Source of the DNA: Patescibacteria group bacterium
GTDB taxonomy: Bacteria > Bacillota > UBA4882 > JAAYXC01
DNA: 64,000 nt
Direction of reading: 5' to 3'
Assembly: GCA_050260175.1 (NCBI GenBank)
Contig: JBLNBS010000053.1
Location: 9,815 to 73,814 of the forward strand
This document shows, piece after piece, positions 1-64,000 of the stretch (positions are counted from its first letter, which is position 1; every line of letters begins with the position of its first letter). Below the pieces are notes generated by a model. The model worked only from the letters and a program-made list of their open reading frames with translations, was not told where the DNA came from and made no database searches. The translations under genes were made by a program, and so were the position numbers.

Positions 1-487
1 ACAGAGTGAGACGGATCAGGCCGCCGGTCTCGGGCGCGATCCCGGAGAGTTCCGCCCCTTCCACGCCGGTAAGCAGGAGTTCCCCGCCGCAGTAAACCGC
101 TTCGGCCAGGTGCGCGGCGCCGCCCGCGTCCAGCCAGATCCTGGCCCAAAAACGGGCACCGGCCGTCACGGGCCGTATGGCCTGGGGGCATGCGGGCAGC
201 CCGTTGGCAAAGACGACGCTCCCCGGCGCCCAGGCGAAAACCAGCTCCACTCCCCCGCGCTCGAGCCGGCACGCCGTCTCGCCGACGGCCGCGACCTCGC
301 CCTCGATGGGCGAGAGCGGGCCGTATGCCGCTGCCAGACGATCCAAAACCTGCCCGGCCGGCGCCCGGGGCACCGAAAAGCACGAACCGTCCGCGGCCCT
401 GCCGGAGTGCCAGCCGAAGGCCGGGATCAGGGCCAGGATCAGGGCGAGCCGCAATGCCTGACGGGCGCACCGTGATACTTTTGACAC
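1..487 (-). CDS. Hypothetical secreted protein, partial (5' end of the gene; runs off the window start). Likely GTG start at 487 with TTG alternative at 454.
   Basis: Minus-strand frame with strongly GC-biased third positions over 1-487. N-terminus MSKVSRCARQALRLALILALIPAFGW looks like a signal peptide. AGGGGG lies about 10 nt upstream of the GTG. The plus-strand ORFs 110-475 and 177-461 are Arg/Pro-rich artefacts. Confidence 0.45.
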   Translation of the reverse strand, partial: MSKVSRCARQALRLALILALIPAFGWHSGRAADGSCFSVPRAPAGQVLDRLAAAYGPLSPIEGEVAAVGETACRLERGGVELVFAWAPGSVVFANGLPACPQAIRPVTAGARFWARIWLDAGGAAHLAEAVYCGGELLLTGVEGAELSGIAPETGGLIRLTL

Positions 488-708
488 GGACGTGCATCCC
501 CCTGTCACTACTTTCCAGTCTTGACGGGGGAGAGGCAAACTATACGCGGCCGGATACCGTCTACAGGCGTCTCCGCCAACCGGCTCCGTTCCTGCCTGAT
601 AAATCCTACTTTGAAACCCGCGCGGCACGGGCAGAGTATGGGTGGCACGAGAGCGAAACGTGCCAAAGAGCCGGTGCGGAGGGGGGTGAACGAAAAGAGA
701 TGGGTGAG

Positions 709-1173
709 ATGCTTTCCCGACGCCATATGGCGATTGCGTTGGTACTATCCTTTATTCTCACCGCGTTGGCTCCCGGGTGCAACCTGCTCAATCCACAAGC
801 GCCCCAGACGAGGCCCAGCCCCACGCGGCCGAGCCCCACGGGCAGGCGGACGAGGACGCCGCTACGCCCGGCGCCGACCAAGCGGTTACCGGGCCTGACG
901 GCGGCGGACACCAACACGCTCCGCCGGGCGGAGAGCAGATGCAGGACCGCCGTGAACGGGAACGACTGGGCCGCCGCCACCCGCGAGGCGAACAGCCTGG
1001 GCGGAGTCTGGACGCGTTTCAAGCCGCGCAAGACGGGCACGATGTCCGCGACGGAGATGGCAAGTTTTGATGCGAACTATGCCAAGCTGCAAAAGGATGT
1101 ACGGGCAAGGAACAAGAGCGGCTGCATACGCGATCTGAACGCTTTGAGGGATGCCATTGCCAAAATGAGATGA
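709..1173 (+). CDS. Hypothetical lipoprotein. Start is ambiguous (ATG at 700, 709 or 727).
   Basis: Signal peptide with lipobox (MAIALVLSFILTALAPGC). This frame has higher GC3 than the overlapping frames. Pro/Thr/Arg-rich linker followed by a normal-composition C-terminal domain. Confidence 0.45.
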   Translation: MLSRRHMAIALVLSFILTALAPGCNLLNPQAPQTRPSPTRPSPTGRRTRTPLRPAPTKRLPGLTAADTNTLRRAESRCRTAVNGNDWAAATREANSLGGVWTRFKPRKTGTMSATEMASFDANYAKLQKDVRARNKSGCIRDLNALRDAIAKMR

Positions 1174-1264
1174 GGCAGCGTCCCGGCACCGGCCGTAAAA
1201 TCACCCCCGGCTTCCTCCGGTGCGGTTCGCGCAATACGAACCGCCCCGAAGGAGGCCCTCCCCC

Positions 1265-2395
1265 TCATCCTTGAAGGGGAGAAAGGGGGTGATGTTTTTG
1301 CCCCCCTTGGGCTTTACCGCGCCGGCCCCGGCTGATTGGGACGGCCGCCAGCAGAAGGGCCAGAACGGGCACCGGCGTGCGGAGAAGGAGCATGCCCGCG
1401 TCATACCGCGCCTGGACAGGCTCCGGCCAGGGGCGGTATGCCCGACGCGGTTTGGCCCGCGCGGCCGCGGCCGACATCAAATAGCGCAGGCCGCGCGCTG
1501 TTTCGCGGCTCGAGCGCGGGTCTCCGGCCCGGGCGGCACTGGGCTCCCCCGCGGCAGCAAGGCCCCCAAAGAGCAAGCGAAAGTCCTCGGCGAAAGTCTC
1601 CTCGGAGGACCGGGCCCAGTCCTGGGTCTTGACCGGGCCGTCCTCGCGCCAGATGAGCCCCCGCAACTCGAGGTATTCGTCCCAGAGCCGCCTGCCTTTG
1701 GCGGTCTCGCGCGGCATGCCCGCGAGGTGCACGTAATGGCCGAACTCGTGCGTCAGCGTGACCTCGAGCTGGTTTTCGATCAGCCGCTCGTGGCGGGGTT
1801 CGGCCGCCAGGAATGTGTATCCCGGACCGCCCTGGCCGCTCACATCCCCCATGGCGAAAGGCAGCAGGAAGACCTTGTACCCCCGCAGGGCCGCGTCGGG
1901 CACGGGCAGGGCGCGCAGGACGGCGGCCGCCCGCCGCGCGTCGGGATATTTCTCCTCCTCCGTGGTGGTCAAGGCCTGGCCGCCTATGCTGTAGAGCTCG
2001 TCGAGCGAGGGGAGGCTTTCCGGACGCGCGGTGTCCAGGGCGGCCTCGTATAGGTTCCGTGCCCGGTCGAGCAGAAACAGCCGCAGGGTCGTCTCCGGGG
2101 AATAGATGACAAAACCGCGCGCCGGGTCCGTCGCGCCGCCGACCGCGGCCGCGTGGACCCCGGCTTCCGCCATGAGGCGCAGCCCCTCCCGGAGCCTGGC
2201 CGTCCGCCGGTGCGGCGTGGACATCAGCCGCACGACCTCGTCGCGCCGGCCGGCGAGCCAGGAACGGGCTCCCTCGGGCCCGGGAAGGCTGGAAAGGACC
2301 GCGAGGACACGGCTCTCCGGCACCCGTGCGATCTCCGCGGCGCGGCCGGGGAGACCGGCGGCGAGCAGGGCGAACAAGATGAAGAAGAAACGCAT
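1265..2395 (-). CDS. Secreted zinc-metalloprotease-like protein (HEXXH motif)
   Basis: ATG at 2395 is preceded by GGGGGAGGTGAACGCC. Signal peptide [30 protein letters not shown] matches a zincin HEXXH site. Hydrophobic stretch at the C-terminus. The tool's TTG at 2413 lies inside the RBS. Confidence 0.65.
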
Positions 2396-2557
2396 GGCGT
2401 TCACCTCCCCCAAAAGACGGGCCCGGGCCTCTTGTCAGAATCCGAGGTGGAAACGGGCCGGCCGATGTCAGGCGTGATATGTACGGCCCCGGATCTGCAG
2501 GAATATCCATCCTCCTGTCGAAAAAGACGGGAAGTGGCTCTGCGGGGAGGGGGATCC

Positions 2558-4153
2558 ATGGCAGATAACCCGATCTTGCGCCGCAACGAGGAACAGACCA
2601 ATCTGCTCCTGGCGCGCGTCATGCGCTATTGCATCGGCTTCTTCGTCCTGATACTGGTCGTGCGATTGCTGGGCTTTTTCAGCACTCCCATCGTCCAGTA
2701 TCTGGCTCCCTTTGGCGTGGCCAGCGTGCTGTTGGCCCTGCCGACCCTGCTCATCGCCCTGAATCGCACGGGGCCGTGGTTCAAGTACCTTATCGTCGCC
2801 GCCTGCCTCGCGGGGGTGACCGCTCTCTATATCAATTACTGGGAGATCGGCCGCTTCATCGAGTTCCTGTGGCTCTTTCCGGTCATCATCTCCTGCGCGT
2901 ACGTCACGCCAGAGCTGACGGGTTACGCCAGCCTGGCGGCGCTCGTGCTCATGGGCCTCTTGTATGCCCTGGCCATGCCCAACCGCCCGGTCAAATACAC
3001 GGAGTACGTCACCGTGCACAACCTGCTGGGCGACCTCATCTTCAGGGGCGTCAACCTCCTCGCCGTCACCGCGCCCCTCTTCGGCCTGACCATCCGTTTC
3101 CGCCGGGCCATGATCGATCTGGTCGGGGCGGAGGAACAGAACGCGATCCTTTCCCGCCTGGCAAAAATGATGGGTGAAACGACCAAGGCCGCCGGCGCGC
3201 TCGTTTCGACCGCCGGCCGCCTGAGCGGCTTGGCGGCCGTCTCAGAGCAGGTGGGTGTCAAGGCCGCGGAGGTCGGCGGGGGGCTGTCGCGCAACTCCGA
3301 CGAGAACTTGAACCAGATTCGCGAGGCTGTCCCCGTCATCGTCGGCATGGCGGAACAGATCCGCTCCCTGGCCGGCGAGGTCGGCGAAGTGGCGAGGGCC
3401 ACCGAGGAAATGGACCGCATCGGCCAGGCCGGCAAAGCGGCCTTGGCCCAAGCCGCCGGGCAGATGTCAATCATCGAGCGCGCTGCGGAGGAAAGCCGCG
3501 GCCTGCTGGCGAGCCTCAGCGAACAATCCATCGCCGTGGGCCAGATCGTCAAGGTCATCACGAATATCGCCCGGCAAACCAAGCTCCTGGCCCTTAACGC
3601 CTCGATCGAGGCGGCCCGCGCGGGCGAGGAGGGCCGCGGCTTCCAGATCGTCGCCCTCTCCGTCCGCGACCTGGCCACGCAGGCCACCCAGGCCGCCGAG
3701 AGCATCACCGCGCTGATCGCCGAGATCCAGGCGCAGACCGCCACCGCCGCATCCGCCGTCGAGCGGGGGGGTACGCAGGTGGCCGCGGGCCTTTCGGCCA
3801 TCGGCGAGGTTCACGAGGCGTTCACCCAATTCGCCGCCGCGGAGCAGGAAATACACGCGCATATCGCCGATATCGCCGGCACCCTGCAACGGTTGGCGCA
3901 GGGCAGCGACCTCGTCGTCGCCTCCGCCAACAACATTGAGGCCCGTAACACGGCGGGCGTGGCAGAAGCCCGGAACGCGGCCGCCGCCGTGGAGGATATG
4001 CTGGACAACCTGCACCGCATCCGCATGGAACTCGCGCAACTCCAGGAGACCGCCGCGGTTCTCCATGCCCTGGGCGGCAGCCCCGTTCCCCACCCGGCGG
4101 CGGAGACTGCGCCCGGCTTTACGCGGCCGGCGGCTGCTTCCCCCTCATTATAA
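2558..4153 (+). CDS. Methyl-accepting chemotaxis protein with a polytopic N-terminal membrane domain
   Basis: RBS GGGGAGGGGG then ATG at 2558. About 6 predicted TM helices at the N-terminus. The C-terminal MCP signalling domain includes the highly conserved segment [24 protein letters not shown]. Confidence 0.85.
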
Positions 4154-4249
4154 GAAGGGTATTTTGTTATGACAAGCTGAAACCTTTTACCATTTTTCCC
4201 CTGACAGGAAATGGACCATGGCCGCTGAAGCACTTCCCAACGAGAGGAT

Positions 4250-5560
4250 GTGCTGAATGCCATGGTCCGTTTGCTTGCCTGTCTGCTTTGCGTGCTGGCG
4301 ATCGCGGCCGCTGGGTGCGGGCCCGGGGTACCGGCCGCGGCAAGCGCGCGCGTGGAGGTGGACCTCGGCGCGATCGGGCGGGCCTTTGAACCCCGCCTGC
4401 GCGGGGTCATGGTGGGTTCATGGGAGAATCCGGCGTCGCTCTCGATCATGGCGGCGCATTGGCGCGATGCCGAGGTAACCTTTCTCGAATTCCCGGGAGG
4501 GCTGGAGGCGTCGGACGGGAGCTACGATTGGCAGGCGTCCCGGCCCTCGCAGATCGGCCCGGATCAATTCGCCGCCCTGGCAGACGCCGCCGGCGCCGCA
4601 GTGAGGATGTGCATCGCCGATTACGGCGCGAACGATCCGGCCAAAGCCGCGGCCTGGGTGGCGGCGAACCGCGAATGCGGCTGGGGTGCGGCCTACTGGG
4701 AGGTCGGCGACGAGGAATACGGCGCCTGGGCCGGCCACGCCGCTCCCGGAGAGTATGCCGCCCGTTTCCGCGCCTACCACCAGGCCATGAAAGCGGCGGA
4801 TCCCGCGATCAAGGTCGGGGCGCCGGTGACCGTCTATGATCCCTGGTGGACAAGGACCGTGTTGGCCTACATCGGCGATATCGTGGATTGGGTGGCACTC
4901 TCCTATTATCCCCAGGATCCCGGGGGGGAGAGCGACGCGGCCCTTCTCGCGGCCCCCGGCTGCCTGGGCGGGCTCATCGCCGATCTCCGCCAGTGGCTCG
5001 CCGAGGCCGCGCCCGGGCGTAAGGTGGAGATCATCATCACCGGCTGGGGCTCGGTCAGCTACAATCCCGGCCCGCAAACCCTTTCCGCAGTCAACGGGCT
5101 TTTTACGGCGGACGCCATCGGCGCCATGGCCGCGGCGGGAGTTGACGCGGCGGGGCTTTTTTGCTCGCAGATGGACGTCCTGTCCACGGGCGGCACATAC
5201 GGCCTCTTCGGCACCGGGGCGGATCCCGGCGCAGCGCGCCCGGCCTATTGGGGCCTCAAGGCTTGGGCCGGCGCCGCGGGAAACCTCGTCGCCTGCGCAA
5301 GCGACGCCCCTGAGCTTTCCTGCCGCGCCGTGGCCGGGGCGAACGGCATCCTGCTTGTGCTCATCAACCGGGATCCAGCGCGGCGCTTTACCGCCGATAT
5401 CGCGCTGGCCGGCTACGCGCCGCCGGCGGGGTGGATGACGGTTTCGCTCTACGGCCGGGACCAACCCGTTCTGGCCGAGACCGCCAGGAGGGCCCCGGCG
5501 GCGGAGTTTTGCCTGGATGTGCCTCCCCATACCCTGGCCGTGGTGCATATGCCGGGATGA
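4250..5560 (+). CDS. Lipoprotein, putative TIM-barrel glycoside-hydrolase-like enzyme; GH family uncertain. GTG at 4250 or ATG at 4262.
   Basis: Lipoprotein signal peptide (LAIAAAGCG) and a 436-aa Trp/Tyr/Gly-rich hydrolase-like body. Confidence 0.55.
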   Translation: MLNAMVRLLACLLCVLAIAAAGCGPGVPAAASARVEVDLGAIGRAFEPRLRGVMVGSWENPASLSIMAAHWRDAEVTFLEFPGGLEASDGSYDWQASRPSQIGPDQFAALADAAGAAVRMCIADYGANDPAKAAAWVAANRECGWGAAYWEVGDEEYGAWAGHAAPGEYAARFRAYHQAMKAADPAIKVGAPVTVYDPWWTRTVLAYIGDIVDWVALSYYPQDPGGESDAALLAAPGCLGGLIADLRQWLAEAAPGRKVEIIITGWGSVSYNPGPQTLSAVNGLFTADAIGAMAAAGVDAAGLFCSQMDVLSTGGTYGLFGTGADPGAARPAYWGLKAWAGAAGNLVACASDAPELSCRAVAGANGILLVLINRDPARRFTADIALAGYAPPAGWMTVSLYGRDQPVLAETARRAPAAEFCLDVPPHTLAVVHMPG

Positions 5561-5608
5561 GATGGATCATGTCACTGCCGGCCGGGGCCGATCCTTCCCT
5601 TTGGCCGG

Positions 5609-6049
5609 TCAGACCAGGTACCAGACAACAAGCTTGGCAAGCCAACAGAGCGCGGAAGCCGCGGCCATCTGGGGCAGGTTCGCCTGCACGCGGACAGCGA
5701 CCGCCCGCCCGGCCAGCGTGGCGCCGAGCATGACCAGGGTGAGGCCGGCGAGATAGAGATAGAAGGGCGCGCCCAGTGGATGGGCGAGCAGGGCAGGGAG
5801 CAGGCGGCCGTGGGCCATCAGGCTAAAGCTCGTGGTCATGCCGCAGGTGGGGCAGGGCACGGAGGTCAGCGTATAGAGCAGGCAGGGCGGCAGCAGGAGC
5901 TGGGTGTGCGTGCCCACCAGGGCCGGCTCGGGGCGCAAAAAAAAGGGCGCCAGCGTAGCAAGCGCCCCGAGGGCCAGGACGGTAAGCTGATCGGTGGTCG
6001 GGCGCCGGCGCCCGGGTATGAAGACGAGCCTGCACGGCCACCATGTCAT
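5609..6049 (-). CDS. DUF2752-family small membrane protein
   Basis: ATG at 6049 with GGGAGG 8 nt upstream. The CPTCGMT motif resembles the CPxCGxTR signature I recall for DUF2752. Several TM segments. Confidence 0.55.
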   Translation of the reverse strand: MTWWPCRLVFIPGRRRPTTDQLTVLALGALATLAPFFLRPEPALVGTHTQLLLPPCLLYTLTSVPCPTCGMTTSFSLMAHGRLLPALLAHPLGAPFYLYLAGLTLVMLGATLAGRAVAVRVQANLPQMAAASALCWLAKLVVWYLV

Positions 6050-6090
6050 GGGGAAAGCCTCCCGGAAGCCAGTAGGTCTGCCTCGCGCTC

Positions 6091-6687
6091 TCAGGCCTGC
6101 GCGGGTGTCGGCGGCGGCACGGCCCCGGCCGGCGCGGACAGCGTCCCGGTCATGTCCGCGTACAACACCGCCCCGGCCATCGTGGCGATGCTGGCCGTGA
6201 CGAGGACCCCGACGCAGCAGACGAGGATGCCCGAGATGCCGATCAAAAAGCTCAGGACGGAAAAGCCCAGGAATTTACCGTAATGCCTGCTGGCCGTCTG
6301 CCACGAGGCCGAGATGGCCTTGTCCCAGGAGAGGCCCCCGTCGATGACAAAAGCGTATGTAAGGACGAAGAACGGATAGAGAAAGAGCCCGGGCAGGAAG
6401 CAGAGGATGAAGGAGACACCCAGGATCAGGCTGACGATGAGCCCGGCCAGGAATGCGTCCACGAAACGGTCGAAACCGCGGAAGATGTCGCCGAACTCCG
6501 GCGCGGTGCCGCGCAGGGCCTTGAGCGTCACGAACATGATGCTGCACATCACCGGCCCGAGGAGCAGGCCCGATGCGGCGCTGGAGATCATGTTGACGAG
6601 GAAGACACCGAGGATGAAGACCAGAGGGTAGCGCCAGAGCAGATCCCAGGCCTTGCCGAAATAGGATCCGACGGTCATGAGAGACAT
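6091..6687 (-). CDS. Polytopic membrane protein (DUF975/YciC-like), upstream partner of the DUF2752 gene
   Basis: Start MSLMTVGSYFGKAWDLLW at ATG 6687; four or more TM helices. The tool's longer N-terminus (start 6723) is probably 5' leader. Sits 40 nt upstream of the DUF2752 gene on the same strand. Confidence 0.55.
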   Translation of the reverse strand: MSLMTVGSYFGKAWDLLWRYPLVFILGVFLVNMISSAASGLLLGPVMCSIMFVTLKALRGTAPEFGDIFRGFDRFVDAFLAGLIVSLILGVSFILCFLPGLFLYPFFVLTYAFVIDGGLSWDKAISASWQTASRHYGKFLGFSVLSFLIGISGILVCCVGVLVTASIATMAGAVLYADMTGTLSAPAGAVPPPTPAQA

Positions 6688-7027
6688 CACTCCCCTGGAG
6701 TCTGTGCAGCCGGCCCGATTCATGGTCCCGGAGCACTGACTCCGGTTATAAGTGCCACGCGTTCAGCTGTGTCCGGTGATCCATGGCGCTACAGGCGCAG
6801 GCTCCCTGGCGCCGGGATGTGAAGAAACTTGCCGCCCGCGGCGTGATTAACAGGACAATTATACCATGAGCCGGAGGGGCGGGCAACGCAAACTCCCGCT
6901 AGCGCCAGGTGGTTTTTTACTTTACGTGTCCGCACTGGAAAAGTTGTGATAAACTCACCCTTGTTCACACCGCCTCTACCGAAAGCGTCGGTAAAGACTC
7001 AAACCCCGGGCGGCGCGGCTCCGCGCC

Positions 7028-7057
7028 TTGACACGCGCGGCCGGCGCGTGCTAAAAT
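7028..7057 (+). promoter_or_regulatory. Sigma-70-type promoter for the tRNA-Ser genes
   Basis: TTGACA (7028-7033), 18-nt spacer, TAAAAT (7052-7057). Predicted transcription start about 11 nt before the tRNA 5' end. Confidence 0.5.
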
Positions 7058-7068
7058 GATTCTGCATC

Positions 7069-7156
7069 GGAGGGGTGTCCGAGCGGTTTAAGGAGACGGT
7101 CTTGAAAACCGTTAGGCTGCAAGGCCTCGTGGGTTCGAATCCCACCTCCTCCGCCA
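7069..7156 (+). tRNA. tRNA-Ser, anticodon TGA (UGA); CCA encoded
   Basis: GGAGGGG acceptor stem pairs with CCTCCTCC (one G-U pair). Anticodon loop CTTGAAA. Long variable arm. T arm GGGTTCGAATCCC. 3' CCA at 7154-7156. Confidence 0.85.
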
Positions 7157-7221
7157 AGGAGCCTGTGCGCGTAATGCCACGGACCACTAGATACAGTGGT
7201 ACCGCGTGGCACTTGATACCA

Positions 7222-7267
7222 GAGTTTGTGCTCCGGATGCCATTAATCAAGTTAGTCGCACAAACTC
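7222..7267 (+). other. Hairpin in the inter-tRNA spacer: GAGTTTGTGC, 26-nt loop, GCACAAACTC
   Basis: Perfect 10-bp inverted repeat. An additional hairpin at about 7186-7216 (GCCACGG ... CCACT AGATAC AGTGG ... CGTGGC). Confidence 0.4.
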
Positions 7268-7316
7268 CAGGGGAAAGAGTCAAAAAGTCGAAAAGTTATA
7301 AAGTCATGGTTTTTAC

Positions 7317-7408
7317 GGAGAGGTACCCAAGCCGGTCGAAGGGGACGGTTTGCTAAACCGTTAGTGGTCGTAAGGCCAGCGGGGGTTCGAATCCCCCCCT
7401 CTCCGCCA
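7317..7408 (+). tRNA. tRNA-Ser, anticodon GCT (GCU); CCA encoded
   Basis: GGAGAGG pairs perfectly with CCTCTCC. Anticodon loop TTGCTAA. Long variable arm. T arm GGGGGTTCGAATCCCCC. CCA at 7406-7408. Confidence 0.85.
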
Positions 7409-7416
7409 AAGATCAA

Positions 7417-7449
7417 CGGGGTGGTCAAGATGACCACCCCGTTTTTTTT
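7417..7449 (+). terminator. Rho-independent terminator after the tRNA pair
   Basis: CGGGGTGGTC, loop AAGAT, GACCACCCCG, followed by eight T residues. Confidence 0.75.
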
Positions 7450-7598
7450 CGATATCCTGGCGGCCGGCGCCCAATCGCGATCCTGGAGTGGGTCAAGGAC
7501 AAGGGAGCGCGAACGATGACGATACCCCTTCGTACGATTCAACTTTCTTGGCCCGAGTACAGCGGATGTAAATTGATCAACAAAAGCGCGCGGAATGG

Positions 7599-7607
7599 TG
7601 GTATAAT
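7599..7607 (+). promoter_or_regulatory. Extended -10 promoter element (TGgTATAAT) for the small HTH gene
   Basis: TGNTATAAT lies about 45 nt upstream of ATG 7652. The RBS GAAAGGTGG is 7 nt before the ATG. Confidence 0.4.
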
Positions 7608-7651
7608 ACCTGAAGAAGATCGTCTGTACTTTAAAGAAAGGTGGTATTCGG

Positions 7652-8077
7652 ATGCCAAGAGCGTACAGGACGGACCGGACCAAGTATGAAGGGGCGATTC
7701 GGGAGGCAAGAGTCAGCTACTTCAAGGATCTTTTGGCCCCCTATGTCAAGGAAGGTTATCTGGACACCAAGGCTCTGAAGGCCAAGAATCCAAAACTCTA
7801 CGAGGAATTCCGCATCGGCTTCAAGGGCATCAGGGCGGGATGCGCCGCTCTGAATCTCCCCACGTCCCAGGCGGCGATGCGGGCCAAGGTGGGCCCGGTG
7901 CGCAGGCAGATGAAGACGCTGGCCATCGCCTATATCGAGGAGAACGGCGCGGAGGCGGCGGCGGACAGAATGGGAACGAGCGTGGAACACGTACAGGAGC
8001 TGCTTACCGAGCTGAAAGCGCCGCCGAAACCCAGGACTTACAGGCGCAAGCCCGGAAGGCCGGCAAAGAAGAAGTAA
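7652..8077 (+). CDS. Small basic DNA-binding protein (HTH-like segment plus C-terminal AT-hook-like tail RRKPGRPAKKK)
   Basis: Strong RBS and its own promoter. GC is about 59%, lower than its neighbours. GRP core with a Lys/Arg tail. Confidence 0.6.
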   Translation: MPRAYRTDRTKYEGAIREARVSYFKDLLAPYVKEGYLDTKALKAKNPKLYEEFRIGFKGIRAGCAALNLPTSQAAMRAKVGPVRRQMKTLAIAYIEENGAEAAADRMGTSVEHVQELLTELKAPPKPRTYRRKPGRPAKKK

Positions 8078-8124
8078 ACAGGGCGGCGCGTCATCTACCT
8101 TCACATACCAAGACTCGAAAACCA

Positions 8125-8157
8125 GGAGGCACCTCACACCGGGGTGCCTCCGCTTTA
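8125..8157 (+). terminator. Stem-loop terminator after the HTH gene
   Basis: GGAGGCACC, 9-nt loop, GGTGCCTCC, then GCTTTA (weak U-tract). Confidence 0.4.
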
Positions 8158-8316
8158 TGAAATGGGCAATTTCAACGGTCGATTGGATACTGCCGGCGGA
8201 ATTTGGCTTGGCAAATCTGTGCAGGATTGCCAAAGAGCGGCGGCGAAGTATACCGCGCCCATTGCCAGGGTGGGCGAGTCTTTCGACGGAGCGGAGGACG
8301 GGGCGGGGTGGCCGTC

Positions 8317-9141
8317 ATGAATTGGCATCCCATGCGCGCGGGTGATCTTCTGGACGCGGCGTTTCGCGGCTACCGGCGGTTTTGGGGCCCCTCCCTGGCG
8401 GCGTACGGGTGTTTTTGCCTGCCCAGCGCTCTCGTCTCAGCGGGAGCTTCAGCCTTGGCGCAGGATGCGCGGGCCCCGTTCATAGTCCGGGTCGACCTCC
8501 TCCTGCTCGCCCTGGCGCTCACCCTTCTTTCCGCGCTCCCTCTTGCCTTGGCCGAGATCGTTTGCGCGCGCGCCGTATTGAACGCCGCCAGGGGCGAACC
8601 GGCCACGGCGGGAGCCGTCTTTGCCCGCCTGCGCGGGCACTGGTGGCGCCTTTTTACGGTCGCCCTGGCCAAGGACTTCCTGATCGGTTTGGGCCTCATG
8701 GCCTGCCTGGTGCCTGGGATCGTCCTGGCCGTCAATTACGCGGTGGCCGTACCGGCCGCGATGGACGAGAATCTGTGCGCGGGAGAGGCGCTGCGGCGCA
8801 GCCGCGCCCTGATCACGATCTCGTCCTCCAGGGGCAAGACATTATTGCTTCTCGTTCTCCTGAGCCTCATGGGTTACGTGGTTTCTCTAGCCATGAACGC
8901 CGCCATGGCGGGGGCTTCGGCCATCACCAGCGGCTTCGTAAATCTGAGCCCGGCAGTGCTTTTTACCGGGCCGGCAGGCCTCTGGCAGAACGCCCTGGCC
9001 GAGGCCGCAGACAGGCTCTTCATTCCCCTGGGCGGGCTTTTGTGGGCTTACTACTTTCTCGATCTCAAAGCGCGGCGGGAGGGCGCCGATCTCGTCATCA
9101 CCCTGGATGGATCCGCGGGCGGCGCCGGGGTGGGCCTATAG
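8317..9141 (+). CDS. Polytopic membrane protein (GPDPase-membrane-domain/DUF-like), paralog 1
   Basis: Start MNWHPMRAGDLLDAAFRGYRRFW. The tool's 38-aa N-terminal extension is likely leader. Six or more TM helices. The N-terminal motif (DAAFR-YRR) is shared with the next gene. Confidence 0.55.
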   Translation: MNWHPMRAGDLLDAAFRGYRRFWGPSLAAYGCFCLPSALVSAGASALAQDARAPFIVRVDLLLLALALTLLSALPLALAEIVCARAVLNAARGEPATAGAVFARLRGHWWRLFTVALAKDFLIGLGLMACLVPGIVLAVNYAVAVPAAMDENLCAGEALRRSRALITISSSRGKTLLLLVLLSLMGYVVSLAMNAAMAGASAITSGFVNLSPAVLFTGPAGLWQNALAEAADRLFIPLGGLLWAYYFLDLKARREGADLVITLDGSAGGAGVGL

Positions 9142-9171
9142 ATTGGTGATATCAGGCTCGTCGATAAAGGA

Positions 9172-10032
9172 GTGAACGGCGTGGCATATGAGTTCCGCCC
9201 CCGCGGCGTGGGCGAGATCGTGGACGCCGCCTTTAGAATCTATCGCAATCACTGGTGGACGCTGGTCAAGAGCGTGGGCGTCATCCTCCTTCCGCTCGGT
9301 TTCCTTCAGGCCGGGCTCCAGTCCCTGAGCCAGTACGCCCTCTTCCGCCTCGGCAACATGGGCGGGGACGCCAGTCCCGGCGCGGTCCTGGGCACCCTGG
9401 GCCTGACCCTCTTCGGCCAGGTGCCGGCCCTCCTCTTTGTCCTGGCCAACCTGGCCACCGAGGCCATCGTGACCAAGGAGGCCGCCATGGCCTGCCACGG
9501 CGAGGAGCCCACCCTCAACGCGGCCTGGGCCGCGGTCAAGGAGCGCCTGGGGCAGATCATCGGCGCCGGGCTCCTGTTTCTCATCATGACCGTACTCGGC
9601 TTCTGTTGCTGTTGTATCGGCGCGCCGGTGGTGATGGTCTTTTTCGCCCCCCTGACCGCCCTCATCCTGATCGAACGGGCCGGGGTCGGGCAGGCCATCC
9701 AGCGCAGCTTTAACCTGGTCAAGGCGGAGTTCTGGCGCGTGCTCGGCGTGATGCTCGTGCTCTTTCTGATCCTGGGCGTGGTGGGCGCGGCCCTCTGGCT
9801 CGTGGTCGGATTCGCGCTGGGTATGAGCGCCGGCAGGGATCTGCTCCGATTCATCTCGGCCATGAGCGGGGCGAATCCCCTGGTATATTTCCTCATCTCG
9901 TTTTTCACCACCATCTACAGTATCGTTCTAGCCCCGCTCTATCCCATCGGGCGGACGCTCATCTACTACGATCTGCGCGTGCGATTGGAGGGTTACGACC
10001 TCGAGCAAGCTACCGTCGGTACGGAATCCTGA
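9172..10032 (+). CDS. Polytopic membrane protein, paralog 2 of the preceding gene
   Basis: N-terminus EIVDAAFRIYRNHWW parallels GDLLDAAFRGYRRFW of the previous gene. Both end in a YYxxDL...EG motif. Confidence 0.6.
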   Translation: MNGVAYEFRPRGVGEIVDAAFRIYRNHWWTLVKSVGVILLPLGFLQAGLQSLSQYALFRLGNMGGDASPGAVLGTLGLTLFGQVPALLFVLANLATEAIVTKEAAMACHGEEPTLNAAWAAVKERLGQIIGAGLLFLIMTVLGFCCCCIGAPVVMVFFAPLTALILIERAGVGQAIQRSFNLVKAEFWRVLGVMLVLFLILGVVGAALWLVVGFALGMSAGRDLLRFISAMSGANPLVYFLISFFTTIYSIVLAPLYPIGRTLIYYDLRVRLEGYDLEQATVGTES

Positions 10033-10053
10033 TTCTGGGAGCTGTTTGCATAC

Positions 10054-11028
10054 TTGTACAGGGTCATGACGTTCATGGCCGCCCTTGCCCTGCTTTGGTG
10101 CCTCGGCGCCAGGCCGGCCGCGGCCGGCGACCGCGCCGCCGACTACCGGGCGTGGCTGGCCAGGGAGGAGCGGTTCGTCAGGCGGGCCGCGGACGCCTGC
10201 CGGCGGACGGGGGGCGCCTCCCTGGGGCCCCTGCGTCGGGCCGCGGCACTGGCCGCCTCGCCCGGGCCGGGGTTGTCACCCGAGGACACGGCCTGGCTCG
10301 CCAGGGACTGCGCCCGCATCCTGGAGGCCAAGCCGGCCGCGCGCCAAGGCATGCTCGCCGGCCTCATGGCCAGGATCGGGGCGTACCGGCGAGCCACGCT
10401 GATCCCGCCCCCGGGCGTCGATCCCGAGCGGGCACGGGCGGAACTGCGCCGCGTCTTTTCGCGGCCGGAGTTTGCCTGGCGCGTCCAGCGCCAGCCGTGG
10501 TGGCGCAAGCTGTGGCTGCGGATCATGGACCTGTTCAGGCGGTGGCTCAACGCCGTGTTCTCGGCTCCGGCGACCGGCAGGATCGTGGTGGCCGTGGCCG
10601 CCGTGGGCGCCGTGCTCCTTTTGGCCCTCGTTTTCCTCGCCATCCGGGGGCGGCCGCGCGGCACGGCCGAGACCGGCGCGGGGACGGACGCCGCGTCGCA
10701 GGCCGGCGGCCGGGGGGGGCGTAGGGAGGATCTGCGCCGCCGGGCCGAGGAGGCGGCCCGGGACGGGCGGTTCCGCGAGGCGGTGCGCCTGCTCTACGTG
10801 GCGCTCCTGCAGGAGCTGGACCGGATGGGCCTGATCAAGCTCGCCAAGGCCAAGACGAACTGGGACTACCGCCGCGAGATCGAGGCGGGCCACCGGCGGC
10901 TCTCCCCCGTCTTCCGGAGTTTTACGGATCTATACGAGCTCAAGTGGTACGGCCAGGACGACTGCCGGGCCGGCGACTACGAGCGCGCGCGCACACTCTT
11001 TGACGAGGCGAGGGGGGCGGCGCGGTGA
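10054..11028 (+). CDS. DUF4129 domain protein (transglutaminase-associated domain), N-terminal signal/TM
   Basis: The C-terminal region LLYVALLQELDRMGLIKLAKAKTNWDYRREIE...FTDLYELKWYG resembles DUF4129. The tool gives a TTG start. Confidence 0.65.
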   Translation: MYRVMTFMAALALLWCLGARPAAAGDRAADYRAWLAREERFVRRAADACRRTGGASLGPLRRAAALAASPGPGLSPEDTAWLARDCARILEAKPAARQGMLAGLMARIGAYRRATLIPPPGVDPERARAELRRVFSRPEFAWRVQRQPWWRKLWLRIMDLFRRWLNAVFSAPATGRIVVAVAAVGAVLLLALVFLAIRGRPRGTAETGAGTDAASQAGGRGGRREDLRRRAEEAARDGRFREAVRLLYVALLQELDRMGLIKLAKAKTNWDYRREIEAGHRRLSPVFRSFTDLYELKWYGQDDCRAGDYERARTLFDEARGAAR

Positions 11029-12191
11029 GCCGCAGGGGCGCGCTCTGGCTGATCCTCGTGGCCGTGCTGGCTATCGCCGCTTACGTGGCGCTCGCGCTGG
11101 GAACCAACCGCCGGAAGCCGGCCGCTCATTCCACCTACACCGCCGCGCCCAATGGCTGCAAGGCGGCCTACCTCTTCCTCGGCCACAGCGGGTTGCGGGT
11201 CAAAAGAAAAACGACCGCCTGGACAGAGCCGCCGCCCGCCGGGGGGCTCCTCGTGGTCACGGAACCCACGCGTGGTGTGACCTCGCGGGAAAGAATCGCC
11301 CTGCGCCGGTGGGTATTGAGCGGCGGCACAGTGCTAATCGCCGGCGCCAATCCCTGGGGCCTCTGGTCCGTGGGGGGCAAACCCGCCATCGGCGCCTCGA
11401 CGGTCGAGCCGTTCCGCCCCCTCGTACCGTGCGGCCTGACCGCGGGCGTGGAGCGCTTTCACATGGCCGCGCCGCTGCGCCGCGTGGGACCCTTCCGCGG
11501 CCTTACGCCGCCCGTGGCTTTGGCGGAGGACAGGTTCGGGGCCGCGCTCGTCCTGGCCGCATACGGACGGGGCCGGGTCGTCCTGGCGGCGGATCCCGCC
11601 TTCCTGACCAACGAGCGGCTGAAACTCCACCCGGATCACGCGCTCTTCCTGCTCAACCTGGCCAAGTCCAGCGGGGGAGGGCGGGTGGAATTCGACGAGT
11701 ACCACCTCGGTTTCGGCCGGGCGGCAAAAGCCGACGCGGCGCCGGCCGGCCTGCCGCCCATCATTTCGGCTGTCTGGTGGCAGCTGCTCCTCCTCGCGGC
11801 GGCCTATTTTTACATGACAGGCAGGCGGTTCGGCCGCCCGCTCGCCCTGCCGGAGACCGGGGGTCGCACGATCGCGGAGTACGTCAACTCCCTGGCCAAC
11901 CTCTACCTGCGCGTCCAGGCGGGCACGGCGGCCCTGGACCACCTCTACCACGGGCTCCTGGAGCGCCTCTACCTCCTGACCGGCCTCTCCGCGAGAACAG
12001 CCCCGGAGATCCTGGCCGGAGCGGCCGCGGCGCGCCTGGGCGCGGACGCGGAGGACCTGCGGGGGCTCCTCGCGCGGTGCCGGGCGGCCCTGGCCCGGGA
12101 ACGGATCGCCCCCGCCGAGCTCGCAGCCCTGGCAAAGCGCATCGACCACTACCGGAAGGAGCTTGAGAGATGGGTTACGTTGCCGAGCTAG
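11025..12191 (+). CDS. DUF4350 domain protein (N-terminal TM anchor)
   Basis: 4-nt ATGA overlap with the upstream gene. Characteristic position in MoxR/DUF58 clusters. Confidence 0.65.
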
Positions 12192-13120
12192 CCGCGGGTG
12201 TCCGCGCTGAGATGGCCAAGGTGATCGTGGGCCAGGACGAGGCGGTCGAGAGCCTCCTGATCGGCCTCCTGGCCGAGGGCCACCTCCTGCTGGAAGGCGT
12301 GCCCGGGGTGGCCAAGACGCTGATGGTCAAGGCCCTGGCCGGGATCGTCGGGGCGGATTTCAAGCGGGTGCAGTTCACGCCGGACCTGATGCCCGCCGAC
12401 GTCATCGGCACCAATATCTTCGACCTGCACGCCGGGGAGTTCCGCCTGCGCAAGGGGCCGATCTTTACCGACCTGTTGTTGGCGGACGAGATCAACCGGA
12501 CCCCGCCCAAGACCCAGGCGGCGCTCCTCGAGGCCATGGAGGAGCGGCAGGTGACCATCGACGGCGAACTGCATCCCCTGGGCGACCTTTTTACCGTCAT
12601 CGCCACGCAGAACCCCGTGGAGTACGAGGGCACCTATCCCCTGCCCGAGGCGGAGCTGGACCGGTTCATGTTCAAGGTGCTGATCCAATATCCCGGCGTG
12701 GAGGAGGAGGAAGACCTGCTCCGCCGCCACCAGCGCGGTTTTAGGCCCCGCGATCTCGCCACGGCGGGACTTGCGCGGATCGCGGATCGCGAGGCGATCG
12801 CTCGTTGCCGCGCGGAACTGCGCGCGGTGGTGGTGGAGGACGGCATCATCGGCTACCTCAACCAGATCGTGCGCACGACGCGGGCCTGGCCCCACGTAGC
12901 CCTCGGCGGCAGCCCTAGGGCCGCCGTCAACCTGCTCCTGGCGGCCAAGGGGGCGGCGGCCGTGGCCGGGCGGCAGTTCGTCGTCCCCGACGACGTGCAG
13001 CGCATGGCCTATCCCGTCCTGCGCCACCGGCTCATCCTGCGGCCCGAGGCCGAGATCGAGGGCCTGCGCGCGGACGACGCGATCAAGAGCATCATCGCAG
13101 AGATCAAAGTGCCGAGGTGA
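12170..13120 (+). CDS. MoxR-family AAA+ ATPase
   Basis: [33 protein letters not shown] (Walker A). Sensor and arginine regions are conserved. RBS AAGGAG. Confidence 0.9.
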
Positions 13121-14508
13121 CGGTCATGCCACCCCTGGCCCTGATCCTCGCCCCGGTCATCCTGGGCCTTGTCCTGCGCTCCCTTTTTACCTGGCGTTTC
13201 TTGGCCCTGGCCGGCCTGGGAGTGCCCTTTATCCTGCTCGGGGCCCGCGCGGGCCAGCCCCCCACCGCCCTGCTCCTGGCCTACGACGGCCTGCTCTTCT
13301 GCGCCTGCCTCCTGGATTATTTCCTCACTCCCCGGCCGCGCCGGTTCACCCTCACGCGCCGCGTGGACGGGGTGCTCTCGCTCGGCGAGCCCAACCGGGT
13401 GGCGGTGGAGGTGGAGTACCGCGCCGGCGCGCGCTCAGGATACCGGACCCGCCTCCTGGTCCGGGACGAGCCGCCGCCGGAGTTCGAGGCCGGGGACGGG
13501 GGCACGATGACGGCCGTGCTCGCCCCGGGCCGGACGGCGCTCCTCTCCTACACGGTGCGGCCGCCGCGGCGTGGGCTGCACCATTTCGGCCGCCTGCACC
13601 TGCGCTACCGCGGGCGGCTGGGCCTCATCGTCCGCCAGGCCCGCTACGAGGCGGCGGCCGCGGTCAAGGTCTACCCCGACGTGCTCATGGTGAAAAAGTT
13701 CGAGCTTTTGGCCCGGGCCGGCCGCCTGACCGCCATGGGCTTGAGAGCTGCCAGGCTGCGCGGCACGGGCACGAATTTCGAGAGCGTGCGGGAGTACGTG
13801 CCGGGCGACGAATACCGCTGGATCAACTGGAAGGCCACGGCCCGGCGCGGCCGGCCGCAGACCAACGAGTACCAGCTCGAGCAGGTGCAGAACGTCTTTC
13901 TGCTCTTTGACACCGGCAGGATGATGGTCACCCGGGCGCGCGGCATGGCCAGGCTGGACCACGCCATCAACGCCGGCCTCATGCTGGCCTACGTGGCGGC
14001 TGGCAAGGGCGACCGCGTGGGGGCCATGGCATTCGGCGAGGAGATCCTGGGCTACCTGGCGCCCGGCAAGGGCCGCGGCCAGGTGGCGCGCCTCACGGAG
14101 TTCCTCTACCCCCTGCAGGCGGAGATGGTCGAGTCCGACTACGCCAGGGCCTTCGCCCATTTTGCGGCCAAGAACCACAAGCGGGGCCTGGTCTGCGTCT
14201 TTACCGACCTCATCGACGAGGAGGTCTCAGGCCTGCTCCTGGCCCACATGGCCGCCCTGGCGCCGCGCCACATCCCCCTCTGCGTGGCGCTGCGCGACCC
14301 ATTGCTGGACGAGGCGGCGCGGGAGGAGATCGCCGAGGCCCGCACCATCTACACCAAGGCCGTGGCCGAGCAGGTCCTGGCCGACCGGGCACGGGCCAGG
14401 CGTTTTCTCGAGCGCCGCGGCGTGCTGGTCGTGGACGTGCCGCCCGAGGAGATGAGCGTGGCGGTGGTCAACAGGTATTTGGAGTTGAAGGAGCGGGGGA
14501 GGATCTAG
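13117..14508 (+). CDS. DUF58 protein (vWA-like partner of MoxR). Start GTG 13117 or ATG 13126.
   Basis: [42 protein letters not shown] is the DUF58 core. The 4-nt overlap with the MoxR gene indicates coupling. Confidence 0.85.
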
Positions 14509-14547
14509 GGCCGGGGGGACGGGGTGAAGGGGTGACTAGGTGAAGGG

Positions 14548-14596
14548 GTGAGAGAACCGAGCCGGCGGCGGCCTATAGACCGCCGCTATTCTCACC
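14548..14596. terminator. Bidirectional stem-loop between the convergent DUF58 and amidohydrolase genes
   Basis: GTGAGAGAA ... GCGGCGG CCTATAGA CCGCCGC ... TTCTCAC. Three copies of GAAGGGGTGA occur within 14520-14720. Confidence 0.4.
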
Positions 14597-14732
14597 AAGG
14601 ACCTTGAACGGCCCTAGGATCGGATGGCCGGCCCACCCAGGGATGGGTTTAGTGAGATTAGCCCCGAGTTTACTCCGGGGTGGAGGGCATTGGAGTTTTC
14701 GAGACGCTCCTGCCGGAAGGGGTGATAAGAGT

Positions 14733-15542
14733 TCACCCCGGCATGACCGAAAGCGCTCTCCCCAACATCCGCCCCGCGTTCCCCGCCAGGATCGCCTCCT
14801 CATCCGCCGCCGCCAATCCCAGCCCACGGATCTGCGCCACGGCCTCCCCCTGGTCCCCCCACGGCGAGTCGCTACCAAAGAGGATGCGGTCCGTCCCGTG
14901 AGCCAGGATGATCTCCCGCATGTCCTCGGCGCCGAGCTTGTGAAAGCAGTATGAGGTGTCGAGGTAAAGCGGCCGGCCGACGAGATGCTCCCGGGCTTCT
15001 TTCCAAAGGAGGTACCCGCCCAGGTGCGCGGCGATGAAGCGGCCGCCGGGGAAGGCGTCGATGGCGCGGCGCAGCCTGGCGGGCGTGCAGTGGCACGGCT
15101 CGGGGAGCCCCAGGTCCACGCCGGCGTGGAAGAGGATGGCAAGCCCCGCCTCGCACAGGGCCTCGTAGAGCGGGAAGACGGCCGGGTCGTCGACGAAGAA
15201 ATCCTGGTAGTCCGGGTGGAACTTGACGCCGAGGAGGCCCAGGTCTTTGAGGCGCGCGATCTCGCCGCGCCAATCCGGGGTGGCGGGGTGGATGCTGCCA
15301 AAGGCCAGGATCCTCGCCGAGCGGATGGACACGGCCCAGCCGTTGACGCTCCTCTCCTGGCCCGGCCGGGTGGCGATGGGCTGGACGACCGCGATGTCGA
15401 TCCCGGCCCTGTCCATGGACGCCGCCAGGGCGCCCAGGGTGCCGTCGAGCGCGGTCCCGATCCCCGCCCTTGCCGCCATGGCGGGCACCGCCCGCCGGGC
15501 GAGGTCGTCCGGGAAACAATGGACGTGGAAATCGAGGATCAA
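14733..15542 (-). CDS. Amidohydrolase-2 family metal-dependent hydrolase (TIM barrel); proposed TTG start
   Basis: AAAGGAG then 8 nt then TTG gives MILDFHVHCF, a canonical Amidohydro_2 N-terminus. The tool's upstream extension to 15728 is probably 5' leader. Confidence 0.7.
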   Translation of the reverse strand: MILDFHVHCFPDDLARRAVPAMAARAGIGTALDGTLGALAASMDRAGIDIAVVQPIATRPGQERSVNGWAVSIRSARILAFGSIHPATPDWRGEIARLKDLGLLGVKFHPDYQDFFVDDPAVFPLYEALCEAGLAILFHAGVDLGLPEPCHCTPARLRRAIDAFPGGRFIAAHLGGYLLWKEAREHLVGRPLYLDTSYCFHKLGAEDMREIILAHGTDRILFGSDSPWGDQGEAVAQIRGLGLAAADEEAILAGNAGRMLGRALSVMPG

Positions 15543-15922
15543 AGCTAGTACTCCTTTAGATCTGGCATTGGCGGGTACAATTCCACGCCGGATTGAGGAT
15601 ATCCTGCGTTGAATGATCCTGGTCGTTCCCCCTATCCCCGTGCGATCCGCTAAATTGTCCTGACGGAGGAGGGGTGCAATATATTGCGCCACTACACAGG
15701 ACCGATAGGTCGAAAACCTTTTCACCATTGGATCCTTGATCGGCTTTTAAGTCAACCGGTCTAGGCTTCATCGACCAACCCTTGCTCCCCCCGGGAGATA
15801 GAGGGCCTCTTCTTCGACCATCCCCAAGATCGGCGTGAACGTTTAGCCTCTCCGCCTCCCGATCCCCCGCCCGCTGCGCATACTACCTTTGCGAATCGAG
15901 ATCAAAAAGGAAGCGAAACGCC

Positions 15923-18001
<2,079 letters not shown>

Positions 18002-18157
18002 CCGGCTGCGATCTGGAAAAGCTTTGGGATCCTCCGTGAACCGACCTAACCCGGCATCCGTTACCATATGACCAGGGGATGCTCGCACGCGGCATAGCCG
18101 GGCGCGAACGGGCGGAGACTAGATGCGTCACGCGGCAGATGAAAGGAGGCAGGCAAA

Positions 18158-18340
18158 ATGGTGGATGTCAACCAGGTTCGCCAGGTCCTGACGCAGATCA
18201 ACCAGCTCTGCAACCAGATGTCCCAGTCGGAGCAGCAGAACGCCCAGATCCTGCAGCAAATCAGCCAGAAGGAAGCCCAGGCCCAGCAACAGCTGAACCA
18301 GTTGCAGCAGGTTACGAGCCAAATCCTCCAGCAGCTATAA
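18158..18340 (+). CDS. Small Gln-rich coiled-coil protein (60 aa)
   Basis: RBS AAAGGAGG 8 nt upstream of the ATG. 40% Gln. Local GC is lower than the flanks. Confidence 0.5.
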   Translation: MVDVNQVRQVLTQINQLCNQMSQSEQQNAQILQQISQKEAQAQQQLNQLQQVTSQILQQL

Positions 18341-18377
18341 AAACAACATGTGGGTCATACCGGTCTTTCGCAGGGGC

Positions 18378-18399
18378 GAGGCGAGGCATGCCTCGCCTC
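18378..18399. terminator. Perfect palindrome hairpin GAGGCGAGGC AT GCCTCGCCTC between convergent genes
   Basis: 10-bp stem with a 2-nt loop, no U-tract. Confidence 0.4.
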
Positions 18400-18476
18400 T
18401 GGGAATGAACCGGGGGATGCATATGCAACCATCACCAATGGGCCATACCCATCCCGCATGCGGTTCGGGAAAAGGA

Positions 18477-19043
18477 TCAACCGTCGCCCCTGGCCGGATC
18501 GGCCGCCCCGGCCAGGCCGGCGACGACCTGCGCCAGACCGAAGAGGGCAAGGCCGATCGCCGCGGCACGCAAAGCTGCCTTTAATACCATCATGATGGCG
18601 AGGGCATTCATCAACGTCCGCGGTGGCGATAGGGAAACCGCGGGAACTGTAGACATCCATATCCAGTCCGGGTGGGTGAAGAAGAACACGAGGTTCCAAA
18701 GGCCGATGACCAGACCTATGACCCCACCCCAAACGAGTTGCGGGGTGGCGGCGCTGTCGCCGGCTTTTGGCAATAATCGCTTGACCAGGAGAAGAATGAC
18801 GCCGAGCGCGCCATAGAGGACCGCTTTCATGACATCGGTCCAGAGGGAGGCTCCCGCGGACAGGATTAGATACCCGACCGGCTCGGGGCCCGGCACCCTC
18901 CGCGAGCTCTGCAGGATTTGCGCCCATCCCTCGACGAGGCCTGAGAGGATGCCTACAACGAGATAAGCGAGGCCGCATAAGACGAGCCATTTTTCCAGGC
19001 GCAGCCGGAAGATCAGGGGGGTCCGCCCGGCCATGGTCACCAC
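18477..19043 (-). CDS. Hypothetical membrane protein (about 5 TM helices). Start ATG 19034 or GTG 19043.
   Basis: Immediately follows, and is translationally coupled to, the zinc-ribbon gene. GC is about 60%. Confidence 0.5.
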   Translation of the reverse strand: MVTMAGRTPLIFRLRLEKWLVLCGLAYLVVGILSGLVEGWAQILQSSRRVPGPEPVGYLILSAGASLWTDVMKAVLYGALGVILLLVKRLLPKAGDSAATPQLVWGGVIGLVIGLWNLVFFFTHPDWIWMSTVPAVSLSPPRTLMNALAIMMVLKAALRAAAIGLALFGLAQVVAGLAGAADPARGDG

Positions 19044-19045
19044 CC

Positions 19046-19405
19046 CTACTTCGCCAGCTTTTTTAGCAAGCCGATGATCTCACCCACCCCGTAATAAAGC
19101 AGGCCCCACATGATCGCGGACAGGATGCCCGCGGCCCAGGTGTAGATCATCGTCCCGGGAGGTTGACCTTGCATGGTCCGCAGAAGGCCCGCGCCGTTTT
19201 TGCCGGCGATGACCGCCAGCGACTCCACGATGACGTAGACCACGGACCCGAGCTTCAGCCATCTCTCGACCGGCAGAGCCAGCAGGGTCTGCCGCCATCC
19301 CGCGCGCGGCCCGGCGGTGGGAAGCACCTCGACCAGGTCTGTGTCGCAGGAGGAGCAGCGCGTGCAGCCCTCCGCGTATTCCGCGCGGCAGCGGGGACAA
19401 TACAT
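19046..19405 (-). CDS. Zinc-ribbon domain protein with a C-terminal TM helix
   Basis: CPRCRAEY...CTRCSSC N-terminus and a hydrophobic C-terminus. Confidence 0.55.
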   Translation of the reverse strand: MYCPRCRAEYAEGCTRCSSCDTDLVEVLPTAGPRAGWRQTLLALPVERWLKLGSVVYVIVESLAVIAGKNGAGLLRTMQGQPPGTMIYTWAAGILSAIMWGLLYYGVGEIIGLLKKLAK

Positions 19406-19426
19406 GACGACACCCCCTCGGTATGA

Positions 19427-20212
19427 CTACTTCAAAGCTCTCAACCGCTTCGCGATGATCCCCCTGATCTTTTCGTACGAGGGCGGCGGGCCGGTGCGCA
19501 CGGGGCGCCCGTCCACGTAGAGCCCGTCCGCGATCCCCCACTCCGCAAAGACCGCCGGGTCCGAGGTGCGGTAGGCCTGGAACCTCACCCTCTCCCCCAG
19601 TTCCGCCGCGGCCCTGCGCGCCCGCTCGAAGACCATGTTCTGCGCCGGGCACCAGCCGTTGATGAAGGCCGAGACGGTGACCACCCCGGGCTCGGCGGCA
19701 GGCTTCTTTCTCCGTTTTACCCACTTCGGCTGCGCGGCTCCTTGGACAAAGGGCTTCCAGAGCAGTACGGCCATGCCGTCCCTGTCCGCCACGGCGTATC
19801 CGTGCCGCCTGAACCAGGAGGCCCGCATGAAAACGGGCAGCGCCAACCCCCAGGCGGCCATGCCCTCGGCGCCGAGCGCTCTGGCGTCCTCCTCCGCGGC
19901 ATGCAGGAGCGCCCCGCCCATGCCCCTGCCCCGGAAATCGCCCCTACCCTGCTTGTGGCCGTGCACCCAGATGCAGGGGATGAAATAGAGACCCCTGCCT
20001 GACACGTGCGTTTGCTCGATGGGGAGGTACTGGATCATGCCGCCGATCTCGCCTTTGTCGTCGCGTGCCAGCTTGACCCTGAGCCCCCGCCCCTTGTGCT
20101 CGTTGTACCAGGCCTCCTTGTGGCCGCCCGCCTCCCTGATCTCTTCGGACCAATCCTCCAGGCAGACAAAGTAAAGGGATTCGTGCCCGGGAGCGAGATC
20201 GATGATCTCCAC
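19427..20212 (-). CDS. GNAT-family acetyltransferase fused to a C-terminal thioredoxin-like domain
   Basis: GTG start with GAAGGGAGG 8 nt upstream. GNAT core (GRGLRVKLA...QGRGDFRGRGMGGALL). C-terminal WCPAQ thioredoxin-fold-like region. Confidence 0.7.
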   Translation of the reverse strand: MEIIDLAPGHESLYFVCLEDWSEEIREAGGHKEAWYNEHKGRGLRVKLARDDKGEIGGMIQYLPIEQTHVSGRGLYFIPCIWVHGHKQGRGDFRGRGMGGALLHAAEEDARALGAEGMAAWGLALPVFMRASWFRRHGYAVADRDGMAVLLWKPFVQGAAQPKWVKRRKKPAAEPGVVTVSAFINGWCPAQNMVFERARRAAAELGERVRFQAYRTSDPAVFAEWGIADGLYVDGRPVRTGPPPSYEKIRGIIAKRLRALK

Positions 20213-20312
20213 GGTTGGATCCTCCCTTCAGGTAAAAGGGATGTCGCTTGCAGGACGTCTTCCAGGGCGGGCGTAATGTATTGGGCCCCTACACGGGACC
20301 GGCTAAACGTGA

Positions 20313-21218
20313 TTACCCCAGCAGCTTCTCCACGGCCGCGATCGCCTCTTCGTCGCGGTCCGGGAGCTTAAAGCCCGCATGCAACGACCAGGACTCGGTG
20401 TGCGAGACGGTCTCGCCCGGCTCGACGAGGTAGAGCGGGGAGAGCGTCTCCAGCTCGAGGAAGCGCTCGCAGGCGTAGACCTCCACCGAGCAGCCCCCGT
20501 CGGGGTAGACCGCCTCGTCGTCGTAAGCGAACTCCTTGAGAAAGAGGTTGCCGTGGTTGGCATAGGCGCCCCAGCCCGCCGCCACGGACATGCCGTACTT
20601 GACCGGTCCCATGCTCTCGTCCTGGCGCAGGCGCACGAGGCCCCTGCCCCAGGTGATGCGGGGATCGGACATCTCGGTATAAGGCCAGAGCGTCAGGGTA
20701 CGGTTGGGGAGGAGCCCCTCCTCGTCGCGGTGCGTGGTCTGCGGCACCAGGCTGACGCCGCCCGGGGCCATGACCGAGAGGCACCAGACCGACAGCTCCA
20801 CGGGCCAGAGTCCCTCGTTCTTGAGGTAATGCTCCACGATGACCGCGGGTTTTTCCGGGTCCATGGTGAGGACGATGCTTTTTTTGATGCCGCTGCCCGC
20901 TTCCACCCGCTGCTCGGCCCTGAGACCCGCGGCCGTCATCTCCACCGCCACCGGGTCGTTGTCAGGCTGGTAGGTGCGGGCCCTGGTCTCCGGGCTGTGC
21001 CAGAGCCTGTGCCCTCCGTAGTTGACCCACTCCGAGCCCCCGGTCCTCCCCAGGTACTCCGGGAACTCGCAGAACTCGTTCGGCCCGCCCGCAAAGCCGA
21101 GGCGGATCACCCGCGGCCCCACGTCGGCGGTGACGATCAGCTCCAGGCGGCCGTTCGCCACCCGGTAGCAGTTCTGCCACCCCCCGTATGCCACCTTTTC
21201 CACCTTTACGGACATCTC
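20313..21218 (-). CDS. Hypothetical beta-sandwich protein (mutarotase/DUF4432-like?), divergent from the GH31 gene
   Basis: Start MSVKVEKVAYGGW with GGAGGG 5 nt upstream. The tool's upstream extension is unlikely to be coding. Confidence 0.55.
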   Translation of the reverse strand, partial: EMSVKVEKVAYGGWQNCYRVANGRLELIVTADVGPRVIRLGFAGGPNEFCEFPEYLGRTGGSEWVNYGGHRLWHSPETRARTYQPDNDPVAVEMTAAGLRAEQRVEAGSGIKKSIVLTMDPEKPAVIVEHYLKNEGLWPVELSVWCLSVMAPGGVSLVPQTTHRDEEGLLPNRTLTLWPYTEMSDPRITWGRGLVRLRQDESMGPVKYGMSVAAGWGAYANHGNLFLKEFAYDDEAVYPDGGCSVEVYACERFLELETLSPLYLVEPGETVSHTESWSLHAGFKLPDRDEEAIAAVEKLLG

Positions 21219-21340
21219 TTTCCCTCCATCAGGATGCTTTTGAGATCCACCGAGGGATTCGCCACCGGCCCCGGCCTGTCCTGCAGGGACACACGGCCCG
21301 GTGTCGAAATGCTGCCCCGATGCGAAGGGGGATGAAGACC

Positions 21341-23833
21341 ATGCCCGACAGCCCAACCGGGGAAGCCGTCAGCCGCCCGGGCCGCGTGCTCTCTGTCAGC
21401 CAGCTCGGCCGCGGCTGCCTCCTCATTTCCTGTGCCAACGGCTTCATCGCCCTGCGCGCCCTGTCGCCCGAGATCGTGCGCGTCACCCTGGATCCGGAAA
21501 AGCCGCCCGGTGGTGACTCCACCCACGGGATCGCGCCGGGGGCCTGGATGCCGGCGCTTTTGGCCGTGGAAGAGACCCGGGAGGAGATCATGGCCGCCAC
21601 GAGCGCGCTGGTGGTGAGGGTGGACAGGGCCACCGCCGCGCTGGCCTTTACCGATGCCTGCGGCGCGGTCATCAGCGCCGACGATCCCGAGGGCGGCATG
21701 GCCTGGCGCGGGGGAGAGGTTAGCTGCAAAAAAAAGCTCCGGGCGGACGAGCACCTGTATGGCCTGGGCGAACGCACGGGTTTCCTTGACAAGCGGGGCA
21801 AGCGCCACACCTGCTGGAACACGGACGAGAACGTCCACACCCCCATGGTGGACGCCCTCTACCAGTCGCAGCCCTTCGTCATCGGCCTGCACGGCGGCGT
21901 TGCCTACGGCCTCTATTTCGACAACACCTGGCGGTGCGTCTTCGACCTGGGGCGGACCGCGGCTGACGACCTCGTCTACACCGCGGACGGCGGCCGGTTG
22001 GATTACTATTTCATCCTCGGTCCCGGCCTGCCCGAGGTGGTCTCGCGCTACACGCTCCTCACCGGCCGCATGGAGCTGCCACCGCTCTGGGCCCTGGGTT
22101 ACCACCAGTGCCGGTGGAGCTATTACCCGCAGGAGCGGGTCCTGGCGCTGGGCCGCGAGTTCCGGGCGCGGGGCATCCCTTGCGACGCGATCTGGCTCGA
22201 TATCGACTACATGGATTCCTACCGGGTCTTCAGTGTGGACAGGGAGCGTTTTCCGGATTTCCAGGCCATGGCCCGGGAGTTGTCGGCCATGGGGATCAGG
22301 GTCGTGGCCATCGTCGATCCCGGCGTGGTCAGGGACGAAAAAGACGGGGTCTATGCCGAAGGCGCGGAGGGAGGGCATTTCGTCAGGCGCCCGGACGGCA
22401 CGGTATACCGGGGCAAGGTCTGGCCCGGGGAGACGGTCTGGCCGGACTTTTCCCGCTCCGCCACGCGGGCCTGGTGGGCGGATAAGCAGAGGGCCCTCCT
22501 CGACCTGGGCGTGGCCGGGATCTGGAACGACATGAACGAGCCGTCCGACCTGGGGAAATACCGCAAGCCCGAGTATTGGGAAGGCCCCACGCTCGATCCG
22601 GACGCGATCTTTGAGAATGACGGCCGGCCGGCATCCCACGCGGAGCTGCACAACATATACGGCCTGCTCATGGCCGAGGCCACGCGCGCGGGCCTCCTGG
22701 CCGCGCGGCCGGACGAACGCCCGTTCATCCTCACGCGCGCCGGGTTCGCGGGCATCCAGCGCTACGCCGCGGTCTGGACCGGGGACAACCACTCCTGGTG
22801 GGAGCATCTGGAGATGGCCCTGCCCATGCTGGCCAATGCCGGGCTCTCGGGCCTCGCCTTCATCGGCACGGATATTGGGGGCTTCTCCGGGGATTGCGAC
22901 GGCGAGCTGCTGGTGCGCTGGATGCAGTTCGGCGCCCTTTCGCCCTTCTGCCGCAACCACAACTGCGGCGCCGCGGATCAAGAGCCCTGGGCCTTCGGCC
23001 CGCGCTGCGAGGAAATCTGCCGCCGGTACATCGGGCTCCGTTACCGGCTGCTGCCCTATCTCTACGGGGTTTTCCGCGCCTGCGCCGAGACGGGGCTCCC
23101 CGTCCTGCGGCCCCTCGTCCTTGCCTACCAGGAGGACGAGGCCGTCCACGCCCTGCACGACCAGTTCCTCGTGGGACCCGACCTGATGGCCGCCCCGGTC
23201 TGCCGGCCGGGCGCCCGGCACCGCATGGTCTACCTGCCCGCCGGAACCTGGTTCGATTTTTGGACCGGGGAGAAAAAAAGTGGGCCCCTCCACTTTGCAG
23301 CCGAGGCGCCGCTCGAGATCCTCCCGCTCTACGTCCGGGCCGGCGCCGTCATCCCGTTTGCCGCGGAGGCCGCGCACGCGGAGGAGATCCTGGCGCAAAA
23401 GGAATTGGAGCTTCTCATCTATCCCGGCGCGGACGGCGTCTGTGATCTCTACGAGGACGACGGCAAGAGCTTTGCATATCACCGCGGGGTGTACCGCCTG
23501 CGCAAAGTGGACATGACCTGGCGCCCCGATCTGATCCGGGTCGCGATCGCGGAGGCGGCCGGCACTTACGCCACGGCCCGCGAGCGCCTGGCCCTCGTCT
23601 TCAAGTCCCAGGCTACGCCCCCGGCCGCGGTGCTCCTGAACGGGATCGAGCTGCACAAGGAGAAGGCCGGCGCCTTTTGGCGCTACGACCCGGTGGCGGG
23701 CGAGCTTTTGGTGTCCGTGCCCGACGACGGCGCCGCCGCGGTGGTGGAGGTGGGTTTTACGCCGCCTTCTTCTCCCCGGCAGCCCCAATCTCCACGCGGT
23801 CCAGCACCTTGCGCCCCGGGCCGCAGGCCGTGA
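21341..23833 (+). CDS. Glycoside hydrolase family 31 alpha-glucosidase or alpha-xylosidase
   Basis: GIWNDMNEP catalytic-nucleophile motif, WTGDNHSWWEHL and GIPCDAIWLDIDYMD. Start MPDSPTGE (ATG 21341) with a G-rich RBS. Confidence 0.9.
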   Translation: MPDSPTGEAVSRPGRVLSVSQLGRGCLLISCANGFIALRALSPEIVRVTLDPEKPPGGDSTHGIAPGAWMPALLAVEETREEIMAATSALVVRVDRATAALAFTDACGAVISADDPEGGMAWRGGEVSCKKKLRADEHLYGLGERTGFLDKRGKRHTCWNTDENVHTPMVDALYQSQPFVIGLHGGVAYGLYFDNTWRCVFDLGRTAADDLVYTADGGRLDYYFILGPGLPEVVSRYTLLTGRMELPPLWALGYHQCRWSYYPQERVLALGREFRARGIPCDAIWLDIDYMDSYRVFSVDRERFPDFQAMARELSAMGIRVVAIVDPGVVRDEKDGVYAEGAEGGHFVRRPDGTVYRGKVWPGETVWPDFSRSATRAWWADKQRALLDLGVAGIWNDMNEPSDLGKYRKPEYWEGPTLDPDAIFENDGRPASHAELHNIYGLLMAEATRAGLLAARPDERPFILTRAGFAGIQRYAAVWTGDNHSWWEHLEMALPMLANAGLSGLAFIGTDIGGFSGDCDGELLVRWMQFGALSPFCRNHNCGAADQEPWAFGPRCEEICRRYIGLRYRLLPYLYGVFRACAETGLPVLRPLVLAYQEDEAVHALHDQFLVGPDLMAAPVCRPGARHRMVYLPAGTWFDFWTGEKKSGPLHFAAEAPLEILPLYVRAGAVIPFAAEAAHAEEILAQKELELLIYPGADGVCDLYEDDGKSFAYHRGVYRLRKVDMTWRPDLIRVAIAEAAGTYATARERLALVFKSQATPPAAVLLNGIELHKEKAGAFWRYDPVAGELLVSVPDDGAAAVVEVGFTPPSSPRQPQSPRGPAPCAPGRRP

Positions 23834-23995
23834 TCTCCACGGCGTCCCCGTCCGGGTCCAGGATGTCCTCGAGCGGCGCCCCCGCGCTGCCCGTGCAGAT
23901 CTGGTGCAGGAACCGGGCCCCTCTGGCTCCGAGGCTATTCAGCCGCTGTCTTGCTGATCCACGAGCGACGAGCGGCCAGCGACGAGCTGCGAAAT

Positions 23996-26686
23996 CTACC
24001 TCCCCACCTGCTTCCGCAGATCGGCCAGGATCTGCTGCTGGCGCCTGATGGCGTCCTGCTGCGCCCGGATGCTCTGTTCGAGCTCCTCGAGCAGGCGGAC
24101 GAGCTGATCCCGGGTCAGGCCCTCCGTGACAGCCGCCTGGCCGGGGCCAGGACCGGCCGGCGTTGCCGGCGGCGCCGCCCCGGTAAGCTGCGCCAGGGCC
24201 TCCTGCAGGTTGCTGCCGTAGGCGATACTATTCTTGTAGACGAGGACCACGAGTTTCAGCTCGGGCTGCTGGCCCTGCTCGGAGACGATGTAGACCGGCT
24301 CCACGTAGAGAAAGTCCCCGGCAAAGGGCAGGACCAGGAGATTGCCGCGGATGACCGAGGACTGCTGCTGGCCCCAGAGCGTCATGAGCTTTGAGATCTC
24401 GGGGTTCTGGGCGATCCTGCCCTCCACCTGGATGGGGCCGTAGATGATGCGGTCCTTGGGCAGGAGATAGACCAGGACCTGTCCGTAGTTCTCCCCGTCA
24501 CAACGTGCCGCCATCCAGGCGATCATGTTCTTGCGCCTGGGCGCGCTGGGCTTAAGGGGTTCCATGAGCACGAACTCGGCGTCCGCCTCGCCCGGCAGGC
24601 GCAGCATGAGGTAGTAGGGAGCGAGTTCCTCCTCCTGGCCCATGTAGGTCTCGGTGGGCACGGCCCAGGCGTCCTCTTTTTGAAAGAACGTCTTGGTGTC
24701 CCGCATGTGGTAGAGGAGGAGCATGTCGCGCTGGATGGTGAAGAGCCGCTCGGGGTAGCGCAGGTGGTCCCGGATGCTCTGCGGCATCCTGTCCCCGGGT
24801 GTGAAGAGCCTGGGGAAGACGCGCTGCCAGACCCGGATGATCGGATCTTCCCGATCGACCACGTAAAAGGTGGCCGTGCCGTCGTAGGCGTCGACCACGG
24901 CCTTGACCGAGTTCCTGACATAATTGATCCCGGTCCCCGCGTGGCGGGCCGCGTAGGGGTAGTTGGCGCTGTAGGTGTAGGCGTCGATGAGCCAATAAAG
25001 CCGTCCGTCCGCCATCACGAGGTATGGATCGGGATCGTAGTCGAGAAAGGGGGCGAGCTTGCGGACGCGGTCGGCCACGCGGCGGTAGAGCTGCACCTTG
25101 CTCTCGGGCGTGATGTATTCGGAGAGGACGAATTTGAAATCCCCAAAACGCAGGGCAAAGAGCAGACGTACCCAGAACGAGTCAAGCGGCACGCCGTCCT
25201 TGCCGGTGTAATCCGTGGTGATGTTCTGTTCCGACTCTGTGGGGTAGTCGAACTCGTGCAGGGCGTTGGGGGCGATGGTGTACTCGTTCTGGATCTCGCC
25301 GAAATAAACCTGCGGGCGGGTGACGGGGGGGAGGCCGGTGCCCGGGGCCACGCGGGGCGGGATGTCGCTGACCAGAAAGACCGGCTGCCCCTCGGGATTG
25401 ACCTCGCTGACCCCGTTCAGGACCAGCCCGTAGCCGTGCGTGTAGGCGAGATGGAGATTCTCCCAGTTCTGCGCGTTCGCCTGCAGCTGGGACGTGTCCA
25501 GTTCCCTGGCGGCGAGCATGACCTCGCGCTTTTGGCCGCCGATGACGTAGCGGTCGATGTCCATGTCGTTAAAGGTGTAATACTGGCGCAGGGCCTGCAG
25601 TTGCTCGTAGGAGAGCTGCAGGGTCCGGAAATCCCAGAGCCGCATGTTGGTGATGGTGGGACTGTCCTGGCTGAGCGCTTCGGCGGTGCGGCCGAGCGGA
25701 TAATCCCTGGTCACAAAACGGTCGAGCCCGAACGCCTTGCGCGTCATCTCGATGTGCCGGGCGAGGTACGGCTTTTCCCTGATGTACCTGTTCGGCCCCA
25801 CGACCAGGGCGTTGACCACGCCCGGGGCGATGCTCCCCAGCACAAAGGAGGAGGCCAAAAGCAGCGCGACGCCGCCCAGGAGCAGTCTGGCGCCGCGGCG
25901 GAACAGCCCCACGCCAAGGACAGCCACGCACCCCGCGGCGATCCAGGAGAGGGCGGTATAGACCGGCAGGCGGACGTGGGCCGCCGTAAAGTCCACGCCG
26001 GTCACGAGCCCCGTCTCGGCGAGGAGCAGGCCCTGCCGCGCCAGGGCGTAGTCCCAGATCTTGGCGGCAAGGAGGAGGGCCGCCAGGATGGTGAGATGGA
26101 TCTTGGCCTGCGACCGGAGGATGAAAGTCCTGCCCTGGCGCCAGAAGGCCCGGGAAGCCCAGTAAACGAAGCCCGTGCCCAGGAGGGCCATCCAGAGCAG
26201 GGTTTGCAGCAGACGGTTGAGGCTCCGCCAGATCGGGAACTGGAAGAGATAGTAACTCACGTCGCGATGCAGGATCGGGTCGGCGACGCCCATGCGGACG
26301 GGATGCAGGAACTGCTGCACCGCAGCCCAGCCCGGGTTGAGCGCCGAACCGATCAGCAGGGCGAGGAGAGCGCTGACGGCGAGATTGGCCCAGCCCCAGG
26401 GGATCCTGTCAAGTTGCAACTGGCTCCAGACGCCGCCTTGCTCCTCCGCGGGGTGCGGGCCTCTCAGTGCCCGCAGCGCCAGGCTGAAATTGAGGAAGAA
26501 GAAGGTAAAGGTTACGGCCCACGCCAGGAGCCGCAGGATCCAGCCGGTGGCGAAGGCCGTCCAGAAGACCGCGGTCAAACCCATGCTCCGGAACCAGAGC
26601 CAGTCCGTGAAGAAACTCGTCCCGGCCATCAGGAGCACGAGGACCAGCACCGCCAGTCCGACCGCGAGCCAGATTACCTTGCGCAT
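23996..26686 (-). CDS. UPF0182-family large membrane protein
   Basis: 896 aa. N-terminal multi-TM region with a TDWLWF motif, followed by a large extracytoplasmic domain. Confidence 0.8.
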   Translation of the reverse strand: MRKVIWLAVGLAVLVLVLLMAGTSFFTDWLWFRSMGLTAVFWTAFATGWILRLLAWAVTFTFFFLNFSLALRALRGPHPAEEQGGVWSQLQLDRIPWGWANLAVSALLALLIGSALNPGWAAVQQFLHPVRMGVADPILHRDVSYYLFQFPIWRSLNRLLQTLLWMALLGTGFVYWASRAFWRQGRTFILRSQAKIHLTILAALLLAAKIWDYALARQGLLLAETGLVTGVDFTAAHVRLPVYTALSWIAAGCVAVLGVGLFRRGARLLLGGVALLLASSFVLGSIAPGVVNALVVGPNRYIREKPYLARHIEMTRKAFGLDRFVTRDYPLGRTAEALSQDSPTITNMRLWDFRTLQLSYEQLQALRQYYTFNDMDIDRYVIGGQKREVMLAARELDTSQLQANAQNWENLHLAYTHGYGLVLNGVSEVNPEGQPVFLVSDIPPRVAPGTGLPPVTRPQVYFGEIQNEYTIAPNALHEFDYPTESEQNITTDYTGKDGVPLDSFWVRLLFALRFGDFKFVLSEYITPESKVQLYRRVADRVRKLAPFLDYDPDPYLVMADGRLYWLIDAYTYSANYPYAARHAGTGINYVRNSVKAVVDAYDGTATFYVVDREDPIIRVWQRVFPRLFTPGDRMPQSIRDHLRYPERLFTIQRDMLLLYHMRDTKTFFQKEDAWAVPTETYMGQEEELAPYYLMLRLPGEADAEFVLMEPLKPSAPRRKNMIAWMAARCDGENYGQVLVYLLPKDRIIYGPIQVEGRIAQNPEISKLMTLWGQQQSSVIRGNLLVLPFAGDFLYVEPVYIVSEQGQQPELKLVVLVYKNSIAYGSNLQEALAQLTGAAPPATPAGPGPGQAAVTEGLTRDQLVRLLEELEQSIRAQQDAIRRQQQILADLRKQVGR

Positions 26687-26795
26687 CCGCGCCCGCCTCC
26701 CGTCCGGGCGCCCGCCTCGGACGCGGGCACCCGTTGTATCCGCTTTTCACACCGTTTTTGGAAGAGATGACGGATGGATGTTTTGGATTCGCCTC

Positions 26796-26825
26796 TTGAC
26801 CGAACACTAGTTCGCATGATATGAT
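26796..26825 (+). promoter_or_regulatory. Canonical sigma-70 promoter: TTGACC, 18-nt spacer, TATGAT
   Basis: Located 30 nt upstream of a GAGGAGG RBS and ATG 26857. Lies in the region divergent from the UPF0182 gene. Confidence 0.55.
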
Positions 26826-26856
26826 AGCGGTAGAAAGCATGCGAGGAGGATCGGTC

Positions 26857-27009
26857 ATGCACGAACGGGAGAGACTGGACAGGCTCTATACCGCTTTTGC
26901 CGAGGCATTGCCCGCGGACAGGGCGAGGATCCTGGCCGGCGTCGCCGGCGTTCTGTTGCGGCCGGCTGCCGGCGGCGGCGCCATACCGGCACCGCGGCTC
27001 ACCTGTTGA
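26857..27009 (+). CDS. Small ORF (50 aa), hypothetical
   Basis: Strong promoter and RBS GAGGAGG 6 nt before the ATG. Its 3' end overlaps the 3' end of the convergent PP-loop gene by 11 nt. Confidence 0.4.
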   Translation: MHERERLDRLYTAFAEALPADRARILAGVAGVLLRPAAGGGAIPAPRLTC

Positions 27010-28027
27010 CCCGCCAGGGTCCGATCAGCCCGGGCGGCACGGGATGCACGCTCAAAACCTCCTTGACGGGGCGGCCGCCTGCGGCGGAGAGGATCTTGAC
27101 CCGCGCCGCGGCACCGTCCGGCAGGTCCGCGTATCGCGCGGTCAGGCCGGCCGCGGCGCGCAGGTCCTCCTCGCCGGGCGCCCCGAGGACCAGGGTCAGA
27201 GGACCAGGCACGCCCGCCGCGTGCAGGAGCCGGCGGTCCAGGGGCCTCCGGCGGAAATGCCGGGCGAGCGCCGCGTTTTCCTCTTGGTTGCGGCCCACGA
27301 TGACGGATGCCCGCGCGCTTGGGCGAAAGTGCCTTCCCAGGGCGGCCAGGGGGATATCCTCCAGGGGCACGCGCCCCAAGAGATCGAGCAGGTTGCGGTA
27401 GCGGTCCGCGTACTCGCGGTACGTCAGGAGGCAGCCGCCGGCCGGCGCGGGATAGCTGAGCCCCCTGGCGCGCGCCATGGCCTCCTGCACCGTGCGCCCC
27501 CGTCCGGCCAGGTCCAGCAGGCGTTCGCGATCCACCCAGCCGCGCTGCTCGGGAATGGTCGGCGGCAGGAGGCGGGCGGAAAGAGGGCGCAGGACTAGAC
27601 CTTTCAGTCCGGCCTCGCGGTCGGTGATGAAAAGCGCTTCCCGCCTCTGCGACATGGGCCTCTGCCCCACGACCTCGCCCGTGGCCAAGAAGGACGCGCC
27701 GACGGCCGGCATCAGCCCGGCCGCTTTTTTTAACTGGTAGATCCGGCAGTCCTGGCAGGGATTGAAGTTCTTGCCATGCCCAAACTTGGGGTGGGCCACG
27801 ATCTCCGCCAGTTCCTCGCCGGGGGTCAGGATGTGCGGGGTCACGCCAAGTTGCGCCGCGGCGGCCCGGATCTCATCCAACCCTCCGCCCTTGGCGCTCT
27901 TGATGAAAGGCAGCGCCAGGTGGACCGCCTCGACCTCCACCCCCTGCTCCTGCAGGAGGACGATGGCCAGGAGGCTGTCCAGCCCGCCAGAGAAAAGCAC
28001 GAGCGCCTTGGGCCTCTCCGCTTGCAT
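26999..28027 (-). CDS. PP-loop superfamily ATP pyrophosphatase (tRNA-thiolation, LarE, ThiI or MnmA-like)
   Basis: KALVLFSGGLDS PP-loop and a downstream CQDCR motif. Start ATG 28027. The tool's longer N-terminus would translate the intergenic repeat. Confidence 0.7.
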   Translation of the reverse strand: MQAERPKALVLFSGGLDSLLAIVLLQEQGVEVEAVHLALPFIKSAKGGGLDEIRAAAAQLGVTPHILTPGEELAEIVAHPKFGHGKNFNPCQDCRIYQLKKAAGLMPAVGASFLATGEVVGQRPMSQRREALFITDREAGLKGLVLRPLSARLLPPTIPEQRGWVDRERLLDLAGRGRTVQEAMARARGLSYPAPAGGCLLTYREYADRYRNLLDLLGRVPLEDIPLAALGRHFRPSARASVIVGRNQEENAALARHFRRRPLDRRLLHAAGVPGPLTLVLGAPGEEDLRAAAGLTARYADLPDGAAARVKILSAAGGRPVKEVLSVHPVPPGLIGPWRVNR

Positions 28028-28040
28028 GCCGGGTCTTCCT

Positions 28041-28243
28041 TCCCATCCCCCGGAGGGGGCGACTGTCGTGTTTCCAAGAAACTTCCTCGAACATCCCTGC
28101 ACGGCCCAGAGAGGACCGTTCGGGCGGTGTCTCGGGTTTACCCCCTATCCCCCGGAGGGGCAACCGTCGTGTGTTTCCAAGAGACTTGCTCGAACATCCC
28201 TTGCTCCCTCCGGGAGATAGAGGGTTTCTTCTTCGCGAGACCC
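28041..28243. repeat. Tandem intergenic repeat of about 100 bp (units at about 28041 and 28141); its tail TTGCTCCCTCCGGGAGATAGAGGG-TCTTCTTCG is also present at 15778-15824
   Basis: ATCCCCCGGAGGGG, GTCGTGT(G)TTTCCAAGA-ACTT-CTCGAACATCCC repeated twice. Contains C5-GGA-G5 and CTCCC-TCC-GGGAG mini-hairpins. Confidence 0.55.
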
Positions 28244-28267
28244 AAGTCATTCTCCCGGATACTTTAC

Positions 28268-29554
28268 TCACGGTGACGCCGGGCTATTGGCACGGGCAAA
28301 ATCCGCCATCTCCACCACCCGGCCGGTCAGGCGTGACTCCTCGGCGGCAAAGGCCATGAGGTGGCTCTGCACCGAGACGGCCGCCGAGGTCAGCGCGGCC
28401 TCGGGCCGGCCCTCCCGCAGGGCCTCGGCAAAGGCGCGCATCAGGCCTCCGTCCCCGCCCGCATGCCCGCCTGCGGCGCCGGCCAAGGGAACGGTCTCCT
28501 CCCCGCCGCCGAAAACGCGCAGGACGATCTCGCCCTTTTCCATGTGGCCCGCGATCTCGCCGGCCGTGCCCATGATCTTGATCGTGCGCGAGATCTCCCG
28601 CGTCAATCCGCACATCGTGAACGCCGCCGTCGCGCCGTTCGTGAATTCGAGCACCGCGACCTGGTGGTCCACCACGTCGTTGTCGCAGGCAAAGACGCAG
28701 CGCCCGTAAGGCCCCTCACGCAGGGCCGCGGTCCTGGCCGCAAGCGAGGTGTCCAGGCTGATGACCGAGACGGGCCAGCCCGTGTTTTCTCCGAGGTAAA
28801 TGCGGCGCGCGGAGAAGGGGCAGTCCGGCTCGGCCCGGCAGCCGTCCAAGCAGCGCGCGGCCGCGCCGGGAGGCGCGTTCTCACGCTTGAAAAAAGAGAG
28901 GGAGCCGAATGAGGCCAGGCGCGCGCAGTCGGCGCCCGCCAGCCAGAGGAGGATGTCCATGTCGTGGCAGCTCTTTGCCAGGATCATGGGATTCGACTCA
29001 TCGCGCCGGCGCCAGTTGCCCCGGACGTAGCTGTGGGCCATGTGCCAGTAGCCCACGTTCTCGTTGTGCTGGATGGAAACGACCCGCCCGATGCGCCCCT
29101 CGTCGAGGAGCTTTTTGATGGCGGCAAAAAACGGGGTGTAGCGCAGTACGTGGCAGATCATGAGCAGGCGCCCTGCACGGGCCGCCGCCCCGGCCATGGC
29201 GACACACTCCGCCGCGGTCGGCGCCATAGGTTTTTCCAAGAGCACGCCGTAGCCCTGGGCGAGGGCGGCCATGACGGGATCGTAATGCATCCTGTCCTGG
29301 GTGGCGACGATCAAGCCCTCGGCCAGCCGGGGCCGGGAGAGGAGATCCTCCCAGGAGGCAAAGGTCATTTCGGGTGGTATGCCGTGCCGGGCCGCGAACG
29401 AATCCCGCCGGTCGCGGCGCGGCTCGGCCACGGCCGTAAAGCGGAACTCCCCGGGGTGGCCGAGGACGTACTCCCCGTACGCGTCGGCGCCGCGGTTGCC
29501 CGCTCCCAGCAGGGCCAGGGTCACCGGGCCTCTTTCCGCGCCCATGGTCATCAA
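28268..29554 (-). CDS. Gfo/Idh/MocA-family NAD(P)-dependent oxidoreductase
   Basis: N-terminal Rossmann fold (LALLGAGNRGADAY) and a C-terminal alpha/beta domain. 428 aa. Confidence 0.85.
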   Translation of the reverse strand: MMTMGAERGPVTLALLGAGNRGADAYGEYVLGHPGEFRFTAVAEPRRDRRDSFAARHGIPPEMTFASWEDLLSRPRLAEGLIVATQDRMHYDPVMAALAQGYGVLLEKPMAPTAAECVAMAGAAARAGRLLMICHVLRYTPFFAAIKKLLDEGRIGRVVSIQHNENVGYWHMAHSYVRGNWRRRDESNPMILAKSCHDMDILLWLAGADCARLASFGSLSFFKRENAPPGAAARCLDGCRAEPDCPFSARRIYLGENTGWPVSVISLDTSLAARTAALREGPYGRCVFACDNDVVDHQVAVLEFTNGATAAFTMCGLTREISRTIKIMGTAGEIAGHMEKGEIVLRVFGGGEETVPLAGAAGGHAGGDGGLMRAFAEALREGRPEAALTSAAVSVQSHLMAFAAEESRLTGRVVEMADFARANSPASP

Positions 29555-29918
29555 CTCCTATCCCAGATGTTTCTTTCCAGAGCATAACACAGCTCCCCGC
29601 CCCGGGCAAGGAGGCGCGAGGGGAGGCTTCGTTCCGCCCCGACCCGGCCGGGATAAAGACGGGGAAAATGGAATATGGTGTATCGTTCCACATTCAACAA
29701 CGACGAGGATTTACTCGGTTTTCATCTAGAACGGTACGAATTTGATCGCTGGCAGGCAGGATTATTGCCGGGGCCGGAGAACAAGATAGATGCTTTGATT
29801 GCGCCGCTACACCAGGATCCTGCATGTCCGCGTCATCAGGTGGAACGTTTTGGGACCGGGAAGGCTGCCGATCCCACCGGCATGGAATCCCTGCACCCGA
29901 TGCATCGAGGAAAGAGGT

Positions 29919-30962
29919 ATGAGCGTGGGCCGCATCACCATCCGCGAGATCGCCAAATCCGCCAATGTCTCGCCTTCCACGGTCTCCAACGTGATCAACA
30001 ACAACGAGAGACACGTCAGCCCCAAAACAGCCGAGCGCGTCCGCAGGCTCATCGAGGAGTCCGGCTTTACCCCGGATACCGTCGGGCGGAGCCTGCGGCG
30101 GCGCAGCACGGATTCGATCGGCGTGATCATCCTCAACGTTTCCGCCGGCCAGATCGCGGAACCCTGGATCGCGGTGCTCCTGTCGGGCATCTCCTCGGTG
30201 ATGAGCGCCTGCGGCAAGACCATCGTGGTGGACCTCTGGCAGACTGGAGCCGACGATCGCCAGCGATATCAGCGCATCTTTCATGGGAATCTCTTTGACG
30301 GGGCCATCCTGATTGGACCCAAGCGGAATGAGTGGATCCTTTCCGAGTTGGTCAGGGAGGGTTATCCCTTCGTGGCCATGGAATGGTCCGCGCCCGGTTA
30401 TAGTGTGAACAGCGTCTGCGCCAACGACTTCAACGGAGCATATATGGCCGTTACCCACCTCATCGAACGGGGGCACCGGCGCATAGGCATGATCAACGGC
30501 GACACCGGTTTCTTCTCAGCCGTGGAAAGACTCAACGGCTACAACCGGGCCCTGGCCGATCACGGCTTGGCCGCCCCCCCTGAACTGGCGGTCGTCGGCG
30601 AGTTTTCGGAGAGCGACGGATTCAAGCACGCCGTGGCCTTGATGGCCAAGAGCGATCCCCCGACCGCCATCTTTGCCGGGGATGACCTGCTGGCGATCGG
30701 CGCGATCAACGGCCTGCGCCACGCGGGCCTGGAAATACCGCGCGATGTCTCGGTGGTCGGTTTCGACGATATTCCCATGGCCAGGTACCTGACGCCGCCC
30801 CTGACCACCGTCAGGCTGCCCATGTGGGACATGGGCGTGGCCGCGGCCGAGCAGTTGCAGCGGATCCTCGCGCCGGGCAAGCGCCAGGCCCGGCAGATCA
30901 TCTTCGACGTGGAGTTGCTCGTGCGGGGTTCCACGGCTCAGGCGCCGGCCGGAAAGGCTTGA
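29919..30962 (+). CDS. LacI-family transcriptional regulator
   Basis: HTH ITIREIAKSANVSPSTVSNVIN and a periplasmic-binding-protein-like sugar-binding domain. Start ATG 29919 with RBS. Confidence 0.85.
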   Translation: MSVGRITIREIAKSANVSPSTVSNVINNNERHVSPKTAERVRRLIEESGFTPDTVGRSLRRRSTDSIGVIILNVSAGQIAEPWIAVLLSGISSVMSACGKTIVVDLWQTGADDRQRYQRIFHGNLFDGAILIGPKRNEWILSELVREGYPFVAMEWSAPGYSVNSVCANDFNGAYMAVTHLIERGHRRIGMINGDTGFFSAVERLNGYNRALADHGLAAPPELAVVGEFSESDGFKHAVALMAKSDPPTAIFAGDDLLAIGAINGLRHAGLEIPRDVSVVGFDDIPMARYLTPPLTTVRLPMWDMGVAAAEQLQRILAPGKRQARQIIFDVELLVRGSTAQAPAGKA

Positions 30963-31084
30963 CGATCCGCGCGTGCTGACGGCCATCCTGGCTGCCGCCG
31001 CGACGGGCGTGGCGGCCGGACCCAGTGCCGCGATGGCCGCGAACCGGGTAAAGGCATATATTCTCGCACTCCCGGCTGGGGGGG

Positions 31085-32014
31085 ATGGGCGTGGGCAAGG
31101 CCTTAATGGCTGGCTTGACACCGGCCCGGCGGCGCCGGAGAGGCCTCAATCGCACCGAACTCAGGTGGATCTTGCTCTTCATTGGCCCGACGGCGGCCGG
31201 CCTCATCCTCGGCTCGCTGGGTCCTGTCGTGGCCTCGCTTTGCATTAGTTTTACAAAATGGGATGTGATCGTGCCCGCGATCTACGTCGGCGGCAGGAAC
31301 TACGTCGAGCTGTTTCGCGATCCCCTCTTTACCAGGAGCATGCTCAACACCGTCTATTACACGGCGGTTTCCGTACCCGTGGGCACTTTTGCCTCGCTTC
31401 TCATCGCCCTGGCCATGAACCAAAAGGTCAAGGGCATCCTCGCCTACCGCACCGCTTTCTTCGCTCCCGTGGTCACCTCGGTGACCGCCATCGCCTTGGT
31501 CTGGTCCTGGATCTACAGCCCCGACTTCGGCCTCCTCAATTACGTCCTGGGCTGGTTCGGGGTCAGGGGGCCTGACTGGCTGTCCAGCACCGTCTGGGCC
31601 ATGCCGGCGGTCATCATCACCAGCATTTGGTGGGGCCTGGGCTACGACATGGTGATCTTCCTCGCGGGGCTGCAGGGCATCCCCGACATCTACTACGAGG
31701 CGGCCAAGATAGACGGAGCCGGAGCTTTCAGGCAGTTCACCCACGTGACCCTGCCTCTCATCACGCCCAGCATCTTCTTTGTCCTCGTCATGTCCCTCAT
31801 CGGCTCGCTGCAGGTCTTCGAGCAAACCTACATCATGACCAAGGGCGGCCCCGCCTACGCCACCACCACCATCTTCTACTACCTCTACCTTAACGGCTTC
31901 AAGTACTTTAAGATGGGCTACGCCTCGGCCATGTCCTACATCCTGTTCATCCTCATCTTCGTTTTGACCTGGATCTCCTTCAAGCTGCAGGATCGCTGGG
32001 TCGTCTACCAATGA
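31085..32014 (+). CDS. Sugar ABC transporter permease (MalF/UgpA-like). Start ATG 31085 or 31106.
   Basis: Six TM helices and the EAAKIDGAGAFRQFTHVTLPL EAA loop. Confidence 0.85.
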   Translation: MGVGKALMAGLTPARRRRRGLNRTELRWILLFIGPTAAGLILGSLGPVVASLCISFTKWDVIVPAIYVGGRNYVELFRDPLFTRSMLNTVYYTAVSVPVGTFASLLIALAMNQKVKGILAYRTAFFAPVVTSVTAIALVWSWIYSPDFGLLNYVLGWFGVRGPDWLSSTVWAMPAVIITSIWWGLGYDMVIFLAGLQGIPDIYYEAAKIDGAGAFRQFTHVTLPLITPSIFFVLVMSLIGSLQVFEQTYIMTKGGPAYATTTIFYYLYLNGFKYFKMGYASAMSYILFILIFVLTWISFKLQDRWVVYQ

Positions 32015-32026
32015 GGGGGTGATCCG

Positions 32027-32899
32027 ATGGGGATTCTACCATATGCGGCAGTGTCAAGGCGCGAACGACGCGATCGGGCGCGGCCGGCGCGGATCGTAAT
32101 CACCCATCTCGCCTTGGCCGCCGGGGCTTTCGTCATGATCGTGCCGTTTCTCTGGATGGCCTCCACCTCGCTCAAATCGCCGGACGAGGTCTTCGCCTTC
32201 CCGCCGGTCTGGATTCCGCGCCGGCTCATGTGGAGGAACTTCGCCGAGATGTGGAACGCCCTGCCGTTCGGCTTGTTCTTTTTGAACAGCACGAAACTGG
32301 CCGTGCTCAACACCGCGGGCACGCTCCTTAGTTGCTCCATGGCGGCGTTCGGCTTTTCCGTGCTGCGTTTCCGGGGGCGCAACGCGCTTTTCTTGATCCT
32401 GCTGGCCACCATGATGATCCCCTATCCCGTGGTCATGATCCCCACCTTCATCCTCTTCAAGTACATGCGCATGATCGACACGCATTACCCGCTCTGGCTC
32501 TTCAGCTTCCTCGGCGGCGCCTACGGGACCTTTCTCCTGCGGCAGTTCTTTCTCACCATCCCTCACGAACTTGTGGAAAGCGCCCGCATCGACGGGGCAA
32601 ACCCATGGCAGATCTACGCCCGTATCTTCCTGCCCTTGTCAGGACCCGCCCTGGCCACCCTGGGTATCTTCACCTTCATGAGCAGCTGGAACAACCTGCT
32701 CGGCCCCCTGATCTACCTGAACACCCTGGAAAAACTCACGCTCACCACGGGTCTGAGTTTCTTCCAATTCCAGTATACCGGGCGCTGGACGCTGATGATG
32801 GCCGGCGCCATGGTGAGCATCGTCCCGATCCTGGCGGTTTATGTCTTTGCCCAGCGTTACTTCATCAAGGGGATTGCCCTGACCGGCATCAAGGCATAA
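32027..32899 (+). CDS. Sugar ABC transporter permease (MalG/UgpE-like)
   Basis: EAA motif ESARIDGANPWQIYARIFLPL. RBS GAGGGGGTGA. Confidence 0.85.
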   Translation: MGILPYAAVSRRERRDRARPARIVITHLALAAGAFVMIVPFLWMASTSLKSPDEVFAFPPVWIPRRLMWRNFAEMWNALPFGLFFLNSTKLAVLNTAGTLLSCSMAAFGFSVLRFRGRNALFLILLATMMIPYPVVMIPTFILFKYMRMIDTHYPLWLFSFLGGAYGTFLLRQFFLTIPHELVESARIDGANPWQIYARIFLPLSGPALATLGIFTFMSSWNNLLGPLIYLNTLEKLTLTTGLSFFQFQYTGRWTLMMAGAMVSIVPILAVYVFAQRYFIKGIALTGIKA

Positions 32900-32985
32900 G
32901 CCGGACGGCTTTTTGGGGGGAGGTGGTTCGCCTCGCCGCTTTGGCCTGCGAATCCTGAACGAAAAACTTCAAAGGGGGTAGGAAC

Positions 32986-34239
32986 GTGAAGCGGTACCTG
33001 ATTCCAGGTTTGCTACTCCTGGCCCTGGCCGTCAGCGCCGTCTCGGTCCTGGGCGCCAAGGCCAACCTGAATTTCATGATGTGGGGCAGCCCGGATGAAC
33101 TCAAAGTCTACAAGCAGATCGTCGCCTCCTTCGAAAAGGCAAACAAGGACGTAAAGGTCAAGGTGACGGTGGTGGACTGGGATACCTACTGGAGCAAGCT
33201 CCAGGCCCAACTGGCCGGGGGCAATCCGCCGGATGTCTTCGCCATGGATGCGCCGCTCTACCCCGACTATTACTCCCGCGGCGTCCTGCTCAATCTTTCC
33301 CCGTTCATCGACAAGGAAAAGGGATTCCTGAGCGACTTCTATCCCGTCACGCTTTTGGCGTACAAGAAACCCGACGGGTATTTCGGCCTGCCCCGCGACT
33401 TCCAGACCATCGTCCTCTATTACAATAAGGATCGCTTCAAGGCGGCCGGGCTCAAGGAACCCGACGGGACCTGGACCTGGGAGACCTTCCGGCAGGCCTT
33501 GAAGAAACTCACCGTCGACGCCAACAAGGACGGCAAGCCGGAAAAATGGGGTGCCTGGCTGGACACCAGCGACATGGAGCTCATCTGGTCCTCGCTCGTC
33601 TGGCAAAACGGCGGTGAGATCCTCAACAAGGACTATACCAAATGCCTGCTTGACCAGGCTCCGGCCGTTGAGGCGCTGCAGTTCCTGGCGGATCTGATCT
33701 GGAAGGACAGGGTCATACCGGACGCCGGCCGCGTCTCCCAGTACGGCGACTCTTTCAAATCCGGCATCTCGGCCATGACCACCACGGGGCACTGGATGGT
33801 GCCGGAATACTCGCAGATCACGTCCTTTGCGTGGGACGTGGCGCCCCTGCCCAAGGGCAAGAACCGCGCCACGTCCGTCAACTGCGCGGGGCTCGTCATC
33901 GCCAAGGCCAGCAAGATCAAGGACGCATCCTGGCGATTCGTCAAGTACGTCTGCGGACCCGTGGGCCAGACCGAACTGACCAAGCTCGGTTTCGCCTGTC
34001 CGGTCCTGAAAAAGATCGCCAATAGCGACGTCTACCTAAAGCAGGCGACTCCGATCGCGCACGAGATCTTTATCGACGCTCTCCGATACGCCCACATCAA
34101 ACCCAGTTTCGAGGGTTTCGACCAGTTCAACACGACCCTCAATCAGGGCCTGGATCTGATCTGGTTGAACAAGAAGACGGCCCAGGCCGAGCTTGCGGTC
34201 CTCGTCCCCGAACTGAACAAGCTGCTCGCGGGCAAATAA
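32986..34239 (+). CDS. Extracellular solute-binding protein (family 1, sugar). Cleavable signal peptide without a lipobox cysteine.
   Basis: GTG start with AAGGGGGTAGG. MKRYLIPGLLLLALAVSAVSVLGAKA. Confidence 0.85.
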   Translation: MKRYLIPGLLLLALAVSAVSVLGAKANLNFMMWGSPDELKVYKQIVASFEKANKDVKVKVTVVDWDTYWSKLQAQLAGGNPPDVFAMDAPLYPDYYSRGVLLNLSPFIDKEKGFLSDFYPVTLLAYKKPDGYFGLPRDFQTIVLYYNKDRFKAAGLKEPDGTWTWETFRQALKKLTVDANKDGKPEKWGAWLDTSDMELIWSSLVWQNGGEILNKDYTKCLLDQAPAVEALQFLADLIWKDRVIPDAGRVSQYGDSFKSGISAMTTTGHWMVPEYSQITSFAWDVAPLPKGKNRATSVNCAGLVIAKASKIKDASWRFVKYVCGPVGQTELTKLGFACPVLKKIANSDVYLKQATPIAHEIFIDALRYAHIKPSFEGFDQFNTTLNQGLDLIWLNKKTAQAELAVLVPELNKLLAGK

Positions 34240-34329
34240 CCCGGTCTTTCGCCGGCGGAACCGCGGCGTTCGGCCGCGGTTCCGCTCTCTCATAACACGG
34301 GTGCCCGCGGCTCAAGGGAGGATTGGCTG

Positions 34330-35658
34330 ATGGCAAGGATCGTTTTCATCGGCGCCGGCAGCCTCGGCTTTACCAGAGGTTTGGTGCGCGATATCCTGAC
34401 CTTTCCCCTCCTGCGTGACTCCACGCTGATCCTGATGGACATCGACGCCGAACGGCTGGAGTTCGCCAGGAAGGCCGTGGAGCGCATCGTGGACATGGGA
34501 GGTTACCCGGCGAAAGTGGCGGCCACCATGGACCGGACGGAAGCCCTGCGGGGAGCGGACGCGGTCCTGTGCACGATTCTTGCGGGCGGAATCGGCGTCT
34601 GGCGCCACGACATCGAGATCCCCAAGCGCTACGGCGTGGACATCAATGTCGGCGACACCAGGGGCCCCTCGGGTATCTTCCGCGCCCTGCGCACCATCCC
34701 GGTCATGCTCGACATCTGCCGCGACATGGAGCGCCATTGCCCCGAGGCCTTCCTCCTCAACTACACCAACCCCATGGCCATGATCTGCCGGGCCATACAG
34801 AGGGAAACCTCCGTACGCGTGACCGGCCTCTGCCACAGTGTCCAGGGGACCGCCGAAATGCTGGCCGGCTGGATCGGAGCGCCCATGGAGGAGATCACCT
34901 ATACCTGCGCGGGCATCAATCATCAGGCCTGGTATCTTAGGTACGAATGGCAGGGGAAAGACGCTTATCCCTTGATCCGCAAGGCCGTCATGGAAAACCA
35001 GGATATATACAGGCAGGAGATCGTGCGCAATGAAATGTTCCTGCACCTCGACTACTATGTGACCGAGTCCAGCGGGCATAACTCCGAGTATAACCCCTGG
35101 TTCCGCAAGCGGCCCGATCTGATCGAAAAATACTGCACCCGCGGCACCGGTTGGAATCCCGGCGCATACGCCCACATCCTTAAGGAATATGAAAAAACCG
35201 AGCATACCTGGCGTGACGAGGCGAAGGAATGGTTCGCCGGGGAAGCCGCGCTCCCGCTCGCGCGCGGGCGCGAATACGCGGCATACATCATCAACGCCCT
35301 GCAGGGTGGAGAACCTTATGAATTCAACGGCAACGTCCCCAATGACGGCCTCATCACTAATCTGCCGCGGGACGCCTGCGTGGAGGTGCCGGTCTTTGCC
35401 AACCGCAAGGGCTTCAACGCAGTGCATGTCGGTGCTCTGCCGCCGCAATGCGCCGCTCTGACCAGCCTCAACGCATCCATCGAGGAGATGGCCGTGGAGG
35501 CGGCCATAGCCGGCAATCCGCGCCTCGTTTTCCAGGCAATCGCCAATGACCCGCTCACAGCCGCCGTTCTCAGCTTGGCCGAGATCAAGGAGATGGTCCA
35601 GACCATGCTGGACCAGAATCGCGACCACCTCCCGCAGTTCAAACACCTGAAAATTTAG
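34330..35658 (+). CDS. Glycoside hydrolase family 4 (NAD+/Mn2+-dependent alpha-glucosidase or alpha-galactosidase)
   Basis: [14 protein letters not shown] Rossmann N-terminus and the GH4 core (CHSVQG, NHQAW). Confidence 0.9.
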
Positions 35659-36009
35659 TGTCATCACCTGGATCTTTGTAGTTTTTCTGTCGCGGGTTAC
35701 AGTTTTTAGCATACTGATCTTATTAGTATCAACAAAATTTGTGATCGAAGCAGGATTTTGGGCACCGGTGGTCAAACGTTTTACCAAACAGCCGAACATC
35801 ACCTTGAGTCGCGGAAGTGCCCTTGTCCGTTATTTAGCCGCCGTGCAAGCCGGCGCCAAGGGCATGGCTAACTGCAGACAAGACGTTCACTTTCAAAATC
35901 CCTGTTCAAGCAGGGGGGTGATCGAGGCCGCTTGCGGAGACGGCGGCGGGGATCCTAGGGGATCCTATCTGCCCGGTGTGATTGTCCGGCAATAATGAAA
36001 GGGGAGACA

Positions 36010-37482
36010 ATGATGCGACTGACGATCTGGAGGGTAATCCCGGTAATCATGGCATTTGCGTTGATCTTCGGCGCCATGGCGACGATCCACGCCGCGGGGG
36101 TCTATTATGTCTCCACCACCGGCAATGACGGCAATCCGGGAACCCAAGCCCAGCCCTGGCGGACGATTCAGAAGGCCTGCAATACGCTGCAGCCGGGCGA
36201 CACCGTCTACATCATGGCGGGCACATATAACGAGAAAGTGGCGGTCAACGTCTCGGGCTCGGCCGCCGGCGGCTACATCACCATCCAGAACTACGGTACC
36301 GACCGGGTCGTCGTCAGCGGCGCGGGCCTGGCGGGGGACGACATCTTTTACATCAAGGACAAGAACTACCTTAAGGTCATCGGCCTCGAGGTCTGCGACA
36401 ACAACTACGGTTCTTTCCCCAAGGCCTTCTTCGTCACGGGTTTTGGGAGCTACATCGAGATCCGCGGCTGCAAGATCCACGACATCCGCTCCAGCCAGGA
36501 CGCTCACGGCATCGCCGTATACGGCACCAGCGCCGCTGCCTCGATTAACCACGTCATCATCGACGGCAACGAGATTTACAACTGTGAGCTCGGCACGAGC
36601 GAAGGGCTGGTGTTGAACGGCAACGTGGAGTTCTTCGAGGTCACGAACAACAACGTCCACGACGTGAACAACATCGGCATCGACTTCATCGGCGGCGAGG
36701 GCAAATGCCCCGACAAATCGCTGGACATTGCCAGGAACGGCCTCTGCAGCGGCAACACGGTTTGCCGGGCCCGGTCGAGCTACGGCGGGGGATGGGCCGG
36801 CGGCATCTACGTCGACGGCGGGTGCTACATCACCCTGGAGAGGAATATCAGCCATGAGAACGACCTCGGTCTCGAGGTGGGCTGCGAGAACAAGGGTTTT
36901 GTGACCACGGGGGTCATCGTCCGCGACAACCTCATCTATAACAACGACAAGGTGGGGCTCATCTTCGGCGGCTACAGCGGCAGCGTGGGCAAGGTCCGCA
37001 ACTGCCTCTTCCTGAACAACACCTGCTACAAGAATGACACCATGAACCAGGGCTACGGCGAACTCTCCGTCCAGGTCGCGGACAACTGCACGGTCAAAAA
37101 CAACATCTTTTATGCAACCGGCCAGAACGTCCTGTTGAGCTGCTTTTTCTCCTCGCGCCTCGTCTTTGCCAACACGATCGACTACAACACCTGGTATTGC
37201 GAGGCCGGAGTCACCGCGGCCAGGTTCACCTGGCTCAAGAAGACCTATACCGGCTTTGCGGCTTACAAGTCGGGCACGGGCAACGACGCAAACTCCGTCT
37301 TCGGCAACCCGCTCTTCGTGAACGGCGCCATGCCCGCACCCGACCTCCACATCCAGGCGGGCTCGGCCGCCATCAACGCCGGCGATCCATCCTTCATCCC
37401 CGGGACCGGCGAGACGGATATCGACGGCCAGGCGCGCGTGCTCGGCGGGCGCGTGGACTGCGGCGCGGACGAATGCCAGTAA
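36010..37482 (+). CDS. Secreted right-handed parallel beta-helix (pectin-lyase-fold) protein
   Basis: RBS AAAGGGGAG. Signal peptide. Repeated GxxNxxIxxN beta-helix rungs. GC is about 58%, against a flank of about 68%. Confidence 0.75.
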   Translation: MMRLTIWRVIPVIMAFALIFGAMATIHAAGVYYVSTTGNDGNPGTQAQPWRTIQKACNTLQPGDTVYIMAGTYNEKVAVNVSGSAAGGYITIQNYGTDRVVVSGAGLAGDDIFYIKDKNYLKVIGLEVCDNNYGSFPKAFFVTGFGSYIEIRGCKIHDIRSSQDAHGIAVYGTSAAASINHVIIDGNEIYNCELGTSEGLVLNGNVEFFEVTNNNVHDVNNIGIDFIGGEGKCPDKSLDIARNGLCSGNTVCRARSSYGGGWAGGIYVDGGCYITLERNISHENDLGLEVGCENKGFVTTGVIVRDNLIYNNDKVGLIFGGYSGSVGKVRNCLFLNNTCYKNDTMNQGYGELSVQVADNCTVKNNIFYATGQNVLLSCFFSSRLVFANTIDYNTWYCEAGVTAARFTWLKKTYTGFAAYKSGTGNDANSVFGNPLFVNGAMPAPDLHIQAGSAAINAGDPSFIPGTGETDIDGQARVLGGRVDCGADECQ

Positions 37483-37505
37483 GCTCCCACCCCTCCCCCA
37501 TCCCA

Positions 37506-37535
37506 CCCCCTCCTCGATTGGGAGGGGGTTTTTTT
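37506..37535 (+). terminator. Rho-independent terminator: CCCCCTCC, loop TCGATTG, GGAGGGGG, then seven T residues
   Basis: Lies 24 nt after the stop codon of the beta-helix gene. Confidence 0.75.
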
Positions 37536-37708
37536 ATGGGGGTATGGCTTTGCCGCATCGGGGCTTGTATCGCGCCTCCGGGATGGGCAATCGCACGACC
37601 GCTTCCAGAGGCGGATAAGGAACCGCGAAGCGCGGTTGAAGCCAGCAGGAAAACCTCTGGTTTGACAGAAAGCTATCGCAAGCGGAGGTTGCAAAGGAGG
37701 CTGCATAA

Positions 37709-38266
37709 ATGCCCATCCTCGTCCTGATCCTCGTCCTCGTCACCGTTGCCGTGCTCTGGTACATCGCGACCTACAACCGGCTCGTCCGGTCCAAGACCAT
37801 GCTCACCGAGGCCTGGAGCGGCATCGACGTGCAGCTCAAGCGCAGGCACGATCTCATCCCGAACCTGGTCGAGACCGTCAAGGGGTACAGCCGTCACGAA
37901 CAAAAGGTCTTTACGGACATCAGCGAACTGCGTAGCCGCTCCATCGCCGCGGGTGATGTCAAGGAACGGACGGCGGCGGAAACCGCCCTCACGGCGGGCC
38001 TGCGCACCCTGTTCGCCGTGGCCGAGGCCTATCCCGAGCTCAAGGCCAACACGAACTTCCTCGACCTCCAACAGCAGCTCGCGGGCATCGAGTCCGAGTT
38101 GCAGCTGGCCCGGCGCTACTACAACGGCACGGCGCGCGATTTCAACGTTCTGGTGGAATCTTTCCCGAGCCGCGTGGTGGCGGCCCAGAACGGCTTCCGC
38201 GCCGCTGACTTCTTCGAGCTGGAGTCCGCGACCGAGCGCGAGACGCCGGCCGTAAAGTTTGAATGA
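37709..38266 (+). CDS. LemA-family protein
   Basis: N-terminal TM helix and the LemA core (YNRLV...EAWSGIDVQLKRRHDLIPNLV). RBS AAAGGAGG. Confidence 0.9.
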   Translation: MPILVLILVLVTVAVLWYIATYNRLVRSKTMLTEAWSGIDVQLKRRHDLIPNLVETVKGYSRHEQKVFTDISELRSRSIAAGDVKERTAAETALTAGLRTLFAVAEAYPELKANTNFLDLQQQLAGIESELQLARRYYNGTARDFNVLVESFPSRVVAAQNGFRAADFFELESATERETPAVKFE

Positions 38267-38324
38267 CGGCGATGAGAGGGTATGTCGCGAAAGGCGGCGT
38301 ATACGTTCCACTTCTAGACTAGAA

Positions 38325-38385
38325 GGGGCGAGACGTCCGGACTACGCAGCCGCGGCTGCCACGGCGGAGCAAGCTGCCTCGCCCC
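38325..38385 (+). other. Long GC hairpin between the LemA and DUF2207 genes (GGGGCGAG ... GCAGCCGCGGCTGC ... CTCGCCCC)
   Basis: Nested perfect inverted repeats. Possible attenuator or processing site within the operon. Confidence 0.35.
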
Positions 38386-38459
38386 TGTAAAGGAACGGGC
38401 GCCTACATTTCTTTTCGTGGGGTTGTGGATCATGTCGACAATGAAGGCGGTGATCCTCC

Positions 38460-40187
38460 TTGAAAAAACCGCTCCTCTTCCCCGTCCTGCTCCTTCCCCT
38501 GCTCCTCGCCCTCGCCCCGCCCGCCGGCGCGGACGGCGGCGAGCGCATCCTGTCCTATCATAGCGAGATCGCGATCCAAAAGGACGCCTCCATGATCGTG
38601 CGCGAGACCATCCGGGTCCAGAGCGAGGGCATCGAGATCCGACGCGGCATCTACCGGGATTTCCCCACCCGCTACCGCGACCGGATGGGAAACCGTTACA
38701 TCGTGGACTTTCAGATGGTAGAGGCCCTGCGCGACGGCCAGCCCGAGCATTACCGCGTCACGGACCACGCGAACGGCAAGCGCGTCTATATCGGCCGGGA
38801 GGAGGTCATCCTGCCGCCGGGCCGGTACACCTACACCCTGACCTATCGCACAGACCGCCAGCTCGGTTTTTTTGACGATCACGACGAATTGTACTGGAAT
38901 GCCGTCGGTAACGGCTGGAGCTTTCCCATCGACGCGGCCACGGCCGTGGTGAGCGTGCCCGGGGCCACCCTGGACGACCTCATCTCGGCCTATGGCTACA
39001 CCGGGCCGCAGGGCTCGACCGTGCAAGACGTGCACTGCGCGCTCGAGGAGGGCGGCCGCGCCTCATACACCGCCACGACGTTCCTCGCGCCGTACGAGGG
39101 CCTGACCATCGTCCTCTCCTGGCGCAAGGGCCTCATCGCGCCGCCCGGCAACGCACGCAAGCTAGGCTGGCTGCTCAGGGACAATTTTGGCCTCGTCGTC
39201 GCCATCCTGGGCCTCGCGGGCATCCTGTTCTTTTACCTCGCGGCCTGGCGCAAGGTCGGGCGCGATCCGGCGCGCGGCACGATCATCCCCCGTTTCGCGC
39301 CGCCCGAGGGCTTCTCGCCCGCGTCCGTACGCTACGTCGCCAGGATGGGTTACGACCAAAAGATCATGGCCGCCACCATCATCAACATGGCCGTCAAGGG
39401 CTGCGCCACTATCCGCGAGGAGGACAAGGTCTTCACCGTCACCAGGGTGCCGGGCCGGGAGGACGCGCTCACCCCGGCCGAGGCCAAGGTGGCGGCGAGG
39501 CTCTTCCGGGACGGCGACGCCTTCAGCTTTACCCAGGCGAACCACGCGGCCGTGGCCGACGTCATCAACCAGCTCCGGAGCTACCTCAAGGCCAAGTTCC
39601 AAAAGACCCTCTTCAATACGAACAGCGGGTATTTCGGCCTGGGGATCCTGGCCTCGGCCCTCCTCTTCGTCTTCGGCCTCATGAGCATGTCCGCGGGCAC
39701 GCTGGCCGCCCCGTTCCTCTTCCTGGAGGCGGCCCTCCTCGCCGCCGTGAACATCGTTTTTTACCGCCTGCTCAAGGCGCCCACCCGGGCAGGGCGCCGG
39801 GTGATGGACGAGATCGAGGGCTTCAAAATGTATCTCTCCGTGGCGGAAAAGGACCGCCTGAACCTCCTGAATCCCCCCGAGGAGACGCCGGCGCTTTTCG
39901 AAAAATACCTCCCGTACGCGCTGGCCCTCGACGTGGAGCAGCGCTGGGCCGAACGCTTTGCCGGCGTGCTGGCCCGCTCCGCGGCCGGCGGGCGCGAATA
40001 CCAACCCGCGTGGTACTACGGCACCCGTTGGCACAGCGCGCGTCCCGGCGAGTTCGCCTCGTCCGTCGGCGGATCATTTGCCGGCGCCATCTCCGCCTCG
40101 TCGACACCGCCGGGCTCGTCGTCGGGCGGTGGAGGGGGCGGGTTTTCCGGCGGAGGAGGAGGCGGCGGGGGCGGCGGCGGATGGTAA
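38460..40187 (+). CDS. DUF2207 membrane protein (usual partner of LemA) with a Gly-rich C-terminal tail
   Basis: Signal peptide, large extracellular domain, TM helices. Tail [26 protein letters not shown] start with GGCGGTGA 6 nt upstream. Confidence 0.8.
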
Positions 40188-40217
40188 AGACTAAGGGCGA
40201 ATCGATGGGGTGATCCC

Positions 40218-42050
40218 TTGGTGACCGAGGCCGATCTCAGGGTCCTCCCGGCCAAGCCCGGCGTCTACCTCATGCGCAACGCGGAGGGGGACGTCATCTA
40301 CGTCGGCAAGGCCCGTTCCCTCCGAAGCAGGGTGCGTTCGTATTTCCAGGACTCCCGTCCCCTGGATCCCCGCATCCGTCTCATGGTCGGCCAGATCGAC
40401 CGTTTCGAGTTCATCGCCACCGCCTCCGAGGTGGAGGCATTGGCGCTCGAGTCGAACCTGATCAAGGAGCACCGCCCCAGGTACAACGTCAAGCTGCGCG
40501 ACGACAAGCAGTACCCTCTGCTTAAAGTGACCTGGCGGGACGATTTCCCCGAACTGCTCATCGTGAGGAGGGCCAAGGACGACGGGGCGCGCTACTTCGG
40601 CCCCTACACCGATTCCGGCGCGCTCCGCGACACGCTGCGGCTCCTGCGCCGGCTCTTCCCCATCCGTGGCTGCCGGCGCAGGATCGGCGTGGACAGGGTG
40701 GATAGGCCGTGTCTCAACCACCACATCCATCGCTGCCTGGCGCCCTGCGTGGGCGCTGTGTCAAAAGAGGAGTACCGGGCCATGATCGGGCAGGTCTGCC
40801 TCTTTTTGGACGGCAGGCAGGACGAGCTGGCCCGGCAGCTCGAGGACGAGATGGGGCGCGCCGCGGCAGCGCTCGACTACGAGCGGGCGGCGGCCGTCCG
40901 CGACCGCCTGGCCGACGTGCGCAAGGTGGCGGAGCGGCAAAAGGTGGTCTCACCCGGCGGCGAGGACTTTGACGTGCTGGGGCTGGCCGTGGGCGCCGAG
41001 GGCGCCCTGGTGCAGGTCTTCCCCGTCCGCCGGGGCAAGCTCCTGGGCCGCGAGCACTTCCTTCTCACCGAAGGGATCGGGACCGCCGCCGCCATCCTGC
41101 AGGCCTTCATCCTCCAGTACTACGCCTCCGTCCCCGAGATCCCGCCCACCCTGCTCCTGCCCGAACCCCTAGAGGACCGGGAGGCCGTCACGGCCTGGCT
41201 CGAGGCCAAAAGGGGGGGTAGGGTCCGCCTCCTCGTCCCCAAGCGCGGCGAAAAAAAGGCCCTGGTGCAGATGGCCATGGAGAATGCCGCCCTCCTGGAG
41301 GAGCAGGAGAGGGTCAGACGATCGTATGCCGGGGAACGCGCGGCAGCGGCCCTGTTGGAGTTGGCGCAAAAGCTGGATCTTCCCGGGCCGCCCCGCAGGA
41401 TCGAGGCGTTCGACATCAGCAACATCCAGGGCCAGCAGGCCGTGGCCTCCATGGCGGTCTTTCTCGACGGCAGGCCTGCGCCCGGGGAATACCGGCGGTT
41501 TCGCATCAGGACGGTGGAGGGGGCCAACGACTATGCCATGCTGCAGGAGGCCGTCATGAGGCGGTTCCGGCGCGGCGCGGCCTGCCGGGACGGGGGGGAA
41601 CGGAGCGGCTTTGCCGACTTTCCCGATCTCCTCCTGATCGACGGCGGCAAGGGCCAGCTCAACGCGGTACTGGACGCGCTGCGCGGCATCGGCGCGCAGC
41701 CCCATGCCATCGGTCTGGCCAAGGAGAACGAGGAGATCCATCTGCCCGGCCGGGCCGCGCCGCTCGTCCTGCCGCGGCAGTCCGAGGCGCTCCGCCTCGT
41801 GCAGCGCGTCAGGGACGAGGCGCATCGCTTTGCCCTGACCTATCACCGCGCGCTCCGGGACAGGCGGACCAGCGCCTCGGCCCTGGACGGGATCGGCGGC
41901 ATCGGCCCCAGGCGCAAGCAGGCCCTCCTGCGCCGGTTCGGCTCGGTGCAAAAGATCATGGAGGCGACGGTTGAGGAACTGGCGGAGGTCGAGGGTATGA
42001 CCAGGCAGGCGGCCCAGGCGGTCCACGATGGACTGCGCCGTGAAAGATGA
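40218..42050 (+). CDS. uvrC: Excinuclease ABC subunit C (UvrC)
   Basis: GIY-YIG N-terminus (PGVYLMRNAEGDVIYVGKA), UvrBC domain, RNase H-like and HhH domains. 610 aa. Confidence 0.95.
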   Translation: MVTEADLRVLPAKPGVYLMRNAEGDVIYVGKARSLRSRVRSYFQDSRPLDPRIRLMVGQIDRFEFIATASEVEALALESNLIKEHRPRYNVKLRDDKQYPLLKVTWRDDFPELLIVRRAKDDGARYFGPYTDSGALRDTLRLLRRLFPIRGCRRRIGVDRVDRPCLNHHIHRCLAPCVGAVSKEEYRAMIGQVCLFLDGRQDELARQLEDEMGRAAAALDYERAAAVRDRLADVRKVAERQKVVSPGGEDFDVLGLAVGAEGALVQVFPVRRGKLLGREHFLLTEGIGTAAAILQAFILQYYASVPEIPPTLLLPEPLEDREAVTAWLEAKRGGRVRLLVPKRGEKKALVQMAMENAALLEEQERVRRSYAGERAAAALLELAQKLDLPGPPRRIEAFDISNIQGQQAVASMAVFLDGRPAPGEYRRFRIRTVEGANDYAMLQEAVMRRFRRGAACRDGGERSGFADFPDLLLIDGGKGQLNAVLDALRGIGAQPHAIGLAKENEEIHLPGRAAPLVLPRQSEALRLVQRVRDEAHRFALTYHRALRDRRTSASALDGIGGIGPRRKQALLRRFGSVQKIMEATVEELAEVEGMTRQAAQAVHDGLRRER

Positions 42051-42081
42051 TTAGTTCGAGTTAAATATTCTTGATTTGGAG

Positions 42082-42110
42082 ATTGAAATTTTATCCCTGG
42101 GATGGTACAA
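42082..42110 (+). promoter_or_regulatory. Promoter: TTGAAA, 17-nt spacer, TGgTACAAT (extended -10), for the DUF2089 operon
   Basis: AT-rich island between the uvrC and DUF2089 genes. RBS GAGGAAGGGA before ATG 42135. Confidence 0.45.
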
Positions 42111-42134
42111 TGTTTTTGAGGAAGGGATCAGCCC

Positions 42135-42551
42135 ATGGCCGAGGAGAGTGCGCCCCAGGCCGCCGATCTGCGCGAGATGCCCAATCTCTGTCCGGCATGC
42201 AACCGCGAACCGGTCGTCACCGAGCTCGTCTGCCCGGCGTGCCAGGCGTCGATCAGGGGGCGGTTCGTCCTAGGACCCCTGGCCCGTCTGCCAAGGGACA
42301 TGCAGCGCTTCCTCCTCCTCTTTGTACGCTGCCGCGGCAACATCCGGGAGGCCGAGCGGGAATTGGGCCTTTCGTATCCCACGGTCAGGGCGCGCCTGGA
42401 TCAGCTTATCGCGGCCCTGGATTCGGACGGGCAAACCGGGGACCTTACCGCCGCGCGCCTGGCGATCCTGTCCCGCCTGGAAAAGGGCGAGATCGGCGCC
42501 GCCGAGGCGGCGGGGCTGATCAGGGATATAACCCGGCAGATGGGGAGGTAA
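42135..42551 (+). CDS. DUF2089 protein (zinc-ribbon plus HTH)
   Basis: CPAC...CPAC ribbon followed by GNIREAERELGLSYPTVRARLDQL. Confidence 0.7.
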   Translation: MAEESAPQAADLREMPNLCPACNREPVVTELVCPACQASIRGRFVLGPLARLPRDMQRFLLLFVRCRGNIREAERELGLSYPTVRARLDQLIAALDSDGQTGDLTAARLAILSRLEKGEIGAAEAAGLIRDITRQMGR

Positions 42552-42557
42552 TGCCGT

Positions 42558-43205
42558 ATGAGCCGCAGGATTGGCTTTGGCATCCTTTTGATTCTCGTGG
42601 GGCTTGGGCTGCTTTTTTTGCTCGCCTCCGGATACTCCTGGGACTGGGCAAGGATGTGGCCGCTCGTCCTCGTGCTTTTGGGGCTCCTCGACCTCATCGA
42701 GCACGGCTGGCGCGGCCTGCGCGGCGGGGGCGGTTTTCTCATCCTGGTCGGCATTTTTCTCCTCTTCTTCACCCTGCGGGTATTGCCCTGGTCTCTGCGC
42801 CAGGCCTGGCCCGCGGGGCTCATTCTGCTGGGCATTGTGAGCCTCTTTGGCGACGGCCCGAGCCTGCCCTGGGCGATCGTCCTCGTCGGCGGCGGGGGGT
42901 TCCTGCTCGCCCTGACCACGGGCAACCTGCCGGGAGGATGGCGCCAGTTCTGGCCCGTGGTGCTGATCCTGGCGGGCCTGGCGGCCTTGGTCGGGCGGGA
43001 TGACAGGTCGCCGCGCGTGGCCCGTGTGCCCGCGGCGGACCAGGCACCCTTCCGGCACGCGCAAACGGCCGGGGGGGACGAGAGGCTGGCCGTCCTGGCC
43101 CGGATCCGCGCCGGCGAGATCAGCGTCGAGGAAGGGGAGGCGATCCTGGACGGCCTCAAAAGCCGGCAAACCATGCGCAAGAGCGATTCCGGCCATGACG
43201 AATGA
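42558..43205 (+). CDS. Membrane protein with a LiaF/DUF2154-like N-terminal TM domain and a C-terminal SHOCT-like motif
   Basis: Four to six TM helices. C-terminal ERLAVLARIRAGEISVEEGEAILDGL. Confidence 0.6.
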   Translation: MSRRIGFGILLILVGLGLLFLLASGYSWDWARMWPLVLVLLGLLDLIEHGWRGLRGGGGFLILVGIFLLFFTLRVLPWSLRQAWPAGLILLGIVSLFGDGPSLPWAIVLVGGGGFLLALTTGNLPGGWRQFWPVVLILAGLAALVGRDDRSPRVARVPAADQAPFRHAQTAGGDERLAVLARIRAGEISVEEGEAILDGLKSRQTMRKSDSGHDE

Positions 43206-43332
43206 GGAGTCTGTTATTCGCAAAACACCGCGATATACACGAAAACGAATGCGATATATCACATGATTATCGGCAGCTGATTTGATCATGGCGCATCGGG
43301 ATTTACAGGATTCAGTAAAAGGAGTGTCCCGT

Positions 43333-44349
43333 ATGAAAGAGGAGCGCGAGGCGATCCTGCGCATGCTGGCGGAGGGCAAGATCACCCCGGAGGAGGCGGC
43401 GTCGCTCCTGGACGCCCTGGACGGCCCGGGGCCGGAGGCGGCCCGGGGGGCGGGCCAACGCGCCGGCGCCGGCAGCGGCTGGATCGACGGCATCACGGAT
43501 TTTGCCGGCCGGATGGCCTCCTGGGGCGCGGAGTTCGGCGCCAGGGTCTCCGAGGAGATCAGGGAGGGACGCGTGCCGGCCCTGCGCTGGCTCTCCGAGT
43601 GTTTTGACGGCCGCGAGACCGTGACCGAGCGCGCGGGCGGATTCGACCAGGACGAGGTGGAGGTGGCCTGCTCCTGCGAGGCGGGCTCGTTTTCGCTGCG
43701 CGGAGGAACGGAACAGGGATTCTCCGTCAGCGTCAGGCAGCGTTTCGGCGCCGAAGGGGGGCCGGCCATCGAGGCGGACGGCGGGCGGCTGCATGTCAGG
43801 GGCAACGGCATCGTGCGGGCGGAGATCGTCCTGCCTCGGGCCAGACGCTACCGGCTGAACCTGCGCTCCAACGCGGGCAGGCTGGAGATCGAGGGCCTGT
43901 CCGTGACCGGGGGGCGCCTGTCCACGGATGCGGGCAGCGTCAGGGCTAGGGACGTCGAGGCGGGCAGCCTGTCCATCGAGTCCGCCGCGGGCGCGGTGGA
44001 CCTGAGCGGCCTCGCCGCCGGGGATCTGCGGGTGAGGACCAACTGCGGCCGCATCCACCACCGGCCGGCGCCTGGCGCGGGCGGCAGCCACCGCCTGGAG
44101 ACGGATCTCGGCGCCATCAACGTCATCGTGCCCGCCGCTTCCGGCCTGGGATGCAGGCTGCGGGCCGAGGCGGGCCTCGGCAGCATCTCGTGCGGACCGG
44201 GTTTTGCCGTGCTGGAGGAGACGCGCGCCGTCGGACGGGGGTTCCTCTCCGCCGAGAGCCCCGGCTTTGCCGCGAGCACGCGGCGCCTCGAACTCGAGCT
44301 GCGCACGAACTGCGGTTCCATCAGGGTCGGCGAAGGCGCGGGCGCCTGA
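43333..44349 (+). CDS. SHOCT plus DUF4097 (YvlB-like putative adhesin/beta-helix) protein
   Basis: RBS AAAGGAG. N-terminal MKEEREAILRMLAEGKITPEEAASLLDAL (SHOCT). C-terminal repeated beta-strand units. Confidence 0.7.
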   Translation: MKEEREAILRMLAEGKITPEEAASLLDALDGPGPEAARGAGQRAGAGSGWIDGITDFAGRMASWGAEFGARVSEEIREGRVPALRWLSECFDGRETVTERAGGFDQDEVEVACSCEAGSFSLRGGTEQGFSVSVRQRFGAEGGPAIEADGGRLHVRGNGIVRAEIVLPRARRYRLNLRSNAGRLEIEGLSVTGGRLSTDAGSVRARDVEAGSLSIESAAGAVDLSGLAAGDLRVRTNCGRIHHRPAPGAGGSHRLETDLGAINVIVPAASGLGCRLRAEAGLGSISCGPGFAVLEETRAVGRGFLSAESPGFAASTRRLELELRTNCGSIRVGEGAGA

Positions 44350-44355
44350 GCGGAC

Positions 44356-45162
44356 ATGCCGATCAAGCTCCTCCTCGTGGATCTCGACGACACTCTGTTA
44401 GGCGGGGATCAGACGATCTCGCCCGCCAACCGCGAGGCCCTGCTGCTCGCGGCCGGGCGGGGGGTAATGGTCGCCCTCGCCACGGGCCGCATGTACCAAT
44501 CCGCGCGGCCGTATGCCGAGGAACTTGCGCTCACGCTCCCCGTGATCGCGTACAACGGCGCCCTAGCGCGGCCGCTGTCCGGCCCGCCACTCTGGCATCA
44601 GCCCCTGGCCAACGGCGTTGCCCGGGCACTCCTCGCCCGCCTGGCCCGGTACGACGTGACGGTCAACCTCTACCTCGAGGACGAGCTGTACGTGGCCCGT
44701 CTGGATGAGCGCGCCGCCGCGTACGCCGCCAACACCCGCGTGCGCGCGATCCCCGTCGGCGATCTCGGGGCGTTCCTGGGGAGGCGGCGGCCCACCAAGC
44801 TCCTGGCGATCGGCAGGCCCGAGACCGTAACGGCGCTCCGCCTCCGGCTCGGGGAGGAGTTCCGCGGGCGGGCGGAGATCGTTCCCTCCAAGCCCGCCTA
44901 CCTCGAGATCATGGCGCCCGGCGTCACCAAGGGGGCCGCTTTGGCCCGGCTCGCTTCCGGGCTCGGCATCGCCCGCGACGAAACCATGGCCGTGGGCGAC
45001 GGCCCGAACGACCTCGGAATGCTGGCCTGGGCCGGGATTGGGGTGGCGGTGGGCAATGCCGCCCCCGAGGTCCTGGCGGCCGCGGCGCGCGTGGTGGCGC
45101 CGAGCGGCCGCGACGGCGTGGCGGAGGCGGTCAGGAGGTTCATCCTGGAGGATAGAGGTTAG
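44356..45162 (+). CDS. Cof-type HAD-IIB phosphatase
   Basis: LLLVDLDDTLL motif I and C-terminal GDGPNDLGML. Confidence 0.85.
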   Translation: MPIKLLLVDLDDTLLGGDQTISPANREALLLAAGRGVMVALATGRMYQSARPYAEELALTLPVIAYNGALARPLSGPPLWHQPLANGVARALLARLARYDVTVNLYLEDELYVARLDERAAAYAANTRVRAIPVGDLGAFLGRRRPTKLLAIGRPETVTALRLRLGEEFRGRAEIVPSKPAYLEIMAPGVTKGAALARLASGLGIARDETMAVGDGPNDLGMLAWAGIGVAVGNAAPEVLAAAARVVAPSGRDGVAEAVRRFILEDRG

Positions 45163-45315
45163 AAGTTGGAGGTTGGAAGTTAGAAGAACCCATCCATGGA
45201 TGGAACCGATCCATCCAATCCCAGGGCCATGCATGGTCTTTCGTGAGATTAGCGGCGTCCTTTAGGGCGTCGTTGGCTATCCTCCAACCTCCATCTTCCA
45301 ACCTCTCAAACCCCT
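45146..45315. repeat. Palindromic repeat array: purine-rich GAGGTTrGAAGTT units, a central CCATCCATGGATGG palindrome, then the complementary pyrimidine-rich units
   Basis: The left arm overlaps the stop codon of the HAD gene. The right arm carries TCCAACCTCCA and CTTCCAACCTC. Confidence 0.5.
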
Positions 45316-45650
45316 TCCTCCCCTCCCACTATGTACAAACCCGTGTTTAGCAGGACTTTAGCTCGGGGGCGCGAACTATGCTGGCGTAACAAAGCGAGGA
45401 GCAAGCCGCTCCTCTCGCAGCGCTCGACCGCCTGCCAAGGCTCCGGTCACTGAGCCATGACGGGCTTGTATGCAGGGACGGGGAGAGAAAGGAGGTGAAT
45501 CCGGAAGATTTTTGCGTGCTTCCCAAGAGGAGGCGGATCCCGCGATCCGGCGGGCCGGGAAACGTAACTTGGCGTTGTTTCGCGGACGCGGACCGCCGGG
45601 CCGGCTCCTCCAAAGGCTCAACGCACAGAGCAAGAATCCAAGGAGGAAAC

Positions 45651-46643
45651 ATGTTGATGAAGAAGCACATCATCGCAGCAATGGTCGGCGTGATGATCCT
45701 GGCCGTGACGGCTCCGGCCTTCGCGGCGGCCAACGTCGGCGGCACCCTGAACTTCGGCTACTCCTACGACACGCCCAGCGTGTACGAGAACGCTTCCAGC
45801 GGTTGGGGCGTGAACCTGAACGGCAACGTCAGCGACGACGTCTCCTTCCGGCTCGGTTTCGAGCAGGATCCGGCGGCCGATGACGGTTACCTGCCGCCCG
45901 TTAAAACGAATGCCATGCCCGACCTGAGCGAGGCCTGGATCCAGGCCAAGAACACCCCGGTCGGCACCGTGAAGCTCGGCGCCTTCGACATGGCTTTCGG
46001 CGAGAGCAACGGCATCTACTGGGAAGGATTCAACAACGGCGACGAGGATCGCCCGATCAACGTCCAGATCGACAACGAGCTCGCGGGGATCAAACTCTCC
46101 GGCGGCATGCAGATGGAGAACGTGAGCGAGATCGCTGCCGTCGGCGCCTCCGCCAGCCTCAAGCCCATGGAGGGACTTGACGCCACGGTCGGCGTGGCGG
46201 CCGAGCGCGCGGCCGGATGGGATCCCGCCGTCGGCTACAGCGCGACCTATACCGGCATCGAGAACCTGGCCCTCGGCCTCAAGGGCAACCTGGCCTACGA
46301 CGAGATCGTCGGCAGCGCCGAGTACGAGATCATGCCCGGCATCAAGGTGAACGGCATGTACGGCCAGAACTACTGGGACGTTGACGACCTCGCGGTCGGC
46401 GAGATCAAGCAGGCCGGCGTCAGCGCCGCCTTTGGCAACCTGCACGGCGGCGCCTCCTACGAAATGGTGACCGATCGCGTCGAAAACGGCATCAACACTG
46501 GCGACCACACCGTCATCCGCGTGAACGGCGGCTACGACCTCGAGCTGACCAAGGGCCTCACCCTCGGTCTGAACGCCGGCTACAAGGTGGACAACGGCAA
46601 CCCCTACACCACCGTCGGCGCCACCGCCGGGATCAACTTCTAA
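45651..46643 (+). CDS. Outer-membrane beta-barrel (porin-like) protein with a C-terminal Phe
   Basis: RBS AAGGAGG. Signal peptide. Alternating hydrophobic beta-strand pattern. C-terminus ...TVGATAGINF. Confidence 0.65.
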   Translation: MLMKKHIIAAMVGVMILAVTAPAFAAANVGGTLNFGYSYDTPSVYENASSGWGVNLNGNVSDDVSFRLGFEQDPAADDGYLPPVKTNAMPDLSEAWIQAKNTPVGTVKLGAFDMAFGESNGIYWEGFNNGDEDRPINVQIDNELAGIKLSGGMQMENVSEIAAVGASASLKPMEGLDATVGVAAERAAGWDPAVGYSATYTGIENLALGLKGNLAYDEIVGSAEYEIMPGIKVNGMYGQNYWDVDDLAVGEIKQAGVSAAFGNLHGGASYEMVTDRVENGINTGDHTVIRVNGGYDLELTKGLTLGLNAGYKVDNGNPYTTVGATAGINF

Positions 46644-46832
46644 GCCACGGTTCCATGCGGGGGGCCCCCGCCCCTCGCGTACATAGGGCTCGCAGCTCGT
46701 CGTCGGTTTCTCGTCGCTTGATGGCTTCAAGACATCCGGTCTTCACAAACGAGGCACGTTTTTGCCCAAGGCGCCGGCATTGAACTCACCCGCCACTCTT
46801 GACCCGCTACCCGCGGCACATGACTCTAACCC

Positions 46833-46890
46833 CATGCCTCACGCCCTATGCTTCCACGCCTCACGCCTCATGCCTCACGCCTCCACGCCC
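46833..46890. repeat. Short tandem heptamer-like repeats (CACGCCT / CATGCCT) followed by a T-rich tract
   Basis: CCATGCCTCACGCC ... TCACGCC TCATGCC TCACGCC TCCACGCC. Confidence 0.4.
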
Positions 46891-46981
46891 CCTTTTTTGT
46901 TTTTGCAAAGAAGGAAATTACAGATTGACGTAGAAGAATAGGCTGTCGATCAATCCGGATCAAACCAAGGGAGGACGGGTT

Positions 46982-48085
<1,104 letters not shown>

Positions 48086-48104
48086 TCGCCCTTTCGCCGG
48101 GCAC

Positions 48105-48136
48105 GGGCGCGGGCCTTTGCGGCCCGCGCCTTTTTT
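48105..48136 (+). terminator. Rho-independent terminator: GGCGCGGGCC, loop TTTGC, GGCCCGCGCC, then six T residues
   Basis: Lies 20 nt after the msmK-type stop codon. Confidence 0.75.
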
Positions 48137-48237
48137 CCGGGATTTCAAAAGCACCTTCGAAAATTCCGGCACCGTTCCTTGTCGCCGCCCGCCCCCCGCC
48201 GCCATAGGATGATGCAGCGGGAGAGGGGGCGAGGGCA

Positions 48238-48615
48238 TTGCCGCAAGACGGAACATTGGAGCTATTAGTCCAAAATGCCTGGGTGGTCGAGACGCTCAAA
48301 GCCCTGGGGAGCGGCCACATGCTGCACCTTTCCTTTGCCCGCGACCAGGTGGAACCCGAGACCCTGGCCCTTCTTGTCTCCGGGGAACTTGGACCGGGCA
48401 CGCCGGGGGAGATCCTGACGGCAGGCCGTACCCTCAAGCGGGTGGCCGTCTTTGAGCTGCAAAAGGTGAACGACCTCAAGGGTTTCATCCGCCTGGACTT
48501 CAGGCTGCTATCCGTGACACCCTTCATCCGCGACGGTGTGCGGCATGACGGCCGCCGTTACCTCTGCTCCTACCGGCGCGAGCAGTCCGCGCCGCAGCCG
48601 CCGGAGCAGGAGTAG
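48238..48615 (+). CDS. Hypothetical protein. Start uncertain (TTG 48238 or ATG 48319).
   Basis: High GC3 and natural composition. No motif I can name. Confidence 0.35.
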   Translation: MPQDGTLELLVQNAWVVETLKALGSGHMLHLSFARDQVEPETLALLVSGELGPGTPGEILTAGRTLKRVAVFELQKVNDLKGFIRLDFRLLSVTPFIRDGVRHDGRRYLCSYRREQSAPQPPEQE

Positions 48616-49033
48616 GAGAGCCGGAGCCGCGTATCCTGTGTGGGTGAGCAATAGCCTACTCCGCCGTAGCAGCCGGGATGGCTGCGTAGGCTGGACATTG
48701 CGCCCTCCCCCACCGCGGCCGCCGGTACCCCGACCCCCGGCGCATCGGCACGGCGGGCGGGAAAAAGAGAGTCTAGCCCAGAACCATCGGCAAATGGCCG
48801 GTTTTTACCGGGAGGAGTTCGCCCCCCCCTGTCGAACTAGAGGCTGGAAGGCCGGCTGGAAACACCGGCGCCACGCGCCTCAGGGCGGAACAGGCATGGA
48901 TGATGCAGGGGTGGCATCGTACAGGCTCCCGGGCTCACGCCCGCGCCGGGAGCCTTGGCCGCCCATCCCGCAGGTTCAGCGGACAAGCCCCAGGGATCGT
49001 TCTTGAAATCTACGGCGACGGCGGTGTCGGCAT

Positions 49034-49720
49034 TTGATCCAGATGCACAATCTCTCCAAGATATACGGCAACGGGGTTGTGGCCCTGGCCAACGTGACGC
49101 TCTCCATCGCCAAGGGCGAGTTCGTCTTCCTGGTGGGGCCGAGCGGCGCCGGCAAGTCCACGTTCATCAAGATGGTGATCCGCTGGGAACTGCCCACGGA
49201 AGGCACGGTCATCGTCGGCCGCAGGAACGTCGCCCTTTTGCGGCAGCGCGAGATCCCATATTTCCGGCGCAATATCGGCGTCATCTTCCAGGATTACAAG
49301 CTTTTGCCCAACAAGACGGTGCACGAGAACATCGCCTTCGCGCTCGAGGCCACCGAGGCCTCCCAGCGCGAGATTTCACGGCAGGTACCGGCCGTGCTGG
49401 ACCTGGTGGGCCTGGCCGACCGGGCCAACCTGCGGCCGGCCGAGTTGTCAGGCGGCGAACAACAGCGGGTCTCCCTGGCCCGCGCCATCGTCAACCGGCC
49501 GCTGCTTCTTTTGGCCGACGAACCCACCGGCAACCTGGATCCGGACACTTCCTGGGGGATCATGGACCTGCTCCTCGAGATCAACAAGCGCGGCACGACG
49601 GTGGTCATGGCCACCCACAACAAGGAAATCGTCAACCGCATGCGGCGCCGGGTGATTGCGCTGGACGCGGGGCGCGTGGTCAGGGACGAACAGAAGGGAG
49701 TTTACGCGGTTGAGGGGTAG
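49034..49720 (+). CDS. ftsE: Cell-division ABC ATPase FtsE
   Basis: MIQMHNLSKIYGNG..., Walker A GPSGAGKST, signature LSGGEQQRVSLARA. Confidence 0.9.
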   Translation: MIQMHNLSKIYGNGVVALANVTLSIAKGEFVFLVGPSGAGKSTFIKMVIRWELPTEGTVIVGRRNVALLRQREIPYFRRNIGVIFQDYKLLPNKTVHENIAFALEATEASQREISRQVPAVLDLVGLADRANLRPAELSGGEQQRVSLARAIVNRPLLLLADEPTGNLDPDTSWGIMDLLLEINKRGTTVVMATHNKEIVNRMRRRVIALDAGRVVRDEQKGVYAVEG

Positions 49721-50597
49721 AACCTTCCTCTATTTCCTGCGTGAGGCGGGTAGGGGTTTGGGCCGAAACGGGCTCATGGCCCTGGCGGCCGCGTCCACGA
49801 TTCTCATCTCCCTTTTGATCATGGGGATCTTCATGATCCTCGTCACAAACCTGAACTACCTGGTGGAGAGGGCCAAGTCCGAGATCCAGCTCAGGATCTT
49901 TCTCTCCCCGGATACTTCGGTCGAAGAGGCCATGGGGCTGCGCGAGGAGATCGCGGGCTACCGGCGGCAGGGTGTGCGCCGGGTGAGGTTCGTCTCCAAG
50001 GAGGAGGCGGCCGCCCAGGTCGAGCGCACCTGGGATGTGCCAAAGCTCTTTTCCGGCCTGGGCGACAACCCGCTCCCCGATGCGCTCGTGGTGCAGCTTG
50101 ACAGGGGGGCGAGGATCGACAGCCTGATCAAAAAGTTGAACGCCCTGCCCGGGGTGGAGGAGGTCGTTTACCGCGACTTCATCCGCACCCTGGTCCTGGT
50201 GGCCCAGGTCTGCTGGGTGATCGGTGTCTCCCTCATCCTCGTGGTCTCGCTGGGCGTGCTCTACATCGTCGTCAATACCATCCGGCTGACTGTTTTTGCC
50301 AGGCGGCGCGAGATCGAGATCATGAAACTGGTCGGGGCGACCAACTGGTTTATACGCTGGCCATTCATTCTCGAGGGTTTGCTCTTGGGCCTGATCGGCG
50401 CATGCCTTGGCACAGCCGTGCTTTCCAAAGGGTATTACTTCCTCTTCAAATCAGTGCATCAGTTGGGGGTCATTCCCCTCGCCCCCGAGATGCGCGTCAA
50501 CGACCAGTTGCTCCTGACCATCTTCCCGGCGGGCGTCTTCTTTGGCCTGGCCGGGAGCCTGCTCTCCGTCAAGAAGTTCCTCCGCGAATATGCTTGA
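49710..50597 (+). CDS. ftsX: Cell-division permease-like protein FtsX (proposed TTG start overlapping the ftsE stop)
   Basis: (M)RGRTFLYFLREAGRGLGRNGLMA matches the canonical FtsX N-terminus. Four TM helices. The tool's start at 49656 would add an Arg-rich extension. Confidence 0.8.
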   Translation: MRGRTFLYFLREAGRGLGRNGLMALAAASTILISLLIMGIFMILVTNLNYLVERAKSEIQLRIFLSPDTSVEEAMGLREEIAGYRRQGVRRVRFVSKEEAAAQVERTWDVPKLFSGLGDNPLPDALVVQLDRGARIDSLIKKLNALPGVEEVVYRDFIRTLVLVAQVCWVIGVSLILVVSLGVLYIVVNTIRLTVFARRREIEIMKLVGATNWFIRWPFILEGLLLGLIGACLGTAVLSKGYYFLFKSVHQLGVIPLAPEMRVNDQLLLTIFPAGVFFGLAGSLLSVKKFLREYA

Positions 50598-50778
50598 TTC
50601 CTTATGTTCCCATGCCAAAGAGGCGCCGGCTGTATAAACTCCGGGGGTCTACTTGCGGGGAGGAGCCAATATTAATGACCGGGAATACGGTGCATCCCAC
50701 CGTCCGCGGCCCGCTTGCCATCCCGGCAGGACAACGCCGCGCCGGTTTTTGGGCCGCGCGCGGCCAAAGGGGGGCAGC

Positions 50779-52008
50779 ATGCTGAGGCGACATGGTCGGC
50801 GTTACCTGGTCCCCATTATCCTGCTCATCCTGACCTGCACGGCGATCGTCCTGATCGGCGCCGGCCGGCGATACAACCAGTTGGACCAGGCCATCCAAGT
50901 CCTGGCCCAGGTCAAACTCCGTTTCGTGGAACGCGTCTCGGCCGTGGATCTGTTCCGATCCTACCTGCGAACGGGCACCATCGACGGCATGCTCTCCGCC
51001 CTGCACGATCCCTACACGCGTTATCTGACCCCCCCCGAATACCGCGAGCTGCGCTCGCAGACCCAGGGCACCATGGGGGGCGTGGGTATCACCCTGAACA
51101 CGCAGGGCAAGTCCCTCGTGATCATGAAGGCGCTCAAGGGTTCCCCCGGAGAGGCAGCCGGCCTGCGCCGGGGTGACCGCATCATCAAGGTCAACGGCAG
51201 GCAGACGAGCAAGATGACCGTGGAGGAAGCGGTGGCCGCCATCAGGGGCCCCGCCGGGACATACGTGCGCCTGACCATCAGCCGCGGCGCGGGCAACGCG
51301 GCGCACCTTTTTGAGGTCAGGATCAAACGCGCCAACATCAGGCTGCCCAGCGTGGAATGGGAAATGGTGGAAGATTCCGAGGCCGGGCGGATCGAGATCA
51401 TCACCTTGTCGCAGTTCGCCGAACGGACCGCGGCCGAGCTCGAGGATGCCTTGCGGGATGCGGAGCGGAACGCCGTGCGCGGCCTGATCCTCGATCTGCG
51501 TTACAATCCCGGCGGCCTGTTGGATTCCGCCGTCTACGTGGCGGGCAAGTTCCTGGACGGAGGGGTGGTTCTGTACATGGTCAGGCGCGACGGGGATCGC
51601 AAGCCCTTTTACGCGCCCAAAAACCGCCTCCGGCGCTACCCGCTGGTCGTTCTCGTCAACGAGTGGTCCGCCAGCGCCTCGGAGATTGTAGCCGGCGCGC
51701 TCAAGGACCGGCACGCGGCGACGCTCGTCGGCACGAGGACATTCGGCAAGGGGGTCGTGCAGGAGATCGTGCCCATCAGCGGCGGTGCGGCCCTGTCCGT
51801 GACCATCGCCAAGTACCTGACGGCCGGCGGACGCTCCATCAACAAGGTCGGCGTGGAGCCCGACGTTGTGGTGGATCTCCCGGGAGCCATGGCGCGCGCG
51901 CTCAAGGAGGGCAGGCTGGAAGATCTGCAGCGTCTCGAGCGCCTCCAGCGCGAGCGGGCGATCGCGATCCTCCGCGCGCGGCTTGTGCGGGCCAAGACAG
52001 CTTCCTGA
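50779..52008 (+). CDS. Carboxyl-terminal processing protease (S41, CtpA-like)
   Basis: N-terminal TM helix, PDZ domain (GDRIIKVNG), S41 catalytic core (GLILDLRYNPGG, NEWSASASE, TFGKG). ATG 50779 with RBS. Confidence 0.85.
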   Translation: MLRRHGRRYLVPIILLILTCTAIVLIGAGRRYNQLDQAIQVLAQVKLRFVERVSAVDLFRSYLRTGTIDGMLSALHDPYTRYLTPPEYRELRSQTQGTMGGVGITLNTQGKSLVIMKALKGSPGEAAGLRRGDRIIKVNGRQTSKMTVEEAVAAIRGPAGTYVRLTISRGAGNAAHLFEVRIKRANIRLPSVEWEMVEDSEAGRIEIITLSQFAERTAAELEDALRDAERNAVRGLILDLRYNPGGLLDSAVYVAGKFLDGGVVLYMVRRDGDRKPFYAPKNRLRRYPLVVLVNEWSASASEIVAGALKDRHAATLVGTRTFGKGVVQEIVPISGGAALSVTIAKYLTAGGRSINKVGVEPDVVVDLPGAMARALKEGRLEDLQRLERLQRERAIAILRARLVRAKTAS

Positions 52009-52028
52009 GCAGTGGGGGTTATTGCTGG

Positions 52029-53246
52029 ATGAGTTTCTTTGCCACCGTGGCCCGCCTTGTCTTTGACGCGCTGCCGTTGGCCGTCATCCGCTCCCTAGTC
52101 TTCCTCGTCATCGTCTCGTTCCTCATCTCCCGCCGCCGCGCCGTGGAAAAGCGCATCCTCGGCCAGTGCCGGACACCCTTCTGGCGGGAGGTGGCCGGCA
52201 GCGCGATCGCAGGGATCCTCGCGGGCTACCTCGGGAGCTTCATCCTGCTTTTTCTAGGCATCTCCATCAATCCCCACGGTTTCATCTACGTCCTGTTCCT
52301 GGCGTTGCTCCTCACCCTCCTCGACCTGCGCTACCTCTGTCTTTCCTATGCCGGGGGATTGCTCGCCCTCGTCTCCCTGGCCACCGGCGTGCCAAAGATA
52401 CACGTCACCGGGCTGATGGCGCTGATCGGCGTCCTGCACGTCACGGAGAGCGTCCTGATCCTTTTGGACGGAGATCAACAGGCCCTGCCCGTTTATCTCC
52501 GCCGCCCGGAGGGGACCGTGGGAGGCTATCTCCTGCAGCGGATCTGGCCCGTGCCCCTCCTTTTGCTCACGATGATCGACGGTACCGGCATCACGGGCAA
52601 GACGTACGCCACCCCGGGCTGGTGGCCGCTGATCGCGGCCACTCTGGCCGGCGTACCCCCGGGGGTCCTGGTTGGGATCTACATCCCGGCGGCCGCCGCA
52701 CTGGGTTACGGCGATCTGGCGTTGACCGGCAGCCCCAGGGCAAAGGCCCTAAGAACGTCCGGGCTGCTCGCTCTCTACAGCGTCACGCTCATGGCGCTGG
52801 CGGTGGCCGCCGGCAGATATCCCGCCCTCGCCTGGGCCGCGGCGCTCTTTTCCCCCGCCGGCCACGAACTGGTTCTCTACCTTTCTCGCCGCATGGAGCT
52901 GTATGGCAAGCCGGCCTTTGGCAGCCATCCCGCGGGCGTGACGATCCTGGCGGTCATGCCCGGCTCGCGGGCGGCCGGGGCGGGGTTGCGCGCGGGGCAG
53001 GTCATCACCGCCGTCAACGGCCGCCAGGTCAGGTCCAAAGGCGAGCTCGTGGCCGCGCTCGACGAGGCTGCCGTGCTCGCCGAGATCACCACCTTGCCGC
53101 CGGCCGGGGGGCCCGAACGACGCCATGAAATGCGCGGCGGCGCGAACAGGTTGGGCATCATTCCCGCCCCGGACCCGGATGAGCCGGCCCAGGTCGATGT
53201 GGGTCCCTGGCACTTTTTGCCAAGACAGAGAACCATCCCGCCATGA
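52029..53246 (+). CDS. Polytopic membrane protein with a C-terminal PDZ domain
   Basis: Eight or more TM helices followed by GVTILAVMPGSRAAGAGLRAGQVITAVNGRQV. The tool ORF 51357-53246 merges it with an artefactual upstream extension. Confidence 0.6.
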   Translation: MSFFATVARLVFDALPLAVIRSLVFLVIVSFLISRRRAVEKRILGQCRTPFWREVAGSAIAGILAGYLGSFILLFLGISINPHGFIYVLFLALLLTLLDLRYLCLSYAGGLLALVSLATGVPKIHVTGLMALIGVLHVTESVLILLDGDQQALPVYLRRPEGTVGGYLLQRIWPVPLLLLTMIDGTGITGKTYATPGWWPLIAATLAGVPPGVLVGIYIPAAAALGYGDLALTGSPRAKALRTSGLLALYSVTLMALAVAAGRYPALAWAAALFSPAGHELVLYLSRRMELYGKPAFGSHPAGVTILAVMPGSRAAGAGLRAGQVITAVNGRQVRSKGELVAALDEAAVLAEITTLPPAGGPERRHEMRGGANRLGIIPAPDPDEPAQVDVGPWHFLPRQRTIPP

Positions 53247-54457
53247 ACCCGATGAACCGCGAAACGCGGCATCTCTTGGCCCTCTATCTGATCTTTCTCC
53301 TCTTTCTCTCCGCCACGGGCGTGCAGGATCGCCCGGTCGCGGCCGGCGGCGGGGTGCTGCGGCGGCATGTGTCGCCGGCTCCCCGATTGGCGCCGGCGCT
53401 GGGCGATGCCCTCCGGCGGCGCGGATTCGTCATGATCAGGCGGCCTTACAGCCTGTTCCCCACGGCACGGCACAGGAACACATCATCCTCTATCACCTGG
53501 CGTCTCGAGACGCCGGAGGGCCGTGCGGCGGCGCGCCTGCAAGAAGCCGCAACGGCGCTGGCCCTGCTGGCGCGGCGGCACGGTGCCGCCCTCCTCGGAT
53601 CGGCGTGGGAGTACCGCGGCAGGGACATCTACCTCATGCTACACTTTGGTGGAGAGGAAGGAGAGAACTGCCTCCTTGCGTTGGCCGCGAGCCCGCCCGC
53701 GCGCGGCCCGGCGGCCGCCAGGCCGAAGGCTGTCCTGCCCGCCCTGAAGCCTCCCCGGCCGCAACCGGCGCGCAGGCGCGCAAAACCCGGGCCATCGCGG
53801 CCGCGCGTGGCCATCGTGCTCGACGACGTGGGCACGCTGCCGGGGACGGAGGAGTTCTTTGCCCTTGACATACCGCTGACCGTGGCCATTCTCCCCTTTA
53901 CGCGCTACGCCCATGCTTATACCGGGCGGGCAAGAGCCGCCGGGCACGATGTCATCCTGCATCTGCCCCTGGAGGCGCGCGGGGGGGACGACCCGGGGCC
54001 GGGCGTGCTCCGCGGGGATTGGCCGGACGAGCGCATCGTCGCCCAGTTCGAGGCCGATCTGGCCGCCGTGCCCGGAGCGGTGGGGGTCAACAACCACATG
54101 GGTTCGCTCGGCACCGCGGATGAGGACCTGATGCGGCTCATCCTGGCCGTGCTCAAGCAAAGGGGCCTCTTCTTTCTCGACAGCCGCACCTGGCCCGGCT
54201 CGCAAGCCGGCAGGCTTGCCCGCCAGGCCGGCCTTGACTGCGCCGAGCGCGACGTCTTTCTCGATCCGGAGGGCGCGACGGTAGCTGAGATTCACGGCCT
54301 GCTGCGCCAGCTGATCCGCATGGCGCATGCGCGCGGACGCGCGGTGGGCATCTGCCACGCCAACCGCCCCAACACCCTGAAAGCCCTGCGGACCTTCCTG
54401 CCCGAGTTCGCCGCGGCCGGCGTGGAACTCGTCACCCTCACCGGGTTCTTTCACTGA
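53243..54457 (+). CDS. Divergent polysaccharide deacetylase (YibQ-like)
   Basis: ATGA overlap with the PDZ gene. N-terminal TM helix. VAIVLDDVG, NNHMGS and GICHAN motifs. Confidence 0.8.
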   Translation: MNPMNRETRHLLALYLIFLLFLSATGVQDRPVAAGGGVLRRHVSPAPRLAPALGDALRRRGFVMIRRPYSLFPTARHRNTSSSITWRLETPEGRAAARLQEAATALALLARRHGAALLGSAWEYRGRDIYLMLHFGGEEGENCLLALAASPPARGPAAARPKAVLPALKPPRPQPARRRAKPGPSRPRVAIVLDDVGTLPGTEEFFALDIPLTVAILPFTRYAHAYTGRARAAGHDVILHLPLEARGGDDPGPGVLRGDWPDERIVAQFEADLAAVPGAVGVNNHMGSLGTADEDLMRLILAVLKQRGLFFLDSRTWPGSQAGRLARQAGLDCAERDVFLDPEGATVAEIHGLLRQLIRMAHARGRAVGICHANRPNTLKALRTFLPEFAAAGVELVTLTGFFH

Positions 54458-54666
54458 TACCCCGTATAGACATACAAGCGATCCTTTCCCGCGCGAAAAA
54501 GAACGCAACTACAAATCTGTTCTTGCCGCGGCTTTGCATGAGCCATCTTCACGCCGGGCAAAGCGATATACCCTCGCCCCTCCGTGCCATAAGCCCCCTG
54601 CGCGCTGAATCCGGCCGGATGCGCCGGACGAACGGGATGCATATGGTAGTTTTGGAGGGGTTTGAG

Positions 54667-54996
54667 ATGGCCGCCCGTGAACCCGAGTATGCTCCCTTCG
54701 ATCCATCCATGCTGCTGGACCAGGGCCTGGATACCCTCCTGGCCGTGCTCCTCTTGAGCAAAAGGTTGCACGTGGAGGATTTTTCCCTGGCAGGGTCTAG
54801 GCATGCCAAGATCGAGGTGAGCGGCGAGGCCATTGAATACGGCCTGGCATCCCTCGTGCAGATTCTCACCCTGATGCCTCCGGACGGGGGGGGGAGGGAA
54901 CGGAGCGAACAGCAGGAGACCGCGGCCGGGACTTCTTTCTGGCAGAGCCTGAAGGATTTCGTCCTGCCGCCGATCAAACCGCCGCACAAGAGATAG
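54667..54996 (+). CDS. Hypothetical small protein (109 aa)
   Basis: RBS GGAGGGG 6 nt before the ATG. The tool's N-terminal extension lies in lower-GC leader. Confidence 0.45.
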   Translation: MAAREPEYAPFDPSMLLDQGLDTLLAVLLLSKRLHVEDFSLAGSRHAKIEVSGEAIEYGLASLVQILTLMPPDGGGRERSEQQETAAGTSFWQSLKDFVLPPIKPPHKR

Positions 54997-55100
54997 CCTC
55001 GCGAAGAAAACACCCGTCATGCCTCGGTAGCTTTTGCATATCGCCATGAACGGCCGCGCATGATTCAGGATGGCCCGTGACAGGAGGGGTATCCTGTGTT

Positions 55101-55123
55101 ATTATTTAACATAGTAAAATAAT
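55101..55123 (+). promoter_or_regulatory. Candidate MarR operator: ATTATTTAAC ata GTAAAATAAT (imperfect inverted repeat) within an AT-rich promoter
   Basis: Overlaps the first in-frame ATG (55122). RBS TGAGGTG precedes the second ATG (55134). Confidence 0.35.
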
Positions 55124-55133
55124 GAGGTGCAAG

Positions 55134-55661
55134 ATGAACTCACGCCAAGATCAAAGGATCATCTGGCTCTTCGCCCGGGCGGTCGACCTGCTCCTCGCGG
55201 CGGCGCCGGGCGATCTATCCCTTTCACCGGTGCAATACTTTACCCTGCGCTTCATCGGCCTGCACGAGGAACCGACGCCGGGAGCCCTGGCGGAGGCGCT
55301 GAACGTCAGCAATGCCGCGGCCACCAAGCTCATCGACCGCCTGGTCCGCAAGGGCCTGGTCGGCAGGACGGCCGGCACGGCCGACCGCCGGGAAAAAAAG
55401 CTTACCCTGACGCGCGAGGGGGAGAGACTGCTGGCCGCGGCCGATGCCGGCCGCGAGGAAGCGCTGGGCCGCGTTCTTGCCCGCCTGACAGAACGCGAGC
55501 GGGAGGATTTGCACCGTGCGTTGGATTCTTTCCTCGCGGCCGCCCTGCATGATCCGGGAGCGTTGAAAAAGATCTGCCTCTACTGCGGCAGGCTGCACGA
55601 ACCGGCCTGCCCCGGGGAGCAGCTCTACCGGCGTCTGGGAGGCCCGCCCAGGCAGGTTTGA
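55134..55661 (+). CDS. MarR-family transcriptional regulator with a Cys-rich C-terminal tail (CLYCGRLHEPACPGE)
   Basis: Winged-helix core (ALAEALNVSNAAATKLIDRLVRKGLV). C-terminal Cx2C...Cx6C not typical of MarR. Confidence 0.8.
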   Translation: MNSRQDQRIIWLFARAVDLLLAAAPGDLSLSPVQYFTLRFIGLHEEPTPGALAEALNVSNAAATKLIDRLVRKGLVGRTAGTADRREKKLTLTREGERLLAAADAGREEALGRVLARLTEREREDLHRALDSFLAAALHDPGALKKICLYCGRLHEPACPGEQLYRRLGGPPRQV

Positions 55662-55758
55662 GCCGGAAACCGCCTGAGTCCCCACGATCATGGCCGGTGC
55701 ATTGTCTCGTGACCCCCTGGCATACAGGGTAAAGATAAAAAAAAGGAGTCGATCGAGC

Positions 55759-56292
55759 ATGGATCTCAAGGGCAGCAGGACCGAAGCCAATCTGCGGCAG
55801 GCATTCGCCGGCGAGTCGCAGGCCAGGAACAGGTATACCTATTTTGCCGGCGCGGCCAGGAAAGAAGGGTTTGAGCAGATCGCCGGGGTATTTTTGGAAA
55901 CCGCGGACAACGAGAAGGAACACGCCAAGGTGGTCCTGAAATTCCTGGGCGGCATCGGCGACACCGCCGCCAACCTCGCGGAGGCCGCGGCCGGGGAAAA
56001 GCAGGAATGGACCGCCATGTACAAGGATTTCGAACGCATGGCCCGCGAGGAAGGATTTCACGAGATCGCGGCTTTCTTTCACGGCGTGGCCTCCGTCGAG
56101 GCGGAGCACGAGGCCCGCTACCGCGAGCTGTTGCGCCGGGTCGAGGAGGGCACCGTCTTTAGCCGCGCCGAGGAAAAAAAGTGGCACTGCCGTAACTGCG
56201 GCTACGTGCATGCCGGCAAGGAGCCGCCGGAGAAATGCCCGGTTTGCGCCCACCCCAGGGCTTTCTTCGAACCGCGCGGGGAAGCTCTCTGA
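55759..56292 (+). CDS. Rubrerythrin (ferritin-like diiron domain plus C-terminal rubredoxin-like CxxC...CxxC)
   Basis: RBS AAGGAG. EANLRQAFAGESQARNRY, the EKEHAK motif, and C-terminal CRNCGY...CPVCAHP. Confidence 0.9.
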   Translation: MDLKGSRTEANLRQAFAGESQARNRYTYFAGAARKEGFEQIAGVFLETADNEKEHAKVVLKFLGGIGDTAANLAEAAAGEKQEWTAMYKDFERMAREEGFHEIAAFFHGVASVEAEHEARYRELLRRVEEGTVFSRAEEKKWHCRNCGYVHAGKEPPEKCPVCAHPRAFFEPRGEAL

Positions 56293-56313
56293 TCTTGGAA
56301 AGGGTGTTGGACG

Positions 56314-56649
56314 ATGAAGAAATGGCGCTGCGGTGTCTGCGGGTACGTCCATGACGGCGACGCCCCTCCCGACCGCTGTCCCAAGTGCGGGGCGGCAAAG
56401 GAGATGTTCGCCGAGCTCCAGGCGGAGGCGGCGGCCCTCTTGGCGCGGGCCAGGTTCGCCAACTCCCTCCACATGCGGCTCCACGCGCTCATGAACGAGG
56501 TGGGCGAGATCGGCCGGCAGGGTGTGGAGGATAACCTGGATCCCGGCTGCGCGGCTCTATTCAAAAACGCGCTCGAGCACGCCGCCGTGATCCAGGGCAT
56601 GATCAAGGCCGAGATCGCGGGCCACCAGGGCAAGGGGAAATGGGGATGA
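56314..56649 (+). CDS. Rubredoxin-like zinc-ribbon protein with a helical C-terminal domain
   Basis: WRCGVCGYVHDG...RCPKCGA followed by an approximately 70-aa helical region. Confidence 0.55.
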   Translation: MKKWRCGVCGYVHDGDAPPDRCPKCGAAKEMFAELQAEAAALLARARFANSLHMRLHALMNEVGEIGRQGVEDNLDPGCAALFKNALEHAAVIQGMIKAEIAGHQGKGKWG

Positions 56650-57638
56650 GCGAGAAAAGATACGTTCTGGAGACGGGCGATTTCGACGGAGAGGCCACGG
56701 TGGGGCTGGCGGATCGGGCTGCCGGCCTCACCGCCGTCATCGTGCCGGGCGTGGGGAGCAACCTGATCTCGTTTCGCGATACGGCGGGCGGGGTCGAGTA
56801 TCTGCACAAGCCCCGTGCCCTGGCGGAACTCATCTCAGCGCCCGTGGGCTACGGCAATCCCGTGCTGCTGCCGCCCAACCGCATCCGGCATGGGCGTTTC
56901 ACTTACGCCGGCGCGGCCTACGACCTGCCGATCAACAGCCCGCCGCATCACATCCACGGCCTGGTTCACAGCCTCCCCTGGCGCGTCGGCGGCCGGGGGG
57001 CGAGTGAAGCCGAGGGGGCGTGGGTGCGCACGATCATGGCCGGCCGCGAGCACCCCGGCTTTAGCCGGGTCTTTCCCCACGACTTCAGCCTGGCCCTCAC
57101 CTTCAGGCTGCGCGGGGGGACCCTCTCCATCCTGGCCGAAGCGGAAAACGGGGGCCCGGGGCCTTTTCCCTTCGGTCTGGGGTACCACACCTATTTCCGC
57201 CTGCCGATCTCGGATGGGGCGGTAAAGGAGGATTACCGCCTGAGCCTGCCCGCGGCGGCCAGATGGGAATTGGAGGAGCGTTTTCCCACCGGCCGCCTGC
57301 TGCCCCTGTCCGGCACGGACCGGCTCGAGGCCAGCCCCGTCGCGGATCTCGGGCTGGATGACATCTATACCGATCTGGCGCCTGGCGCGGCTGAGATCGC
57401 GGCCCGGCTGTGGCACGGCAAATCCGGCCGCGGCGTGGAATTCGCCTCGGATCGCTCCTTTATGCACTGGGTGGTCTGGAGCGGCCCCGGGCCCGGCGCC
57501 CCATACATCTGTCTCGAACCCTACACCTGCCTCACCGACGCGCCCAACCTGCCGCTCCCCCGGGAGCGGACCGGGCTTTTGGATCTGGCCCCAGGCGGGA
57601 CCTGGCGGGGGTGGATCGAGTTCCGGCCCTTGCGATGA
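56640..57638 (+). CDS. Aldose 1-epimerase (mutarotase) family protein
   Basis: HHIHGLVHSLPW and GLGYHTYF motifs of galactose-mutarotase-like proteins. Overlaps the upstream gene by 10 nt. Confidence 0.8.
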   Translation: MGMSEKRYVLETGDFDGEATVGLADRAAGLTAVIVPGVGSNLISFRDTAGGVEYLHKPRALAELISAPVGYGNPVLLPPNRIRHGRFTYAGAAYDLPINSPPHHIHGLVHSLPWRVGGRGASEAEGAWVRTIMAGREHPGFSRVFPHDFSLALTFRLRGGTLSILAEAENGGPGPFPFGLGYHTYFRLPISDGAVKEDYRLSLPAAARWELEERFPTGRLLPLSGTDRLEASPVADLGLDDIYTDLAPGAAEIAARLWHGKSGRGVEFASDRSFMHWVVWSGPGPGAPYICLEPYTCLTDAPNLPLPRERTGLLDLAPGGTWRGWIEFRPLR

Positions 57639-57820
57639 CGGTTCTAAAACCGATGCCTGTACGAAGGCGGCGCGCCAGTTCCAGCCGGAGTCGCCGCATC
57701 CCTCCGGCGGCCTGTTCTTGCCGCGGTCCACGGCTCCTAAGCCCGCGGCGGGAAGTCAGGAGACGGATGCGGCACCCAAGAACGACAACCCGATGCAATT
57801 CTGTAAGGGGGCAGACCAGC

Positions 57821-58552
57821 GTGTGGGAGGCGGAATCAGCCCTGGCGGGGCTCGTGGCGTGGCTGGGGGATCAGGTACGCCAGGCGGGCAGGGAGGGCGT
57901 GGTCTTTGGCATGAGCGGCGGGCTGGACTCCGCCGTGGTGGCCGGGCTTTGCCGGAGGTGCTTCGCGGATCGCGCCCGGGGGCTTTTTCTGGATTGCGAG
58001 AGCGATCCGGCGGATCTGGCGGACGCGGAGGCAGCGGCCGAGGCGGTCGGGCTCCCGCTTTTGCGCCTCGACCTGACGCAGGTTTACCGGGGCCTCCTGC
58101 AGGCGGCCTTCGGCCCCGACGCCTGGGCCCTGCCCCGCGTCGTCACGGCCAACGTCAAATCGCGCCTGCGCATGGTCACGCTTTATGCCTGGGCCAACAA
58201 GTTGAACTACCTGGTGGTGGGCACGGGCAACCTGGACGAGCTTACCGTGGGCTATTTCACGAAATACGGCGACAGCGGGGTCGATCTCCTGCCCCTGGGC
58301 GCGCTCACCAAGGGGAGGGTGCGCGAGTTGGGCAGGGCGCTCGGCCTGCCCGCCAGGGTGCTCGACAAGCCGCCCTCGGCCGGGCTCTGGCCCGGCCAGA
58401 CCGACGAGCGCGAACTGGGCCTGTCGTACGAGACCATCGACCGCTACCTCCTCGGGGCCGAGGTCGAACCAGAGGCCGCCGCCCGCATCGAGCGGCTCAG
58501 GCAGGCGAGCGGGCACAAACGCGCGATGCCGCCGATCGCGCCGCTCGCATGA
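57821..58552 (+). CDS. nadE: NH3-dependent NAD+ synthetase NadE (proposed GTG start)
   Basis: AAGGGGG 8 nt before GTG 57821. LVAWLGDQVRQAGREGVVFGMSGGLDSAVVAGL is the NadE PP-loop. The tool's start at 57410 adds about 137 Arg/Pro-rich residues. Confidence 0.85.
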   Translation: MWEAESALAGLVAWLGDQVRQAGREGVVFGMSGGLDSAVVAGLCRRCFADRARGLFLDCESDPADLADAEAAAEAVGLPLLRLDLTQVYRGLLQAAFGPDAWALPRVVTANVKSRLRMVTLYAWANKLNYLVVGTGNLDELTVGYFTKYGDSGVDLLPLGALTKGRVRELGRALGLPARVLDKPPSAGLWPGQTDERELGLSYETIDRYLLGAEVEPEAAARIERLRQASGHKRAMPPIAPLA

Positions 58553-59331
58553 AACAAGCCGTCTTGCCAAAGCTGGCCCGCGCCGCCGGGCCGCCGGCCG
58601 TGCCCCTCGTTCTCCTCGCGGCCTGGGCCATCGCGGCCGGGCGTGCCGGGGACGCCTTCCTCCTGCCGGGGCCGGCGGATGTCTGGCGGGCCCTGCTGGA
58701 ACTCGCGCGGAGCGGCCGCCTGGCCGGGGGGCTCCTGCTCAGCCTGGCCCGGGTCTGCGCGGGTTTCCTCCTGGCCGCGGCTTGCGGCGTGCCTCTGGGA
58801 ATCCTGGCCGGCAGATCGGCCTGGTTCACCCGGGCCAGCCGCGGCACGCTGGATTTTTTCCGCCAGGTGCCCGCGGTGGCGCTGGTGCCGCTCTTCATCC
58901 TCTGGTTCGGCCTTGGCGAAGCATCCAAGTTGGTGGTGATCTTCTACGCCTCGTTCTTCCCGGTCTTCCTCGCGGCGGAACTCGGCGCGGAGCAGGCCGA
59001 TCCCCTGCTCGTCGAGGCCGGCCGGCTGTATTTGCGCAAGCCCGGGGCGGTTTTGCGCCGTGTGATCCTGCCCTCCGCCCTGCCCGCTCTCATGACAGGG
59101 CTCAGGCTGGGCGTGGGTTACGGCTGGCGATCCCTGGTGGTCGCGGAGATGCTGGCCGCCGCCAGGGGTCTGGGAGCCCTGATCGTCGAGGCGCGCGGGT
59201 TCGGCCGGACCGACGCTATGCTGGCCGGCGTGCTCTGCATCGGCGCGGCGGGTATCCTGCTCGACCGGGCGCTCTCGGCTGCGGAGAGGGCCGTGCCCTG
59301 GGCCCGGCGGCAGGAGGCAAGCCGTGGTTAG
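58549..59331 (+). CDS. ABC transporter permease, NitT/TauT (SsuC/TauC) family
   Basis: ATGA overlap with the nadE stop codon. Six TM helices and an EAA-like loop. Confidence 0.85.
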   Translation: MKQAVLPKLARAAGPPAVPLVLLAAWAIAAGRAGDAFLLPGPADVWRALLELARSGRLAGGLLLSLARVCAGFLLAAACGVPLGILAGRSAWFTRASRGTLDFFRQVPAVALVPLFILWFGLGEASKLVVIFYASFFPVFLAAELGAEQADPLLVEAGRLYLRKPGAVLRRVILPSALPALMTGLRLGVGYGWRSLVVAEMLAAARGLGALIVEARGFGRTDAMLAGVLCIGAAGILLDRALSAAERAVPWARRQEASRG

Positions 59332-60079
59332 CCTGCGTTTCGCCGGGGTCAGCCACGGTTTCGGCAGGCTCCCCGTGCTCGCGGCGCTCGACCTCGCGGT
59401 GGCGCCGGGTGAGGTCGTGGCGATCCTGGGACCGAGCGGCTGCGGCAAGACGACGCTCCTCCGCCTGGCGGCGGGGCTGCTCGCGCCCGCCTCCGGCAGG
59501 ATCGAGCGCCCGTCGCGCGTGGGCATGGCGTTTCAGGAGCCGCGGCTCCTGCCCTGGCGGGACTGCCTGGGGAACGTGCTTTTTGGCGTGGACGGCCCGG
59601 TCACGGCCGCGCACCGGGCGCGGGCCGGCGAATTACTGGCAGCCCTGGGGCTTTTGGGATTCGAATCGTACCGGCCCGCCGCCCTCTCGGGCGGTATGGC
59701 ACACCGCGTCTCGCTTGCCCGCGCCCTGATCGGCCGGCCGGAGCTGCTCTTGCTGGATGAGCCGCTGGCCGGCATGGATTATTTCGGCCGCACGGACCTG
59801 GAGGAACGCCTGGCGTCGCTCTGGCGCGAGGAACAGCCGGCGGTGCTGCTCGTTACCCACGATCCCGACGAAGCACTCTACCTGGCCGATCGCATCCTGA
59901 TCCTCTCGCCGCGCCCCGGCAGGATCGTGGCGGAACAGCGGGTGGCGGCGGCCCGGCCGCGCGACCGGCTCGCGCCGGACGCAGCCGCGGCCAGGGCGGT
60001 GTTACTGGCCGCTCTGAGACGCGCCCGGGAATCCTCCGCTCCGGATCCGGGCGACGCGATCTCCACGTCTCAACCCTGA
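59324..60079 (+). CDS. ABC transporter ATP-binding protein, NitT/TauT (SsuB-like) family
   Basis: Walker A GPSGCGKTT, signature LSGGMAHRVSLARA, Walker B LLLLDEPLAGMD. Confidence 0.9.
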   Translation: MVSLRFAGVSHGFGRLPVLAALDLAVAPGEVVAILGPSGCGKTTLLRLAAGLLAPASGRIERPSRVGMAFQEPRLLPWRDCLGNVLFGVDGPVTAAHRARAGELLAALGLLGFESYRPAALSGGMAHRVSLARALIGRPELLLLDEPLAGMDYFGRTDLEERLASLWREEQPAVLLVTHDPDEALYLADRILILSPRPGRIVAEQRVAAARPRDRLAPDAAAARAVLLAALRRARESSAPDPGDAISTSQP

Positions 60080-60110
60080 TGCACTACGCAAAAGCTCGGG
60101 AGGTTTTGAT

Positions 60111-61058
60111 ATGCGCAAGGGTGTGTTCTTTAGCCTGCTTCTTTTCGCGCTCCCGGCCCTGGCCGGCCTGTGCCTGGCAGGCCGTGCGCAGGTCCTGAGA
60201 GTCTCGTACAACCCCATGCCCCTGAATCTGCCGTCCATCATCCTGCGGCGGCGGGGTTATCTGGAGGAAGCCGCGGCAGCCCTTGGCTGGCGGGTGGAGT
60301 GGGTCTCCAACCTGCAGACCGGCCCCCTGATGTCCGAGGCCATGGCCGCCGGCGCGCTGGATATCGCCGCGGTCATGGGCGAAACGTCCGCAGTGGTGGC
60401 AAAAGCCGCAGGCAACGACCTGGTCGTCGTGGCGCCTTACAGCGTGGCTCCGGGTGCCTTTGCCCTCGTCGTGCCGGCAACCGGCGGAGCAACCGGCGCG
60501 GCGGGCCTGGCCGGGAAGAGGATCGGTCTGCCGGTGGGGACCACGGCCCATTATCTCCTGGCGCGTTTTTTGGCTACGGAGGGCCTGTCCTTGGCTAAAC
60601 TGGAAGTGGTGAACATGGCCGTGCCGGACGCGGCCGCCGCCGTCGCCGCCGGTCGGCTGGACGGGGCGGTCCTGGTCGAGCCGGTGCTCAGCAGGGTTTT
60701 GGCCGGGGGCAAGGTGCGGCTGCTCAGGGACGGCACGGGCCTGATCGGCGGTTTGACGGTGACGAGCGTGCGCGGTGAGCTGTGGCGCGGGGAGCCGGCC
60801 CTTGTCCGGGCCTTCCTTGGCGCGGTCTCCCGCGCCGGGCGCTACCTGGCGGAGCACATGGACGAGGCCGTAGACGAAGCCGCCGGGGAAACCGGCCTCC
60901 CGCCCGAACTGGTGCGCAAGATCGCGGCCAAGTACCGGTTCCTGGAGATCCCCGCCACGGAGATGCGCCGCGAGCTGGGCGCAGTCATCAGCTTTCTCGC
61001 GGAACAGAAGCTGATCGCCAGGCGGCCGGCCCTGGCCGATCTCGTGGTCGAGCCGTGA
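60111..61058 (+). CDS. ABC substrate-binding protein, NitT/TauT (SsuA/NMT1-like) family. Signal peptide without a lipobox.
   Basis: RBS GGGAGG. Signal peptide MRKGVFFSLLLFALPALAGLCLAG followed by the periplasmic-binding fold. Confidence 0.8.
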   Translation: MRKGVFFSLLLFALPALAGLCLAGRAQVLRVSYNPMPLNLPSIILRRRGYLEEAAAALGWRVEWVSNLQTGPLMSEAMAAGALDIAAVMGETSAVVAKAAGNDLVVVAPYSVAPGAFALVVPATGGATGAAGLAGKRIGLPVGTTAHYLLARFLATEGLSLAKLEVVNMAVPDAAAAVAAGRLDGAVLVEPVLSRVLAGGKVRLLRDGTGLIGGLTVTSVRGELWRGEPALVRAFLGAVSRAGRYLAEHMDEAVDEAAGETGLPPELVRKIAAKYRFLEIPATEMRRELGAVISFLAEQKLIARRPALADLVVEP

Positions 61059-61077
61059 CCCCTCACCCCCAACCCTT

Positions 61078-61157
61078 CTCCCATGGAGCCCATGGGGAGA
61101 GGGGAGCCCTTGGGCTTTAGACCCCGTTGGTTTTGCCCTCTCCCACCGGGAGAGGGC
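61078..61157 (+). terminator. Two GC-rich perfect hairpins with 3-nt loops (CTCCCATGG-AGC-CCATGGGAG and GCCCTCTCCC-ACC-GGGAGAGGGC)
   Basis: Directly downstream of the substrate-binding-protein stop codon. No U-tract. Same hairpin style as the intergenic repeat family. Confidence 0.4.
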
Positions 61158-61239
61158 GGCGCGAATGGTGAGGTCCGGAACAGGGATTCAGACTTTTTCA
61201 CAACGCATCTAATGAGAACCGCGGCATGGAGGTACGCGC

Positions 61240-61701
61240 ATGAACGAACAGCTACGTAAACACACCTCGGGACCCATCCTGGTCAGCGCCTGCCTGCTGG
61301 GCGAGGCCTGCCGCTACGACAGGAGCCACTGCCGGCATGAAGGCGTGGCCAGGCTCGCGGCCGAAGGCCGTGCGATCCCGGTCTGCCCGGAAATGCTGGG
61401 GGGCCTCGGCGCGCCGCGGCCGCCGGCGGAGATCGTGGGGGGCGACGGCGCGGCCGTCCTGAACGGCCGGGCAAAGGTCGTCGACCGGGAGGGGCGCGAC
61501 CTGACCGGAGCTTTCGTCTACGGTGCCGAACTGGCGCTGGCCGAGGCCAAGCGGCACGGCGCCGCCGCCGCTTTGCTAAAAGAGGGGAGCCCCTCCTGCG
61601 GCGTGCGGCGGATCAACGGGGGAACCCCCGGCAAGGGCGTGACCGCGGCCCTGCTGGAGCTGGAGGGGTTGGCTGTCTACAGCGAGGAGGATGTGGACTG
61701 A
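61240..61701 (+). CDS. DUF523 (YbbK/TudS-like) protein
   Basis: PILVSACLLGEACRYD and the downstream Cys residues are conserved in DUF523. RBS GGAGGT. Confidence 0.7.
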   Translation: MNEQLRKHTSGPILVSACLLGEACRYDRSHCRHEGVARLAAEGRAIPVCPEMLGGLGAPRPPAEIVGGDGAAVLNGRAKVVDREGRDLTGAFVYGAELALAEAKRHGAAAALLKEGSPSCGVRRINGGTPGKGVTAALLELEGLAVYSEEDVD

Positions 61702-61869
61702 CTGCCATTGACCGATCGATCGCACCGCTTGCAGTTGTTCGTATTCACCAGACTCCGGAAGGATTTTTGGGTTGCGGCAAGAATTTGGGTAGCGAGCGGT
61801 CACAGTTGATGTGGATGCTCTCTGTCCAAAGATCGCTCAAAATTTAATAATTATAAAGGAGATTATGTT

Positions 61870-62814
61870 ATGAAACGTTATTTATTCCTCATTCCCCTGA
61901 TGTTTCTCCTTTCGCTGACATTATTGGCGGCGGAATCGAATTTCGGCGTCAAAGATCCGGGTTTACTCAATTTGAAAGGCTTGATTTACTACCTGCCCGA
62001 AGAAACCTACGAGATGCCCGCCGATCTCGAGCAACAAGAGCCCCGGGGCGTCATCTACACGAAAAAACTGGATATTCCCGCCCGTGATTTCACAGAGGGA
62101 TTTCCGGGCGTCACGGATCGGTTCGAGTGGTTCGGCCTGATCTACACGGGCACGTTTGAGATCACAAAACCCGGCCTGTACCAATGGCGGCTCGAGTCCG
62201 ACGACGGCAGCCGCCTGTGGATCGATAACGAGGAGATCATCAATAACGACGGCGTCCACGACATGACCTCCGCCGATGCCGAGCAGCAACTGGGCAAGGG
62301 CCGGCACACCATCAAGGTTTGGTATTTCCAGGGACCGGCCACCGAGGTCGGCTTGCGGCTCTTTATCAAGGCGCCCGGGGAAAAGGAGAAGATCTTCTCC
62401 CTGGATGATTTCTCCGTCGGTGTCTCCGCGGCGTTGAACAGCGTCAGCGCAAAGGCGACGCGGGATGGGATCCTCGTCCAGTTGGACGCGCAACTCCTGT
62501 TCGATTCCAACAAGTTCGAGATCAAGCCCGCGGCCGCGCAGAGCATCAAGAACACGGCCGAGATCATCGCCATGTACCCGGGCTGCCTGGTCCGCATCGA
62601 GGGGCACACGGACAATATCGGAAGCGAGCAGGACAACCAAAAGCTGTCGGAGAACCGCGCCCGCGCCGTCAAGGAGGCGCTCGTCAAGGCGAATGTGCCC
62701 AGGAACACCCGCTTTGAAGTCATCGGTTACGGGGAAACCCGGCCCGTGGCGGATAATGGTACGGAAGCGGGGCGGGCCAAGAACCGGCGGGTGGAGATCC
62801 TGATCGTGCCGTGA
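61870..62814 (+). CDS. Secreted PA14-domain protein with a C-terminal OmpA-like peptidoglycan-binding domain
   Basis: RBS AAAGGAG. Signal peptide. PA14 core (YQWRLESDDGSRLWIDNEEIINNDGVH). OmpA core (RIEGHTDNIGS...NRRVEI). The 5' end is AT-rich. Confidence 0.8.
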   Translation: MKRYLFLIPLMFLLSLTLLAAESNFGVKDPGLLNLKGLIYYLPEETYEMPADLEQQEPRGVIYTKKLDIPARDFTEGFPGVTDRFEWFGLIYTGTFEITKPGLYQWRLESDDGSRLWIDNEEIINNDGVHDMTSADAEQQLGKGRHTIKVWYFQGPATEVGLRLFIKAPGEKEKIFSLDDFSVGVSAALNSVSAKATRDGILVQLDAQLLFDSNKFEIKPAAAQSIKNTAEIIAMYPGCLVRIEGHTDNIGSEQDNQKLSENRARAVKEALVKANVPRNTRFEVIGYGETRPVADNGTEAGRAKNRRVEILIVP

Positions 62815-62889
62815 CCACGCTCATCCATCAGCGCGTCGAGGCGGCCGGGGCCGGCACGAATCCCACCGGTGCATATACCAGGAAAGCTC

Positions 62890-63178
62890 GTGATTACGCG
62901 ATGTTTCGGCCCGCGTATGCACCGCAAGCCATTGATGCCCTCCTGAAGCTCACCGGCCTCGACTCAACCTGGGCCGTCGCGGATCGTAGAGACGATGACC
63001 GGATCTTGATCTCGGTCGCCGATGACGGAGTGGGCTTCGATCCCGCCAAGCTCGCGGCGGGCCGGTCCGCTTTCGGGCTGGAGGTGATGCGGGAGCGCGC
63101 CGCGCAGATCGGCGGCGAGGTCCGGATCGAGACTGCGCCGGGGCGGGGCACCACGGTGGCGGTGGCCGTTGCTGTATA
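62890..63178 (+). pseudogene. Remnant of a sensor histidine kinase (C-terminal HATPase_c of NarX/LiaS type only)
   Basis: ILISVADDGVGFDP...FGLEVMRERAAQIGGEVRIETAPGRGTTVAVAV. No HisKA or sensor domain upstream. The sequence upstream belongs to the OmpA gene. Confidence 0.55.
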
Positions 63179-63290
63179 TCAGCGAACGGACGGTCAAATA
63201 CCAGATGGCCGAGATCCTGCGCCAGCTCCAGCTCGAAACCCGCCGTCAGGCCATTGCATACGCCCGCAAAGCGGGATTGGGCAAGGAGGA
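63178..63290 (+). pseudogene. Remnant of a LuxR/NarL-type response regulator (last approximately 35 aa of the HTH only), in a different frame and directly abutting the kinase remnant
   Basis: ISERTVKYQMAEILRQLQLETRRQAIAYARKAGL is a recognition-helix and C-terminal segment. No receiver domain is present. Confidence 0.5.
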
Positions 63291-63387
63291 CGAGCGGCGG
63301 GGATTGAAGGTCTCAGCCGGCCGCGTCGTATGGCAAAGGTCGAATCACAAAAGGAAAATGCGAAATGCGCGAAAGCGGGAGGCAAAA

Positions 63388-64000
63388 GTGGCAATCAGAA
63401 AGGCGATCTCGCTGAACCCCACCAACGTATTCTGGGCGGCATTGCTGATCGTACTCCTGGCCTATCTCTCATTTGTCGCATCCATCGCTCTTCGCTCCAG
63501 CGGCGACAGGCAATACTCCCTCCCGGAAGAATCCATCACCAATCGTCTTGAAGCGCGTATTCCCGTTTTGATGAAAACCTACGGTATTCCAGGAGTCAGC
63601 CTGGCCCTCATCCAGCAAGGCAAGACGGTCTGGTCCCAGGCTTACGGCTACGCCGACCTCGGGACAAGGAGAAAAATGACCGTCGATACCCATTGCCGGG
63701 TGGAGTCCATCTCCAAATCGGTCACCGCCTGGGGTATCATGAAACTGGTTGAGCAAGGCCAGATAGAGCTGGACAAGCCGGTGGGAACGTACATAAAAAA
63801 CTGGGTCTTCCCGGAATCGCGGTTCTCGGCGGAGAACGTGACCGTCAGGCGGCTGCTCAGTCACAACGCCGGCATGCCCCTGGGGACGATCGGCGTACGC
63901 TACGCGCCGGGGGGAGAGATCCCTTCCCTGGAGGAGAGTTTGACCAAGGAAGCCGTGCTCCGGCAGGAGCCCGGCTCGTCGTTTTCCTATTCCAACACGG
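63388..64000 (+). CDS. Beta-lactamase-family serine hydrolase (class-C/PBP4*-like), partial (runs off the window end)
   Basis: GGGAGG 5 nt before GTG 63388. N-terminal TM/signal segment. The SISKS (S-x-x-K) active-site motif lies in ESISKSVTAWGIMKLV. Confidence 0.7.
   Translation, partial: MAIRKAISLNPTNVFWAALLIVLLAYLSFVASIALRSSGDRQYSLPEESITNRLEARIPVLMKTYGIPGVSLALIQQGKTVWSQAYGYADLGTRRKMTVDTHCRVESISKSVTAWGIMKLVEQGQIELDKPVGTYIKNWVFPESRFSAENVTVRRLLSHNAGMPLGTIGVRYAPGGEIPSLEESLTKEAVLRQEPGSSFSYSNT

Follow-up and report, generated by a model that had tools for sequence, protein, structure and literature searches.

Gene contexts that bring together DUF2089, Toastrack and LiaI-LiaF-TM proteins were described computationally by Ravi, Anantharaman, Aravind, Gennaro et al. 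(mSystems, 2024; PMC11237479). In that study, DUF2089 was already split into a ZnR-HTH-SHOCT-like architecture, a lia-like signalling role was proposed for the DUF2089/Toastrack contexts, and the SHOCT-like domains were predicted to anchor to the inner membrane leaflet, not to pair mutually. The four-gene core of these contexts comprises a sigma factor, a zf-HC2 anti-sigma factor with HEAT repeats, a membrane-anchored Toastrack protein and DUF2089.

In B. subtilis, LiaF of the LiaIH-GFSR system combines LiaF-TM with a Toastrack domain (DUF2154), and LiaG combines a TM segment with DUF4097; both proteins are membrane-proximal regulators of the envelope-stress response. B. subtilis YvlB has a SHOCT-like plus Toastrack architecture, and yvlABCD is under the control of sigma-W. 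LiaX of Enterococcus has been reported to be surface-exposed and to bind daptomycin. The liaXYZ operon corresponds to YvlB-PspC-YvlD (PMC10269926).

The operon described here is a variant of the experimentally uncharacterised DUF2089-Toastrack-LiaF-TM contexts known from PMC11237479. It lies within a 64,000-nt stretch of DNA (the window), and contains a trio of genes, g1, g2 and g3 (Table 1). Such a module is not unexplored, since the link between the ZnR-HTH-SHOCT-like DUF2089, Toastrack and LiaI-LiaF-TM had already been drawn in that study. The domain assignments of an earlier note on this DNA (DUF2089, LiaF-like and DUF4097) were all borne out by matches above the Pfam cut-offs. Our preferred reading, for which we consider the chances evenly balanced, is that the operon encodes an autorepressed, kinase-free, Lia/Psp-like membrane module driven by sigma-A, in which SHOCT-like hairpins would join the two parts of a split LiaF and tether the regulator.

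Table 1. Features of the operon and its promoter region (positions in the window).
Feature	Position	Strand	Description
Degenerate operator-like copy	42061-42075		T-TAAA-TATTC-TTGA-T, 2 mismatches, -21 register to -35
Sigma-70-type promoter	42083-42111	+	TTGAAA 42083-42088, 17-nt spacer, TG-extended TACAAT 42106-42111
g1	42135-42551	+	138 aa; DUF2089 regulator: 4-Cys zinc ribbon, sigma-region-4/GerE-like HTH, putative C-terminal SHOCT-like hairpin
g2	42558-43205	+	215 aa; six-TM LiaI/LiaF-type membrane protein, cytoplasmic C-terminal SHOCT-like tail
g2-g3 spacer	43206-43332		AT-rich, 127 nt; 19-nt direct repeat at 21-nt spacing
g3	43333-44349	+	338 aa; N-terminal SHOCT-like hairpin, flexible/helical linker, Toastrack (DUF4097) beta-helix
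HAD/Cof-type hydrolase gene	44356-45162	+	Pfam Hydrolase_3, 3.2e-54

The gene coordinates agree with the tight packing reported in the earlier note, with gaps of 6 and 127 nt within the trio. (The start of g3 was placed at an ATG with an AAGGAG Shine-Dalgarno sequence; the longest ORF begins at 43282.) The promoter that had been read ahead of the trio, TTGAAA-17-TGgTACAAT, also held up, matching the consensus at 10 of 12 positions plus the TG, and was the sole promoter-like match in the 4 kb between 41500 and 45500 (shuffle mean, 0.4). A palindrome, ATCCCtGGGAT (5+1+5), is located inside its -35/-10 spacer at 42093-42103. The short gap between g1 and g2, with overlapping Shine-Dalgarno sequence and stop codon, suggests translational coupling. 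The HAD gene begins 6 nt past g3 and is probably co-transcribed with the trio, giving a transcription unit of four genes. The three-gene module proposed earlier is thus real as a trio, but the operon is probably longer.

No promoter-like site was found in the g2-g3 spacer, which is not conserved in the related loci L001, L081, L082 or L084, and an internal promoter was rejected on these grounds. Rfam searches gave nothing at E ≤ 1 across 41900-44500, which includes the leader and the g2-g3 spacer, so that a regulatory RNA in either was rejected as well; over the whole window, only two tRNAs were found. The neighbours of the trio are uvrC (upstream), the HAD hydrolase (downstream), an unassigned 382-aa ORF and an ABC ATPase. 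As had been noted before, Pfam identified neither a kinase nor a response regulator among the flanking genes, and there was no sigma or anti-sigma gene among them. PspA and PspC had no Pfam match in any of the four operon proteins.

The g1 protein matched the DUF2089 HTH family (PF09862) with 70.5 bits (cut-off, 33.4) and Zn_ribbon_DUF2089 (PF22747) with 37.4 bits (cut-off, 27.6). The ribbon cysteines C19, C22, C33 and C36 (CPxC ... CxxC) and the HTH helix SYPTVR (S80-Y81-P82-T83-V84-R85; SYPTVRxRLD in the family) are invariant across 40 homologues. The AF2 model (pLDDT 85) consists of the ribbon, three HTH helices and a C-terminal two-helix hairpin at residues 101-137, the hairpin being modelled at pLDDT >90. 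Fold matches to sigma region 4, VpsT and PucR were weak (E ≥ 0.06); no solved structure of a DUF2089 protein was found, only these weak HTH-level matches. DUF2089 regulators are widespread, as are their SHOCT-like partners, with 599 matches in the first search and 593 loci in the genome scan. We found no experiment on any DUF2089 protein in the literature, and the papers found merely list DUF2089 as unknown.

The g2 protein matched LiaI-LiaF-like_TM1 with 64.6 bits and LiaF-TM with 45 bits (cut-off 27 each), and was assigned an N-in/C-in topology from its six hydrophobic segments and charge distribution. An NCBI MAG protein, P0121, is 100% identical to it. Pfam showed no Toastrack part in g2. 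Its tail (residues ~174-203) contains the motif RLxILARIRAGEISVEEGAAILEGLK, conserved in 16 homologues. In the nearest relatives of g2 outside its clade, the end that corresponds to the SHOCT-like tail bears a GAF domain, which is cytoplasmic, and the combination of LiaF-TM with such a tail recurs in P0146 only. We considered the possibility of a Rosetta-stone fusion, in which the g2 TM module would be joined to Toastrack through a SHOCT-like linker, but rejected it because of these GAF domains. At four other loci, L090, L101, L107 and L114, a direct fusion joins LiaF-TM to a stretch that matches a local Toastrack profile, which fits the reading of g2 and g3 as a split LiaF.

The g3 protein matched the SHOCT-like family PF22746 with 41.1 bits (cut-off, 27) and Toastrack DUF4097 (PF13349) with 27.8 bits (cut-off, 22.9). 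Its AF2 model (pLDDT 81), which was built on 7 sequences since the word-indexed search gave only 6 homologues, has helices at residues 2-13 and 19-30 and a beta-helix at 95-335 (pLDDT ~90). A Foldseek search of the PDB with this model returned 4QRK (E = 4.4e-10), followed by 3PET, 4YGU, 4OPW and 3LJY, annotated as “putative adhesins”. The match to the Toastrack structure 4QRK and the LiaI/LiaF-TM module of g2 uphold the Lia/Psp-type kinship suggested in the earlier note. The “adhesin-like” label that it gave to g3, however, is a legacy of structural genomics: neither a signal peptide nor a TM segment was found in the protein. (TM segments are absent from g1 as well.) Orthology of g3 to LiaG (NF049997; 25.6 bits, NCBIfam cut-off 285) or to LiaX (NF038025; 12.6 bits, cut-off 350) was rejected.

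Judged from profile searches, each of the three proteins appears to carry one two-helix SHOCT-like hairpin. The hairpin belongs to the family SHOCT-like_DUF2089-C (Pfam PF22746; curated cut-off, 27 bits). A profile made solely from DUF2089 tails, those of 39 proteins other than g1, matched g1 at residues 107-130, g2 at 175-192 and g3 at 4-26, and alignments show the tails to be conserved. Against the Pfam profile, two of the three proteins score below the cut-off: g2, with 19.4 bits (E = 7.9e-4), and g1, with 13.7 bits (E = 0.049). Seven close homologues of g2 bear a precomputed PF22746 match, and the g1 motif, LSRLEKGEIGAAEAAGLI, reached 25.8 bits with the tail profile. The classical SHOCT domain (PF09851) had no match in g1, g2 or g3 at E ≤ 0.1. 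The SHOCT assignment made earlier is therefore right in that profile searches find the hairpins, but wrong as to the family; and where two proteins had been said to carry such a domain, three appear to do so, the tail of g1 having been missed. Any tethering model depends above all on this putative copy in the regulator itself.

The order of the trio is kept in its relatives, with full synteny in L001, L081 and L084; L086 and L087, both short contigs, contain one adjacent pair of the genes apiece. These five loci form one narrow clade, to which the full trio is restricted. Among 70 diverse genomes, the gene directly downstream of DUF2089 matched PF22746 in 65 and Toastrack in 14 (Pfam). (The local Toastrack profile matched at 20/70 loci but is not independent of its training set, and we relied on the Pfam count.) By these counts, the widespread unit is the pair of DUF2089 and a SHOCT-like partner rather than the trio. 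The earlier suggestion that SHOCT-type domains link the proteins is strongly supported by this comparison. L082/L083 have no DUF2089 gene but retain g2, g3 and the HAD gene, so that the membrane pair can be maintained with no regulator next to it. Clostridial DUF2089 operons have a gene for a Phage_holin_4_2 protein.

In the preferred reading, the SHOCT-like hairpins would associate with each other, and g2 and g3 would rebuild non-covalently the “TM + Toastrack” architecture of LiaF and LiaG. Alternatively, the hairpins might be amphipathic inner-leaflet anchors, not zippers, so that each protein reaches the membrane alone and the regulator is held or released by the lipid state. This would accord with the anchoring predicted by Ravi et al. 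(PMC11237479) for SHOCT-like domains on many unrelated soluble domains, and g1 and g3, being without TM segments, would have to get to the membrane in some other way. However, g2 is already an integral membrane protein with six TM segments, and yet retains a conserved SHOCT-like tail, where a simple anchor would be redundant. The tag is therefore more readily seen as a site of protein-protein contact than as just a lipid anchor. The near-obligate adjacency of two genes with SHOCT-like domains is also more easily explained by pairing, and we consider anchoring alone unlikely.

The conserved operator-like motif before the DUF2089 family is the new result of this analysis, whereas the gene neighbourhood was already described in 2024. 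Upstream regions of DUF2089 genes share the consensus A-TTAA-N5-TTAA-T (with a W5 spacer). Exact TTAA-N5-TTAA was present in 54/73 of these regions, compared to 3/150 control intergenic regions, and in 49/53 compared to 2/51 in AT-matched sets. The preferred spacing between TTAA elements was N5 (86 sites), followed by N8 (47 sites); other spacings gave 3-17 sites, with a shuffle expectation of ~5. The sites are phased relative to the start of the -35 element, 29 loci having one at -21 and 21 loci one at -42, and in 17/47 promoters the TTGA of the -35 element itself is followed by TTAA after N5. These operator-like sites recur throughout a diverse sample of genomes, most of them from Bacillota. 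Of the 167 exact sites in 797 kb of related loci, 94 fell within 200 nt before DUF2089 genes; outside the DUF2089 leaders, they were scattered singletons, mostly inside ORFs, and a wider regulon was rejected.

The window itself has no exact TTAA-N5-TTAA, and its six matches with one mismatch are all located away from the trio promoter. An exact operator was thus rejected, and only the degenerate site in Table 1 can be claimed. This site has the fourth highest PWM score among 63,986 window positions, yet is under the lower quartile of the family. At the same offset, L001 has a perfect TTAAaaataTTAA. Instead of the TTAA half-site that some family promoters have in the -35/-10 spacer, the window promoter has the palindrome, which is unrelated to it. 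Another factor might bind the family motif, or its role could be partly that of an UP element.

The core promoters matched at least 11/12 consensus positions in 40/73 DUF2089 regions, compared to 3/150 controls, a pattern that fits repression. We suggest that DUF2089 dimers bind to the phased TTAA-N5-TTAA operators abutting and overlapping the -35 element, and thereby repress an intrinsically strong promoter, that is, their own. Membrane perturbation would be sensed by the g2/g3 complex and alter which of the SHOCT-like partners is available; the regulator would then be caught by the membrane or let go, with derepression of the operon as the outcome. The sign of regulation could also be the reverse, with DUF2089 as an activator that its co-transcribed membrane partners keep inactive, much as an anti-sigma factor does its sigma factor, and that stress would free to bind the upstream TTAA sites and raise transcription. 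The HTH resembles sigma region 4, the target of anti-sigma sequestration, the strongest sites lie upstream of -35 (-21 and -42), in the region from which activators and UP-element contacts exert their effect, ECF factors are likewise transcribed together with their inhibitors, and published DUF2089 contexts include sigma/anti-sigma pairs. On the other hand, promoters that are near consensus or have an extended -10 seldom require activators. The core promoters of the family are already near consensus, that of the window has an extended -10, and a third site, which overlaps the -35 and spacer in 17/47 promoters, suggests occlusion. Activation therefore seems quite improbable to us.

Part of the gene order reflects a conserved neighbourhood, not function, since uvrC and the HAD gene are syntenic as well: uvrC is upstream and HAD downstream in both close and distant Bacillota loci, and the HAD gene follows the module also in L001, L081, L082/83, L010, L024 and L077. 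It might be argued that all these genes are neighbours by inherited order only (uvrC - ... - HAD), making up a mixed housekeeping operon with no joint function, and L082/L083 indeed lost DUF2089 while keeping its neighbours. This is very unlikely, considering that a rare 30-residue domain appears to be common to three adjacent proteins, that DUF2089 adjoins its SHOCT-like partner in genomes whose wider contexts differ, and that g1 and g2 appear to be translationally coupled. A mobile cassette that serves in defence, acts as a toxin-antitoxin system or stems from a phage, comprising a small autorepressor together with effectors that damage membranes or resemble holins, would be laid out alike (small HTH autoregulator, strong promoter with operator arrays, membrane proteins) and could account for the Phage_holin_4_2 family protein of the Clostridial variants, but is hardly credible and was rejected, as PADLOC and PHROG gave no meaningful matches (best E = 0.003 and 0.005, over short stretches), the place between uvrC and the HAD hydrolase is a stable chromosomal one, neither an integrase nor repeat boundaries were found, and Phage_holin_4_2 is also the YvlD/LiaZ-type family of liaXYZ-type stress operons.

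Beyond the autorepressed module itself, a more general reading can be put forward tentatively, as a possibility that we rather doubt: the hairpin may be a portable, heterotypic “zipper”, and the six-TM sensor, the Toastrack protein and the reversibly tethered autorepressor may constitute one-step transmembrane signalling that dispenses with kinase, protease and sigma factor. If true, membrane-to-DNA signalling of this kind would be general in Bacillota and other phyla. The 13-bp site, the 21-bp phasing and the near-consensus promoter make the model directly testable.

Like the contexts of Ravi et al., the operon has a regulator with ZnR, DUF2089-HTH and putative SHOCT-like parts, accompanied by Toastrack and LiaI-LiaF-TM proteins. 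In contrast to the four-gene core, DUF2089 and Toastrack occur here with no adjoining sigma or anti-sigma gene, and the Toastrack protein has no TM segment. Instead, LiaF-TM is encoded separately, in a protein that bears a SHOCT-like tail itself, and the Toastrack protein is soluble with a SHOCT-like head. This split arrangement, which we did not find in the text or tables of PMC11237479, is the window's own contribution. Ravi et al. report no operator, whereas the TTAA-N5-TTAA motif was found here.

Both modules of LiaF and LiaG are present in g2 and g3. An envelope-stress function of the operon is inferred. In LiaF proper, however, LiaF-TM and Toastrack form one chain and the LiaS/LiaR genes adjoin, while here the modules are on separate polypeptides, and neither a LiaS/LiaR kinase-regulator pair nor PspA/LiaH is found alongside. 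A Psp system would be marked by PspC or an effector of the PspA/Snf7 family within the operon, whereas none of the four operon proteins has a Pfam match to PspA or PspC. YvlB shares its architecture with g3, and YvlD/LiaZ-type Phage_holin_4_2 proteins are common to liaXYZ-type and Clostridial DUF2089 operons, but liaXYZ is controlled by LiaR, whereas the regulator here is of the DUF2089 type and the operon includes no PspC. The HAAS-PadR-like systems of Ravi et al. (PadR repressor, DUF1700 membrane protein and Toastrack) are kinase-free like the trio, and in both a small, autoregulatory HTH protein is, or for the trio would be, co-transcribed with membrane-associated and Toastrack proteins. 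They differ in that a winged HTH takes the place of the ZnR and sigma-4-like HTH, and the HAAS helical domain that of the SHOCT-like hairpin. If the model holds, such operons would represent a compact alternative to signalling by LiaFSR and Psp, in which a 30-residue adaptor couples the state of the membrane to transcription.

Three open reading frames, all in the same direction, occupy positions 42135–44349 of the window and encode a DUF2089 regulator (g1), a LiaI/LiaF-type protein with six transmembrane (TM) segments (g2) and a SHOCT-like + Toastrack protein (g3). For g3, the ATG with AAGGAG upstream was taken as the start; the longest ORF starts at 43282. The ORF coordinates agree exactly with the intergenic gaps of 6 and 127 nt reported in an earlier note made from the sequence alone, and the g1 stop overlaps the Shine-Dalgarno sequence of g2. 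The canonical promoter claimed there was likewise recovered: TTGAAA, a 17-nt spacer and TACAAT, with TG upstream, matching at 10 of 12 positions. Its -35 element lies 33 nt downstream of uvrC, and a promoter scan of 41500–45500 gave one sigma-70-like site (shuffle mean, 0.4). The proposed three-gene unit holds for the layout of the trio but probably not for its extent: because a HAD/Cof hydrolase gene starts immediately after g3, the transcription unit probably comprises four genes, g1 through the hydrolase. The position of the hydrolase gene may mean that it belongs to the operon as a fourth gene, or only that the synteny is old. The g2–g3 spacer is AT-rich, although the contig has 66% G+C, and contains a 19-nt direct repeat (CGCAAAACACCGCGATATA and CGAAAACGAATGCGATATA, spaced 21 nt); no promoter, Rfam match or conservation among relatives was found in it. 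Two flanking genes were also recorded. One encodes a DUF2207 membrane protein; the other is a 382-aa ORF that Pfam did not match; it contains an internal start resembling a signal peptide (MLMKKHIIAAMVGVMILAVTAPAFAAA), and its product may belong to the outer membrane or the cell surface.

Coordinates of the features in and around the DUF2089 locus (window positions)
Feature	Position	Strand	Details
DUF2207 membrane protein gene	38460–40187		upstream of uvrC; long Gly-rich C-terminal tail
uvrC	ends 42050
Site in the -21 register	42061–42075		T-TAAA-TATTC-TTGA-T
Promoter	42083–42111		TTGAAA to TACAAT
Palindrome in -35/-10 spacer	42093–42103		ATCCCtGGGAT (5+1+5)
g1	42135–42551	+	138 aa
g2	42558–43205	+	215 aa
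g2–g3 spacer	43206–43332		127 nt
g3	43333–44349	+	338 aa
HAD/Cof hydrolase gene	44356–45162		start 6 nt past g3
382-aa ORF	45495–46643		past HAD gene
Top weight-matrix match	61843–61857		TTAATAATTATAA, 1 mismatch
PA14 + OmpA-domain envelope protein gene	61870–62814		13 nt after top match

Pfam assigned Zn_ribbon_DUF2089 (37.4 bits) and the DUF2089 HTH (70.5 bits) to g1, LiaI-LiaF-like_TM1 (64.6 bits across three stretches) and LiaF-TM (45 bits) to g2, and PF22746 (residues 3–32, 41.1 bits) and Toastrack DUF4097 (27.8 bits) to g3. PF22746 also matched g2 residues 174–203 below threshold (19.4 bits, E 7.9e-4). Of the two SHOCT motifs noticed earlier, the copies on g2 and g3 are thus present, but there is probably a third on g1, and the family is the SHOCT-like hairpin PF22746, not classical SHOCT (PF09851), for which Pfam gave zero matches among the three proteins. 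The C-terminal end of g1 reads LSRLEKGEIGAAEAAGLI, and the tail LEKGEItaeEA is shared by nearly all of 40 aligned DUF2089 proteins. A profile trained solely on the tails of the 39 proteins other than g1 matched g1 at 107–130 (25.8 bits), g2 at 175–192 (8.1 bits) and g3 at 4–26 (7.2 bits). The g2 tail has the consensus RLxILARIRAGEISVEEGAAILEGLK, kept in 16 homologues.

In the AlphaFold2 model of g1 (pLDDT 85), a beta-ribbon is followed by a three-helix HTH (54–96) and a two-helix hairpin (101–137). Fold matches were weak (E at least 0.06) yet consistent, to sigma-70 region 4, GerE/LuxR-type and PucR-type HTH domains; no solved DUF2089 structure was found. The g3 model (mean pLDDT 81) runs from hairpin helices 2–13 and 19–30 through a disordered Gly/Ala-rich stretch and a low-confidence helical linker to a confident beta-helix (95–335). 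A Foldseek search of the PDB with g3 returned Toastrack-type "putative adhesins", led by 4QRK (E 4.4e-10), the reference structure used by Ravi et al. to define Toastrack (PMC11237479), then 3PET, 4YGU, 4OPW and 3LJY. As no hydrophobic segment was found in g3, it is most simply placed in the cytoplasm. The six hydrophobic segments of g2 are short, and its positive charges, at the N-terminus, in the 47–58 loop and in the long C-terminal tail, predict an N-in/C-in topology, which would put the SHOCT-like tail in the cytoplasm alongside g1 and g3. When 1.84 billion representative proteins were scanned, the nearest relatives of this module outside its own clade (P0147, P0149–P0152 and P0157) proved to have GAF at the C-terminus; since GAF is cytoplasmic, they agree with this topology. 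These relatives suggest that the TM module can be reused as membrane input for varied cytoplasmic domains.

The g2 family is narrow, with 18 word-search matches and E below 1e-30 for only two representatives in the exhaustive scan. Where flanks exist, the order of the trio is kept in relatives at 53–68% identity, as the earlier note would require. Locus L001 has uvrC followed by DUF2089, LiaF-TM, Toastrack and HAD genes; the latter four are all present in L081 and L084, also in the order uvrC, module, HAD, and L086 and L087 have partial versions. L082 and L083 show the same order minus the DUF2089 gene, which is replaced by a ~620-nt AT-rich non-coding stretch (L082 4380–5000, L083 3500–3926); the LiaF-TM/SHOCT-like, SHOCT-like/Toastrack and HAD genes are retained, followed by a HisKA_3 kinase and a GerE-type response regulator. 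A 100% identical match to g2 (P0121) lies on a 79.8-kb NCBI MAG contig filed under "Patescibacteria group", and L001, the closest genome locus, is labelled "Bacteroidota"; both labels look unreliable. The window contig, by contrast, has 66% G+C, Bacillota-like promoters and DUF2089 homologues chiefly from Bacillota genomes; it also encodes an OmpA-domain protein.

To sample the wider family, 80 genome loci that encode a DUF2089 protein were retrieved; most are from Bacillota, but other phyla are also represented. A co-directional gene lies immediately 3' in 70 of the 80, and in these 70 Pfam found PF22746 in 65 and Toastrack in 14. What is conserved is therefore the pairing of DUF2089 with a partner headed by the same hairpin; the body of the partner is either Toastrack or a short unassigned domain. 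In a Clostridial variant (L022 6391–7479, L010 6387–7490 and about 20 more), DUF2089 and a SHOCT-like + short-domain protein are followed by an unassigned ~100-aa protein and a Phage_holin_4_2 membrane protein, a family that takes in the YvlD/LiaZ-type proteins of the liaXYZ operon; liaXYZ is YvlB-PspC-YvlD (PMC10269926). On visual inspection, this ~100-aa protein and the partner's short domain have similar C-terminal strands. The LiaF-TM insertion is limited to the clade of the window. In four metagenomic loci (L090, L101, L107 and L114), LiaF-TM is fused straight to a region matching our local Toastrack profile.

As all family members share an invariant recognition helix, we looked for a shared upstream DNA motif, using 150 intergenic regions from the same loci as controls. 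The k-mer ATATTAAT occurred in 41/75 DUF2089 upstream regions versus 7/150 controls, and exact TTAA-N5-TTAA in 54/73 (86 copies) versus 3/150; among regions with 70% A+T or more, it was present in 49/53 and 2/51, respectively. Among spacers of 0 to 11, N5 gave 86 sites, N8 47 and all others 3–17 (shuffle expectation, about 5), N8 being the gap between adjacent TTAA-N5-TTAA sites. When positions were counted from the opening T of the -35 in the 47 loci with a TTGAC-N-TAnnnT promoter, 29 loci had a site starting at exactly -21 and 21 had one starting at exactly -42. In 17 of the 47, the -35 TTGA is itself followed by TTAA at N5, which embeds a third site within the promoter. The promoter-anchored consensus, for which the motif was not required, is a.aTtAA.a.t.TtAAta.a.ataTTAAtattaTTAAt.tt..taTTGACAt..ttAA.......t..TATAaT. 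In 797 kb of loci, 94 of 167 exact sites fall within 200 nt 5' of DUF2089 genes, zones that make up 2% of the sequence, a ~64-fold enrichment. The core promoters are unusually strong (at least 11/12 matches to TTGACA/TATAAT in 40/73 regions versus 3/150 controls). A dimeric, cooperative autorepressor would leave just such a pattern: palindromic half-sites spaced 9 bp, arrays phased by two helical turns, sites overlapping the -35 and promoters close to consensus. The motif is a putative operator. This family-wide motif is new here and the most useful new item, since it makes the function of DUF2089 regulators testable.

The exact motif is absent from the 64-kb window. Its -21 register holds a site with one mismatch in each half-site, scoring fourth of 63,986 window positions and under the lower quartile of the family; the three positions above it all come from one site (about 61840) read in overlapping registers, the best of which may be just the AT-rich ribosome-binding region of the envelope protein gene. 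Sites are better kept in the clade relatives: at -21, the L001 site (TTAAaaataTTAA) is perfect, and L081 and L084 carry TAAAaatagTTAA there together with an embedded TTGAaattaTTAA. Where 17/47 family promoters have TTAA, the second half-site of the embedded window site is TATC, overlapped by the spacer palindrome. In L081 and L084, CCCTGGGAGG is found downstream of the -10 in place of that palindrome.

In the mechanism we propose, g1 would act as an autorepressor on a strong sigma-A promoter. The SHOCT-like hairpins would join g2 to g3, giving the counterpart of a "TM + Toastrack" protein of the LiaF or LiaG type, and membrane perturbation would cause this complex to capture or release g1 via the third hairpin, that of g1; the sign of regulation, the hairpin contacts and the signal are inferences. 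One main rival makes DUF2089 an activator under sigma/anti-sigma-like logic. Another reads the adjacency of the trio as inherited gene order only; uvrC, the DUF2089 module and HAD also follow one another in distant Clostridia-type loci (L010, L024 and L077). A third takes the hairpins purely as lipid anchors, as Ravi et al. proposed for the SHOCT-like domain (PMC11237479), but g2, already an integral membrane protein, still has a conserved hairpin, which argues for protein–protein contact beyond lipid anchoring. A defence or phage origin of the module is unlikely, PADLOC and PHROG searches having given no meaningful match.

The literature searched yielded no experimental study of a DUF2089 protein. 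As candidates for named Lia proteins, g3 was rejected as a LiaG or LiaX orthologue by NCBIfam model cut-offs, and g2 was rejected as LiaF proper. Gene layout, promoter and Pfam domains all bear out the earlier observation of a DUF2089/LiaF-like/DUF4097 trio; its reading as an envelope-stress module is largely right but incomplete, and the outline was already published. Ravi et al. 2024 defined Toastrack and LiaI-LiaF-TM, split DUF2089 into ZnR, HTH and SHOCT-like parts, reported LiaI-LiaF-TM anchors in some four-gene DUF2089 operons and proposed a lia-like signalling role (PMC11237479). The four-gene context described there combines DUF2089 and a membrane-anchored Toastrack protein with a sigma factor and a zf-HC2/HEAT anti-sigma factor. 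The split LiaF-TM/Toastrack architecture was not found in the text or tables of that paper. The window operon falls within the same computationally defined kind, but it has no sigma/anti-sigma pair, its g3 is soluble, whereas their Toastrack is membrane-anchored, and its LiaF-TM module is encoded separately, on a protein with its own SHOCT-like tail.

Follow-up and report, generated by a model that had tools for sequence, protein, structure and literature searches.

A composite spacer between a HAD-family hydrolase gene and a porin gene joins a dispersed repeat element to a conserved, structured leader

The ~500-nt spacer between a HAD-family hydrolase gene and a porin gene, in the 64-kb stretch of DNA analysed here (the window), is a composite of two units: an inverted-repeat element at 45146-45332, which we call element A, and a porin leader at 45331-45650. 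An initial annotation of this region had described one continuous leader, and that claim was abandoned, given that the two parts differ in evolutionary behaviour, with element A absent in relatives and 45331-45650 conserved. Its proposal of a long structured leader 5' of the porin gene was borne out for the ~320 nt of the second unit, which are kept in nine lineages with compensatory changes. The best joint explanation, which we hold to be somewhat likelier right than wrong, is a dispersed 3'-end module of the HAD gene followed by a stabilising leader that is owned by the porin gene. Transcription, termination and stabilisation are what we infer for these units from sequence. The genes and start signals that frame the spacer are:

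44356-45162, plus strand: HAD-family hydrolase gene (Pfam Hydrolase_3, E 3e-54)
45640-45653, plus strand: true ribosome-binding site (RBS) AAGGAGG (45640-45646) and ATG (45651) of the porin gene, located by sequence
45651-46643, plus strand: porin-type outer-membrane beta-barrel gene (signal peptide, C-terminal Phe)

The AAGGAGG RBS was confirmed 4 nt ahead of the ATG at 45651, as was the outer-membrane beta-barrel call for the downstream gene, whose AF2 model is all-beta (pLDDT 75.7). Foldseek searches with this model returned PorB, Omp32 and OmpC as best matches at E 1e-9, and homologues of the protein carry PF13609. With its signal peptide, all-beta barrel and C-terminal F, the protein has the characters of a Porin_4-like 16-18-strand barrel. 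On the other side of the spacer, the HAD gene ends with a TAG at 45160-45162, and the first repeat units already cover this stop and the codons just before it, so the array does begin within the final HAD codons as first described. The HAD proteins of relatives are conserved as far as ...RFIL and are divergent beyond it. Element A and its second copy comprise the following features:

45146-45188, plus strand: 5' arm of element A, six C-free heptads (TGGAGGA, TAGAGGT, TAGAAGT, TGGAGGT, TGGAAGT, TAGAAGA)
45184-45280, plus strand: core of element A with three hairpins, homologous to the reverse complement of 14555-14655
45277-45332, plus strand: 3' arm of element A (45277-45306), continued by a C/T-rich heptad tail without G
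14508-14745, minus strand: second copy of element A, core 14555-14655, identified by blastn and a CM match

Element A is an imperfect inverted repeat in which arms built of 7/14-nt units enclose the three hairpins H1 (45197-45203/45211-45217), H2 (45223-45228/45235-45240) and H3 (45252-45260/45265-45273). The tandem units occupy 45146-45186, and their reverse complements at 45279-45306 are the complementary pyrimidine units that had been noted after the purine-rich ones. The 30-nt arms at 45154-45183 and 45277-45306 are 87% complementary and form the best non-overlapping inverted repeat within the 64 kb. The 14-mer GGAGGTTGGAAGTT was found four times when up to two mismatches were allowed, all within the array, against 0.31 occurrences expected by chance, and 0 of 100 shuffles reached four. 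The 43-nt C-free run at 45146-45188 and the 56-nt G-free run at 45277-45332 are the longest of each sort in the window, and the 60 nt just before the leader are 52% C and 5% G. As RNA, the element folds at -75.9 kcal/mol (z -5.6 relative to shuffles), and the DNA fold has a z of -4.4; for the whole element, fold energies favour neither strand. The perfect palindrome CCATCCATGGATGG is present at 45190-45203, and several alternative pairings do exist (registers I1-I4). The units had also been described as purine-only and mirror-symmetric, and here the description needed correction: they are C-free with ~28% T (12/43; GAGGTT, GAAGTT), and the symmetry of the array is of the reverse-complement kind, which predicts a hairpin or cruciform and not H-DNA. 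The suggested H-DNA is unlikely, since it would call for a homopurine, mirror-symmetric tract and this one has neither property.

The second copy matches over 14508-14655 on the opposite strand (blastn, 70% identity over 145 nt, E 1.5e-15) and scores 119 bits with the CM. It lies between two unrelated convergent genes, and we therefore regard the array as a dispersed element tied to gene 3' ends; the evidence for the family consists of two copies, both within the 64-kb window. A co-oriented gene precedes each copy, which starts at that gene's stop codon and finishes with a C-rich tail. At 14 kb, a single GGGGTGA unit overlaps the TGA stop (14733-14735) of a minus-strand amidohydrolase gene, and the tail is made of TCACCCC units at 14508-14560. 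When intergenic DNA was scanned in 45-nt windows for no more than 3 G and no fewer than 19 C, the tails of both copies were the matches on the sense strand, and one more intergenic match was the complement of the 5' arm of the 45-kb copy. The interiors of the two copies are 70-75% identical, while the arms are unrelated (GGAGGTT versus GGGGTGA/TCACCCC units). All 22 pairs of H1-H3 are kept in both copies: seven one-sided changes are accommodated through G·U on the sense strand, where the other strand would have A·C mismatches, and one pair changed on both sides. The long closing stem is not a family feature, because the 14-kb copy lacks it. A plus-versus-plus comparison with 14.5 kb (shared GTGAGATTAGC) looked suggestive and was rejected, the true homology being to the reverse complement.

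Beyond the window, element A was absent from 17/17 related loci, including the orthologous slot, and nhmmer and CM searches retrieved only the two window copies. The interior of element A compared with the variable slots of other loci gave nothing significant (best p ~0.05 before multiple testing). The slot itself is variable: the loci L010 and L001 hold different heptad-armed inverted repeats there, and tracts of similar composition precede the leader in L001, L002 and L003, are shorter in L014, and do not occur in the PGM clade, where the upstream gene is of the phosphoglucomutase family (PGM_PMM). Related genomes were also seen to carry further heptad-armed inverted repeats, dispersed over non-syntenic positions, as well as a CGAGCGACGAGCG... 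motif of ~30 nt that is likewise non-syntenic.

We read element A, on its sequence, as a dispersed, genome-specific, RNA-level 3'-end module of the HAD gene. Such a module would have one or more G-rich heptad units over the stop codon, then three hairpins in a core of ~95 nt, then a heptad tail rich in C and poor in G. In the 45-kb copy, the 5' units would have multiplied until they formed a whole arm able to pair with the tail, giving the 30-bp closing stem. The element would work at the RNA level, in transcripts of the upstream gene's strand, where its bulky structure may protect the 3' end of the HAD mRNA; read-through into the porin promoter may be blocked by this structure, by Rho loading on the C-rich tail, or by the two together. 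No plus-strand site within 45146-45332 resembles an intrinsic terminator. The sequence after H3 is GUUGGCUA and that after the closing stem is CAAACCCC, neither of them a U-run, and neither copy is a canonical intrinsic terminator because the U-tract is absent in both. Both copies do have, on the sense strand, a C-rich, G-poor untranslated tract 3' of the stop, which makes them candidate Rho-dependent terminators. The tract resembles a Rho rut site in being C-rich, G-poor and predicted to be unstructured over 50-80 nt just past the stop in both copies, and is unlike one in that half of it is sequestered by the closing stem in the 45-kb copy.

A different reading makes element A a selfish, non-autonomous mobile element of MITE or REPIN type that sits at the HAD end without a role of its own, its fold reflecting only recognition by a transposase. 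Its multi-copy nature (two copies in 64 kb), the orthologous site without the element in relatives, the final HAD codons and stop supplied by element A, and the other dispersed repeats with the CGAGCGACGAGCG... motif at non-syntenic sites in related genomes would all suit such an origin. The arms, which would be the ends recognised by a transposase, are nonetheless unrelated between copies around a conserved interior, the reverse of the pattern of a MITE, which has conserved terminal inverted repeats and a target-site duplication; no such duplication is visible and no direct repeat lies beside the arms. The retention of pairing through sense-strand G·U and the like orientation of both copies relative to the upstream gene also speak against it, as does the lack of any match to the array or the REP-like motif in viral contigs or plasmids. 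As far as two visible copies allow a comparison with REP/REPIN, the ~95-nt unit with three hairpins is unlike REP, whose palindromic unit of about 20-40 nt occurs in many copies, often as inverted doublets, in genomes with a RAYT transposase; the CGAGCGACGAGCG... motif fits REP better. We consider the selfish origin doubtful, though with some claim to attention, and keep to the 3'-end module. The second unit of the spacer, the porin leader, has the following parts:

45331-45385, plus strand: invariant promoter-like block ATGTACAAACC-N4-TTTAGCAGGA(G/C)TTT...GAA (alignment A8)
45394-45418, plus strand: P2 variable hairpin, a length-variable alignment segment (columns 101-128)
45423-45485, plus strand: P3 helix stack (45423-45428/45480-45485, 45431-45435/45472-45476, 45436-45439/45465-45468)
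45490-45497, plus strand: non-initiating Shine-Dalgarno-like (SD-like) motif AGGAGGUG, identical in 9/9 lineages
45507-45638, plus strand: P4-P5-P6 domain, from independent MFE folds and compensatory changes

The leader (45331-45650, ~300 nt) and its synteny are kept in nine lineages of uncultured bacteria whose porins are 46-55% identical. Across the seven lineages compared, nucleotide identity is 66% in the leader versus 64% in the coding sequence. The regions upstream of porin orthologues, which the initial annotation had named as a check, contain the leader in all nine lineages; the array, which is missing or swapped for unrelated sequence at every related locus, does not belong to that conserved leader. 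Scans of genome and metagenome contigs for exact matches to the GCAGGGACGG...AAAGGAGGTG leader block, a pattern too strict for the PGM clade, matched the L003 contig and three chance sites only (L005-L007). No described RNA family matches the leader in the Rfam scan that had also been suggested. Rfam 15 found only two tRNAs in the whole window at the gathering threshold, only miRNA-model noise in 45050-45750 at E<=10 (9-20 bits versus thresholds of 40-100), and no match in the leaders of four related loci at E<=1.

This distribution bears on the view with which the region was first presented, namely that the entire 500 nt is one transcribed leader and that the array acts in porin regulation through alternative hairpins or H-DNA. 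The array is on the same strand and immediately 5' of the conserved leader; pairing of the SD-like sequences with its CCUCC-rich 3' arm and tail is conceivable, and RNAalifold pairs UUCCUCC with the true SD; far-upstream starts of the cry3Aa type also exist (PMC12970973). Set against these points, the array is conserved in 0/8 other lineages that have the same leader, the PGM clade has no room for it (10 nt from the stop codon of the upstream gene to the leader block), the second copy of element A lies between unrelated convergent genes, and the tract is T-interrupted and reverse-complement symmetric, contrary to what H-DNA calls for. We judge the one-leader view very improbable, and element A reads as not required for porin control.

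The first part of the leader behaves differently from the rest. The promoter-like block has fixed spacing, with no indel across nine lineages. It has no match to the sigma-70 consensus, and a sigma-54 reading was rejected because the -12 GC is not conserved in the aligned sequences. A candidate first hairpin in 45331-45385, P1, which would correspond to the stem-loop at the extreme 5' end of an ompA-type stabiliser, was 63.5% paired versus 35-53% in slid controls, and 37/500 shuffles reached its covariation score. One could suppose that the whole of 45331-45650 is conserved only for DNA-level protein-binding sites (promoter or operators), with no RNA structure. In the first ~55 nt, the fixed spacing, the invariant blocks and the lack of convincing pairing agree with this, as does the presumed resemblance of AGGAGTT-N14-GAAAT to a sigma-H-type promoter. 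Past ~45420, however, helices show double compensatory changes and variable-length hairpin insertions are tolerated, neither of which DNA operators show. A DNA-level reading is therefore contradicted by covariation for 45420-45640 and preferred for 45331-45385; for the leader as a whole it is extremely unlikely.

The hairpin GCGAGGAGC-AAGCC-GCTCCTCTCGC, singled out in the initial annotation, is present at 45394-45418 (P2), yet it did not hold up as a conserved feature, its large form being a window-specific expansion of a variable helix. In P3, 93.9% of cells are paired versus at most 50% in slid controls, five pairs changed on both sides, and 0/500 shuffles reached its covariation score. Because MAFFT placed domain 2 out of register, P4 and P5 were judged by folding each sequence separately, by a helix table checked by hand and by a duplex test that needs no alignment. 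Independent MFE folds gave the same architecture in 9/9 lineages: P4a (45507-45515/45630-45638), P4b (45516-45519/45623-45626), the P5 base (45527-45532/45605-45610) and the P5 tip (45559-45564/45576-45581) with the loop AAC(A/U)UGG. Both-side changes were seen in the helix tables for P3, P4b and P5, and in the duplex test cognate P4 strands averaged -13.2 kcal/mol versus -8.75 for cross-clade pairs. Compensatory changes support helices P3, P4 and P5. The 3' strand of P4a ends 2 nt ahead of the true RBS.

Between the P3 and P4 domains lies AGGAGGUG, 161 nt before the ATG here and 154-192 nt across lineages. No start codon (AUG, GUG or UUG) occurs within 14 nt 3' of it in the nine lineages, with a UUG at 15 nt in L001 only. 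A leader peptide or uORF, either after AGGAGGUG or from the P5-loop AUG/UUG, was rejected since reading frame, length and start codon all differ between lineages. The predicted accessibility of the motif is inconsistent (0.28-0.70).

The P4-P5-P6 domain could instead be a riboswitch-like or protein-binding sensor. The P5 base would be an SD-mimic (GGAGG) paired with an anti-SD-like CCUCC, and opening of P5 or P4 would let the CCUCC capture the true RBS, so that a ligand, a protein, an sRNA or temperature could switch porin translation. The domain has the size of a three-way junction (~125 nt), with conserved, covarying helices, an invariant unpaired AAC(A/U)UGG loop and AAGGCUC, an anti-SD-like CCUCC or CUUCC within P5 in 9/9 lineages, the true RBS directly past P4a, and no match among known RNA families. 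In comparison with riboswitches, however, the junction domain with covariation is there and no covariation-supported alternative (OFF) structure emerged; the gene context gives no ligand clue, the thermodynamic ensembles are ambiguous, and the GGAGG/CCUCC pairing may be just a stable helix. A sensor is unlikely in our estimation. We give still less credence to the broader proposal that P4-P5-P6 is a new class of cis-acting RNA sensor (riboswitch, thermosensor or protein/sRNA-responsive switch) in an uncultured diderm-type Bacillota clade, gating porin translation through an SD-mimic/anti-SD helix that exchanges with the true RBS, and that element A at the same time belongs to an undescribed family of stop-codon-anchored, heptad-armed 3'-end RNA modules.

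The properties of the leader fit post-transcriptional control or stabilisation of an outer-membrane protein mRNA, and by analogy with ompA and STAB-SD its most likely role is that of a stabilising or translation-tuning 5' UTR. The promoter-like block would be followed by a ~270-300-nt 5' UTR carrying P3, AGGAGGUG and P4-P5-P6 in that order, and the porin mRNA, whose product is presumably abundant, may owe to it both a long lifetime and efficient translation. A stabiliser of the STAB-SD type acts through 30S binding, with the mature 5' end just 5' of the motif. In the porin leader, decay that depends on the 5' end would be obstructed by a 30S subunit bound to the non-initiating SD and by the helices on either side, as in STAB-SD/cry3A, hbs and the ompA 5' UTR. 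Precedents are STAB-SD with cry3Aa processing (PMC12970973), hbs with RNase Y and J1 (PMC5737220) and the ompA 5' UTR stabiliser (PMC1807950).

Conserved to much the same degree as the porin coding sequence and unrepresented in Rfam, the leader is a testable candidate for post-transcriptional control or mRNA stabilisation. To our knowledge, almost nothing is known about the control of outer-membrane protein genes in outer-membrane-bearing Bacillota. Element A indicates that conspicuous palindromic arrays in this lineage are parts of dispersed modules that fold on the sense strand and are fixed to gene ends, which matters when terminators and 3' UTRs are annotated in metagenome-assembled genomes (MAGs) of high GC. 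Neither element A nor the leader overturns current concepts.

Like ERIC/IRU, BOX, Correia/NEMIS and REP/REPIN, which are often co-transcribed with their neighbours and affect mRNA ends, element A is within 100-250 nt, multi-copy, intergenic, hairpin-forming and lineage-specific. Unlike them, it conserves its interior and not terminal repeats, with heptad arms that differ between copies, and its copies start exactly at a stop codon and bear a C-rich, G-poor tail; it has no sequence similarity to these families. With the heptamers of Calothrix/Nostoc, GGGAATC of Xanthomonas and TAACTGA of Beggiatoaceae it shares tandem 7-nt units concentrated in intergenic DNA. Heptamers are the most over-represented SSR class (PMC4679880), and the Xanthomonas heptads lie near the 5' neighbouring ORF, at a mean of 28 nt (PMC4692102). 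Element A differs from these in arranging its heptads as a G-rich and a complementary C-rich arm that flank a conserved core of hairpins, in the sequence of its units and in having no G-quadruplex motif. The porin leader resembles the E. coli ompA 5' UTR as a long structured leader of a major outer-membrane protein gene with a stem-loop near the RBS; it is twice as long, has no sequence or fold relation to it, and would face RNase J/Y in Bacillota in place of RNase E. Compared with STAB-SD of Bacillus thuringiensis cry3Aa, AGGAGGUG is flanked on both sides by conserved RNA domains with covariation, for which cry3Aa has no equivalent. It agrees with cry3Aa in being a perfect SD-like sequence deep in the 5' UTR (-161 here versus about -125), far from the start codon and apparently unused for initiation, and it shares with both cry3Aa and the strong-SD protection of B. 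subtilis hbs a motif without a start codon, a Bacillota host and a gene that is presumably very highly expressed.

The spacer between the HAD and porin genes comprises, judging from its alignment across relatives, two units with different histories. Its principal features in the window are:

44356-45162, plus strand: HAD-family hydrolase gene (Pfam Hydrolase_3, E 3e-54), whose TAG stop opens the spacer
45154-45183 and 45277-45306, plus strand: arms of element A (repeat array and hairpin core, 45146-45332), mismatched at four positions (two A·C, two U·U)
45394-45418: P2, a variable hairpin of the leader (45331-45650)
45651, plus strand: ATG of the gene for a secreted porin-type barrel protein of 330 aa, which closes the spacer

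Related loci (numbered with the prefix L) were obtained by collecting porin homologues through protein search and then retrieving their contigs. The spacer alignment has a sharp edge near 45331: everything 3' of it aligns upstream of porin orthologues in nine independent lineages, and no alignable sequence was found among the related spacers 5' of it. The initial annotation had linked the array with a long leader; the structured porin leader stands, but the array is not part of it, and its role and nature had been misjudged. The gene upstream of porin is HAD in one clade and PGM (phosphoglucomutase-family, PGM_PMM) in L008, L016 and L017. In the PGM clade the conserved block begins 10 nt past the upstream stop codon, so the array cannot be indispensable to the porin leader. 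The gene order conserved in relatives is porin, MsmX-like ABC ATPase, FtsE/FtsX and CtpB-like protease.

The 330-aa product is a porin-type barrel: its homologues carry PF13609, an AlphaFold model based on nine homologues is all-beta (pLDDT 75.7), and the model's top PDB matches are PorB, Omp32, chitoporin and OmpC (E about 1e-9). The source is an uncultured Bacillota-type MAG, with sibling MAGs labelled inconsistently at NCBI (Patescibacteria, Bacteroidota, Bacillota); from a G+C of about 66%, gene content and the porin, we infer a placement among Limnochordia-like diderm Firmicutes. Directly 3' of the porin stop, a GC-rich hairpin (CGCGAGGGGC..GCCCCTCGCG, 46655-46685) is followed by TACATA, with no U-run, and recurs at the matching position in L001, L002, L003, L008, L009, L010 and L014; it is probably a porin terminator or 3' stabiliser. 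Separately, a 194-aa protein with HTH_23/Sigma70_r4_2 domains (P0011, 8.4-kb ENA contig) was observed to share 84-85% identity with the window porin across about 40 residues, 12% of the porin's length, which may reflect an IS insertion or assembly chimera in a close relative.

What had first been described in this region was largely real. The repeat units, the CCATCCATGGATGG palindrome, the complementary pyrimidine-rich units and the AAGGAGG site lie where they had been placed, as does the hairpin GCGAGGAGC...GCTCCTCTCGC. The array is well above chance (a 14-mer occurs four times against 0.31 expected, and the best spaced inverted repeat in the 64 kb lies here), and its computed folding gives a z-score of -5.6. 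Its units lack C, yet the TT in each of them means that they are not purine-only, and its halves are reverse complements instead of mirror images. A hairpin or cruciform with several registers is therefore predicted, not the H-DNA originally offered as one option, and the array also fell outside H-DNA when membership was tested.

The arms of element A enclose three hairpins (H1-H3). The 5' arm lacks C throughout its 43 nt, and the 3' arm runs on into a 56-nt G-free stretch; both are the longest such runs in the window. The array belongs to a repeat family with a second copy in the window: when the window was searched sensitively against itself, 45187-45327 aligned with 14508-14649 in reverse complement (145 nt at 70% identity, E 1.5e-15). 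Both cores adopt the identical three-hairpin fold, with 22/22 pairs retained, and the stems differ at eight positions, seven of them one-sided via G·U and one a double change. Since G·U pairs become A·C mismatches on the opposite strand, the substitution pattern points to selection on the core hairpins as sense-strand RNA.

The sense strand of each copy is that of the gene ending at its 5' edge, with the HAD TAG stop falling within GAGGTTAG and the TGA stop of an amidohydrolase gene (14733-15728, minus strand) within GGGGTGA. At its 3' end each copy has a tail that is rich in C, poor in G and built of 7-8-nt units. A stringent scan of the window for intergenic tracts of this composition returned these two tails as its sense-strand matches, the sole other match being the complement of the 45-kb copy's own 5' arm. 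The flanking units are wholly unlike (GGAGGTT/AACCTCC at 45 kb versus GGGGTGA/TCACCCC at 14 kb), and the 14-kb copy has a single 5' unit without a long closing stem; the 30-bp closing stem is a peculiarity of the 45-kb copy. A conserved interior with divergent ends is the opposite of the MITE pattern, and element A was not classed as a MITE; nor was it classed as an intrinsic terminator, having no U-tract. Within H1 (45190-45217), GGAUGG has a possible CCAUCC partner on both sides (CCAUCC-AU-GGAUGG-AACCGAU-CCAUCC), and the 14-kb copy keeps both options (CCAUCC-CU-GGGUGG-GCCGG-CCAUCC), so this segment may be bistable.

In our reading, element A is a lineage-specific module that is dispersed at the 3' ends of genes and acts at the RNA level. 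Its structure would protect the 3' end of the upstream mRNA. Insulation of the following promoter would come from this structure, from Rho entering at the C-rich tail, or from the two together. A selfish origin is possible and compatible with such a 3'-end role. No copies were found in the 17 related loci, viral contigs or plasmids, and the corresponding slots of relatives hold other elements of similar build. These elements, further repeats and two tRNA genes are:

L010 668-876: element with TCGTCGC-type heptad arms and a ~130-nt interior
L001 7957-8158: element with the same type of arms and interior length
Window 23961-23993 (plus strand) and 46688-46720 (minus strand, degenerate), L001 8125-8158, L003 1305-1338 (minus strand), L009 2355-2392, L010 834-866: sites of the motif CGAGCGACGAGCG(R)CCAGCGACGAGCTGCG
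Window 46830-46892, L002 3950-4070, L003 1370-1480, L001 6480-6640: C/T-rich tandem repeats of 7-8 nt
Window 7069-7153 and 7317-7405: two tRNA genes, the sole Rfam gathering-level matches in the window

The ~30-nt heptad-based motif CGAGCGACGAGCG(R)CCAGCGACGAGCTGCG is intergenic and non-syntenic in several of these genomes; one window copy (23961-23993) sits where GH31 and UPF0182 genes converge. The motif is found alone or in inverted pairs flanking a ~130-nt interior, and therefore looks like a REP/REPIN-like family. A hairpin, (GCU)GUAGCGGCGGUCUUCAGGCCGCCGCGA, was seen at L008 237-262 and 4527-4550 and at L017 47-70, the last with a compensatory change (GCGGGGGUC/GGCCCCCGC); it resembles H3 and may represent a separate family of small repeats or terminators. 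The C/T-rich repeats (CACGCCT/CATGCCT, CTCCNNGT, CCGCCTC, CNTACTC) occupy the variable intergenic part immediately upstream of conserved promoter-like blocks in several lineages. Between the two tRNA genes, GAAAAGTC is repeated three times in tandem (7273-7296).

Across seven lineages the leader averages 66% pairwise nucleotide identity and the porin coding sequence 64%, and the relatives' porins are only 46-55% identical to the window protein. The leader's first ~55 nt (ATGTACAAACC-N4-TTTAGCAGGAGTTT...GAA) hold invariant blocks, some bases between them varying, with zero indels across nine lineages. The P1 hairpin proposed here gained no clear statistical support in its formal test, and with the indel-free blocks this leads us to read the stretch as putative promoter or operator DNA. 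No sigma-70 consensus was found in it; AGGAGTT-N14-GAAAT, ahead of the porin leader, presumably resembles sigma-H-type promoters. A block upstream of the MsmX-like ATPase gene (46982), TTTTTTGTTTTTGCAAAGAAGGAAATTACAGATTGACGTAGAA at 46893-46937, is nearly invariant in all related loci and includes AGGAAAT-N14-GAAG, with the same spacing; the two blocks may share an unusual promoter type.

From about 45420 on, independent minimum-energy folds of nine sequences give one common plan. The large hairpin at 45394-45418, initially taken as a leader feature, is a window-specific form of the variable P2, and the parts that follow are:

P3: three-part helix stack
Linker after P3: carries the invariant AGGAGGUG
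Domain of ~125 nt: closed by P4a/P4b, containing the long hairpin P5 with an AAC(A/U)UGG loop and the small P6

In P3, 93.9% of cells are paired, whereas slid controls reach 50% at most. Both partners have changed in five pairs, and none of 500 shuffles attained the covariation score. GC/AU or CG/UA exchanges occur in each of P4b, the P5 base and the P5 tip. P4a differs in sequence by clade and pairs in both (AGAUUUUUG/CAAGAAUCU versus AGGUCCUU/AAG.GAC.CU), with cognate duplexes averaging -13.2 kcal/mol versus -8.75 cross-clade. Helix tips tolerate hairpin insertions in L014 and L008, and the P4a 3' strand stops 2 nt short of the true AAGGAGG.

The ~125-nt domain could alternatively be a sensor: at the P5 base of all nine lineages, an SD-mimic pairs with a CCUCC or CUUCC that resembles an anti-SD and could capture the real RBS upon unfolding of the domain. 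A search for a covarying alternative structure found none. The best-supported reading is that the leader would act as an mRNA-stabilising, translation-tuning 5' UTR. Predicted accessibility of AGGAGGUG is ambiguous, at 0.28-0.70. The first 14 nt downstream of it are free of start codons in all lineages, with a UUG at 15 nt in L001 only, and the AUG/UUG of the P5 loop opens no conserved reading frame. An Rfam scan matched the leader and its homologues to no family. The leader makes a good candidate for a novel motif of cis-regulatory RNA.

Both units are of known kinds and outside any described family. Element A is a structured repeat dispersed in intergenic DNA. Tandem heptamers close to gene ends have been described in Xanthomonas, Nostoc/Calothrix and Beggiatoaceae, though not with its core-plus-arms build (PMC4692102, PMC4679880). 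The leader is a structured 5' UTR of an outer-membrane protein gene, for which the ompA 5' UTR is the classic mRNA stabiliser (PMC1807950). In B. subtilis hbs, a strong SD and a structured UTR protect against RNase Y and J1 (PMC5737220). What defines the cry3Aa STAB-SD is a perfect SD that does not initiate translation and lies far inside a long 5' UTR; the long primary transcript is processed to a stable form that is protected at this motif (PMC12970973). At the level of sequence, the leader with its SD-like AGGAGGUG shares the features that define a STAB-SD.

Follow-up and report, generated by a model that had tools for sequence, protein, structure and literature searches.

How bacteria lost or retained the outer membrane is studied mainly in diderm Firmicutes. 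Their outer-membrane proteins are scarcely known beyond Veillonella, in which all porins are considered to be of the OmpM type, and OmpM paralogues have been proposed as the sole general porins of diderm Firmicutes. Limnochordia is an accepted third diderm clade of this phylum, with outer-membrane marker genes; according to later literature citing Taib et al., that study reports the Bam, Lpt, Lpx and OmpM set for each of its 46 Limnochordia genomes. Outer membranes in the Limnochordia group have been documented through electron microscopy and genomics. Among described genera, Hydrogenispora is the closest to Capillibacterium, in which transmission electron microscopy has revealed a plasma membrane and an outer membrane together with a thin layer of peptidoglycan, and in which 3-OH fatty acids have been found as well. 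Hydrogenispora and its relatives are assigned to class Limnochordia by SILVA and GTDB.

Here we describe a probable porin gene (below, the porin gene) in a 64-kb stretch of DNA, referred to as the window, which comes from straw-amended paddy soil (BioProject PRJNA950955). The initial annotation had interpreted a signal-peptide protein with beta-strand periodicity and a terminal Phe as an outer-membrane barrel in a Firmicute gene context, and had proposed a diderm host such as a member of Limnochordia. The predicted fold, the homology to Porin_4, the locus and the UvrC sequence all support this interpretation. It is probably right, yet it describes largely known biology, because the Hydrogenispora lineage has already been documented as two-membraned. 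We consider it likely that the product of the gene is a diffusion channel in the outer membrane of a Firmicute with two membranes, a member of the Hydrogenispora/OPB54 lineage, which belongs to Limnochordia in the sense of SILVA and GTDB. The coordinates of the relevant features are given in Table 1.

Table 1. Positions of the porin gene, its leader and other features discussed in the text, numbered from the first letter of the window.
Feature	Position	Strand	Remarks
Conserved noncoding leader of the porin gene, ~320 nt	45330..45650	+	Long invariant blocks across 6 loci
Conserved leader hairpin	45423..45487	+	RNAalifold
STAB-SD-like decoy Shine-Dalgarno AGAAAGGAGGTGA (candidate)	45485..45498	+	~155 nt before the porin ATG; not followed by a start codon
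Shine-Dalgarno AAGGAGG of the porin gene	45640..45646	+	4 nt before ATG; invariant in 6 loci
Porin gene	45651..46643	+	330-aa precursor, ~304-aa mature protein, predicted 18-stranded outer-membrane beta-barrel
Sec signal peptide, residues 1–26	45651..45728	+	SPase I cleavage predicted at AFA↓AANVGG
Long loop between strands 5 and 6, residues 112–135	45984..46055	+	Short helix; candidate pore-constricting L3
Last beta-strand (residues 317–329) and Phe330	46599..46640	+	Candidate BAM beta-signal; strand E317–329 in the model
GC-rich hairpin	46655..46680	+	Just 3' of the porin stop codon; stem of 11 bp without a U tract; centroid structure
Orphan MalK/MsmX/UgpC-type sugar ABC ATPase	46982..48085	+	Pfam ABC_tran, OB_MalK and TOBE_2; NCBIfam UgpC/MalK
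SBP_bac_1 sugar-binding protein	32986..34239	+	Signal peptide Cys-free
NMT1-type binding protein	60111..61058	+	Cys21 in the signal region, non-canonical AGL↓C context
Secreted PA14 (1.3e-12) and OmpA_C (PF00691, 1.8e-23) protein	61870..62814	+	Pfam; no barrel, no lipobox

Sequence, family and predicted fold of the porin

The translation of the porin ORF is MLMKKHIIAAMVGVMILAVTAPAFAAANVGG…GATAGINF; the NCBI version of the protein (P0001, 328 aa) begins two codons later, and its mature part is identical. The signal peptide, with a KD19 peak of 2.35 at residue 7 and a helix at residues 5–20 in the model, is the only hydrophobic helix of the protein (the KD19 maximum of the mature part is 0.73), and the region APAFAAANVGG around its end is almost invariant across the family alignment. 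The mature chain contains no Cys, 14.5% Gly and a clear acidic excess, with 40 D+E residues vs 15 K+R residues. Its mean 180-degree hydrophobic moment is well above that of shuffled sequences (z = 3.6, a value reached by three of 2000 shuffles), and its alpha-helical moment shows no rise over the shuffles.

At the C-terminus (…TVGATAGINF) hydrophobic residues alternate, and Phe330 does not vary in any of three alignments, with 10, 16 and 22 relatives. The Gly at position –5 of the textbook beta-signal is not conserved in this family, which has Gly at positions –3 and –7 instead. A cleavable Sec signal, the lack of a second hydrophobic helix and a C-terminal strand ending in an aromatic residue are the features of a BAM substrate, and all are present here. 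The initial annotation was confirmed with regard to the signal peptide, the beta periodicity and the terminal Phe.

Direct searches with the porin gave no match in Pfam, including Porin_4 (PF13609) even at E ≤ 10, and none above threshold in NCBIfam or among PDB sequences, while a PDB search with the family profile yielded a single weak match, to a designed barrel. The OprD/Occ (PF03573) and LamB (PF02264) families did not match at E ≤ 10, and a search for the SLH domain (PF00395) was negative as well. Homologs of the porin are rare: there are 11 in an index of 5.8 billion proteins, a set of 1.84 billion representative proteins contains 16 with E ≤ 1e-3, and one locus was found in a scan of GTDB species representatives.

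Four relatives (P0005, P0006, P0007 and P0012), 48–52% identical to the porin, score 36–58 bits on Porin_4, for which the Pfam gathering threshold is 27 bits, and their matches span almost the whole model. The porin family (A1) was also compared by hhalign with a second group from related genomes (A2), five of whose six members lie above the Porin_4 threshold; the two align with a probability of 98.7% (E 2.9e-16, 259 columns). Some members of the porin family are already named 'porin' by the NCBI pipeline. The signal peptide, the acidic Cys-free barrel and the terminal Phe are common to the porin and the Gram-negative porins of Porin_4 (MBB clan); the identity of the family to proteobacterial porins is about 10–15%, which corresponds to a deep divergence.

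The first AlphaFold (AF2) model of the porin had a pLDDT of 65.6. The second, built on a shallow alignment of 22 sequences, reached a pLDDT of 80.8 and a pTM of 0.70, and none of the five models fell below a pLDDT of 76. It features 18 antiparallel strands and has the large antiparallel outer-membrane beta-barrel fold of Porin_4: the first strand starts from residue 29, only three residues past the cleavage site; every second connection is a turn of 2–4 residues; the remaining connections are mostly longer loops (2–24 residues); and the topology is of the usual outer-membrane type, with both termini periplasmic. Conservation within the family peaks in the block EAWIQAK…VKLGAFDMAFGE, which comprises strands 4–5 and the start of the 24-residue loop, in whose region F112, F116 and N120 are invariant and D113 and G117 almost invariant. 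By analogy with the porin loop L3, the loop 112–135 is the probable pore constriction.

Foldseek with this model retrieved porins exclusively (E down to 5e-10). In the fold comparison, the 18-stranded OccD3, OpdQ, Escherichia coli ChiP, OccAB and Campylobacter jejuni MOMP scored 19–20, AlgE and maltoporin 18.6–18.7, OmpM1 of Veillonella parvula 15.1, and 16-stranded general porins 13–15. Exporters (AlgE, Wzi) appear among the top matches besides uptake channels, so the fold matches would fit transport in either direction and more than one specificity. An alternative is that the barrel has a role other than that of a porin, namely polysaccharide export or anchoring in the manner of AlgE or Wzi, or that of a structural major envelope protein. 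We consider such a role improbable: the sequence homology is to porins, polysaccharide-export genes are absent next to the porin gene, and the protein, whose loops are short, has none of the additional domains found in Wzi and AlgE.

Locus and lineage

The genes at the locus are arranged in the order HAD or GlmM, porin, MalK/MsmX-type ATPase, small ORF, FtsE, FtsX, CtpA, PDZ protein and YibQ-like deacetylase. This order recurs in seven independent assemblies, which excludes a chimeric contig, and in one close relative the gene immediately preceding the porin gene is still glmM. The small ORF between the ATPase gene and ftsE (48238–48615) matches nothing in Pfam or NCBIfam; it is kept in most related loci as an ORF of 116–129 aa (L001 9649–10008, L002 2872–3228, L010 5662–6012, L011 2495–2884) and is absent from L003.

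In distant relatives, Porin_4 genes are found between spoVT and PRTase-cdaA-glmM-glmS or beside a sleB-like gene. These neighbourhoods demonstrate vertical inheritance in the chromosomal context of a sporulating Firmicute, and the porin gene may originally have been situated at the spoVT/PRTase-cdaA-glmM-glmS locus. The contigs of distant relatives are up to 597 kb long and carry one or two Porin_4 genes between spoVT (or ilv) and PRTase-cdaA-glmM-glmS (L006 8710–11029, L013 10001–12298, L015 10001–10855); an RND (AcrB-type) pump gene lies nearby in L013.

The best named match of the UvrC protein encoded in the window is that of Hydrogenispora ethanolica, with 59% identity, which is a moderate value for a single marker; it is also 67–75% identical to proteins from MAGs, some of them labelled 'Bacillota bacterium'. 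The NCBI labels of the source MAGs from PRJNA950955 (P0001, P0002, P0004, P0023) are 'Patescibacteria group bacterium' and 'Bacteroidota bacterium'. Given the Bacillota gene content, the GC content of about 65% and the UvrC similarity, these labels look wrong.

Such labels show that problems of binning or taxonomy exist, and the porin is without a direct family match. Both facts could be taken to mean that the gene does not mirror the envelope of its host, being recently acquired by horizontal transfer, located on a chimeric or mis-binned contig, or coding for a secreted soluble beta-rich protein of a monoderm. This seems to us extremely unlikely. The codon-position GC content of the gene (0.61/0.45/0.85) is typical for genes in the window, with both the GC3 and the overall GC content matching those of the neighbouring genes; the assemblies with the same gene order come from different studies; and the flanks are of the Firmicute type, with UvrC nearest to that of Hydrogenispora and with spoVT and sleB-like genes in the wider relatives. 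The deep divergence of the family from proteobacterial porins and the conservation of the barrel-type periodicity and the terminal Phe point in the same direction.

The MsmX-type ATPase gene lies directly downstream of the porin gene in all close relatives, and this link is lost in the wider lineage. A functional porin-msmX operon was considered and downgraded, because the adjacency is lost and the porin gene is preceded by a leader of its own and followed, beyond the stop codon, by a hairpin. This predicted hairpin is a possible, weak candidate for a terminator or a 3' stabiliser, as the overall fold is no better than that of shuffled sequences (z = –0.5). The sugar ABC operon of the window (29799–35658) consists of a LacI regulator, two CUT1 permeases, SBP_bac_1 and GH4 and has no ATPase gene; the orphan gene downstream of the porin encodes the sole MalK/MsmX-type ATPase of the window.

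This arrangement bears on the possibility that the barrel is a substrate-specific channel, for example for oligosaccharides (OprD/Occ-, ChiP- or maltoporin-like), feeding CUT1 importers powered by MsmX. The best structural matches are specific channels with 18 strands (OccD3, OpdQ, ChiP, maltoporin, ScrY), the adjacency of the porin gene and msmX holds in seven of the seven close loci, and sugar-use genes are abundant in the window, which besides the ABC operon without its own ATPase contains GH31. However, the sequence homology points to the general-porin family, MOMP scores equally high in the fold comparison, the adjacency does not extend to the wider relatives, and the porin gene looks monocistronic. 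We regard a specific channel as less likely than a general diffusion channel.

The leader of the porin gene

The noncoding leader has a column identity of 60–69% in six loci whose porins are just about 50% identical. Its counterparts are located at L001 6560–6941, L002 1–354, L003 1853–2185, L009 3130–3520 (–) and L010 2380–2760, and a metagenome scan with the leader added one further locus. Rfam searches with the window and with the porin locus (45160–46990) gave no significant match to the leader, and a scan for sigma-70 promoters of the porin gene found no site. In the leader hairpin, 16 pairs are kept in four to six of the six sequences and 12 pairs in all six; two pairs show AU-to-GC compensatory changes, which are thin data, both variant sequences being close relatives.

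The hairpin is followed by AGAAAGGAGGTGA, which we take to be the 13-nt complement of the 3' end of the 16S rRNA (anti-Shine-Dalgarno). The window holds no second perfect match, and the element is conserved in six loci. The element resembles the STAB-SD of the Bacillus thuringiensis cry3A mRNA: assuming that it is located within the transcript, it has complementarity of the Shine-Dalgarno type, lies far upstream of the gene and has no following start codon. It differs from the cry3A element in that it follows a conserved hairpin and precedes the gene of an outer-membrane protein. By this analogy, it is a candidate STAB-SD-like mRNA stabiliser, which suggests a stable and highly expressed porin transcript. 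Two other candidates were rejected: a small leader ORF starting from GTG at 45495, which is broken by frame-shifting indels in relatives, and a long-range pairing of the decoy Shine-Dalgarno sequence with a downstream CUCC, which is missing in L003 and L009.

Tandem arrays with a period of 7 or 8 (3.6–7.4 copies) flank the porin gene (45146–45186, 45279–45305 and 46836–46889), and similar intergenic arrays occur elsewhere in the window (14513–14551, 23961–23987) and in related loci (L001 6330–6512 and 8125–8150, L002 1313–1470, L010 3845–4040, L011 2365–2390). The repeat units differ between loci. The two arrays upstream of the porin gene form a 30-nt inverted repeat, 93 nt apart, which overlaps the end of the HAD gene. 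These arrays could be terminator-like hairpins or slippage-prone spacers. As for other RNA features of the window, two tRNA-Ser genes (7069–7156 and 7317–7408) were found by both ARAGORN and Rfam. The tRNA-Lys predicted by ARAGORN at 24826–24905 (–), inside the UPF0182 coding region, has no support from Rfam at the gathering threshold and is therefore probably a false positive.

Envelope genes and comparison with known channels

The genes for LemA, DUF2207, FtsE/FtsX and a YyaL-type DUF255 protein, on which the diderm-Firmicute proposal had partly relied, are all found in the window; LemA, FtsEX and YyaL are not specific to Firmicutes. The gene at 61870, described initially as encoding a protein with PA14 and OmpA domains, does so according to Pfam, and its NCBIfam matches fall in the OmpA_C region alone. 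Its product has a signal peptide of the SPase-I type without Cys, and the PA14 domain forms its N-terminal part; without a barrel it is not an OmpA, and without a lipobox it is not a Pal protein. Its neighbours are a 2-thiouracil desulfurase gene and a beta-lactamase-like gene, whereas a Pal protein would be recognized by a lipobox and a tolB neighbour. OmpA_C domains occur in monoderms too. The codon-position GC content of this gene (61810–62814) is 0.56/0.38/0.76 vs about 0.7/0.5/0.85 in its neighbours, and this lower GC content hints at horizontal acquisition.

The two substrate-binding proteins were said to have cleavable signal peptides and no lipobox cysteine. The signal peptides and the absence of a canonical lipobox stand, but the absence of cysteine does not apply to the NMT1-type protein; since Leu at position –1 of its Cys21 is not canonical, it still has no lipobox. 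An unannotated 432-aa protein (4262–5560) carries a canonical lipobox (…IAAAG↓C), so the organism makes lipoproteins, though neither binding protein of the window is one. As evidence for a diderm envelope, the PA14-OmpA protein and the two binding proteins are weak. The approximately 50 genes scanned in the window include none for BamA, Skp or Lpt proteins, and no Lpx or OmpM genes lie within these 64 kb.

For a diffusion channel, the following path can be proposed. The precursor would be exported by Sec and then cleaved after AFA26, and the BAM machinery would insert the mature chain via its C-terminal strand ending in Phe. The protein would fold as an 18-stranded barrel with periplasmic turns of 2–4 residues and longer outer loops, and the conserved loop after strand 5 would probably fold into the lumen. 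Small hydrophilic solutes could then diffuse passively through the remaining pore into the periplasm, where soluble binding proteins would capture them for ABC importers that the MsmX-type ATPase encoded next to the porin would energise. We infer the outer-membrane location, the BAM dependence and the channel function, as well as the oligomeric state and the substrate range.

A further and clearly more tentative suggestion is that an SLH-less stand-alone porin with 18 strands serves as a major solute channel in this lineage, and that it is expressed with the help of a STAB-SD mRNA stabiliser, which would combine a 'Gram-negative' cargo with a 'Gram-positive' RNA control. If true, a vertically inherited, tether-less porin in the Hydrogenispora/Limnochordia branch would broaden the porin repertoire of diderm Firmicutes. 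It would also provide a concrete protein for tests in the cultivable Hydrogenispora, Capillibacterium and Limnochorda. For practical purposes, the gene is an inexpensive marker by which MAGs of the lineage that carry a wrong label can be recognized as diderm Bacillota.

With the 18-stranded channels OccD3 and OpdQ (OprD family), ChiP, MOMP and LamB, the likeness of the porin is in the fold only, the identity being just 9–14%, and the very short outer loops of the porin reduce its length by about 100 residues relative to these channels. In OmpM1 of Veillonella parvula (PDB 8bym), an N-terminal SLH domain and a stalk precede a 16-stranded barrel, whereas the barrel of the porin starts right after the signal peptide, with no SLH domain detected. 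The porin is therefore not an OmpM, and, having no SLH or other periplasmic domain, it would not tether the membrane to the wall, unlike OmpM. This makes the stand-alone Porin_4-type barrel family of the Hydrogenispora/Limnochordia branch a candidate exception to the proposal that diderm Firmicutes rely on OmpM as their only general porin.

Follow-up and report, generated by a model that had tools for sequence, protein, structure and literature searches.

Fragments of two genes in a 573-bp gap between an ompA gene and a hydrolase gene: a probable deletion scar

Between a PA14-OmpA gene and a beta-lactamase-family gene lies a gap of 573 bp, among the longest non-coding stretches of the otherwise tightly packed 64,000-nucleotide stretch of DNA that we analysed (hereafter the window, to which all positions refer). 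What does this gap contain, and does any of it still work? A first-pass annotation read it as the remains of a two-component system, in which two deletions had left the 3' ends of a kinase gene and of a separate regulator gene next to each other. Our analysis indicates that the gap is very probably a deletion scar made of three dead fragments of two genes, one for a methyltransferase and one for a kinase and regulator. The features are collected in Table 1.

Table 1. Positions of the flanking genes, the gene fragments and the open reading frame that crosses them
Feature	Positions	Strand	Basis and remarks
PA14-OmpA gene, intact, 314 aa, left flank of the relic	61870..62814	+	Pfam PA14 and OmpA domains
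Chimeric ORF, 246 aa	62811..63551	+	ORF list; GTG overlaps the ompA stop as GTGA
Class I SAM-dependent methyltransferase, 5' fragment, ~47 codons	62841..62984	+	phmmer, tblastn, DNA alignment
HATPase_c 3' fragment of a HisKA_3-type (NarX/LiaS-like) histidine kinase, ~62 codons	62985..63170	+	Pfam, NCBIfam, tblastn
LuxR/GerE HTH 3' fragment, ~40 codons	63169..63288	+, +1 frame relative to the kinase piece	GerE profile, tblastn, 3'-end alignment
Residual spacer and hydrolase leader	63289..63387	+	Sequence; contains 63301/63302, ATG 63358 and GGGAGG
Beta-lactamase-family serine hydrolase gene, 5' part, right flank	63388..64000, runs off the window	+	Pfam Beta-lactamase, E=2.6e-33

The OmpA protein has more than 500 full-length homologues and is identical to NCBI MGE5528467.1 (79.8-kb MAG contig). 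The hydrolase is of the 'CubicO group peptidase' type, with homologues of 470-485 aa that are 59-73% identical to it. We translated all frames of 62780-63420 to identify what lies between these two genes. The frame of 62811, in which the kinase fragment and the methyltransferase piece are read together, gives ...NPTGAYTRKARDYAMFRPAYAPQAIDALLKLTGLDSTWAVAD-RRDDDRILISVADDGVGFDPAKLAAGRSAFGLEVMRERAAQIGGEVRIETAPGRGTTVAVAVAV, while the +1 frame from 63169 gives LLYISERTVKYQMAEILRQLQLETRRQAIAYARKAGLGKEDERR. The fragments have coding-like GC3 only in their ancestral frames, with values of 0.84 for the kinase piece and 0.80 for the LuxR piece.

The kinase piece is real. On the frame-0 translation, Pfam HATPase_c matches with E=6.6e-10 and 39.8 bits (gathering score 26.4) over profile positions 27-106 of 111, and NCBIfam groups the piece with the NarQ, UhpB, MacS, LiaS and NarX kinases. 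The first-pass annotation had recognized this NarX/LiaS-type segment, calling it perfect and placing it immediately after ompA. The G1 box (DDGVGF) and the G2 box (PGRGTTV) are indeed retained, but the domain is incomplete: the N-box, which reads ALANVRKHA in the intact homologue L022 described below, lies upstream of the breakpoint, and methyltransferase-derived sequence stands there instead. The piece starts at about 62985, which is 170 nt past the ompA stop at 62814. The annotation was right that no HisKA or sensor domain precedes it. HisKA_3 has no match in any frame of 62780-63420, and the alignment with L022 begins at residue 497 of that protein, whose HisKA_3 domain occupies residues 362-427; the piece thus lacks the HisKA_3 domain with its phospho-accepting His, the PAS domain and the 7TM sensor.

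The second piece is the end of a LuxR-type regulator in a different frame, abutting or overlapping the kinase piece at about 63168-63172, as the annotation had described. Pfam GerE matches the +1 frame over profile positions 27-57 of 57 with E=1e-4 and 22.3 bits, just below the gathering score of 23.5, and the C-terminus of the MadR response regulator matches the same frame with E=2.7e-5 in NCBIfam, whose models identify the piece as the end of MadR/EpsA/CsgD-type LuxR regulators. Of the four HTH helices, the remnant retains the recognition helix and the final one; the first two are gone. The annotation had also found no receiver domain, and we agree: there is no Pfam Response_reg match, and L022 residues 565-768, including the REC domain at 591-701, have no counterpart in the window. 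The natural stop has been lost as well. Homologues end GLGKEK-stop, which places the expected stop codon one or two codons past GLGKE, while the window has GLGKEDERRGLKV... at this point, with no stop. The open stretch of the +1 frame begins at 63091 and extends into the hydrolase start, GTG 63388, in agreement with the annotation's remark that the regulator frame runs open into the start of the hydrolase gene.

A third fragment had been overlooked. Positions 62890-62984, which the annotation had included with the kinase, belong to the N-terminal part of a methyltransferase according to phmmer, tblastn and DNA alignment. With the first 62 residues of the chimeric ORF as query against 1.84 billion representative proteins, phmmer gave two relevant matches, namely the gene call of this locus itself (P0250, see below) and a 212-aa protein (P0249) carrying Pfam Methyltransf_11/25, at E=8e-13 and 68% identity; tblastn of P0249 against the window gave E=1e-17 and 67% identity. 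The contig that encodes P0249 (L014) is 75.8% identical at the DNA level over 62854-62973 without gaps. The similarity stops at ...WAVAD, one residue short of motif I, where VAD is followed by IGSGTG in the homologue, and the ATG of 'MNPTDAY' in L014 has become ACG in the window (62856-62858). The window ORF has no Methyltransf match in Pfam, and the SAM-binding motif I (GxGxG) is absent. The other three phmmer matches were repetitive proteins aligned over many short stretches, which we take to be low-complexity noise, and a PDB search with the N-terminal 62 aa returned noise only. We also considered whether 'MTTLIHQRVEAAGAG' (62811-62853) might be a fourth, HIT-like fragment, and rejected this: no search supported it, and DNA homology with L014 starts only at 62854.

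To identify intact relatives of the kinase and regulator pieces, we scanned metagenomes with the concatenated translations of the two fragments, which returned 80 loci. The kinase piece is 71% identical to L021 (Ga0209643_1005791) and 68% identical to L022 (Ga0196971_1000165, a 64-kb contig), with the next best at no more than 56%, and the LuxR piece is 79.5% identical to both. In these two loci the kinase and LuxR matches lie 621 nt apart, in the same order and in one frame, within a single ORF of 884 aa (L021) or 808 aa (L022) whose Pfam architecture is HisKA_7TM-PAS-HisKA_3-HATPase_c-REC-GerE. The annotation had proposed a tblastn search of the region with intact LiaS/LiaR-like pairs; we ran it with the fused 808-aa L022 protein against the whole 64-kb window and obtained two matches only, colinear and on the same strand, which confirm the relic. 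L022 residues 497-564 correspond to window positions 62976-63179 (E=7e-21, 62-71% identity) and residues 769-807 to 63172-63288 (E=1e-13). A colinear pair of this kind is far beyond chance. Compared with the intact homologues, about 612-621 nt are missing between the two pieces, which accounts for the linker, REC and the N-terminal half of the HTH. What is left in the window amounts to about 13% of the fused protein, over two reading frames, and no ORF contains the six domains. Nucleotide alignments put the points at which homology switches at 62984/62985 and about 63168-63172, and its end at about 63288.

Judging from these homologues, the kinase and regulator pieces most likely derive from one fused gene, because the three closest intact relatives (L021, L022 and L032, a GC-rich locus with the next-best regulator match at 50%) carry the kinase, the receiver and the LuxR HTH in one ORF. 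The first-pass annotation had assumed two genes, and its identification of the domains stands while its division of them into separate genes probably does not. If the ancestor did have a classical kinase gene followed by a regulator gene, as in liaSR and narXL, the middle deletion would have taken the kinase stop codon together with the intergenic region and the first two-thirds of the regulator gene. Such separate genes are found among the more distant of the 80 loci (L038, L046, L075, L089 and L090), at a spacing of 527-685 nt, and the best NCBIfam models for the kinase piece are classical kinases. However, the loci with the most similar regulator ends are all fused, and for the kinase piece L021 and L022 stand far ahead of the remaining matches. 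The linker has been deleted, so the relic itself cannot decide, and the fused state of the ancestor would have to be read from homologues in organisms with a GC content of 0.43-0.49 as opposed to 0.66, that is, compositionally very different ones. On balance we consider separate ancestral genes unlikely.

Starting from a fused gene, we infer the following order and mechanism of deletions. A first deletion would have started near codon 48 of the methyltransferase gene and ended near codon 497 of the signalling gene, which would thereby have lost residues 1-496; that the two were joined in frame would be chance. A second, of about 0.6 kb (some 204 internal codons), would have taken the linker, REC and half of the HTH; its length was presumably not a multiple of three, because the LuxR piece now lies in the +1 frame. 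A third event, at about 63290-63301, may have taken away the stop codon and fused what remained to the hydrolase leader. For the NarL-family kinase and regulator we retain the deletions and the juxtaposed 3' ends of the first-pass annotation, but the left deletion ends inside a methyltransferase gene. Without the phospho-accepting His, the N-box, the receiver Asp, a full HTH and the SAM-binding motif, nothing functional would appear to be left, and this DNA most probably serves now as no more than a spacer or leader ahead of the hydrolase gene. Repeats at the junctions were short, chance-level matches only. At the kinase-LuxR junction, a microhomology (GGTGGCG/GGTAGCG) is possible but only suggestive.

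We looked for the source of the fragments and for an intact version of the locus. The 64-kb window contains no intact paralogue of the kinase-regulator gene or of the methyltransferase gene. The annotation had also suggested comparing the syntenic locus in relatives. A scan of GTDB genomes with OmpA gave distant OmpA-domain matches only; two OmpA relatives (L011 and L012, 80% and 71% identical) share no synteny with the window, and five hydrolase relatives (L016-L020, 59-65% identical) have unrelated neighbours and again no shared synteny. The comparison thus revealed no close relative that still has the genes intact at this position. In L012, a beta-lactamase-family gene and a methyltransferase gene do lie beside ompA, and we rejected them as counterparts: they are not orthologous to those of the window. 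The spacer itself has no Rfam match at E<=1, and its predicted RNA fold is not unusual, with z-scores of -1.05 and -0.09 (the latter for 63289-63387). A scan of 61600-63600 detected no sigma-70-like promoter, and the interval from ompA to the hydrolase gene has no terminator.

With significant homology, truncation, disruption of frame and no intact paralogue nearby, the locus has the features by which pseudogene remnants are recognized. Like other bacterial pseudogene remnants, it shows similarity over only 5-25% of the length of the families concerned, has lost the catalytic and binding modules, is disrupted in frame with no intact ORF of coding composition, and forms an unusually long spacer in a compact genome. 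Unlike them, it packs three fragments of two unrelated genes into about 450 bp, one of the junctions is in frame, and the fragments have neither internal stops nor decayed motifs. The diagnostic motifs inside the fragments are all intact. This absence of internal stops and motif decay suggests that the events were fairly recent.

Comparison with working systems shows what has been lost. Kinases of the HisKA_3/HATPase_c type act with NarL/FixJ (LuxR-type) regulators in NarX-NarL, LiaS-LiaR and DesK-DesR. The relic resembles these in the DDGVGF, (G)LxxMxERA and PGxGT motifs of its kinase piece and in the ISERTVKYxM...RxxA pattern of its HTH piece, but all that remains in it is the final part of the ATPase domain and the end of the HTH, and it cannot work as they do because no phosphotransfer residue is present. 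Single-polypeptide two-component proteins with a kinase-REC-GerE arrangement, as in L021, L022 and L032, are comparable in principle to the hybrid two-component systems of Bacteroides, which have an AraC output. Both fragments align with residues 497-564 and 769-807 of such a protein in order and on one strand, whereas the window lacks the stop codon as well as residues 1-496 and 565-768; its own descent from a fused gene is probable rather than observed. For the class I SAM methyltransferases (Methyltransf_11/25, P0249), the N-terminal residues, about 47 of them, agree at 67-68% identity and the DNA at 76%, but the fragment ends right before motif I and the whole Rossmann fold is missing. The scar is a genuine but ordinary case of gene decay and not a new system. 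It indicates that the lineage once had a gene for a one-polypeptide kinase-receiver-LuxR protein, together with a methyltransferase gene, beside the PA14-OmpA gene.

A different possibility is that the fragments form a functional small protein, encoded by the 216- or 246-aa ORF, or that translation from ATG 63205 gives the hydrolase an N-terminal extension with the LuxR helix. The chimeric ORF consists, in order, of 14 aa, the N-terminal methyltransferase piece, the C-terminal kinase piece and a 124-aa tail that reads through the LuxR remnant and 164 nt into the hydrolase gene in the wrong frame. Neither reading frame is interrupted, and gene callers have picked up both: P0250 is a call from ATG 62901 to 63551 (216 aa, 100% identical to the chimeric ORF), and the Logan pipeline called the hydrolase from ATG 63205, within the LuxR remnant. 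In addition, the GTG at 62811 overlaps the ompA stop, and the single SNP between strains in the relic is synonymous. However, the tail has a GC3 of 0.43-0.45, typical of off-frame reading, compared with 0.75-0.86 in real genes nearby. None of the starts at 62811, 62901 and 63205 has a usefully spaced Shine-Dalgarno sequence in front of it, and the elements of every fold are incomplete, with no N-box, half an HTH and no SAM motif. The arrangement is also absent from the other proteins found. The fusion of a methyltransferase N-terminus to a kinase C-terminus occurred only in the call from this locus, both when phmmer compared the N-terminal part of the ORF with 1.84 billion representative proteins and when the fragment region was queried against 5.8 billion proteins through a word index, and the contig index has no gene on record with exactly the product of P0250.

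The hydrolase homologues speak against the extension in particular. Their N-termini align with GTG 63388 or with the in-frame alternative start at ATG 63358. Nine of the closest homologues start 20-35 residues ahead of the conserved core, level with GTG 63388, and all nine of those aligned (9/9) lack a LuxR-like N-terminal extension. Among the matches listed, at least 120, query coverage never reaches beyond the hydrolase part. A good Shine-Dalgarno sequence, GGGAGG (63377-63382), precedes GTG 63388 by 5 nt. The read-through translation that the first-pass annotation thought conceivable has the open frame it needs, but it is unlikely to matter. We conclude that a functional product of either kind is very improbable, and that P0250 and the extended hydrolase call are annotation artefacts.

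Some translation of the chimeric ORF is still conceivable, given the GTGA overlap with the ompA stop. The ORF spans the ribosome-binding site and the start of the hydrolase gene, and its translation might in principle couple or occlude expression of the hydrolase, in which case dead fragments would have become a regulatory leader ORF; we hold this to be a very slim chance. For annotation, the scar is a caution: gene callers turned it into a 216-aa 'protein' with a HATPase_c match (P0250) and into an extended hydrolase, and recognizing the relic prevents a kinase or regulator that does not exist from being counted.

An independent check on the mosaic is provided by other assemblies. Three Logan contigs, from three separate sibling runs and another assembler, cover the locus. 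L001 (SRR24035586) is 100% identical to the window over 58125-63481, through 63301; L010 (SRR24035588) is 98.5% identical over 57742-63301 and L015 (SRR24035587) 99.1% identical over 59599-63301. The latter two are strain variants with SNPs in the flanking sequence, and their methyltransferase-kinase and kinase-LuxR junctions are the same as those of the window. One might suspect a chimera of assembly or binning, in which reads of different organisms were joined at short repeats: the sequence comes from a metagenome-assembled genome whose taxon label is doubtful, GC shifts at about 61700, the nearest homologues of the fragments come from unrelated metagenomes, and two of the Logan contigs break at 63301. 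Because three separate assemblies, two of them strain variants, reproduce both junctions, and L001 continues past that break, the mosaic is not an assembly artefact, the error that the annotation had named as a way to overturn its own reading, and we give a chimera almost no credence. Assemblies of different strains share both junctions, which means that the deletions predate the split of these strains.

The break at 63301 is an oddity. L015 ends exactly there, and L010 diverges at 63302 and ends five bases later, which looks like a graph branch of the kind that a structural polymorphism at the relic's right-hand edge would produce. Among strains that occur together, the locus is structurally unstable.

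The strains differ by 0.9-1.5%, yet over the 487 nt of the relic there is a single SNP, located at 62888 and silent in frame 0. By itself this low divergence could hint at constraint, but it looks like a block effect: ompA has four SNPs in 945 nt (0.42%), compared with 1.4-2.6% in the upstream genes and 3-5% in spacers, and we rejected selection specific to the relic because ompA is equally low. The block of low divergence would fit a recombination tract or a recent island, and it roughly coincides with the drop in GC content at about 61700, upstream of the relic.

The nearest intact relatives of the kinase and LuxR-type fragments that lie, together with a methyltransferase fragment, between ompA (61870-62814) and the beta-lactamase-family gene are fused proteins encoded at three metagenome loci, L021, L022 and L032. 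In these proteins, which are 808-884 aa long, the whole two-component pathway is carried on a single polypeptide with the domain order HisKA_7TM-PAS-HisKA_3-HATPase_c-REC-GerE. Downstream of the fused gene in both L021 and L022 are an HD-domain gene and a GGDEF-like gene; judged by eye from its translation, the former appears HD-GYP-like.

Two gene calls run across the relic formed by the three fragments. In Logan, the call of the beta-lactamase-family gene begins at an ATG at 63205, within the LuxR remnant (window 63205-63481; L001:5081-5356, the contig from sibling run SRR24035586), while another pipeline called a 216-aa protein, P0250, from the ATG at 62901 to 63551. Both calls are artefacts of frames that are open across the relic.

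On the right-hand side of the relic, the Logan contigs of two sibling runs end or depart from the window at one and the same base (window 63301-63302): L015 (SRR24035587) ends at 63301, and past that position L010 (SRR24035588) reads AAGCG where the window reads GATTG, and then ends. This break is probably explained by a structural polymorphism at the relic's right edge. One possibility for the alternative path in L010 is a 71-nt deletion to 63372, a reading that rests on five bases.

Across window 57742-63301, strain divergence is block-wise. Upstream of 61700, strains differ by 1.4-2.6% in genes and 3-5% in spacers; the difference is 0.42% in ompA and 0.21% in the relic. L015 looks like a recombinant in which the L010 type is combined with that of the window. 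Along 59000-64000, GC content is 0.70-0.77 up to 61600, 0.40-0.44 in the spacer at 61700-61900, and 0.54-0.70 from ompA on; the drop could mark the edge of an acquired or variable segment.

A similar neighbourhood occurs at L012:7490-9905 (GCA_040961635.1), where an ompA whose product is 71% identical to that of the window is immediately preceded by genes for a beta-lactamase-family protein and for a methyltransferase. Neither gene is an orthologue of its counterpart in the window, the first being 29% identical to the window's hydrolase and the second giving no match to the methyltransferase fragment, so the likeness appears coincidental.

Because the Rfam tRNA model did not report it at gathering score, the tRNA-Lys(ttt) prediction is probably a false positive.

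Coordinates of predicted tRNA genes and of intact fused relatives
Feature	Location	Strand	Remarks
tRNA-Lys(ttt) prediction	24826-24905	-	ARAGORN; within long ORF 23996-26686(-)
tRNA-Ser genes (two)	7069-7156; 7317-7408		ARAGORN and Rfam agree
Fused kinase-regulator genes	L021:288-2942; L022:4504-6930; L032 about 2283-3140		

The taxon label of the bin looks doubtful. The OmpA protein (MGE5528467.1) is labelled 'Patescibacteria group bacterium' by NCBI, and contig GC is about 66%; those PA14-OmpA homologues at 50-70% identity that are named carry labels such as Aminicenantes, Acidobacteria and Myxococcales.
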